A stretch of 64,000 nt of DNA from Escherichia coli (lineage in GTDB: Bacteria > Pseudomonadota > Gammaproteobacteria > Enterobacterales > Enterobacteriaceae), in the NCBI RefSeq assembly GCF_044324875.1, contig NZ_CP172185.1; one strand, written 5' to 3'. The notes beneath the pieces were generated by a model. That model searched no databases. It was given only the letters and a program-made list of their open reading frames with translations, and had not been told where the DNA came from. Position 1 is the first letter of the stretch; the number at the start of each line of letters is the position of its first letter. This document shows, in pieces, positions 1-64,000 of this stretch. A program made the translations under genes and the position numbers.

Positions 1-852
1 GATCCCGATGTTAAGCTGGTTGTCGTCTGCACCCACGCGGATAGTCATTTCGAATACGCGAAACGCGCGCTGGAAGCCGGGAAAAATGTGCTGGTCGAAA
101 AACCGTTTACTCCGACAATTGCGCAGGCGAAAGAGCTGTTTGCGCTGGCGAAAAGCAAAGGGCTGACCGTCACGCCGTATCAGAATCGTCGCTTTGATTC
201 CTGCTTCCTGACGGCGAAAAGAGCGATTGAAAGCGGTAAGCTGGGAGAGATTGTTGAAGTGGAAAGCCATTTTGACTATTACCGCCCGGTGGCAGAAACC
301 AAACCTGGGTTGCCGCAGGATGGCGCGTTCTATGGCCTTGGTGTGCATACGATGGACCAGATTATTTCTCTGTTCGGTCGCCCGGATCACGTCGCTTATG
401 ACATCCGCAGCCTGCGCAATAAAGCCAATCCTGACGACACCTTTGAAGCGCAACTGTTTTATGGCGACCTGAAAGCCATCGTCAAAACCAGCCATCTGGT
501 GAAAATCGATTATCCGAAATTTATCGTTCACGGTAAGAAAGGTTCGTTTATTAAATACGGTATCGACCAGCAGGAAACCAGCCTCAAGGCTAATATTATG
601 CCGGGCGAACCGGGATTCGCGGCGGATGATTCGGTCGGTGTGCTGGAGTATGTCAATGACGAGGGTGTGACGGTCAGAGAAGAGATGAAGCCGGAGATGG
701 GCGATTACGGGCGCGTTTATGATGCGTTGTATCAAACCATCACCAACGGTGCGCCAAATTACGTCAAGGAATCTGAAGTTCTTACCAATCTGGAAATCCT
801 TGAACGAGGATTTGAGCAAGCCTCTCCCTCCACAGTGACTCTCGCGAAGTAA
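1..852 (+). CDS. yhhX: Gfo/Idh/MocA-family oxidoreductase, 5' end cut by window edge
   Basis: Open frame from base 1 (DPDVKLVVVCTHADSHFEYAKRALEAGKNVLVEKP...) through stop at 852; position next to yhhW as in K-12. Confidence 0.8.
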   Translation, partial: DPDVKLVVVCTHADSHFEYAKRALEAGKNVLVEKPFTPTIAQAKELFALAKSKGLTVTPYQNRRFDSCFLTAKRAIESGKLGEIVEVESHFDYYRPVAETKPGLPQDGAFYGLGVHTMDQIISLFGRPDHVAYDIRSLRNKANPDDTFEAQLFYGDLKAIVKTSHLVKIDYPKFIVHGKKGSFIKYGIDQQETSLKANIMPGEPGFAADDSVGVLEYVNDEGVTVREEMKPEMGDYGRVYDALYQTITNGAPNYVKESEVLTNLEILERGFEQASPSTVTLAK

Positions 853-974
853 GTTTGATGGCCCCTCGAATAGTTCAATTTTTTTGAACAGAGGGGGCAA
901 TTTTCACCCTCTATCATCCCAGGCGGATCGGGTCCACACTAAGCCCATCGAAATCATTCAGGGGGCGAATAAAA

Positions 975-1670
975 ATGATCTACTTACGCAAAGCAAATGA
1001 ACGTGGTCATGCAAATCATGGCTGGCTGGACTCCTGGCATACTTTCTCTTTTGCCAACTATTACGATCCGAACTTTATGGGCTTCTCCGCGCTGCGCGTG
1101 ATTAACGACGACGTGATTGAAGCAGGGCAGGGCTTCGGCACTCACCCGCATAAAGATATGGAAATTTTGACCTACGTGCTGGAAGGTACTGTTGAGCATC
1201 AGGACAGCATGGGCAATAAAGAGCAGGTTCCGGCGGGTGAGTTCCAGATTATGAGTGCGGGTACGGGTATTCGTCACTCAGAGTACAACCCAAGCAGCAC
1301 CGAGCGTCTGCATCTGTATCAGATCTGGATCATGCCTGAAGAAAACGGTATTACGCCGCGTTATGAACAGCGTCGCTTCGATGCCGTACAGGGCAAACAG
1401 CTGGTGCTCTCGCCGGATGCGCGTGATGGTTCGCTGAAAGTGTATCAGGATATGGAACTGTACCGCTGGGCGCTGGTAAAAGATGAGCAGTCGGTGCATC
1501 AGATTGCCGCTGAACGCCGCGTCTGGATTCAGGTGGTGAAAGGCAATGTCACCATTAACGGCGTGAAAGCCTCGACCAGCGATGGTCTGGCAATCTGGGA
1601 TGAGCAGGCAATCTCCATTCATGCGGATAGCGACAGCGAAGTGTTACTGTTCGATCTGCCGCCGGTTTAA
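975..1670 (+). CDS. yhhW: pirin-like quercetin 2,3-dioxygenase
   Basis: 231-aa ORF with cupin/pirin His motifs (GFGTHPHKDMEILTYVLEG); matches remembered YhhW. Confidence 0.9.
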   Translation: MIYLRKANERGHANHGWLDSWHTFSFANYYDPNFMGFSALRVINDDVIEAGQGFGTHPHKDMEILTYVLEGTVEHQDSMGNKEQVPAGEFQIMSAGTGIRHSEYNPSSTERLHLYQIWIMPEENGITPRYEQRRFDAVQGKQLVLSPDARDGSLKVYQDMELYRWALVKDEQSVHQIAAERRVWIQVVKGNVTINGVKASTSDGLAIWDEQAISIHADSDSEVLLFDLPPV

Positions 1671-1687
1671 AACTCAACGGCATCTTT

Positions 1688-1711
1688 GAAGCCTGCCTTT
1701 TTGCAGGCTTC
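1688..1711 (+). terminator. weak hairpin downstream of yhhW
   Basis: gaagcctgc / gcaggcttc 9-bp stem with T-rich loop; no clear U-tract after it. Confidence 0.35.
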
Positions 1712-1893
1712 CTCACTCGCTCCGGTCGCGTGCTGATGTACGCTTCCGGGGTTTTGCCGCGTCGTTAGCACAATGCGATGCAATTGATTTAGTGTATATC
1801 TAATAATTGTAAACAAGCACTGTTTTCCCCGGGAAGGTTCTGATGCGTCCGTGTTAAACTAAGAGAATCTATCTCTTTTGTACCTTCAGGACG

Positions 1894-2889
1894 ATGAAAA
1901 AGAAAAGACCCGTACTTCAGGATGTGGCTGACCGTGTAGGCGTGACCAAAATGACGGTCAGCCGTTTTTTACGCAACCCGGAGCAGGTTTCCGTCGCTCT
2001 ACGCGGCAAGATTGCCGCCGCTCTTGATGAACTGGGTTATATTCCCAATCGCGCGCCCGATATCCTCTCTAATGCCACCAGCCGGGCGATTGGCGTCCTG
2101 TTACCTTCTCTCACCAACCAGGTTTTCGCGGAAGTATTACGCGGAATCGAAAGCGTCACCGACGCGCACGGTTATCAAACTATGCTGGCGCACTACGGTT
2201 ATAAACCGGAAATGGAGCAAGAACGCCTCGAATCAATGCTCTCATGGAATATCGATGGACTGATCCTCACCGAACGTACCCACACGCCACGCACCTTAAA
2301 GATGATTGAAGTGGCGGGGATTCCGGTGGTGGAGTTGATGGACAGCAAGTCGCCGTGCCTCGATATTGCCGTCGGTTTTGATAACTTTGAAGCGGCACGC
2401 CAGATGACCACCGCCATTATTGCTCGCGGGCATCGCCACATTGCCTATCTCGGCGCACGTCTCGACGAACGTACTATCATCAAACAGAAGGGATACGAAC
2501 AGGCGATGCTGGATGCAGGCCTGGTGCCGTATAGCGTGATGGTTGAGCAATCTTCTTCTTACTCTTCCGGTATTGAACTGATTCGCCAGGCGAGGCGGGA
2601 ATATCCGCAGCTGGATGGCGTGTTCTGTACTAATGATGACCTGGCGGTCGGCGCGGCGTTTGAATGCCAGCGTCTGGGGTTGAAAGTTCCTGACGATATG
2701 GCGATTGCCGGTTTCCACGGTCATGATATTGGTCAGGTGATGGAGCCACGACTGGCGAGCGTGCTGACGCCGCGTGAGCGGATGGGCAGTATTGGCGCTG
2801 AACGCCTGCTGGCGCGTATTCGTGGCGAATCTGTGACACCGAAAATGTTAGATTTAGGTTTCACCTTGTCACCGGGCGGATCTATTTAA
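1894..2889 (+). CDS. gntR: LacI-family gluconate repressor
   Basis: 331-aa ORF with N-terminal HTH (VTKMTVSRFL) and periplasmic-binding-like core; conserved position upstream of gntKU. Confidence 0.95.
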   Translation: MKKKRPVLQDVADRVGVTKMTVSRFLRNPEQVSVALRGKIAAALDELGYIPNRAPDILSNATSRAIGVLLPSLTNQVFAEVLRGIESVTDAHGYQTMLAHYGYKPEMEQERLESMLSWNIDGLILTERTHTPRTLKMIEVAGIPVVELMDSKSPCLDIAVGFDNFEAARQMTTAIIARGHRHIAYLGARLDERTIIKQKGYEQAMLDAGLVPYSVMVEQSSSYSSGIELIRQARREYPQLDGVFCTNDDLAVGAAFECQRLGLKVPDDMAIAGFHGHDIGQVMEPRLASVLTPRERMGSIGAERLLARIRGESVTPKMLDLGFTLSPGGSI

Positions 2890-2969
2890 GCCCACAAATT
2901 TGAAGTAGCTCACACTTATACACTTAAGGCACGGATGGATATTGCTTCTGATATTGTCCGGCCGGACAA

Positions 2970-2997
2970 TGTTACCGATAACAGTTACCCGTAACAT
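2970..2997. promoter_or_regulatory. two adjacent GntR operator palindromes in the gntKU promoter
   Basis: tgttaccgataaca and tgttacccgtaaca palindromes read directly upstream of gntK. Confidence 0.55.
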
Positions 2998-3027
2998 TTT
3001 TATTTCTTGTATTGTGGGGGCACCACT

Positions 3028-3555
3028 TTGAGCACGACTAACCATGATCACCACATTTACGTCTTGATGGGCGTATCGGGCAGCGGCAAATCTGCGGTCG
3101 CCAGTGAAGTGGCGCATCAACTTCATGCCGCGTTTCTTGATGGCGATTTCCTCCATCCGCGCTGCAATATCGAAAAAATGGCGTCTGGCGAACCGCTGAA
3201 TGACGACGATCGCAAACCGTGGTTGCAGGCGCTGAACGACGCCGCGTTTGCTATGCAGCGCACTAATAAAGTGTCGCTGATTGTCTGTTCTGCACTGAAA
3301 AAACACTATCGCGACCTGCTACGCGCGGGTAATCCGAATCTCTCTTTCATCTACCTGAAAGGCGATTTTGATGTGATTGAAAGCCGCCTGAAAGCGCGCA
3401 AAGGCCATTTCTTTAAAACCCAAATGTTGGTGACGCAGTTTGAAACGCTGCAGGAGCCGGGTGCGGACGAAACCGATGTACTGGTGGTAGATATCGATCA
3501 ACCGCTGGAAGGTGTTGTGGCAAGCACCATTGAGGTTATTAAAAAAGGCAAATAA
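3028..3555 (+). CDS. gntK: thermoresistant gluconokinase, probable TTG start
   Basis: P-loop GVSGSGKS; remembered GntK N-terminus MSTTNHDHH corresponds to TTG at 3028; the ATG at 3007 would add 7 residues. Confidence 0.9.
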   Translation: MSTTNHDHHIYVLMGVSGSGKSAVASEVAHQLHAAFLDGDFLHPRCNIEKMASGEPLNDDDRKPWLQALNDAAFAMQRTNKVSLIVCSALKKHYRDLLRAGNPNLSFIYLKGDFDVIESRLKARKGHFFKTQMLVTQFETLQEPGADETDVLVVDIDQPLEGVVASTIEVIKKGK

Positions 3556-3558
3556 GTA

Positions 3559-4899
3559 GTGACTACATTAACGCTTGTTTTAACAGCAGTAGGGTCTGTT
3601 TTACTGCTGCTGTTTTTAGTCATGAAGGCGCGTATGCACGCTTTCCTGGCTTTGATGGTGGTGTCCATGGGGGCTGGCCTTTTTTCCGGTATGCCGCTCG
3701 ATAAAATCGCAGCGACGATGGAAAAAGGGATGGGAGGCACCCTCGGCTTCCTGGCGGTGGTTGTCGCCCTGGGAGCTATGTTTGGCAAGATCTTACATGA
3801 AACTGGCGCAGTCGATCAGATTGCCGTCAAAATGCTCAAATCCTTCGGTCACAGCCGAGCACATTATGCCATCGGCCTTGCGGGGCTGGTTTGTGCGCTA
3901 CCGCTGTTCTTTGAAGTGGCGATTGTTCTGCTGATTAGCGTTGCTTTCTCAATGGCGCGCCACACCGGTACGAACCTGGTGAAACTGGTAATCCCATTAT
4001 TCGCAGGCGTGGCGGCCGCGGCTGCGTTCCTGGTACCGGGGCCAGCGCCAATGCTGCTGGCATCGCAGATGAACGCCGACTTTGGCTGGATGATCCTGAT
4101 TGGCCTGTGTGCGGCAATTCCGGGAATGATTATTGCCGGGCCGCTGTGGGGTAATTTCATCAGCCGCTACGTGGAGTTGCATATTCCTGACGACATCAGC
4201 GAACCGCATCTCGGCGAAGGCAAAATGCCATCTTTCGGATTCAGCCTGTCGCTGATCCTGTTGCCGCTGGTGCTGGTAGGGCTGAAAACCATTGCCGCGC
4301 GTTTTGTGCCAGAAGGCTCTACCGCTTACGAATGGTTCGAGTTTATTGGTCATCCGTTTACCGCGATTCTGGTTGCTTGTCTGGTAGCGATTTATGGCCT
4401 GGCAATGCGTCAGGGCATGCCAAAAGACAAAGTGATGGAGATTTGCGGTCACGCGCTGCAACCGGCGGGGATCATTCTGCTGGTGATTGGTGCAGGCGGC
4501 GTGTTCAAACAGGTGCTGGTTGACTCTGGCGTAGGTCCGGCACTGGGCGAAGCGTTAACCGGCATGGGCCTGCCGATTGCCATCACCTGCTTTGTGCTGG
4601 CTGCGGCGGTGCGTATCATTCAGGGTTCTGCCACCGTTGCCTGTTTAACGGCGGTGGGACTGGTGATGCCGGTTATTGAACAACTGAACTACTCCGGTGC
4701 GCAAATGGCGGCGCTGTCGATTTGTATCGCCGGTGGTTCGATTGTTGTCAGCCACGTTAACGACGCCGGTTTCTGGTTGTTCGGTAAATTTACCGGCGCG
4801 ACCGAAGCCGAAACGCTGAAAACCTGGACCATGATGGAAACCATCCTCGGCACTGTTGGTGCCATCGTTGGGATGATTGCTTTCCAGCTGTTGAGTTAA
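3559..4899 (+). CDS. gntU: low-affinity gluconate:H+ symporter (GntP family)
   Basis: 446-aa polytopic membrane ORF, GntP-family signature, 4 bp after gntK. Confidence 0.95.
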   Translation: MTTLTLVLTAVGSVLLLLFLVMKARMHAFLALMVVSMGAGLFSGMPLDKIAATMEKGMGGTLGFLAVVVALGAMFGKILHETGAVDQIAVKMLKSFGHSRAHYAIGLAGLVCALPLFFEVAIVLLISVAFSMARHTGTNLVKLVIPLFAGVAAAAAFLVPGPAPMLLASQMNADFGWMILIGLCAAIPGMIIAGPLWGNFISRYVELHIPDDISEPHLGEGKMPSFGFSLSLILLPLVLVGLKTIAARFVPEGSTAYEWFEFIGHPFTAILVACLVAIYGLAMRQGMPKDKVMEICGHALQPAGIILLVIGAGGVFKQVLVDSGVGPALGEALTGMGLPIAITCFVLAAAVRIIQGSATVACLTAVGLVMPVIEQLNYSGAQMAALSICIAGGSIVVSHVNDAGFWLFGKFTGATEAETLKTWTMMETILGTVGAIVGMIAFQLLS

Positions 4900-4908
4900 G
4901 TTTGTTCG

Positions 4909-4941
4909 CCCGGTAGTTGTGACGCTACCGGGCTCTTTTCG
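4909..4941. terminator. bidirectional intrinsic terminator between convergent gntU and yhgN
   Basis: cccggtag...ctaccggg stem followed by ctcttttcg. Confidence 0.7.
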
Positions 4942-4955
4942 AAAAACTCTCCTCG

Positions 4956-5549
4956 TTACCCCTTCATCCACATTCGAATGCCGTCGAGGAACATCTGAGT
5001 TGCCATCATCACCAGAATCAATCCCATCAGGCGTTCAAGTGCGTTCACCCCTTTCTCGCCCAGCAGACGTAAAAATAGCGAAGACTGTAGCAGGATGACA
5101 AAGGTGCCGCCCCAGGCCAGTAGCAGAGCAATTACCAGATGTCCCATCTGATTCGGGTACTGATGAGACAACAACATCAGCGTGGCGAGAATAGTCGGCC
5201 CGGCGACTAACGGAATTGCCAACGGCACGATAAACGGCTCTTCACCTGCCGGAAGCCCGCTGCTATTTCCTGAAGCACTGGGGAAAATCATCTTAATGGC
5301 GATCAGAAACAGAATGATGCCGCCAGAAATGGAGACGGTTTCTGCCCGCAGGCTAAGAAATGCCAGAATTTTCTCACCCGCAAACAGGAACACCAGCATC
5401 ACCAGGAGAGCAATAAGCAACTCTCGCACCATGATTGCCCGCCGTCTTTTCGGTTCAGTATGTTTCAGTACGGACATGAAAATAGGTAGGTTTCCGAGCG
5501 GATCCATAATCAGGATCAATAAAACTGCTGCAGAAATGATTTCATTCAT
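4956..5549 (-). CDS. yhgN: MarC-family inner membrane protein
   Basis: 197-aa hydrophobic ORF, matches remembered YhgN. Confidence 0.9.
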   Translation of the reverse strand: MNEIISAAVLLILIMDPLGNLPIFMSVLKHTEPKRRRAIMVRELLIALLVMLVFLFAGEKILAFLSLRAETVSISGGIILFLIAIKMIFPSASGNSSGLPAGEEPFIVPLAIPLVAGPTILATLMLLSHQYPNQMGHLVIALLLAWGGTFVILLQSSLFLRLLGEKGVNALERLMGLILVMMATQMFLDGIRMWMKG

Positions 5550-5740
5550 AACTCAAATTCCCTGATAATTGCCGCGGACTTTCTGCGTGCTAACAAAGCA
5601 GGATAAGTCGCATTACTGATGGCTTCGCTATCATTGATTAATTTCACTTGCGACTTTGGCTGCTTTTTGTATGGTGAAAGATGTGCCAAGAGGAGACCGG
5701 CACATTTATACAGCACACATCTTTGCAGGAAAAAACGCTT

Positions 5741-6844
5741 ATGAAAAATGTTGGTTTTATCGGCTGGCGCGGTATGGTCGGCTCCGTTCTCATGCAACGC
5801 ATGGTTGAAGAGCGCGACTTCGACGCCATTCGCCCTGTCTTCTTTTCTACTTCTCAGCTTGGTCAGGCTGCGCCGTCTTTTGGCGGAACCACTGGCACAC
5901 TTCAGGATGCCTTTGATCTGGAGGCGCTAAAGGCCCTCGATATCATTGTGACCTGTCAGGGCGGCGATTATACCAACGAAATCTATCCAAAGCTTCGTGA
6001 AAGCGGATGGCAAGGTTACTGGATTGACGCAGCATCGTCTCTGCGCATGAAAGATGACGCCATCATCATTCTTGACCCCGTCAATCAGGACGTCATTACC
6101 GACGGATTAAATAATGGCATCAGGACTTTTGTTGGCGGTAACTGTACCGTAAGCCTGATGTTGATGTCGTTGGGTGGTTTATTCGCCAATGATCTTGTTG
6201 ATTGGGTGTCCGTTGCCACCTACCAGGCCGCTTCCGGCGGTGGTGCGCGACATATGCGTGAGTTATTAACCCAGATGGGCCATCTGTATGGCCATGTGGC
6301 AGATGAACTCGCGACCCCGTCCTCTGCTATTCTCGATATCGAACGCAAAGTCACAACTTTAACCCGTAGCGGTGAGCTGCCGGTGGATAACTTTGGCGTG
6401 CCGCTGGCGGGTAGCCTGATTCCGTGGATCGACAAACAGCTCGATAACGGTCAGAGCCGCGAAGAATGGAAAGGGCAGGCGGAAACCAACAAGATCCTCA
6501 ACACATCTTCCGTAATTCCGGTAGATGGTTTATGTGTGCGTGTCGGGGCATTGCGCTGCCACAGCCAGGCATTCACTATTAAATTGAAAAAAGATGTGTC
6601 TATTCCGACCGTGGAAGAACTGCTGGCTGCGCACAATCCGTGGGCGAAAGTCGTTCCGAACGATCGGGAAATCACTATGCGTGAGCTAACCCCAGCTGCC
6701 GTTACCGGCACGCTGACCACGCCGGTAGGCCGCCTGCGTAAGCTGAATATGGGACCAGAGTTCCTGTCAGCCTTTACCGTGGGCGACCAGCTGCTGTGGG
6801 GGGCCGCGGAGCCGCTGCGTCGGATGCTTCGTCAACTGGCGTAA
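5741..6844 (+). CDS. asd: aspartate-semialdehyde dehydrogenase
   Basis: Start [21 protein letters not shown] (Rossmann motif); the six-frame ORF extends upstream to 5681 but the conserved start is 5741. Confidence 0.95.
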
Positions 6845-7115
6845 TCTTTATTCATTAAATCTGGGGCGCGATGCCGCCCTGTTAGTGCGTAATACAGGAG
6901 TAAGCGCAGATGTTTCATGATTTACCGGGAGTTAAATAGAGCATTGGCTATTCTTTAAGGGTGGCGGAATACATGAGTATTCACAGCCTTACCTGAAGTG
7001 AGGACGACGCAGAGAGGATGCACAGAGTGCTGCGCCGTTCAGGTCAAAAAAATGTCACAACCAGAAGTCAAAAATCCAGTTGGATGGGGTGACACAATAA
7101 AACAGGAAGACAAGC

Positions 7116-9302
7116 ATGTCCGATCGTATCGATAGAGACGTGATTAACGCGCTAATTGCAGGCCATTTTGCGGATCCTTTTTCCGTACTGGGGATGCATA
7201 AAACCACCGCGGGACTGGAAGTCCGTGCCCTTTTACCCGACGCTACCGATGTGTGGGTGATTGAACCGAAAACCGGGCGCAAACTCGCAAAACTGGAGTG
7301 TCTCGACTCCCGTGGATTCTTTAGCGGTGTCATTCCGCGACGTAAGAATTTTTTCCGCTATCAGTTGGCTGTTGTCTGGCATGGTCAGCAAAACCTGATA
7401 GATGATCCTTACCGTTTTGGTCCGCTAATCCAGGAAATGGATGCCTGGCTATTATCTGAAGGTACTCACCTGCGCCCGTATGAAACCTTAGGCGCGCATG
7501 CAGATACTATGGATGGCGTCACAGGTACGCGTTTTTCTGTCTGGGCTCCAAACGCCCGTCGGGTCTCGGTGGTTGGGCAATTCAACTACTGGGACGGTCG
7601 CCGTCATCCGATGCGCCTGCGTAAAGAGAGCGGCATCTGGGAACTGTTTATCCCTGGGGCGCATAACGGTCAGCTCTATAAATACGAGATGATTGATGCC
7701 AATGGCAACTTGCGTCTGAAGTCCGACCCTTATGCCTTCGAAGCGCAAATGCGCCCGGAAACCGCGTCTCTTATTTGCGGGCTACCGGAAAAGGTTGTGC
7801 AGACTGAAGAGCGCAAAAAAGCGAATCAGTTTGATGCGCCAATCTCTATTTATGAAGTTCACCTGGGCTCCTGGCGTCGCCACACCGACAACAATTTCTG
7901 GTTAAGCTACCGCGAGCTGGCCGATCAACTGGTGCCTTATGCTAAATGGATGGGCTTTACCCACCTCGAACTGCTGCCCATTAACGAGCATCCGTTCGAT
8001 GGCAGTTGGGGTTATCAGCCAACCGGCCTGTATGCACCGACCCGCCGTTTTGGTACCCGCGACGACTTCCGTTATTTCATTGATGCCGCACACGCAGCTG
8101 GTCTGAACGTGATTCTCGACTGGGTGCCAGGCCACTTCCCGACCGATGACTTTGCGCTTGCCGAATTTGATGGCACGAACTTGTATGAACACAGCGATCC
8201 GCGCGAAGGCTATCATCAGGACTGGAATACGCTGATCTACAACTATGGTCGCCGTGAAGTCAGTAACTTCCTTGTCGGTAACGCGCTTTACTGGATCGAA
8301 CGTTTTGGTATTGATGCGCTGCGCGTCGATGCGGTGGCGTCAATGATTTATCGCGACTACAGCCGTAAAGAGGGGGAGTGGATCCCGAACGAATTTGGCG
8401 GGCGCGAGAATCTTGAAGCGATTGAATTCTTGCGTAATACCAACCGTATTCTTGGTGAGCAGGTTTCCGGTGCGGTGACAATGGCGGAGGAGTCTACCGA
8501 TTTCCCTGGCGTTTCTCGTCCGCAGGACATGGGCGGTCTGGGCTTCTGGTACAAGTGGAACCTAGGCTGGATGCATGACACCCTGGACTACATGAAGCTC
8601 GACCCGGTTTATCGTCAGTATCATCACGATAAACTGACCTTCGGGATGCTCTACAACTACACTGAAAACTTCGTCCTGCCGTTGTCGCATGATGAAGTGG
8701 TCCACGGTAAAAAATCGATTCTCGACCGGATGCCGGGCGACGCATGGCAGAAATTCGCTAACCTGCGCGCCTACTACGGCTGGATGTGGGCATTCCCGGG
8801 CAAGAAACTGCTGTTCATGGGGAACGAATTTGCCCAGGGCCGCGAGTGGAACCATGACGCCAGCCTCGACTGGCATCTGTTGGAAGGCGGCGATAACTGG
8901 CACCACGGTGTCCAGCGTCTGGTGCGCGATCTGAACCTCACCTACCGCCACCATAAAGCGATGCATGAACTGGATTTTGACCCGTACGGTTTTGAATGGC
9001 TGGTAGTGGATGACAAAGAACGCTCGGTGCTGATCTTTGTGCGTCGCGATAAAGAGGGTAACGAAATCATCGTTGCCAGTAACTTTACTCCGGTGCCGCG
9101 TCATGATTATCGCTTCGGCATTAACCAGCCGGGCAAATGGCGTGAAATCCTCAATACCGATTCCATGCACTATCACGGCAGTAATGCCGGCAATGGCGGC
9201 ACGGTACACAGCGATGAGATTGCCAGCCACGGTCGTCAGCATTCATTAAGCCTGACACTACCACCGCTGGCCACTATCTGGCTGGTTCGGGAGGCAGAAT
9301 GA
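7116..9302 (+). CDS. glgB: 1,4-alpha-glucan branching enzyme
   Basis: 728-aa GH13 ORF, matches GlgB. Confidence 0.97.
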
Positions 9303-11272
9303 CACAACTCGCCATTGGCAAACCCGCACCCCTCGGCGCGCATTACGACGGTCAGGGCGTCAACTTCACACTTTTCTCCGCTCATGCCGAGCGGGTAGAA
9401 CTGTGTATCTTTGACGCCAATGGCCAGGAACATCGCTATGACTTGCCAGGGCACAGTGGCGACATTTGGCACGGTTATCTGCCGGATGCGCGTCCGGGTT
9501 TGCGTTATGGTTATCGCGTTCATGGCCCCTGGCAACCCGCCGAGGGGCATCGCTTTAACCCGGCGAAGTTGTTGATTGATCCTTGCGCGCGGCAAATTGA
9601 CGGGGAATTTAAAGATAACCCGCTGCTGCACGCCGGTCATAATGAACCTGACTATCGCGACAACGCCGCCATTGCGCCGAAATGCGTAGTGGTGGTTGAT
9701 CACTATGACTGGGAAGATGATGCCCCGCCGCGCACGCCGTGGGGCAGCACCATCATTTATGAAGCCCATGTCAAAGGATTAACGTACCTGCATCCGGAGA
9801 TCCCGGTCGAGATCCGTGGCACTTATAAAGCCCTGGGGCATCCGGTGATGATCAACTATTTGAAACAGTTGGGCATTACCGCGCTGGAACTGCTGCCGGT
9901 GGCGCAGTTTGCCAGCGAACCACGCCTGCAACGTATGGGTCTAAGTAACTACTGGGGTTATAACCCGGTGGCGATGTTTGCGCTGCATCCGGCGTATGCC
10001 TGCTCCCCAGAAACGGCGCTGGATGAGTTTCGCGATGCAATCAAAGCACTGCATAAAGCGGGTATCGAAGTCATTCTTGATATCGTGCTCAACCATAGTG
10101 CGGAACTGGACCTCGACGGCCCGTTATTCTCTCTGCGTGGGATCGACAACCGTAGCTATTATTGGATAAGAGAAGACGGCGATTATCACAACTGGACCGG
10201 TTGTGGCAACACGCTCAATTTGAGTCATCCGGCGGTAGTGGATTATGCCAGCGCTTGCCTGCGTTATTGGGTAGAAACCTGCCACGTCGATGGTTTCCGC
10301 TTTGATCTGGCGGCAGTCATGGGCCGTACGCCAGAGTTCCGTCAGGATGCGCCGTTGTTTACCGCTATCCAGAACTGCCCGGTGCTCTCGCAGGTGAAGT
10401 TAATTGCTGAACCGTGGGATATTGCTCCTGGTGGTTATCAGGTGGGAAATTTCCCGCCGCTGTTTGCCGAGTGGAACGATCATTTCCGCGATGCTGCCCG
10501 TCGTTTCTGGCTTCATTATGATTTGCCTCTGGGGGCGTTTGCCGGGCGTTTTGCTGCCTCCAGCGATGTTTTTAAACGTAATGGTCGTCTGCCGAGTGCC
10601 GCGATTAATCTCGTCACCGCGCATGACGGTTTTACGCTTCGCGACTGCGTTTGCTTCAACCATAAACATAATGAAGCAAACGGAGAAGAAAATCGCGACG
10701 GGACCAACAACAATTACAGTAACAATCATGGTAAAGAAGGGTTAGGCGGTACTCTTGACCTGGTTGAACGGCGTCGCGACAGCATTCACGCCCTGTTAAC
10801 AACGTTGTTGCTCTCCCAGGGTACGCCGATGTTACTGGCCGGTGACGAACATGGTCACAGCCAGCATGGCAATAACAATGCCTACTGTCAGGATAACCAA
10901 TTAACCTGGTTGGACTGGTCGCAGGCAAGCAGTGGTTTAACCGCATTTACCGCCGCGTTAATCCATCTGCGCAAGCGCATTCCCGCTTTGGTGGAGAATC
11001 GCTGGTGGGAAGAAGGCGACGGCAATGTCCGTTGGCTAAATCGATATGCTCAACCTTTAAGCACGGATGAGTGGCAAAACGGGCCGAAACAGCTGCAAAT
11101 TCTGCTCTCGGATCGCTTTTTGATCGCAATTAACGCCACGCTTGAGGTAACAGAGATTGTTTTACCTGCTGGGGAGTGGCACGCCATTCCCCCATTCGCT
11201 GGAGAGGATAACCCAGTGATTACGGCTGTCTGGCAGGGACCTGCACACGGATTGTGTGTGTTCCAGAGATGA
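9299..11272 (+). CDS. glgX: glycogen debranching enzyme
   Basis: 657-aa GH13 ORF; start overlaps glgB stop (ATGA). Confidence 0.97.
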
Positions 11273-11289
11273 TAAAAAAGGAGTTAGTC

Positions 11290-42050: not shown

Positions 42051-44132
42051 ATGGAAAGCAAACGTCTGGATAATGCCGCGCTGGCGGCGGGGATTAGCCC
42101 CAATTACATCAATGCCCACGGTAAACCGCAGTCGATTAGCGCCGAAACCAAACGGCGTTTGCTTGACGCGATGCATCAACGTACCGCCACGAAAGTGGCG
42201 GTAACGCCAGTCCCGAATGTCATGGTTTATACCAGCGGCAAAAAAATGCCGATGGTGGTGGAGGGCTGCGGCGAATATAGCTGGCTGCTGACCACCGAAG
42301 AAGGAACGCAGTACAAAGGCCATGTAACGGGGGGCAAAGCGTTCAATCTACCGACGAAGCTACCGGAAGGTTATCACACGCTGACACTCACCCAGGACGA
42401 CCAGCGCGCGCATTGCCGGGTGATTGTCGCCCCGAAACGCTGTTACGAACCGCAGGCGTTGCTGAACAAACAAAAGCTGTGGGGTGCCTGCGTTCAGCTT
42501 TATACGCTGCGATCGGAAAAAAACTGGGGTATTGGGGATTTTGGCGATCTCAAAGCGATGCTGGTGGATGTGGCAAAACGTGGCGGGTCGTTCATCGGTC
42601 TGAACCCGATTCATGCCCTCTATCCGGCAAATCCGGAAAGTGCCAGCCCATACAGCCCGTCTTCTCGCCGTTGGCTGAATGTGATTTATATCGACGTTAA
42701 CGCCGTCGAAGATTTCCATCTTAGCGAAGAGGCTCAGGCCTGGTGGAAGTTGCCGACCACGCAACAGACGCTGCAACAGGCGCGGGATGCCGACTGGGTC
42801 GATTACTCCACGGTTACCGCCCTAAAAATGACAGCATTACGAATGGCGTGGAAAGGTTTCGCGCAACGTGATGATGAACAGATGGCCGCGTTTCGCCAGT
42901 TTGTTGCAGAGCAAGGCGACAGCCTGTTCTGGCAGGCGGCGTTTGACGCACTACATGCCCAGCAAGTGAAAGAGGACGAAATGCGCTGGGGCTGGCCTGC
43001 ATGGCCAGAGATGTATCAGAACGTGGATTCACCAGAAGTGCGCCAGTTCTGCGAAGAACATCGTGATGACGTCGATTTTTATCTCTGGTTGCAGTGGCTG
43101 GCTTACAGCCAGTTTGCCGACTGCTGGGAGATAAGCCAGGGCTATGAAATGCCGATTGGCTTGTATCGTGACCTGGCCGTTGGTGTAGCAGAGGGTGGAG
43201 CAGAAACCTGGTGCGACCGGGAGTTGTATTGCCTGAAAGCGTCGGTTGGCGCGCCGCCGGATATCCTCGGCCCGTTGGGGCAGAACTGGGGATTGCCGCC
43301 AATGGACCCGCATATTATCACCGCGCGTGCCTATGAACCGTTTATCGAGCTGTTGCGTGCCAATATGCAAAACTGCGGCGCATTACGAATTGACCATGTG
43401 ATGTCGATGCTGCGTTTGTGGTGGATACCGTATGGCGAGACGGCGGATCAGGGCGCGTATGTACACTATCCGGTGGATGATCTGCTCTCGATTCTGGCAC
43501 TCGAAAGTAAACGTCATCGCTGCATGGTGATTGGTGAAGATCTCGGCACGGTACCGGTAGAGATTGTCGGTAAGCTGCGCAGCAGTGGTGTGTACTCCTA
43601 CAAAGTGCTCTATTTCGAAAACGACCACGAGAAGACGTTCCGTGCACCGAAAGCGTATCCGGAGCAGTCGATGGCGGTTGCGGCGACACACGACCTGCCA
43701 ACGCTGCGTGGTTACTGGGAGAGCGGGGATCTAACGCTGGGTAAAACCCTGGGGTTGTATCCGGATGAAGTGGTACTGCGCGGTCTGTATCAGGATCGCG
43801 AACTGGCGAAGCAAGGACTACTGGATGCTCTGCATAAATATGGTTGTCTGCCAAAACGTGCCGGGCATAAGGCATCGTTGATGTCCATGACTCCGACGCT
43901 GAATCGTGGCTTACAGCGCTACATCGCCGATAGCAACAGCGCCCTGTTAGGACTACAGCCAGAAGACTGGCTGGATATGGCGGACCCGGTAAATATTCCC
44001 GGCACCAGTTACCAGTATAAAAACTGGCGGCGCAAGCTCTCCGCAACGCTTGAGGCGATGTTTGCCGATGATGGCGTGAACAAGTTGCTGAAGGATTTGG
44101 ACAGACGGCGCAGAGCGGCAGCGAAGAAGTAG
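42051..44132 (+). CDS. malQ: 4-alpha-glucanotransferase (amylomaltase)
   Basis: 693-aa GH77 ORF directly downstream of malP. Confidence 0.97.
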   Translation: MESKRLDNAALAAGISPNYINAHGKPQSISAETKRRLLDAMHQRTATKVAVTPVPNVMVYTSGKKMPMVVEGCGEYSWLLTTEEGTQYKGHVTGGKAFNLPTKLPEGYHTLTLTQDDQRAHCRVIVAPKRCYEPQALLNKQKLWGACVQLYTLRSEKNWGIGDFGDLKAMLVDVAKRGGSFIGLNPIHALYPANPESASPYSPSSRRWLNVIYIDVNAVEDFHLSEEAQAWWKLPTTQQTLQQARDADWVDYSTVTALKMTALRMAWKGFAQRDDEQMAAFRQFVAEQGDSLFWQAAFDALHAQQVKEDEMRWGWPAWPEMYQNVDSPEVRQFCEEHRDDVDFYLWLQWLAYSQFADCWEISQGYEMPIGLYRDLAVGVAEGGAETWCDRELYCLKASVGAPPDILGPLGQNWGLPPMDPHIITARAYEPFIELLRANMQNCGALRIDHVMSMLRLWWIPYGETADQGAYVHYPVDDLLSILALESKRHRCMVIGEDLGTVPVEIVGKLRSSGVYSYKVLYFENDHEKTFRAPKAYPEQSMAVAATHDLPTLRGYWESGDLTLGKTLGLYPDEVVLRGLYQDRELAKQGLLDALHKYGCLPKRAGHKASLMSMTPTLNRGLQRYIADSNSALLGLQPEDWLDMADPVNIPGTSYQYKNWRRKLSATLEAMFADDGVNKLLKDLDRRRRAAAKK

Positions 44133-44147
44133 TAGGGTGCGGTTGAT

Positions 44148-44168
44148 GCCGGATGCGATGCATCCGGC
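44148..44168. terminator. hairpin between convergent malQ and gntT
   Basis: gccggatgc-gat-gcatccggc perfect palindrome. Confidence 0.6.
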
Positions 44169-44179
44169 AGTCAGTGTTA

Positions 44180-45496
44180 TCAAATCACCATATTCAGCAG
44201 CAGACAGCCTACCAGACCGCACACCGAGATAATGGTTTCCAGCATCGACCAGGATTTGATGGTCTCGCCGATAGTCAGGTTAAAGTACTCTTTGAACAGC
44301 CAGAAGCCCGGATCGTTCACGTGAGAGAAAATCACACTACCGGAACCAACCGCAATAACCATCAGCTCCGGGCTAACACCCGTCGTTGCAATCAGCGGTG
44401 CCGCGATACCACCCGCAGTGATTGCCGCAACGGTTGCGGAACCCAGCGCGATACGCAGTACGGCAGCAATCGACCAGGCCATCAGCAGCGGAGAAATGTT
44501 GGTTTCGTGCATCATGGAAGCAATGTATTTGTCCACGCCGCTGTCTACCAGCACCTGCTTGAACGCACCGCCACCACCGATAATCAACAGCATCATCGCA
44601 ATGATTTTGATGGAAGAAACCAGCGTGTCGTTAATCTGATCCATTGAACGACCACGGTTCAGACCAAAGGTGAACATCGCAATCAGTACGGCAATCAGCG
44701 TTGCCATTACCGGGTCACCGAGGAACTCCGCTACCGGCAGGAAAGCGTGACCTTTCGGCAGGATCATTTCGGCAATCGCACGCATCGCCATCAGCACTAC
44801 CGGCACCAGAGAGGTCCAGACGCTGACGCCAAAGCTCGGCATCTCTTCTTCGCTGAAGGTTTTCGCGCTGTACAGACCTTCCGGGATCGGCTTATCGATA
44901 CCTTTCAGCACGCGAGCGTAAACCGGACCGGCGAGAATCACGGTCGGGATTGCCAGAATAGTACCGTACAGCAGGGTTTTACCCATATCGGCATTGAAAA
45001 TGGTGGCAATCGCAGTCGGACCCGGATGCGGTGGCAGGAAGCCGTGGGTCACAGACAGTGCAGCCGCCATTGGTACACCAACATACAGCAGTGGAATATT
45101 CGCGGAAGCCGCGATGGTAAACACCAGCGGCAGCATCAGCACGAAACCCACTTCATAGAACAGGGCAAAACCAACGGTAAAACCGGTCAGTACCACCGCC
45201 CACTGGATGTGTTTTTTACCAAATTTAGCAATCAGCGTGGTGGCGATACGTTGTGCGCCACCACAGTCTGCCAGCATTTTGCCCAGCATTGCGCCAAAAC
45301 CCATGATCAGGGCAAGGCTACCGAGCGTTCCGCCGACACCGGCTTTGATGGAGCCAATAACTTTATCCAGCGGCATTCCTTGCATTAATCCAACAGCAAG
45401 CGCCACGAGGACGAGAGCGATGAAGCCGTTCATTTTGAAACGGATCATCAGGAGCAACAACAAGATTACACCGATAGCAACAATGACTAATGGCAT
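44180..45496 (-). CDS. gntT: high-affinity gluconate transporter (GntP family)
   Basis: 438-aa ORF paralogous to gntU. Confidence 0.95.
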   Translation of the reverse strand: MPLVIVAIGVILLLLLMIRFKMNGFIALVLVALAVGLMQGMPLDKVIGSIKAGVGGTLGSLALIMGFGAMLGKMLADCGGAQRIATTLIAKFGKKHIQWAVVLTGFTVGFALFYEVGFVLMLPLVFTIAASANIPLLYVGVPMAAALSVTHGFLPPHPGPTAIATIFNADMGKTLLYGTILAIPTVILAGPVYARVLKGIDKPIPEGLYSAKTFSEEEMPSFGVSVWTSLVPVVLMAMRAIAEMILPKGHAFLPVAEFLGDPVMATLIAVLIAMFTFGLNRGRSMDQINDTLVSSIKIIAMMLLIIGGGGAFKQVLVDSGVDKYIASMMHETNISPLLMAWSIAAVLRIALGSATVAAITAGGIAAPLIATTGVSPELMVIAVGSGSVIFSHVNDPGFWLFKEYFNLTIGETIKSWSMLETIISVCGLVGCLLLNMVI

Positions 45497-45655
45497 GATT
45501 TACCTGGCCTTTCATTTGTTATGGGTAACGTCAATTTTCTGACGACAAACTCTAATTATCCCAATCGGGAACAGAGATATTGCGGCACCACGACTGATAC
45601 CCACTAAAACTAATTATTGTAGTCAGATGTCAGGAGTATGTTTGGTACCCACGTG

Positions 45656-45672
45656 AATGATACGGGTAACAT
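45656..45672. promoter_or_regulatory. GntR operator-like palindrome in the gntT promoter
   Basis: aatgatacgggtaacat (reverse complement atgttacccgtatcatt), close to the gntK operators. Confidence 0.5.
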
Positions 45673-45800
45673 CCGGCGTTTGAGAATCACCAGAGCGGGG
45701 TAAATTTAAATTATGAGAGGTTGGTCATATTATCGCGGGGAAACGAAGGGAGGGATTTGCCAAAGCAATGCTGCGCCAACGTCTGGCTCATGTTCAACGT

Positions 45801-45856
<56 letters not shown>

Positions 45857-46432
45857 TTAGTAGTAGGAGTGCTCGCCGCGCTGGTGTTCGGTGAGATCGC
45901 GCACACCTTTCAGCTCCGGGAATTCGTTCAGCAGCTGCTTCTCGATCCCTTCTTTCAGCGTCACATCTACCATAGAACAACCGTTACAGCCGCCGCCAAA
46001 TTGCAGAATGGCGTAACCGTCTTCGGTGATTTCCATCAGCGAAACGCGACCACCGTGACCAGCAAGCTGTGGGTTGATCTGCGACTGCAGCATATACTCC
46101 ACGCGCTCCATCAGCGGTGCATCGTCTGCGACTTTACGCATTTTGGCGTTAGGCGCTTTCAGCGTTAACTGGGAACCCAACTGGTCTGTAACAAAGTCGA
46201 TCTCTGCATCTTCCAGGTAAGGAGCGCTTAACTCATCAACATACGCGGTCAGCAGGTCAAATTTCAGGGCAGTGTCGGTGGCTTCCACAGCGTCCGGCGG
46301 ACAATAAGAAACGCCACATTCAGCGTTAGGCGTGCCAGGGTTAATCACAAATACGCGGATTTGTGTCCCTTCTTCCTGATTTGCCAGCAGTTTGGCAAAG
46401 TGCGCTTGTGCAGCATCGGAAATACGGATCAT
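45857..46432 (-). CDS. nfuA: Fe/S biogenesis protein NfuA
   Basis: 191-aa ORF with C-terminal CxxC Nfu domain (GGGCNGC). Confidence 0.95.
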
Positions 46433-46490
46433 AGTAATGGCCTAATAGTTGACTATTTTAGTTGGTTATAATACGCCCATCATCGAGGCT

Positions 46491-47982
<1,492 letters not shown>

Positions 47983-48010
47983 GCAGCTTTTGAAATGGCG
48001 AGACAGAATT

Positions 48011-48184
48011 TTACTGACTCGCCGCAGCCAACTCTTCTTCTGACACCCCGGTAAAACGCATGATGTCCGCAAGAGGGACTCCGGATTACAGCATTCTTTT
48101 GGCGATATCCGGGGCTTCCAGGCGTCGATCCAATAAATAACCAATCAGGTAACTAATAAGATATTCTCTTTCTGCATCTGTCAT
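48011..48184 (-). pseudogene. fragment resembling the RpnA C-terminal tail, interrupted by an in-frame TAA
   Basis: MTDAEREYLISYLIGYLLDRRLEAPDIAKRML*SGVPLADIMRFTGVSEEELAAASQ* aligns with the rpnA C-terminus [32 protein letters not shown]. Confidence 0.4.
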
Positions 48185-48201
48185 TAAAACCATCCTTTAC
48201 G

Positions 48202-49095
48202 TTATTGATGATTTATTTCAGCAAGGTCTTCAACCGTCAGGCTGGTAAATCGCAGAACGTCCTCAAGAGAGACTCCGGCATCCAGCATGGTTTTGGCAAT
48301 ATTTAGGGCGTTGGTACGTATACCTTTCTGAAACCCCTCTTGCCGCAATCTTTCCGCAATAGTCATTAAACTCTCCTTGTGTTTCGGTGAACGTTCGGCA
48401 ACACCGTCGATAAAATCGTTAAAACGTACCGCATCGCCAGTTTGCAGTATGTAATTAAACAGCCCTTTGATTTGTCTGTCATTAGCGTATCCACTACTTA
48501 ATAAGCAGGCCATTTGCTCTACCAGCCCCATCAGGTCGCGTTGACGAATATGTTTTTGAATTAACTCCAGTAGTGCCATACGTCGGTGCTGCATGATTTC
48601 ATCATCAGGCATGACGGTGACATCAATCAGCGGAAATGCAGAGGCATAAAGCTGCCTTGCCAGGTTGGGATCGGCGAAACAATCAAGCCAACACAGCGAA
48701 TAGGGATAGGGGCTTTCAATACCGTGGTAAAACAACAATGGCACCACCATCGGCAAGGTTTTGTATCCGGCATCCAGGTGATTTTGCATTGCGGCAATGG
48801 CGTAGCGCATCATGCGAAATGCGATCAGTTTGTTTGAGGTGCTTTGATGTTCAATCAGACAATAGATGTATCCTGGTCCTTGTTCCGTTTTCACCGACCA
48901 CAGCACGTCGGAATAGCTTTCACGCAGATCGTCATCAATAAAGCTGCTCGACTCCAGCTTGAGGGTTTTCATATCACAGAGCGCGTGAATAGGTGCCGGT
49001 AAATGGAACGCAAGAAAATCGCGCGCCGTCTCCGGTTGGCGTAAAAAGAGTTTGAACAGCGCATCGTGTGGGGTGGAACTCTGCTTTTTGCTCAT
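48202..49095 (-). CDS. rpnA: recombination-promoting nuclease, YhgA-like (Rpn) family
   Basis: 297-aa ORF with the YhgA-like N-terminal domain; position between bioH and feoC as for yhgA in K-12. Confidence 0.85.
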
Positions 49096-49240
49096 GGCGT
49101 TCCTTCACCTGTTGTTTGAATGCCGCGACTCTACGCGCCACTCCACACCTGTGCATTAGCGAGTTTTCATCCCTGCGAGACGCTTTCAGAGGAACTTGCG
49201 CCGTGCTGCAAGGGTTACATTTTTATGGAAAGTCGCACGC

Positions 49241-49276
49241 AAAAAAGCCCGGATGCAAACGCATACCGGGCTTTTC
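49241..49276. terminator. bidirectional intrinsic terminator downstream of feoC
   Basis: gcccggatgc..gcataccgggc stem flanked by A-run and T-run. Confidence 0.75.
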
Positions 49277-49297
49277 AAAACAGGTGATGGAGTATGG

Positions 49298-49534
49298 TTA
49301 ACGCAGCGCCCACCACTCGCGCAGGCAGGCTTTGCCTTCCGGGCAGCTTTTACAATTGCCAGAGAGGCAGCCGTCAGGTTCTTCCCGAATCCGCACGGCT
49401 TTGCCCATGCTTTCCAGCTGTTGCAGCATGGCGTTAATCATTGGCTGCGGGGTGTTCAATGTCTGGCTTATCTGGGCCGCTTCCATACGGCCCCGTAACG
49501 CCAGCAAATCACGCACCTGAATAAGTGAAGCCAT
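49298..49534 (-). CDS. feoC: FeoC, small winged-helix protein of the ferrous iron transport system
   Basis: Start [11 protein letters not shown]; four-Cys cluster; ATG overlaps the feoB stop. Confidence 0.9.
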
Positions 49535-51855
49535 TAATGGCAATCACCGGTGGTGTTGGCTGCGCAGCAACTGCTTACCGACTTGCGCGTTGCCAGCAGT
49601 TCGATATCCACCCGGCTACGCGCGCGACGCAGCAAACCGATAACCACGATGTTAAACAGGATAACCGCCAGAATGCACACCAGGCTGTAAGTTGGATGCT
49701 GGCTGTAGCTGGCGACTTGATAGAACAATGTTGCCAGCGAGTAAGCGATATTCAGCCCCCACAGGATGGAGAAGCCCATCCAGCCACGGCTTGATTCACG
49801 GGCGATAGCACCCATCACCGAGATGCACGGTACGTACAGCAGGACGAAAATCAGGTAGCTGTATGCGGCAGCTGCACTACCGAATTTCTGATCCATCACA
49901 CCCATCGCCCCGGTACCCATTTCGCCGTCGCCTTTGCTCGCTTCAATCGGGTTCATCAGTACGCTAAGGCTGAAGGTGTCTTTCAGGCTCTGCCAGGTTT
50001 CATCTACCGCACTGAACAGCTCTTCACCGAGGTTAAATTCCGCCGGATTGAACTCTTCGTCCTGAATATTTTCTGCGGTGTAGAGGGTGTTGAGCGTACC
50101 CACCACCACTTCTTTCGCCATTGCGCCTGTAAACAGGCCAACCGTTGCCTGCCAGTTATCTTCATGCACGCCAATCGGCTTGAAGACTGGGGTGATCACC
50201 CGGCTGACGGAAGCCAGCGCCGAGTCGTTGATGTTATCGACGATTTTCCCGCTCAGAGAGAAGCTGTTGAAAGCACTCAGGAAAATGCTGACGATGATAA
50301 TCACTTTACCAGCACGCAGAACGAAGCCTTTCAGACGCTGCCAGGTCTGGATAATCAGGCTTTTAACGTGTGGTACATGGTAGACCGGCAGCTCCATGAC
50401 AAATGGCGTCGCTTCACCGCGCATGATGGTGTACTTGAGCATCAGGCCAGTCAGCACCGCCATCACGATACCGAGCATATACAGCGAGAAGACCGCCAGC
50501 GCACCGTTCTGCCCGAAGAAGGCAGCCGCGAATACGGCGAAGATAGCCAGACGCGCGCCGCAGGACATAAACGGTGCCATCATGATGGTCATCAGACGTT
50601 CACGCGGTGCATCAAGCGTACGTGCGCCCATTACCGACGGTACGTTACAACCGAAACCAACGATCAGCGGCACAAAGGATTTCCCCGGCAAGCCCAGCGC
50701 CTGCATCAGACGGTCCATCACAAACGCCGCACGCGCCATATATCCGGAGTCCTCGAGGAAGGAGAGGAACAGGTACATCATGCCGATCTGCGGCACCAGT
50801 GGCAGCACGGTGTTAATACCGCCGCCCAGGCCCTGGGCGAGGAAGATAGTCAGCCAGTCCGGGAAGTGGAGCGTGTAGCCAATCCACTGAATACCATGCA
50901 CAAACAGCGCCACGGAACCGACATCAAACAGCGGCTGTAACGCCCCGCCGATGTTGATAGCCAGCAGGAACATCAGGTACATCACAAAGAGGAAAATCGG
51001 CAGACCGAGGAAACGGTTGAGCACGATTTTATCTACCGCAGTGGTGAAACGGCTGGGTTCTGCCGTCAGGGTGTTGCTTACCACATCACAGATGGCAGCA
51101 ATGCACTGGTAACGCGCATCGGCAATGTGCAGCGCCGGATCGTCCATCTCATTACGCAGACGGGCGAGGGCGGCATCCAGATGCTGCGACGCTTCACCGG
51201 CGTAGGCGCGGCTGTAGATATCGCCTTCCAGCATTTGCAGGCCCAGCCAGCGACGTTGTTTCAGCGGGATGTCGGAAGGCATCACTTTTGCCAGTGAATC
51301 TGCTTCGTTGAGCAGCGGCTGTGCGTAATGCACCAGTTCCACATTCTCGTTAGCTTTATAGCGATCAATCGCCAGCTTGAGCGCTTCAATACCGCGACCA
51401 CGGGTTGAAACCAGCGGGATCACCGGGCAGCCAAGACGCGCCGACAGAGCATCAATTTCAATACGAATATTTTGCTTCTCGGCAATGTCGAGCATGTTCA
51501 GTGCCACGATGCAGGGAATGCCGAGTTCCAGCAGTTGCAGCGTCAGGTACAGGTTACGCTCAAGGTTAGACGCATCCACCACGTTAATCAGCAGGTCGGC
51601 GTCGCCACTCAGAATATAGTGACAGGCGATTTGCTCATCGAGCGAGGTCTGCGATGAGATGGTGGTCAGAGAATAGGTGCCGGGCAGGTCCACCAGCGTG
51701 ACCTGATGATCGGTGGTGGAGAATTGCCCTTCTTTACGTTCGACGGTAACGCCAGCCCAGTTACCTACACGCTGACGTGCGCCAGTGAGCTGGTTAAATA
51801 AGGTTGTCTTGCCAGAATTTGGATTACCAATTAAGCCAATGGTTAATTTTTTCAT
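49534..51855 (-). CDS. feoB: ferrous iron transporter FeoB
   Basis: Start [25 protein letters not shown] (G-protein domain) followed by polytopic membrane domain. Confidence 0.95.
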
Positions 51856-51871
51856 TGTTGTTATCACCGTA

Positions 51872-52099
51872 TTAACAGGAAACCGCTTCCACTTCTAATA
51901 AGGCCAGATCTTTTTTGCGTAATACCAGGCTCACTCGACGGGTTTCGATATGAATGGGGTCGCCAAGTGGAGCGACGCGCACCACATTAAAAGAGGAGCC
52001 AGGTAACATGCCAAGAGAAAGCAGTTTTTGGCGATATGCCGGGCTGATTTCACGGGAAAAGCCAGTGATTTTCCACGCAGTATCTGGAGTGTATTGCAT
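51872..52099 (-). CDS. feoA: FeoA
   Basis: 75-aa SH3-like ORF immediately upstream of feoB. Confidence 0.95.
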
Positions 52100-52212
52100 A
52101 GGTGCCTACTTGTTTCTCATTAACTGGATAACTACCTCATGGGGCGTTTGACAGCGACATGAGACCAGATGATTTGCCAACGAAGGAGAGATTAAATAAT
52201 CAACAACACAAT

Positions 52213-52234
52213 GATAATGAGAATGGTTTCTATC
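52213..52234. promoter_or_regulatory. candidate Fur box in the feoABC promoter
   Basis: gataatgagaatggtttctatc resembles the Fur consensus; a TTGAT-N4-CTCAA FNR-like site lies at 52289-52302. Confidence 0.35.
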
Positions 52235-52436
52235 AGCAATACTTAAAATGTGTGCGAATGTTGGTTTGAATAATAATCTGACTCAATGTTGATGTGGCTC
52301 AAGGTTATATCGCAGCGAAAATATAATTCGAATAGCGAATTACCAGGACTGGTTAATGTTTAATTAAGGTTTCAGTTGTTAATGAAGTGATAAATATTAA
52401 CGGGATATATTGAGAGTTTGGTTGTGGAATAAAAAG

Positions 52437-52455
52437 GCCGGAGATATTCTCCGGC
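52437..52455 (-). terminator. intrinsic terminator of yhgF
   Basis: gccggaga-tat-tctccggc stem followed by a U-run on the minus strand. Confidence 0.7.
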
Positions 52456-52482
52456 ACTTTTATGTCAGGCAAGGCGTTCGTT

Positions 52483-52516
52483 GCCAGATGCGGCGTGAAC
52501 GCCTTATCTGGTAGGT
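52483..52516. repeat. REP element
   Basis: gccagatgcggcgtgaacgccttatctggtaggt matches the REP pattern. Confidence 0.7.
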
Positions 52517-52538
52517 TTACGTTTGTCTATCAGGGCGT

Positions 52539-54860
52539 TTAACGTTTTTTGCCCATTGCCGCCGCCAGCGCATCCATCATCGCGCTGTTACCGGCAGGCT
52601 GCGCTTCACGCCCACGCGGTTTGGCTGCCGGGCGGTTGTTTTGCGGGCGTTCATTACCGCCGCCGCGACGGGCGTTGGTTTCGCCAGGCTGCTCGTCCAG
52701 ACGCATAGTCAGGGCGATACGTTTACGCTGAAGATCGACTTCCAGCACTTTCACCTTCACAATGTCGCCCGCTTTCACCACGGTATGCGGATCTTCCACA
52801 AACTTATTCGACAATGAAGAGATGTGAACCAGGCCGTCCTGATGCACGCCGATATCGACAAACGCGCCAAAGTTGGTGACGTTGGTCACCGCGCCTTCGA
52901 GGATCATACCCGGTTGCAGGTCGTTCATTGTCTCGACGCCATCAGCAAACTGAGCGGTTTTAAATTCCGGACGCGGATCGCGACCCGGTTTTTCCAGCTC
53001 TTTGATGATGTCAGTTACTGTCGGCACACCGAATTTCTCATCAGTAAAGTCAGACGCTTTCAGGTTACGCAGCTCGCTGCTGTTACCCATCAGATCTTTC
53101 AGTGCCTGCTGTGTTGCTGCCAGAATGCGTTCCACCACCGGATAGGCTTCCGGGTGAACGGTAGAGGCGTCCAGCGGGTTATCGCCGTGGTTAATACGCA
53201 GGAAGCCCGCACATTGCTCGAAGGCTTTCGGCCCCAGACGGCTCACTTTCAGCAGTTGCTGACGGTTCTGGAACTGACCGTTCTCATCGCGCCAGGCCAC
53301 GATGTTTTGCGCCATCATGCGCGTCAGGCCCGCCACGCGAGTTAACAGCGGAACAGAAGCGGTGTTGAGATCGACGCCAACAGCGTTTACGCAGTCTTCT
53401 ACTACTGCATCCAGTTTGCGGGCCAGCTGCGTCTGGCTGACGTCATGCTGATACTGACCTACGCCGATAGATTTCGGATCGATTTTCACTAGCTCCGCCA
53501 GCGGATCTTGCAAACGACGGGCGATAGATACCGCGCCACGCAGCGAAACGTCGAGATCCGGGAACTCCTGCGCTGCCAGCTCGGAAGCCGAGTAAACCGA
53601 CGCGCCTGCTTCGCTGACGATCACTTTCTGCGCGGTCACTTTCGGGAACTGCTTCTGCACGTCGAGATAGAAACGCTCAGTTTCGCGGGAAGCTGTACCG
53701 TTGCCGATCGCCACCAGTTCAACATTATGCTTTTCACACAGGGCAGCAACGGTCATCGCTGCTTTTGCGGCTTGTCCGGTGTGCGGGTAAATGGTATCGG
53801 TCGCCACCAGTTTGCCAGTTGCATCGACCACCGCTACTTTTACCCCGGTACGCAGACCCGGATCGAGGCCCATCGTTGCACGCAGTCCGGCTGGGGCCGC
53901 CATCAGCAGATCGTGCAGGTTACGGGCAAAGACGTTGATTGCTTCATCTTCCGCGCGTTCGCGCACGGTGCCCATCAGTTCGGTTTCCAGATGCATCAGC
54001 ACCTTGATGCGCCACGTCCAGCTCACCACGCCTTTGCGCCAGCTATCCGCCGGGGCATTGTTCAGGCGCAGGCCGAGATGATCCATAATGATTTGCTCGC
54101 AATAGCTCTCTTTTGGCGGCTCATCGAACTGCGGATCGGCATTCAGCGAAAGTTGGAGTACGCCTTCGTTACGCCCACGGAACATCGCCAGCGCGCGGTG
54201 AGAAGGCACCGTTGACAGCGGTTCGTGATGATCGAAATAGTCGCGGAATTTCGCCCCTTCCTCTTCTTTACCACTCACCACCGTAGAAACCAAATGCGCG
54301 TTCTTCCACAGATAATCACGCACTTTCGCCAGCAGCGCGGCATCTTCGGCAAACCGTTCCATCAGGATATAGCGCGCGCCGTCCAGCGCGGCTTTGGTAT
54401 CTGCCACGCCTTTATCGGCATCAACATATTGTGCAGCGGCGACTTCTGGCGTGTGTGATGGAGAGCTCCACAGCAGGTCAGCCAACGGCTCAAGCCCTGC
54501 TTCAATGGCGATTTGCCCGCGGGTGCGGCGTTTAGGTTTGTAGGGCAGGTAGAGGTCTTCGAGTTCGGTTTTGCTTAGTGTGGCGTTGATGGCATTCGCC
54601 AGCTCGTCAGTGAGTTTGCCTTGCTCGGAAATGGACTTGAGGATCGCCTGACGTCTCTCTTCCAGCTCGCGCAGATAGCTCAGACGCGTTTCCAGATTAC
54701 GCAGCTGCGTGTCATCCAGACCGCCGGTGATTTCCTTACGATAACGTGCGATAAACGGCACGGTATTCCCTTCGTCAAGCAGGCGAACGGCAGCGTCAAC
54801 CTGTTCCGGGCGCGCCTGAATTTCACCCGCAATAATGCGGCAGAACGAATCATTCATCAT
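52539..54860 (-). CDS. yhgF: Tex-like RNA-binding protein with S1 domain
   Basis: 773-aa ORF with Tex architecture and C-terminal S1 domain. Confidence 0.95.
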
Positions 54861-54956
54861 GGTTTGAGTTCATCTTTTCGGATCAAAAATCAGGGGATAG
54901 TTATACGGACTGGCTGGCAAAAATGCCAGCCATCGGCAGGAGGTTAAGACTCTTCC

Positions 54957-55433
54957 TTACGGTTTCACGTACTCGATAGCATTAACATACCAGCTCGCTT
55001 CCCCGGCAGGGGTATTGACCACCGCCAGGTCGCCCACCTCTTTTTTCAGCAATGCGCGAGCCATCGGGGAATCGATAGAGATGTAATCTTTACGGCCAAA
55101 AATTTCATCGTAGCCGACAATACGGAAACGGTGAGTCACGCCATCGTCGTTTTCAATCTCCACCCACGCGCCAAAAAAGACTTTGCCTTCCTGCTGCGGG
55201 GAGTAATCGACGATTTTGAGATTTTCCATGCATTTAGTGAGATAGCGCACGCGACGGTCGATTTCACGCAGACGCTTTTTATTATACTGATAGTCAGCAT
55301 TTTCGCTGCGGTCGCCCAGACTTGCAGCCCAGGTCACCTTTTTTGTGACCTCCGGGCGTTCTTCACGCCAGAGATAATTAAGCTCTTGTTTGAGTTTTTC
55401 ATACCCTTCCCGGGTAACCAGGGGCGTTTTCAT
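54957..55433 (-). CDS. greB: transcript cleavage factor GreB
   Basis: Conserved start MKTPLVTREGYEKLKQEL; the ORF track extends 12 codons upstream. Confidence 0.93.
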   Translation of the reverse strand: MKTPLVTREGYEKLKQELNYLWREERPEVTKKVTWAASLGDRSENADYQYNKKRLREIDRRVRYLTKCMENLKIVDYSPQQEGKVFFGAWVEIENDDGVTHRFRIVGYDEIFGRKDYISIDSPMARALLKKEVGDLAVVNTPAGEASWYVNAIEYVKP

Positions 55434-55660
55434 CTCGTTGATTCCCTTTGTCTGTTTGATAATGCGCACATTGGGTATAACGTGATCATATCAACAGAAT
55501 CAATAATGTTTCGCCGAATAAATTGTATACTTAAGCTGCTGTTTAATATGCTTTGTAACAATTTAGGCTGAAATTCATACCAGATTTAGCTGGTGACGAA
55601 CGTGAGCTTTTTTAAGAATACACGCTTACAAATTGTTGCGAACCTTTGGGAGTACAAACA

Positions 55661-57729
<2,069 letters not shown>

Positions 57730-57731
57730 AT

Positions 57732-57762
57732 AAAACGGGAGGCGAAGGTGCCTCCCGTTTTG
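57732..57762. terminator. bidirectional intrinsic terminator between convergent envZ and pck
   Basis: cgggagg...cctcccg stem followed by ttttg and preceded by an A-run. Confidence 0.8.
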
Positions 57763-57805
57763 CTTTCTATAAGATACTGGATAGATATTCTCCAGCTTCA
57801 AACCA

Positions 57806-59428
57806 TTACAGTTTCGGACCTGCTTCTACCAGCGCGGCACCCGCAGGGGTGTCGGTGTATTTATCGAAGTTGTCGATAAACAGTTTCGCCAGGGTTTCAG
57901 CTTTTTCCTGCCACTGTTCCGGAGAAGCGTAGGTATTACGCGGATCGAGGATCCTGGTGTCTACGCCCGGCAGTTCAGTTGGGATCGCCAGGTTAAACAT
58001 CGGCAAAGTGAAGGTTTCTGCGTTATCCAGCGAACCGTTGAGGATGGCGTCGATAATGGCGCGGGTATCTTTAATGGAGATACGTTTGCCAGTGCCGTTC
58101 CAGCCGGTGTTAACCAGATACGCCTGCGCGCCTGCCGCCTGCATACGTTTCACCAGCACTTCTGCGTACTGAGTCGGGTGCAGCGACAGGAATGCCGCGC
58201 CGAAGCAGGCAGAGAAAGTTGGCGTCGGTTCGGTGATGCCACGCTCAGTACCGGCCAGTTTGGCGGTGAAGCCAGAGAGGAAGTGGTACTGGGTTTGATC
58301 GGCCGTCAGACGAGAAACCGGTGGCAGCACACCAAAGGCGTCTGCGGTCAGGAAGATAACTTTCGTTGCGTGGCCCGCTTTGGAAACCGGCTTAACGATG
58401 TTATCGATGTGATAGATCGGATAAGAAACGCGGGTGTTCTCGGTTTTTGAACCATCATCAAAGTCGATAGTGCCATCTTCACGCACGGTGACGTTTTCCA
58501 GCAGCGCATCGCGACGGATAGCGTTGTAGATTTCAGGTTCCGCTTCTTTCGACAGCTTGATAGTTTTTGCGTAGCAGCCGCCTTCGAAGTTAAACACGCC
58601 GTCATCGTCCCAGCCGTGTTCGTCATCGCCAATCAGGCGACGTTTCGGGTCGGTGGAAAGGGTGGTTTTACCGGTGCCGGAAAGGCCGAAGAACACCGCA
58701 ACATCGCCTTTCTCGCCAACGTTGGCGGAGCAGTGCATAGAAGCGATACCTTTCAGCGGCAGCAGGTAGTTCATCATTGAGAACATCCCTTTCTTCATTT
58801 CGCCGCCGTACCAGGTGCCGCCAATCAGCTGCATGCGCTCGGTCAGGTTAAACGCCACGAAGTTTTCGGAATTCAGACCCTGTTCTTTCCACTGCGGGTT
58901 AGTGCACTTCGCGCCGTTCATAACGATAAAGTCTGGTTTGAAACCTGCCAGCTCTTCATCGCTCGGGCGAATAAACATGTTTTTGACAAAATGCGCCTGC
59001 CAGGCCACTTCGGTGATGAAACGGACGGAAAGACGAGTATCCGGGTTCGCACCACAGAAAGCGTCGACAACGAACAGACGTTTGCCGGAAAGCTGTTTGG
59101 TCACCAGGCTTTTCAGATGCTGCCAGGTTTCCGGAGAGAGAGGTTTGTTGTCGTTCTTACCTTTGCCTTTGTCTGCCCACCAGAAAGTATCGCGAGTGGT
59201 ATCGTCACGGACGATATACTTATCTTTTGGTGAACGACCGGTGAAGATCCCGGTATCGACGGCAACGGCACCCAGATTAGTTAACACCCCGCGCTCATAA
59301 CCTGTCAGGCTCGGATCGAGCTCTTCCTGATACAGCAGGTCGTAGCTTGGGTTGTAAACGATATCATGTACGTCACTGATACCATAAGCCTCGAGTTCTT
59401 GCGGGGTCAAACCATTGTTAACGCGCAT
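57806..59428 (-). CDS. pck: phosphoenolpyruvate carboxykinase (ATP)
   Basis: Conserved start [17 protein letters not shown]; kinase P-loop GLSGTGKTT; the ORF track extends 23 codons upstream. Confidence 0.95.
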
Positions 59429-59806
59429 TTCACTGCTCCTTAGCCAATATGTATTGCCTGAATAGTAAAGTCTTTTTGGGGGTGTTAACCGCGACAAGGC
59501 TCATAGATTTACGTATCTGGAGAAATTCATATTTGACAAAAAACTCCGTGATTCCTGTCACGAAACGGTTGCTATTATCGCAGAAATAGCATTTTAGGTG
59601 TGGAAAATGTTCTTAAAAGGTTAAATCTTGGTTTATATGGCGGGAATATTGTGAGTGGAATCGCATTCCGGAATGAAATTGATGCAAATTCAATCGGTAA
59701 AGTATCGATTCACCACGCTAACTTTTTTTGATTATTTTCTGAAAAAAGCAAAATACTACGGCCCGGATGCGATAATTAACCCACGTTTTGATTCTGGATA
59801 ACTAAC

Positions 59807-61531
59807 ATGGATAACGTTGAACTTTCACCCGCAACACGCTGGGGGATGATTGCTACCGGATTACTTCAGGGTCTGGTTTGCTACCTACTGATCGCCTGGC
59901 TTGCCGGAAAAAATCTCAGTTGGATTGTTTATGGCGTGCCTGCGACCGTCGCGTTTTCATCCGTTTTACTCTTCTCCGTGATCTCCTTTAAACAGAAGCG
60001 CCTTTGGGGATGGCTGGCGCTGGTGTTTATTGCCACGCTAGGGATGAGCGGTTGGCTAAAGTGGCAAATTGATGGCATGAACCCCTGGAGAGCTGAAAAG
60101 GCGCTTTGGGATTTTGGCTGCTATCTGCTGCTGATGGCAATGTTGTTGCTACCGTGGATACAACAAAGCCTTCGCATCCGCAATGACAGTAGCCGCTATC
60201 GCTATTTTTACCAGTCAGTATGGCATAACGTACTTATATTACTGGTGATTTTTCTCGCCAATGGCCTGACATGGCTGGTACTTTTACTGTGGGGCGAGTT
60301 GTTTAAACTTGTTGGCATCACGTTTTTCAAAACGATCTTTTTTGCAACCGACTGGTTTATTTATCTCACGTTAGGTCTGGTTACCGCACTGGCGGTGATC
60401 CTCGCGCGTACACAGTCACGTTTAATCGACTCTATTCAAAAGTTGTTCACGTTAATCGCCACGGGGTTGCTGCCGTTAGTATCATTGCTAACCCTGATGT
60501 TTATCATCACCCTGCCGTTTACGGGCCTGAGCGCGATTTCTCGCCACATTTCCGCCGCCGGGTTGCTGTTGACGCTGGCCTTTTTGCAATTGATCTTAAT
60601 GGCTATTGTCCGCGATCCGCAAAAATCGTCACTTCCCTGGACGGGGCCGTTGCGTTGCCTGATTAAAACCGCTCTGCTGGCTGCTCCGCTGTATGTGTTC
60701 GTCGCCGCCTGGGCGTTATGGCTGCGGGTCGCTCAGTACGGCTGGACTGTCGACCGCTTGCAGGGCGCGCTGGCAGTGCTGGTGTTACTGGTATGGTCGC
60801 TGGGGTATTTTGTCAGTATCGTCTGGCGTAAAGGGCAAAACCCCCTTGTTCTTCAGGGCAAAGTGAACCTTGCGGTTTCGTTATTGGTGTTGGTAATACT
60901 GGTGCTTCTTAATTCTCCGGTGCTGGACAGTATGCGCATTAGCGTGAACAGTCATATGGCGCGTTATCAGAGCGGCAAAAACACGCCAGACCAGGTAAGT
61001 CTCTATATGCTCGAACAGAGCGGTCGCTATGGACGTGCGGCGCTTGAGTCGCTGAAAAGCGATGCCGGGTTTATGAAAGACCCGAAACGCGCGCGGGATC
61101 TGTTGATGGCGTTAGATGGAGAGCAACATCTTCAGCAACAGATATCGGAAAAAGTATTAGCCGAAAATGTGTTAATTGCCCCTGGTTCTGGTAAACCGGA
61201 TGCGACATTCTGGTCGGCCTTAATCCAGGATCGCTATAACGTGATGACCTGTATTGAAAAAGACGCCTGCGTACTGGTCGAGCAAGATCTGAATAGTGAT
61301 GGCAGGGCAGAGCGGATCCTCTTTGCCTTTGATGATGAAAGATACATTGTCTATGGCTTTGATCCTGACAAGAAAGAATGGCAAGAGCTTACGATGAGTT
61401 TACTTCCGCGTGATATAACGAAAGAAAAATTACTCACAGCTGCGAAGGATGGAAAACTGGGAACGAAGCCTAAAGCGTGGCGCGATCTTGTAGTGGATGG
61501 TGAAAGGCTGGATGTGAATCTGAATGAGTGA
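59807..61531 (+). CDS. yhgE: inner membrane protein of unknown function
   Basis: 574-aa ORF with hydrophobic N-terminal two-thirds; position matches K-12 yhgE. Confidence 0.85.
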
Positions 61532-61561
61532 CAAAGCGCATCAGGTGTATTAGTCGTAAAA

Positions 61562-61585
61562 TCCGGCAGAGCTCTCTCTGCCGGA
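61562..61585 (-). terminator. intrinsic terminator of hslO
   Basis: tccggcagag-ctct-ctctgccgga stem followed by a U-run on the minus strand. Confidence 0.7.
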
Positions 61586-61593
61586 CATACTCA

Positions 61594-62472
61594 TTAATGA
61601 ACTTGCGGATCTGCCGGGGACGCGTTGTTGCGGATTTCAGCAATATCCATCGCATTGAACAGATAGTGGTTACCGCAGTAATCGCAATGCATGTCAATTT
61701 CGCCATCTTCCGCCAGGATGCTATCGACTTCTTCATCCGGCAGCGTTTTTAGCGCGTCGGCGCAACGTTCACGCGAGCAGGTGCATTTGAACTCCACATC
61801 CTGCGGATCGTAAACCGTCACCTCTTCTTCGTGATACAAACGCCACAACACTTCGTTTGCCGGTAAGGTCAACAGTTCTTCGGTTTTGATGGTTTCGGTT
61901 AGCGTCGCCAGGTGGTCAAAGTCGTCCTGCTGGGCATTTTGCGCAGGCATTACCTGCAACAACATACCGCCTGCAGCCGGTTTGCCGTCTACGTCGCCGG
62001 TGCGAATAAAAAGGCGCGTCGGCAGCTGTTCAGAACGCATAAAGTAATCTTCCAGGCAGGCCGCCAGGGTATCACCTTCCAGACCCACCACGCCCTGATA
62101 GCGTTCACCTTCGCTTGGGGTGATGGTGATCACCACGTAACCATTGCCGACCAGCGTTTTCAGGTCGGCATTTTCTGGAATTTCTCCCTGCACGCGCGCT
62201 ACACCGCGCATCTGCTGGTTGTTGTTACCGTTAATAACCGCCAGATTCATCGGACCGTCGCCTTGCAGCTGTACGGTGATATCACCATCAAACTTCAGCG
62301 TAGCGGTTAACAGGCTGGTCGCAACCAGCAGTTCTGCCAGCACGTTTTTAACGGGTTGCGGATAATCGTGATTCTCAAGGATCTGTTGCAGGGTTTCCGA
62401 AACGGTTACCAGTTCGCCGCGCACGGCAAAGTTTTCAAACAGATAGCGATGTAATTGGTCATGTTGCGGCAT
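61594..62472 (-). CDS. hslO: redox-regulated chaperone Hsp33
   Basis: Start [21 protein letters not shown]-terminal zinc centre CTCSRERC...CDYCGNHY. Confidence 0.95.
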
Positions 62473-62496
62473 AATCATCTCTCTTGCAGGTGACAG

Positions 62497-62898
62497 TTAT
62501 TCACTGTCGCCGTGTTTAAATCGTAACAGGTCGCGGCGCTCTTTTTTGTCCGGGCGTCGGTCCGGGTGCGGCATGGTTAAGGCATTAAGTTTACGTGCCA
62601 GCGCCATTTTTTCGCGTTTCTCTACACTTTCCGCAGTCTCTTCATACAGCAAGGCTGCCTCGCTGGCGGGGCGACGCTGTTCAGTAATCGCCTTTACAAT
62701 CACCGTGCGTTCGTCATTTCCCTGGCGCAGAGTGAGCGTGGCATTCAGCTCGACGATTTTGCTCGGCTTGCTGCGCTGCCCGTTGTAATGCACCTTACCG
62801 CCTTCAATCATTTCACGGGCCAGCGCGCGGGTTTTATAAAAACGGGCAGCCCATAGCCATTTATCCAGTCGAACCTCAACAGCAGGTTTTTCTTTCAT
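62497..62898 (-). CDS. hslR: ribosome-associated heat shock protein Hsp15
   Basis: 133-aa basic S4-domain ORF. Confidence 0.95.
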   Translation of the reverse strand: MKEKPAVEVRLDKWLWAARFYKTRALAREMIEGGKVHYNGQRSKPSKIVELNATLTLRQGNDERTVIVKAITEQRRPASEAALLYEETAESVEKREKMALARKLNALTMPHPDRRPDKKERRDLLRFKHGDSE

Positions 62899-62908
62899 GG
62901 CGTCTCCT

Positions 62909-63577
62909 TCACATTAGCGAGGGGATCAGGCGGCGGTAGTCATTCAGTGACGGATGGCGTTGATACTGTTTCTCGGCAATCCCGGAATCAGGATTAGTCA
63001 CGCCGAGGCAGTAACGAATACCAAATTGCGCGGCAGCATCGAGAATCGCTTCGCTGTCATCAATAAACAGCGTTCTTTCAGCTTTCAGACCCGTAGCTTC
63101 GGCCACCGCATGCCATAACCGCTGATCCTCTTTCGGATAACCAAATGTGTGGGTGGAAAGTAATAAATCAAGGTGTGCGTCCAGACCGGTATGCTCAAGT
63201 TTTACCGCCAGGTTGTGCGGATGAGCATTGGTGAGCAAAATTCGCTGCTTACCGCTGGCTTTCAGTGCCTCAAGAAACGGAATGGTATCTTCACGCAGTA
63301 CGGCACGCGGTCCCATCTCGGTGGTCATCGCACAGATATCCAGACCCAGTTGCTCACTCCAGTAATCAAGACAGTACCAGTTTAGCGTATGCTGTACGTC
63401 GTGATATTGCTGGCGCATATATTCCATCGCTTCCTGTGGCGTAACCCCGTTTTTCGCGCCCCATGTTTCAGGCACCAGCTTTTGCCAGAAATAGTTATCG
63501 AAGGCGAGGTCGAGCAACGTGCCGTCCATATCCAGCAGAACGGTATCTACGTCCTGCCAGGCAATGTTGATATGCAT
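62909..63577 (-). CDS. yrfG: HAD-family nucleotidase
   Basis: Conserved start MHINIAWQDVDTVLLDMDGTLLD (HAD motif I); the ORF track extends 15 codons upstream. Confidence 0.9.
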   Translation of the reverse strand: MHINIAWQDVDTVLLDMDGTLLDLAFDNYFWQKLVPETWGAKNGVTPQEAMEYMRQQYHDVQHTLNWYCLDYWSEQLGLDICAMTTEMGPRAVLREDTIPFLEALKASGKQRILLTNAHPHNLAVKLEHTGLDAHLDLLLSTHTFGYPKEDQRLWHAVAEATGLKAERTLFIDDSEAILDAAAQFGIRYCLGVTNPDSGIAEKQYQRHPSLNDYRRLIPSLM

Positions 63578-63641
63578 GAGGGAAATCTCCAGAGTGAAGC
63601 AATTTGCGCGACAGGGTAGCATAACCTGCCGCGCAAACGTG

Positions 63642-64000
63642 TTATTCGATAAGGCTTTCTGAAGGGGTGATCAGTTGCGGGTTCAGGCAGCTTTCATAAT
63701 AGGCCTGAATCTTCATCATGCGAGTACGATGACGCTGGTAACGACGCCAGGCCTGTACGCCATTATAAATGGCGCTACCCAGCATCGTCAGTAGCAGCAG
63801 TGTGGTGCTGAGATAGCGCCACAGGCCGGAACGATCCGGGATCGGATGAAGGCCTATATGCTGCGTACCATTGGCGTCAGTGAAGATTTTTGTGACGATA
63901 CCTTCGGCGTTAAACGGCGTATGCATCAGCATTTGTGCCAGTTTCTGGAAAGCGTTCCACTGTTCTTGCGGCGGGTAGTCGTAAAGTGATGCCGAAGGCC
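63642..64000 (-). CDS. igaA: IgaA-family membrane protein, C-terminal part (5' end beyond window)
   Basis: Open frame to the window edge ending ...ITPSESLIE; position matches yrfF/igaA. Confidence 0.8.
   Translation of the reverse strand, partial: PSASLYDYPPQEQWNAFQKLAQMLMHTPFNAEGIVTKIFTDANGTQHIGLHPIPDRSGLWRYLSTTLLLLTMLGSAIYNGVQAWRRYQRHRTRMMKIQAYYESCLNPQLITPSESLIE

What the first reader, a model, noticed from the sequence alone, without database searches (positions are those of the whole stretch)
3007..3555. gntK probably initiates at TTG
The remembered GntK N-terminus MSTTNHDHH corresponds to a TTG codon at 3028. The upstream in-frame ATG at 3007 would add MYCGGTT and lies very close to the GntR operators.
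Basis: partly seen in the sequence, partly recalled or inferred. Interest (0 to 1): 0.2.

Follow-up and report, generated by a model that had tools for sequence, protein, structure and literature searches.

The report
gntK gluconokinase starts at TTG

Summary
Window 3028-3555 (+) is gntK, the thermoresistant gluconokinase of E. coli, inside the gntR-gntK-gntU locus. One detail is wrong: the upstream in-frame codon at 3007 is also TTG, not ATG.

- **Annotation:** RefSeq places gntK at exactly 3028-3555 in a 100% identical genome. The Swiss-Prot-named cluster GNTK_ECOLI, PDB 1KNQ and the NCBIfam gluconokinase model all begin at this residue.
- **Ribosome binding:** the only Shine-Dalgarno-like site nearby is GGGGG at 3016-3020 (-8.4 kcal/mol against the 16S rRNA 3' end). 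It lies 7 nt before 3028 and downstream of 3007.
- **Other species:** in 80 Enterobacteriaceae species the homologous codon is TTG (76) or ATG (4), never a non-start codon. With the window included, 81/81 sequences have a Shine-Dalgarno site 5-8 nt upstream.
- **Conservation boundary:** amino-acid conservation with synonymous variation begins exactly at this codon. Further upstream the sequence shows frame-breaking indels and stops, and 36/81 sequences have no upstream in-frame start at all.

A few old automatic GenBank records do carry the 182-aa MYCGGTTL... form, but they are not curated. I could not retrieve direct N-terminal protein data. The finding is already known and of low interest.

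The parts
2899..2914 (+). CRP-like site TTTGA-N6-TCACA upstream of the gntK promoter (inferred)
   Evidence: One mismatch to TGTGA-N6-TCACA. A match this good is expected by chance in the window, so the match alone proves nothing. Nearly invariant across 20 Enterobacteriaceae.
2942..2947 (+). Probable -35 hexamer TTGCTT (inferred)
   Evidence: TTGC-T is invariant in alignment A1 and lies 17 nt before GACAAT. The consensus promoter scan did not report it.
2965..2970 (+). Probable -10 hexamer GACAAT (inferred); implies a transcription start near 2977-2978
   Evidence: GA-AAT is invariant in A1. The transcription start is not mapped here. If correct, both TTG 3007 and TTG 3028 lie in the mRNA.
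2969..2984 (+). GntR operator 1, ATGTTACCGATAACAG
   Evidence: One mismatch to ATGTTA-N4-TAACAT; invariant in A1.
2982..2997 (+). GntR operator 2, CAGTTACCCGTAACAT
   Evidence: Two mismatches to the operator pattern; near-invariant in A1.
3007..3009 (+). Upstream in-frame TTG (not ATG); judged not to be the start
   Evidence: Searches give the codon. No Shine-Dalgarno site upstream (+0.6 kcal/mol). A start codon sits at this register in only 15/81 sequences. Other species delete this stretch, shift it out of frame or separate it by a stop.
3014..3020 (+). Shine-Dalgarno element GTGGGGG (core GGGGG 3016-3020)
   Evidence: -8.4 kcal/mol duplex with ACCUCCUUA; the only site of -4 kcal/mol or better between 2975 and 3075; 7 nt before TTG 3028. 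A Shine-Dalgarno site is present 5-8 nt upstream of the start in 81/81 sequences.
3028..3030 (+). gntK initiation codon TTG
   Evidence: Start of the RefSeq CDS. TTG in 76 and ATG in 4 of 80 species. Amino-acid conservation begins here.
3028..3555 (+). gntK coding sequence, 175 aa plus TAA (gluconokinase)
   Evidence: NF008583 equivalog scores 371.8 bits against a cutoff of 265. 173/175 residues identical to PDB 1KNQ. RefSeq protein WP_000108319.1.
3067..3069 (+). Internal ATG (Met14); rejected as a start
   Evidence: It immediately precedes the Walker A motif. Residues 2-13 are conserved as protein with synonymous change. No Shine-Dalgarno site upstream. Used as the start only in one E. albertii GenBank record of 163 aa.
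3070..3093 (+). Walker A P-loop GVSGSGKS (residues 15-22)
   Evidence: Read directly from the translation; invariant in the species set.
3559..3561 (+). gntU start codon GTG, 3 nt after the gntK stop
   Evidence: RefSeq CDS. NF007781 profile positions 1-446 match protein residues 1-446.

Best explanation
Window 3028-3555 (+) is gntK, the GntI-system gluconokinase of Escherichia coli. Its mRNA is made from a GntR-repressed and probably CRP-assisted promoter just upstream. Ribosomes are positioned by the GGGGG Shine-Dalgarno element at 3016-3020, which pairs with the CCUCC of 16S rRNA through one G-U wobble. They initiate with fMet at the TTG codon 7 nt downstream (3028), giving the 175-aa protein MSTTNHDHHIYVLMGVSGSGKS.... 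The in-frame TTG at 3007 is a chance codon in the 5' untranslated leader.

Shown here: the gene's identity, the database annotation, the Shine-Dalgarno geometry and the comparative conservation. Inferred: actual ribosome usage in vivo, the promoter hexamers and the position of the transcription start.
For: 1. RefSeq places the gntK CDS at window 3028-3555 in the 100% identical genome NZ_AP022298. Three other E. coli genomes have the same 528-nt CDS.
2. The 175-aa form is the UniRef cluster named GNTK_ECOLI and is found on at least 1000 contigs. The 182-aa forms are found on 25 and 1 contigs.
3. The PDB GntK chain 1KNQ (175 aa) aligns its residue 1 to residue 8 of the long ORF. NCBIfam NF008583 profile position 1 also aligns to residue 8.
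4. The Shine-Dalgarno duplex is -8.4 kcal/mol at 3016-3020, the only such site in 2975-3075. It is +0.6 kcal/mol upstream of 3007.
5. In 80 species-level loci the homologous codon is TTG in 76 and ATG in 4.
6. A Shine-Dalgarno site of -5.6 to -11.8 kcal/mol lies 5-8 nt upstream in 81/81 sequences. At the 3007-equivalent position only 4/81 reach -4 kcal/mol.
7. Codons +2 to +16 are conserved as amino acids, each spelled with 1 to 6 different codons across the 81 sequences. 'Codons' -1 to -10 show no amino-acid conservation, stops at -8 and -9, and 1-16 nt indels.
8. 36/81 sequences have no upstream in-frame start codon at all.
Against: - No direct experimental N-terminal or ribosome-initiation data could be retrieved. 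The classical gnt papers are not held, and the five supplement sets that could be queried do not list gntK or hold no files.
- The PDB construct and RefSeq follow the accepted annotation, so they are not independent proof of the native N-terminus.
- TTG 3007 is conserved within Escherichia and some Citrobacter. By my promoter inference it lies inside the transcript, so a trace of initiation there is not excluded.
- A small hairpin (GUGG/CCAC, 3014-3026) partly overlaps the Shine-Dalgarno site.
Confidence: 0.95

Rival explanations
1. Translation starts at the upstream in-frame TTG 3007 and gives a 182-aa protein MYCGGTTLSTTNH..., either as the main product or as a minor extended form alongside the 175-aa protein.
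For: - The ORF is open from 2995, and TTG 3007 is the first start-like codon in it.
- Exactly this 182-aa protein is deposited for E. coli SMS-3-5 (ACB16135.1). The K-12-like version is deposited for O157:H7 EC4115 and TW14588.
- TTG at this register is kept in Escherichia and some Citrobacter.
Against: - No Shine-Dalgarno site upstream (+0.6 kcal/mol). The only one lies inside this putative extension.
- A start codon at this register occurs in only 15/81 sequences.
- Enterobacter deletes the stretch, C. amalonaticus ku-bf3 and S. arizonae have a 1-nt deletion that breaks the frame, and the extension shows no amino-acid conservation.
- RefSeq, the Swiss-Prot-named cluster, the PDB chain and the NCBIfam model all omit it.
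Confidence: 0.03
2. Translation starts at the internal ATG 3067 (Met14), the first canonical ATG in frame, and gives a protein of 162 aa here (163 aa in E. albertii).
For: - ATG 3067 is invariant in all 81 sequences.
- One E. albertii TW07627 GenBank record (EDS93250.1, 163 aa, named shikimate kinase) uses it.
Against: - Residues 2-13 are conserved as protein with synonymous variation, so they are translated.
- No Shine-Dalgarno site precedes 3067.
- The product would begin directly at the Walker A motif. It would lack the beta-strand that precedes the P-loop in P-loop kinases (established knowledge of the fold).
- The solved GntK chain has all 175 residues in its sequence.
Confidence: 0.01

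Closest known systems
E. coli K-12 GntK, thermoresistant gluconokinase (UniRef RepID GNTK_ECOLI; PDB 1KNQ, 1KO1, 1KO4, 1KO5, 1KO8, 1KOF)
   Same: Same gene and same locus (gntR-gntK-gntU). 173/175 residues are identical, and the N-terminus MSTTNHDHH and the 175-aa length are the same.
   Different: Two substitutions relative to K-12: R46C and E100A. Cys46 also occurs in the Salmonella and E. albertii proteins, so this is ordinary natural variation.
IdnK (GntV), the thermosensitive gluconokinase paralogue of E. coli (NCBIfam NF007336 / PRK09825)
   Same: Same GntK/IdnK-type subfamily, TIGR01313 (238.7 bits).
   Different: The window protein scores 181.7 bits against NF007336, below its cutoff of 304, so it is GntK and not IdnK.
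Other enterobacterial genes annotated with non-ATG (TTG or GTG) start codons
   Same: A weak start codon paired with a good Shine-Dalgarno site at standard spacing. The codon is replaced in relatives only by another start codon, ATG.
   Different: Nothing distinguishing was found. Selection for TTG specifically could not be shown.

Membership tests
Gluconokinase GntK (NCBIfam NF008583 equivalog; GntK/IdnK subfamily TIGR01313) | Whole-protein score above the curated cutoff of the equivalog model | tested here: met
   371.8 bits against a cutoff of 265. Profile positions 1-174 match residues 8-181 of the 182-aa ORF.
Gluconokinase GntK (NCBIfam NF008583 equivalog; GntK/IdnK subfamily TIGR01313) | Walker A P-loop GxxGxGK[ST] near the N-terminus | tested here: met
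   GVSGSGKS at residues 15-22 (window 3070-3093), invariant in 81 sequences.
Gluconokinase GntK (NCBIfam NF008583 equivalog; GntK/IdnK subfamily TIGR01313) | Near-identity to the structurally solved E. coli enzyme | tested here: met
   E = 2.3e-113 against 1KNQ_A over 175/175 residues with 2 substitutions.
Gluconokinase GntK (NCBIfam NF008583 equivalog; GntK/IdnK subfamily TIGR01313) | GntI locus context: gntR upstream, gntU downstream, GntR operators in the promoter | tested here: met
   RefSeq features, NCBIfam equivalog hits for GntR and GntU, and operator matches at 2969-2997.
Gluconokinase GntK (NCBIfam NF008583 equivalog; GntK/IdnK subfamily TIGR01313) | ATP-dependent phosphorylation of D-gluconate to 6-phosphogluconate | not testable with these tools
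   This needs an enzyme assay. It is inferred from 99% identity to the characterised enzyme.
Shine-Dalgarno-led gene with a TTG initiation codon | The codon is a permitted initiator and is replaced in orthologues only by other initiators | tested here: met
   TTG in 76 and ATG in 4 of 80 species; never a non-start codon.
Shine-Dalgarno-led gene with a TTG initiation codon | Shine-Dalgarno complementarity 5-9 nt upstream of the codon | tested here: met
   -8.4 kcal/mol with 7 nt spacing in the window. 81/81 sequences at 5-8 nt.
Shine-Dalgarno-led gene with a TTG initiation codon | The coding signature (amino-acid conservation with synonymous change, no indels) begins at the codon | tested here: met
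   Sharp boundary at codon 1. Indels and stops occur only upstream of it.
Shine-Dalgarno-led gene with a TTG initiation codon | Experimentally determined N-terminus or initiation-site profiling peak | not testable with these tools
   The primary papers are not held. gntK is absent from the searchable supplement sets.

The most novel reading that the evidence does not exclude
The weak TTG start of gntK may be kept by selection to cap gluconokinase synthesis, rather than being a frozen accident. Start-codon strength and Shine-Dalgarno strength would then be traded against each other: the four ATG-start species have among the weakest Shine-Dalgarno sites (-5.8 to -6.5 kcal/mol, against a mean of -8.2 for the TTG-start species). 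The whole gntKU operon would be tuned through non-ATG starts, since gntU starts at GTG or TTG. My test does not establish this. T at the first codon position is kept in 77/81 sequences, but 14 of 47 four-fold synonymous sites show equally few transversions. The ATG cases represent only about three independent lineages.
Probability: 0.2. Interest if true: 0.2.

Novelty: already known. Interest (0 to 1): 0.04.

Why it matters
It matters little beyond annotation hygiene. The correct 175-aa start is already in RefSeq, Swiss-Prot, the PDB and NCBIfam. The check does show that public databases still carry three different start calls for this gene (182, 175 and 163 aa). It also shows that cross-species comparison resolves such conflicts cleanly without experiments, through the start codon, a Shine-Dalgarno site at fixed spacing, the onset of amino-acid conservation and frame-breaking indels upstream.

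Tried and rejected
- **Primary gnt papers:** I tried to read them by PubMed and PMC ids recalled from memory for Tong et al. 1996 and Tsunedomi et al. 2003. None is held. Izu et al. 1996 and 1997 were not requested; the full-text searches for 'gntK' with N-terminal sequence or TTG start codon found nothing relevant.
- **Supplement tables:** I searched those of initiation-site, N-terminomics and transcription-start studies for gntK.
  - No occurrences: TRAINSPOTTER, INRI-seq, Kim 2012 and the Salmonella riboproteogenomics paper.
  - No supplement text held: the Ribo-RET preprint and Conway 2014.
  - Paper not held: Thomason 2015.
- **Recent gntK-promoter papers:** two say nothing about the start codon or the transcription start.
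- **Promoter scan:** the generic scan missed the gntK promoter. I inferred the hexamers from conservation instead, so they remain unverified.
- **mRNA folding:** folding of the leader gives only weak structure. Unpaired probabilities are similar at both TTGs, so it does not discriminate.
- **Selection on TTG:** the comparison with four-fold synonymous sites was inconclusive.
- **Transcript boundary:** I considered that the transcription start might exclude 3007. My inferred start near 2977-2978 puts both codons in the mRNA, so this argument is not available.

Full report
**What is in the sequence**

On the + strand an ORF is open from 2995 and ends at the TAA at 3553-3555. The next is TTG at 3028, followed by AGC ACG ACT AAC CAT GAT CAC CAC, which reads STTNHDHH. 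The seven codons between them read YCGGTT after the initiator. GTGGGGG lies at 3014-3020. Both candidates are TTG.

**Identity of the gene**

- The stretch 2880-3600 matches 5424 of 5426 complete E. coli genomes at 95-100% identity, always under gntR, gntK and gntU.
- In the 100% identical genome NZ_AP022298, RefSeq annotates gntK at locus positions 1649-2176. This maps to window 3028-3555, 175 aa, WP_000108319.1.
- A K-12-like strain, an O157:H7 strain and a divergent strain carry the same 528-nt CDS.
- NCBIfam's gluconokinase equivalog NF008583 scores 371.8 bits against a cutoff of 265. Its profile position 1 falls on residue 8 of the 182-aa ORF, that is, on TTG 3028. The IdnK model stays below its cutoff.
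- The solved E. coli GntK chain (1KNQ and five more entries, 175 aa) aligns its residue 1 to the same position. It differs only by R46C and E100A.
- The neighbouring ORFs are GntR and GntU by their equivalog models.

**What the databases call the start**

An exact-sequence look-up shows that all four forms I asked about exist.

| Form | Source | Contigs |
|---|---|---|
| 175 aa | UniRef cluster GNTK_ECOLI and RefSeq 'MULTISPECIES: gluconokinase' | at least 1000 each (capped) |
| 182 aa, MYCGGTTL... (window form) | E. coli SMS-3-5 (ACB16135.1) | 1 |
| 182 aa, MYCGGTTL... (K-12-like form) | O157:H7 EC4115, TW14588 and a few others | 25 |
| 163 aa, starting at Met14 | one E. albertii record, named 'shikimate kinase' | 2 |

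Only uncurated submitter calls start there.

**Ribosome-binding geometry**

I computed duplex energies against the 16S rRNA 3' end, ACCUCCUUA (the anti-SD sequence is established knowledge). They give -8.4 kcal/mol for GGGGG at 3016-3020. This is the only site of -4 kcal/mol or better between 2975 and 3075. It is separated from TTG 3028 by the 7 nt CACCACT. Upstream of TTG 3007, and upstream of the internal TTG 3064 and ATG 3067, the best duplex is +0.6 kcal/mol. The Shine-Dalgarno site lies downstream of 3007, inside the supposed N-terminal extension.

**Comparative evidence**

One scan of species-representative genomes returned 80 orthologous loci at 90-99% protein identity. They include Escherichia, Salmonella, Citrobacter, Klebsiella, Raoultella, Enterobacter, Kosakonia, Kluyvera, Leclercia, Lelliottia and Buttiauxella.

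- The codon homologous to 3028 is TTG in 76 species and ATG in 4 (two Buttiauxella, Yokenella, Trabulsiella). It is never a non-initiator.
- All 81 sequences have a Shine-Dalgarno duplex of -5.6 to -11.8 kcal/mol ending 5-8 nt before this codon. At the position equivalent to 3007 the median is +0.6, and only 4 of 81 reach -4.
- Reading outward from the codon, residues 2-16 are conserved as amino acids (S 81/81, T 81/81, T 80/81, N 81/81, ... M14 and G15 81/81), each spelled with 1 to 6 different codons across the 81 sequences.
- The 'codons' upstream show no amino-acid conservation, and stop codons appear at -8 and -9.
- Only 15 of 81 sequences have a start codon at the -7 register, and 36 of 81 have no upstream in-frame start codon before the first stop.
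- In the 20-sequence alignment A1, the segment between the GntR operators and the Shine-Dalgarno site carries indels of 1-16 nt.
  - Enterobacter cloacae lacks the 3007 region altogether.
  - Citrobacter amalonaticus ku-bf3 and Salmonella arizonae have a 1-nt deletion between the Shine-Dalgarno site and the start. This throws the CTTGTA TTG out of frame.
  - From the start codon onward the alignment is gap-free.

This is the pattern expected for an untranslated leader followed by a coding region that begins at 3028.

**Rival starts**

- **TTG 3007.** It is conserved within Escherichia. By my promoter inference (below) it lies inside the transcript, so trace initiation cannot be formally excluded. 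It has no Shine-Dalgarno site, no conservation as a start and no coding signature. I give it about 3%.
- **ATG 3067 (Met14).** It is invariant, but residues 2-13 are clearly translated, there is no Shine-Dalgarno site, and the product would start directly at the Walker A loop GVSGSGKS. It would lack the preceding strand of the P-loop fold (established knowledge). I give it about 1%.

**How it most likely works**

The conservation-supported control region is as follows.

| Element | Coordinates |
|---|---|
| CRP-like site TTTGA-N6-TCACA | 2899-2914 |
| Invariant TTGCTT (probable -35) | 2942-2947 |
| 17-nt spacer | 2948-2964 |
| Invariant GACAAT (probable -10) | 2965-2970 |
| GntR operator 1 | 2969-2984 |
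| GntR operator 2 | 2982-2997 |

A transcription start near 2977-2978 would put the CRP site at about -71. It would give a leader of about 50 nt containing both TTGs. These promoter assignments are inference, because the generic promoter scan did not report them and I could not retrieve mapping data. On that mRNA the Shine-Dalgarno site at 3016-3020 positions the 30S subunit on TTG 3028. Leader folding is weak and does not discriminate between the two codons.

**Limits**

I could not retrieve any direct N-terminal sequencing or initiation-profiling data for GntK.

- The classical papers are not held, and the full-text searches found nothing relevant.
- Four supplement sets do not list gntK. 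Two papers hold no supplement text, and one paper is not held.
- The PDB construct and RefSeq follow the accepted annotation and are not independent proof of the native N-terminus.
- From memory, and unverified here, Izu et al. 1996 (FEBS Lett 394:14) purified the enzyme and may have reported its N-terminal sequence.

**Is the TTG itself interesting?**

T at the first codon position is retained in 77 of 81 sequences. The median major-allele frequency at 47 four-fold synonymous sites of the same gene is 0.62. However, only transversions (to ATG or GTG) preserve a start codon, and 14 of the 47 sites show equally few transversions. Selection for TTG specifically is therefore not demonstrated. The four ATG-start species have among the weakest Shine-Dalgarno sites (-5.8 to -6.5 against a mean of -8.2 kcal/mol). 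That hints at compensation but rests on about three lineages.

**Verdict**

The finding is correct in its conclusion, wrong in one detail (3007 is TTG, not ATG), already known and of low interest.

Noticed in passing
window 45516-45531 and 45657-45672 (upstream of ORF 44180-45496, - strand): Two more GntR-operator matches lie just upstream of a 438-aa ORF that is GntT by NCBIfam equivalog NF011560 (931 bits). The second is the exact reverse complement of the 'E. coli GntR operator ATGTTACCCGTATCAT' quoted in bioRxiv 10.1101/2023.01.10.523462. The window therefore holds both GntR-controlled GntI promoters, gntKU and gntT.
   Followed up: partly
window 3553-3609: gntU starts at GTG 3559, 3 nt after the gntK TAA, so both genes of the operon use non-ATG starts. 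In other species the gntU start is GTG or TTG and sometimes overlaps the gntK stop. A terminator-like hairpin with a T-run (CAGCAGTAGGGTCTGTTTTACTGCTG CTGTTTTTAG, 3584-3609) sits inside gntU codons 9-17. Its nucleotide sequence is conserved across genera. It may be the gntK-gntU attenuator that I recall from Izu et al. 1997, which I could not verify.
   Followed up: partly
window 2899-2970: Several elements are invariant across 20 Enterobacteriaceae: the CRP-like site TTTGA-N6-TCACA (2899-2914), TTGCTT (2942-2947) and GACAAT (2965-2970, 17-nt spacing). They probably form the CRP-dependent gntK promoter. The generic sigma-70 scan missed it because the -35 matches only 3 of 6 positions.
   Followed up: partly
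window 3163-3165 and 3325-3327 (GntK residues 46 and 100): The window's GntK differs from K-12 and PDB 1KNQ by R46C and E100A. Cys46 is also found in Salmonella and E. albertii GntK, so K-12's Arg46 may be the derived state. 199 E. coli genomes are at least 99% identical to this allele region.
   Followed up: no
public records for the gene at window 3007-3555: Databases carry three different start calls for the same gene. The 182-aa form is in ACB16135.1 and ACI35719.1, among others. The 175-aa form is in RefSeq and GNTK_ECOLI. The 163-aa form is EDS93250.1 from E. albertii, misnamed shikimate kinase.
   Followed up: yes
L037, L049, L053, L072 (positions 1480-1503): The four species whose gntK starts with ATG (two Buttiauxella, Yokenella, Trabulsiella) have among the weakest Shine-Dalgarno duplexes of the set (-5.8 to -6.5 kcal/mol, against a mean of -8.2 for TTG-start species). 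This may reflect compensation between start codon and Shine-Dalgarno strength, but the sample is too small to test.
   Followed up: partly

What the first reader, a model, noticed from the sequence alone, without database searches (positions are those of the whole stretch)
48011..48184. Second, nonsense-interrupted copy of an Rpn C-terminal tail directly downstream of rpnA
18 bp after the rpnA stop, the same strand encodes MTDAEREYLISYLIGYLLDRRLEAPDIAKRML-TAA-SGVPLADIMRFTGVSEEELAAASQ. This aligns with the RpnA C-terminus ([32 protein letters not shown]) but is divergent. My recollection is that Rpn-family C-terminal tails are variable and have been reported to be expressed as small inhibitory proteins, so a spare tail cassette next to the gene could reflect past tail exchange or a decayed paralogue. 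That link is unverified here.
Basis: partly seen in the sequence, partly recalled or inferred. Interest (0 to 1): 0.45.

Follow-up and report, generated by a model that had tools for sequence, protein, structure and literature searches.

The report
Broken spare antitoxin cassette after rpnA
Right after the E. coli defence-nuclease gene rpnA sits a second copy of its small antitoxin-like tail module, inactivated by a stop codon; related alleles suggest the K-12 version of rpnA got its present tail by fusing onto a cassette of this kind.

Summary
On the minus strand, 17 nt (not 18) after the rpnA stop, an AAGGA Shine-Dalgarno-like site and an ATG open a 57-codon frame (48184-48011). It duplicates the whole RpnA-S module and carries an in-frame TAA at codon 33.

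It is the nonsense-inactivated orthologue of an intact 57-aa gene (Pfam HTH_Rpn_C). That gene lies at the same place in loci whose protein clusters are labelled E. ruysiae, and in a few metagenome contigs.

Of 5,426 complete E. coli genomes, 853 have this two-cassette layout. At least 827 of those share the TAA, and no intact copy was found.

Most other E. coli carry a single tail. The K-12 rpnA 3' end equals a two-cassette allele minus 206 nt, deleted between GGG(G) microhomologies. So the K-12 RpnA tail, the one crystallised as 7TH0, most likely derives from this downstream cassette. Heads and tails are also shuffled in E. whittamii and E. albertii.

The kind is already published: "RpnSs" genes downstream of rpnE and rpnC, and their loss by fusion (Zhong et al. 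2023). This is a new member of a known kind and of moderate interest.

The parts
48202..49095 (-). rpnA CDS, 297 aa (RpnA-L). PD-(D/E)XK / Transposase_31 core plus the in-frame tail ...[43 protein letters not shown].
   Evidence: ORF list. Pfam PF04754 E=2e-91. NCBIfam RpnA equivalog 675 bits. Annotated rpnA in the strain whose 219-bp spacer is identical, VCSW5.
48202..48366 (-). Cassette 1: the RpnA-S module inside rpnA. Internal start at M244, 54 aa, with SD AAGGAG at 48378-48373.
   Evidence: Sequence. The internal start at M244 was shown experimentally for K-12 rpnA by Zhong et al. 2023. Here it is inferred by homology.
48185..48201 (-). 17-nt spacer between the rpnA stop and the cassette 2 start. 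Contains the SD-like AAGGA (48197-48193), 8 nt before the ATG.
   Evidence: The block SD+ATG+MTxAER is 82% identical to the block in front of RpnA-S.
48011..48184 (-). Cassette 2: pseudogene of a free-standing RpnS-type gene ('rpnA-Ss'). 57 codons including an in-frame TAA at codon 33, plus the final TAA.
   Evidence: Intact orthologues at the same locus. PGAP marks it as pseudo ('transposase; internal stop; missing N-terminus') in strain AH19E045; a 'transposase' feature also lies under the match in other records.
48086..48088 (-). Nonsense codon TAA (codon 33). It is CAA in the E. ruysiae-labelled loci, GAA in K-12 rpnA and in contigs L013/L020, and TAT in P0001/P0002.
   Evidence: 827 of the 853 two-cassette complete E. 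coli genomes hold an exact 28-mer or longer spanning the TAA. None has the CAA or TAT version.
48089..48184 (-). Residual 32-codon ORF (MTDAEREYLISYLIGYLLDRRLEAPDIAKRML). It corresponds to helix 1 only.
   Evidence: The AlphaFold2 model of the repaired protein has helices at 3-33, 38-45 and 49-56. 32-aa products are called in many assemblies (P0019, P0021 and others).
48119..48166 (-). Helix-1 segment with 4-residue periodicity (EYLI SYLI GYLL DRRL). One 12-nt unit longer than the matching part of cassette 1.
   Evidence: Protein alignment with 4-aa gaps. Repeat spacings of 194 versus 182 nt. Copy number of YLISYLLDR units varies in E. albertii. TRF does not call it a tandem repeat.
48011..48127 (-). 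Part of cassette 2 (codons 20-57 plus stop) that corresponds to codons 255-293 of K-12-type rpnA, i.e. 3' of the 206-nt deletion junction.
   Evidence: The K-12 tail is 90.7% identical to this segment and 72.9% identical to cassette 1.
47212..47982 (+). bioH, convergent neighbour. Its stop codon bounds the 219-bp spacer (28 bp in K-12-derived S17-1).

Best explanation
The feature is a pseudogene of a free-standing second RpnS-type (HTH_Rpn_C) small-protein gene, here called rpnA-Ss.

Origin (shown by sequence comparison). It arose by tandem duplication of the 3' module of rpnA: SD, internal start and the three-helix tail domain. Afterwards its helix-1 region diverged.

Intact form. The gene encodes a 57-aa protein. 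It is predicted (not shown) to fold like RpnA-S, with a long dimerisation helix followed by a short helix-turn-helix. By analogy with RpnE-Ss/YpaA and RpnC-Ss (inferred), it would be co-transcribed with rpnA-S and act as an extra or alternative partner for the tail of the toxic nuclease RpnA-L.

In this window. A TAA at codon 33 (a single C-to-T change if the ancestral codon was CAA) ends translation at the end of helix 1. Helices 2-3 are lost, so the copy is most likely non-functional.

Locus history. The same cassette supplies replacement tails. In most other E. coli, a 206-nt deletion between GGG(G) microhomologies joins rpnA codon 254 to cassette codon 20. That deletion gives the K-12 RpnA tail and removes the spare copy. 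This follows from allele comparison, but the direction of the event is inferred. The window therefore carries the un-fused, decayed state of a locus whose tail modules are repeatedly reshuffled.
For: Duplicate of the whole module, with its own SD and ATG.

Family membership:
- NCBIfam RpnA model, E=4.9e-11.
- PDB 7TH0 (RpnA-S), E=4.4e-12.
- Precomputed Pfam PF27070 HTH_Rpn_C on the intact orthologues.
- AlphaFold2 model with pLDDT 83 and three helices. Its top Foldseek hit is 7TH0.

Intact orthologues at the identical position, between rpnA and bioH: loci whose proteins are labelled E. ruysiae, L008-L012, and contigs L013, L020, L102, L103.

Shared nonsense mutation:
- All six sampled two-cassette E. 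coli genomes carry it.
- 827 of 853 such complete genomes carry it.
- No intact variant was found.

K-12 allele as a deletion derivative:
- Deleting 206 nt from L020 reproduces the K-12 sequence with 4 mismatches in 178 nt (alignment).
- All six sampled single-tail loci share the junction.
- At least 3,555 genomes match a 60-nt K-12 junction query over 80% or more of its length.

Module shuffling elsewhere: E. whittamii-like L100/L022 and E. albertii.

Published precedent: RpnSs genes downstream of rpnE and rpnC, and their loss by fusion (PMC10400941).

Selection: rpnA core and RpnA-S region have pN/pS 0-0.09, against 0.2-1.5 for cassette 2 (small counts).
Against: - There are no expression or activity data for any rpnA-Ss copy, intact or not.
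- The intact orthologues themselves show a high pN/pS (0.73 for L011 versus L008). They may be drifting ORFs rather than working genes, or they may be under diversifying selection.
- The key intermediate allele, L020, is a single 6.6-kb metagenome contig at about 5x coverage.
- The K-12-type junction also occurs in the E. whittamii type strain. Alleles therefore cross species lines, and the order of events is not fixed by phylogeny.
- Helix 1 of cassette 2 is three-quarters hydrophobic. This differs from the 'one hydrophobic plus three charged or glycine' repeats described for RpnS, so its partner may not be RpnA-L at all.
- The 32-codon ORF with its SD is intact in every sampled genome, so a residual role cannot be excluded.
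Confidence: 0.82

Rival explanations
1. The truncated 32-aa product (helix 1 only) is a functional micro-protein. For example, it could be a dimerisation-helix decoy that tunes RpnA-L/RpnA-S pairing, and the TAA could be an adaptive shortening rather than decay.
For: - The ORF, its SD and its ATG are intact in all sampled two-cassette genomes.
- The TAA allele is nearly fixed: 827 of 853.
- In RpnA-S, helix 1 is the dimer interface and sets specificity (PMC10400941).
- The stop falls exactly at the end of predicted helix 1.
Against: - Every substitution seen in codons 1-32 among the TAA-carrying E. coli genomes compared with the window (L003, L004, L007) is non-synonymous: S11I, D19G, P25L. 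This is not the pattern of a conserved peptide.
- No expression data exist.
- Near-fixation is equally explained by shared descent.
Confidence: 0.1
2. Reverse polarity. The single-tail K-12-type gene is ancestral, and the window layout arose when a foreign tail segment was inserted into it. That segment would be the EINHQ tail plus the start of a neighbouring small gene. On this view the 3' part of 'cassette 2' is simply the displaced original rpnA end.
For: - The last 135 nt of the spacer are ~91% identical to the functional rpnA end in about 4,500 genomes.
- The K-12-type junction also occurs outside E. coli, in E. whittamii.
Against: - The downstream copy has its own SD/ATG/MTxAER block, homologous to the RpnA-S start. 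A tandem duplication predicts this; a displaced end does not.
- Two-cassette layouts occur in the E. ruysiae-labelled loci and in the E. whittamii-like contig. The cassette-2 head survives in E. albertii.
- An allele with the cassette-2 head plus the K-12 'EQSKALH' segment exists (L020). It yields K-12 by one microhomology deletion. The reverse event would need a precise 206-nt insertion.
Confidence: 0.08
3. The spacer is kept for a non-coding role, such as a terminator or 3' UTR for the convergent rpnA and bioH transcripts or a small RNA. Its coding-like appearance would then be incidental.
For: A hairpin (47997-48023) encloses the final stop codon and is also present at the K-12 rpnA end.
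Against: - The consensus scan finds no terminator or promoter.
- There is no credible Rfam match.
- The fold energy is no better than that of shuffled sequence, z=-0.32.
- K-12-derived S17-1 has only 28 bp here.
- Protein-level homology is highly significant.
Confidence: 0.03

Closest known systems
[quoted passage not shown]
   Same: - A second, separately encoded copy of the RpnS tail module lies directly downstream of its rpn gene on the same strand.
- It derives from that gene's own tail.
- It is variable in the helix-1 repeat region.
- It can be lost by deletion or by fusion to the rpn N-terminal domain. K-12 rpnA appears to show exactly this.
   Different: - It is attached to rpnA, which the paper's main text does not list as having an Ss copy (the SI could not be read).
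- Here it is interrupted by a stop codon. YpaA, by contrast, is translated.
- Helix 1 is dominated by Y/L/I rather than charged or glycine residues.
RpnA-S, the intragenic antitoxin of RpnA (PDB 7TH0)
   Same: - 86% identical over the last 35 residues.
- Same predicted three-helix architecture.
- Same MTxAER start and same SD context.
   Different: - RpnA-S is translated from inside rpnA and necessarily shares its sequence with RpnA-L. Cassette 2 is a separate frame, with a different helix 1 from the RpnA-L of its own strain.
- The comparison suggests the crystallised K-12 RpnA-S is itself a chimera: cassette-1 start plus cassette-2 body.
Stand-alone RpnS-like proteins annotated DUF4351 (PF14261) or HTH_Rpn_C (PF27070)
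   Same: The intact orthologues carry PF27070 in the precomputed annotation.
   Different: - The window copy is truncated.
Silent-cassette variation systems (e.g. pilE/pilS gene conversion in Neisseria; from my own knowledge)
   Same: A non-expressed, partial or variant copy next to an expressed gene supplies alternative sequence for a variable, interaction-determining domain.
   Different: - There is one cassette, not a library.
- The documented event is a deletion that consumes the cassette, not a non-reciprocal conversion that keeps it.
- No dedicated recombination signal was seen.

Membership tests
RpnSs (free-standing RpnS-type / HTH_Rpn_C small protein downstream of an rpn gene) | Significant sequence homology to the C-terminal tail (RpnS) of Rpn proteins | tested here: met
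   BLASTP E=2e-11 and 2e-19. NCBIfam RpnA model E=4.9e-11. 7TH0 E=4.4e-12.
RpnSs (free-standing RpnS-type / HTH_Rpn_C small protein downstream of an rpn gene) | Separate frame immediately downstream of, and on the same strand as, an rpn gene, with its own ribosome-binding site and start codon | tested here: met
   The ATG lies 17 nt after the rpnA stop, with AAGGA 8 nt upstream. The block is homologous to the RpnA-S start region.
RpnSs (free-standing RpnS-type / HTH_Rpn_C small protein downstream of an rpn gene) | Three-helix bundle with a long first helix (the RpnA-S fold) | tested here: inconclusive
The window's actual ORF stops after helix 1 and cannot form the bundle.
RpnSs (free-standing RpnS-type / HTH_Rpn_C small protein downstream of an rpn gene) | Variation by four-amino-acid (12-nt) repeat units in helix 1 | tested here: inconclusive
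   There is a 12-nt register difference from cassette 1 and 4-aa gaps in the alignment. E. albertii varies by 9-aa YLISYLLDR units. Residue composition is unlike the published repeats, and TRF finds no array.
RpnSs (free-standing RpnS-type / HTH_Rpn_C small protein downstream of an rpn gene) | Complete open reading frame that is translated | tested here: not met
   There is an in-frame TAA at codon 33, shared by at least 827 genomes. Translation of the remaining 32 codons cannot be tested here.
RpnSs (free-standing RpnS-type / HTH_Rpn_C small protein downstream of an rpn gene) | Binds the cognate RpnL and blocks its toxicity or nuclease activity | not testable with these tools
   This needs SOS-reporter, growth or pull-down assays like those of Zhong et al. 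2023.
Unitary pseudogene (decayed orthologue) | Intact orthologue at the syntenic position in related genomes, plus a disabling mutation here | tested here: met
   Intact 57-codon genes lie between rpnA and bioH in L008-L013, L020, L102 and L103. The window has TAA where they have CAA, GAA or TAT.
Unitary pseudogene (decayed orthologue) | Relaxed selective constraint relative to neighbouring genes | tested here: inconclusive
   pN/pS is 0.2-1.5 for cassette 2, against 0-0.09 for the rpnA core and RpnA-S region and about 0.1 for bioH. Counts are small (3-18 substitutions), and the intact orthologues are also fast-evolving.
Programmed silent-cassette variation system | Donor cassette is retained after it supplies sequence (non-reciprocal conversion), with repeated switching | tested here: not met
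   The K-12-type allele is a 206-nt deletion that removes the spare copy. Mosaic alleles such as L013 and L100 show exchange between lineages, but not switching within a strain.

The most novel reading that the evidence does not exclude
The tandem tail cassettes at rpnA may form an adaptive 'spare part' system. The downstream cassette would store an alternative helix-1/HTH module. Microhomology deletion, or homologous exchange between lineages, could swap that module onto the nuclease and so re-key RpnA-L/RpnA-S pairing specificity, for example under pressure from phage counter-defence. RpnA's own RecA-independent recombination activity might drive the swaps. On this reading the K-12 tail, the whittamii-like tail and the B2 tail are successive outcomes of the same process, and the TAA copy is a silenced reserve rather than junk.
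Probability: 0.2. Interest if true: 0.6.

Novelty: new member of a known kind. Interest (0 to 1): 0.35.

Why it matters
RpnA is the reference member of the Rpn toxin-antitoxin and phage-defence family. Its small antitoxin RpnA-S is the only one with a crystal structure (7TH0).

This comparison suggests the K-12 tail is most likely a fusion product of a once-separate downstream cassette. It also shows that about one in six complete E. coli genomes, including the type strain DSM 30083, UTI89 and E2348/69, carry a different in-frame tail plus a silenced spare copy.

Two consequences follow:
- Results on RpnA-L/RpnA-S pairing obtained in K-12 need not transfer to those strains.
- The locus offers a natural series of head and tail chimeras for testing what sets pairing specificity.

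It does not reveal a new kind of system.

Tried and rejected
- The consensus promoter/terminator scan of 47850-48700 found nothing.
- The Rfam scan gave only a sub-threshold chance hit. The RNA fold of the spacer was no better than shuffled sequence. A structured-RNA reading was dropped.
- The local Pfam library gave no hit for the 57-aa or 54-aa peptides. PF27070 appears only in the precomputed annotations.
- TRF found no tandem array in the YLI-rich head.
The ancestral state could not be polarised on a species tree.
- Searches for intact alleles in complete E. coli genomes were all negative. These used the CAA and TAT versions of a 41-mer and the L008-, L013- and L020-type cassettes. 26 of the 853 two-cassette genomes remain unresolved.
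- No supplementary files of Zhong et al. are held. A search of the bioRxiv version failed on a term that was too short. Whether an rpnA-Ss is mentioned in the SI is therefore unknown.
- The pN/pS value for the rpnA core against L008 is invalid because an indel shifts the frame, and it was ignored.
- Chance similarity and a chimeric-assembly origin for L020 were considered. A chimeric assembly is unlikely because only about 4 nt are shared at the junction, but it cannot be excluded.

Full report
**What is in the window**

The window is E. coli chromosome. The local gene order is nfuA, gntX, bioH (+, 47212-47982), rpnA (-, 48202-49095), feoC and feoB. The 219-bp bioH-rpnA spacer is 100% identical to that of strain VCSW5.

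On the minus strand the rpnA stop codon (48204-48202) is followed by 17 nt that contain AAGGA. Then comes an ATG at 48184 that opens MTDAEREYLISYLIGYLLDRRLEAPDIAKRML-TAA-SGVPLADIMRFTGVSEEELAAASQ-TAA, ending at 48011. The only corrections are that the gap is 17 nt rather than 18, and that an upstream in-frame ATG gives a 35-codon mechanical ORF.

**Is the similarity real?**

Yes. With the stop read as a sense codon, the peptide gives these matches:
- This strain's own RpnA-S: 46% identity over 39 aa, E=2e-11.
- K-12 RpnA-S: 86% over 35 aa, E=2e-19.
- The NCBIfam RpnA equivalog model: E=4.9e-11 over its last 35 positions.
- The crystallised RpnA-S, PDB 7TH0: E=4.4e-12.

Two direct repeats show up within the window's own DNA:
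- 48025-48115 versus 48219-48309: 91 nt, 73% identity, spacing 194.
- 48167-48188 versus 48349-48370: 22 nt, 82% identity, spacing 182.

The second repeat covers TTTAATGACxxxxGCxGAAAGA. This is the end of the ribosome-binding region, the ATG and the first codons (MTxAER) of RpnA-S. The duplicate is thus the complete RpnA-S module with its translation start, not just the distal tail. The two spacings differ by 12 nt, which is one four-residue unit in helix 1 (see also the alignment).

**What the module is**

Zhong et al. 2023 (PMC10400941) showed the following:
- Every E. coli rpn gene has an internal start (M244 in RpnA).
- That start produces a small protein, RpnS, which is the antitoxin of the toxic full-length nuclease RpnL.
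- RpnA-S is a dimeric three-helix bundle whose long first helix carries hypervariable four-residue repeats that set pairing specificity.
- Some rpn genes (rpnE with ypaA; rpnC in some strains) are followed by a second, separately encoded copy, 'RpnSs'.

The main text names no Ss copy for rpnA. The supplement is not held.

**Intact orthologues exist**

A search of the large protein collection found 57-aa proteins that are 84-96% identical to the repaired peptide. All carry the precomputed Pfam domain PF27070 (HTH_Rpn_C). At the window's TAA they have Q, E or Y.

Their genes lie at exactly the same place, 17 nt after rpnA and before the convergent bioH. This holds for L011/L012, whose protein cluster is labelled E. 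ruysiae; for L008-L010, whose cluster is labelled E. coli but differs by one residue from an E. ruysiae-labelled cluster; and for the metagenome or read-assembly contigs L013, L020, L102 and L103.

An AlphaFold2 model of the repaired protein (pLDDT 83) has helices at 3-33, 38-45 and 49-56. Its best PDB match is 7TH0. The window's stop at codon 33 therefore cuts the protein at the end of helix 1 and removes the helix-turn-helix part.

**Population picture**

Counts are from 5,426 complete E. coli genomes.
- 853 carry the full two-cassette spacer. They include UTI89, E2348/69, strain 042 and the type strain DSM 30083.
- All six that I read carry the same TAA.
- A 41-mer that can only hit if the TAA core matches exactly found 827 of the 853.
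- The CAA and TAT versions found none.
- No complete genome matches the intact L008-, L013- or L020-type cassettes closely.
- PGAP leaves the region unannotated, or calls it a pseudogene ('transposase; internal stop; missing N-terminus' in AH19E045). A 'transposase' feature also lies under the match in a few other records.

**Relation to K-12**

In K-12-derived S17-1, rpnA is 292 aa and ends 28 bp from bioH. Its tail...RQEG-EQSKALHIAKIMLESGVPLADIMRFTGLSEEELAAASQ, compares as follows:
- 90.7% identical at the DNA level to the window's cassette 2.
- 72.9% identical to cassette 1.
- 97-98% identical to the cassette 2 of contigs L020 and L013.

Contig L020 has the two-cassette layout with a cassette 2 that reads MTDAEREYLISYLIGYLLG-EQSKALHIAKIML... 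Deleting 206 nt from it, between GA(A/G)GGG|TTT in cassette 1 and TTGGGG|GAA in cassette 2, reproduces the K-12 sequence with 4 mismatches in 178 nt.

All six single-tail loci I sampled share this junction. At least 3,555 genomes match a 60-nt junction-spanning K-12 query over 80% or more of its length.

Hence the K-12 RpnA tail, and the RpnA-S of 7TH0, is most simply a fusion of the rpnA body to the downstream cassette. This is the kind of loss-by-fusion the 2023 paper mentions in general terms.

The direction is inferred. It is supported by three points:
- Cassette 2 has its own SD and ATG.
- Two-cassette layouts occur in the E. ruysiae-labelled loci.
- The cassette-2 head survives in E. albertii.

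Two caveats apply. L020 is a single low-coverage metagenome contig. The K-12-type junction also occurs in the E. whittamii type strain, so alleles move between lineages.

**Further mosaics**

- An E. whittamii-like contig (L100) has a third in-frame tail (HRQG-VQQG-VQQG-RRLEALD-IAQTMLKAGIPHEDIILFTSLTMEELKEIIH). This is followed by a downstream copy with a cassette-1-type head and an AAASQ tail.
- L013 combines a B2-like cassette-2 head with a K-12-like 3' part, and its frame is open.
- E. albertii keeps only a gutted rpnA fused to a cassette-2-type module, with one to three YLISYLLDR units.
- Among 65 evaluable Rpn loci from other Enterobacterales, 12 have a same-strand tail-like copy within 500 nt downstream.

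Tandem tail cassettes and their reshuffling are therefore a family trait.

**Selection**

Between the window and the E. ruysiae-labelled locus L011:
- The rpnA core has pN/pS 0.02.
- The RpnA-S region has 0 non-synonymous and 2 synonymous changes.
- Cassette 2 has 7 non-synonymous and 4 synonymous changes (pN/pS 0.55).

Between the window and the TAA-carrying genomes L003, L004 and L007, all changes in codons 1-32 are non-synonymous. The counts are small. They fit relaxed or diversifying evolution of cassette 2 and give no sign that the residual 32-residue peptide is conserved.

**Rivals**

- A functional helix-1 micro-protein cannot be excluded, but nothing supports it beyond the intact ORF.
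- An insertion origin (reverse polarity) is less parsimonious.
- A non-coding role is not supported: there is no terminator or promoter, no RNA family and no unusual fold.

**Verdict**

The element is best described as the nonsense-inactivated rpnA member of the published RpnSs class.

The added point is that comparison with other alleles suggests the K-12 reference tail descends from this cassette. It is a new member of a known kind and of moderate interest.

Noticed in passing
L022 2001-4180; L100 1-660: In E. whittamii Sa2BVA5 and in a related metagenome contig, rpnA is split near codon 215 by an IS200/IS605-type element encoding a 376-aa TnpB-like protein. Despite the same insertion, the two differ downstream. 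L022 has the K-12-type fused tail. L100 has a third tail type plus a downstream cassette.
   Followed up: partly
L021 2501-2737 (E. albertii CP034212.1): rpnA is reduced to codons 42-69, fused directly to a cassette-2-type module. Related E. albertii proteins differ by 1, 2 or 3 copies of a 9-residue YLISYLLDR unit (P0014, P0013, P0012).
   Followed up: partly
window 48295-48330 (rpnA codons ~256-267) versus L004, L013: The in-frame RpnA tail itself is polymorphic by 12 nt / 4 aa. It reads ...[11 protein letters not shown]... here (297 aa) and ...GIRAIAK... in E2348/69 and L013 (293 aa). This is the four-residue repeat-type variation described for RpnS.
   Followed up: partly
window 47997-48023: An inverted repeat, GGCGAG...CTCGCC, encloses the final stop codon of cassette 2. 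The same hairpin sits at the K-12 rpnA stop. It could serve the convergent rpnA/bioH transcripts, but it has no T-run and the terminator scan did not call it.
   Followed up: partly
L102 2001-2174 (P0001); P0002: Two metagenome-derived alleles very close to the window's have TAT (Tyr) where the window has TAA and the E. ruysiae-labelled loci have CAA. This looks like a secondary re-opening of the frame. None was found in complete E. coli genomes.
   Followed up: partly
L023-L099 (Photorhabdus, Xenorhabdus and others): 12 of 65 evaluable Rpn-like loci carry a same-strand copy of their own tail within 500 nt downstream. These copies often differ in the number of (E/Q)(E/K)G(R/I) four-residue repeats.
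   Followed up: partly
L009 200-1460: In one of the loci with an intact downstream cassette, IS fragments (HTH_28 and rve_3 hits) lie between feoC and rpnA.
   Followed up: no
window 47212-47237: The longest gntX frame (TTG start at 47237, 248 aa) overlaps the start of the divergent bioH by 26 nt. RefSeq annotates a shorter 227-aa gntX.
   Followed up: no
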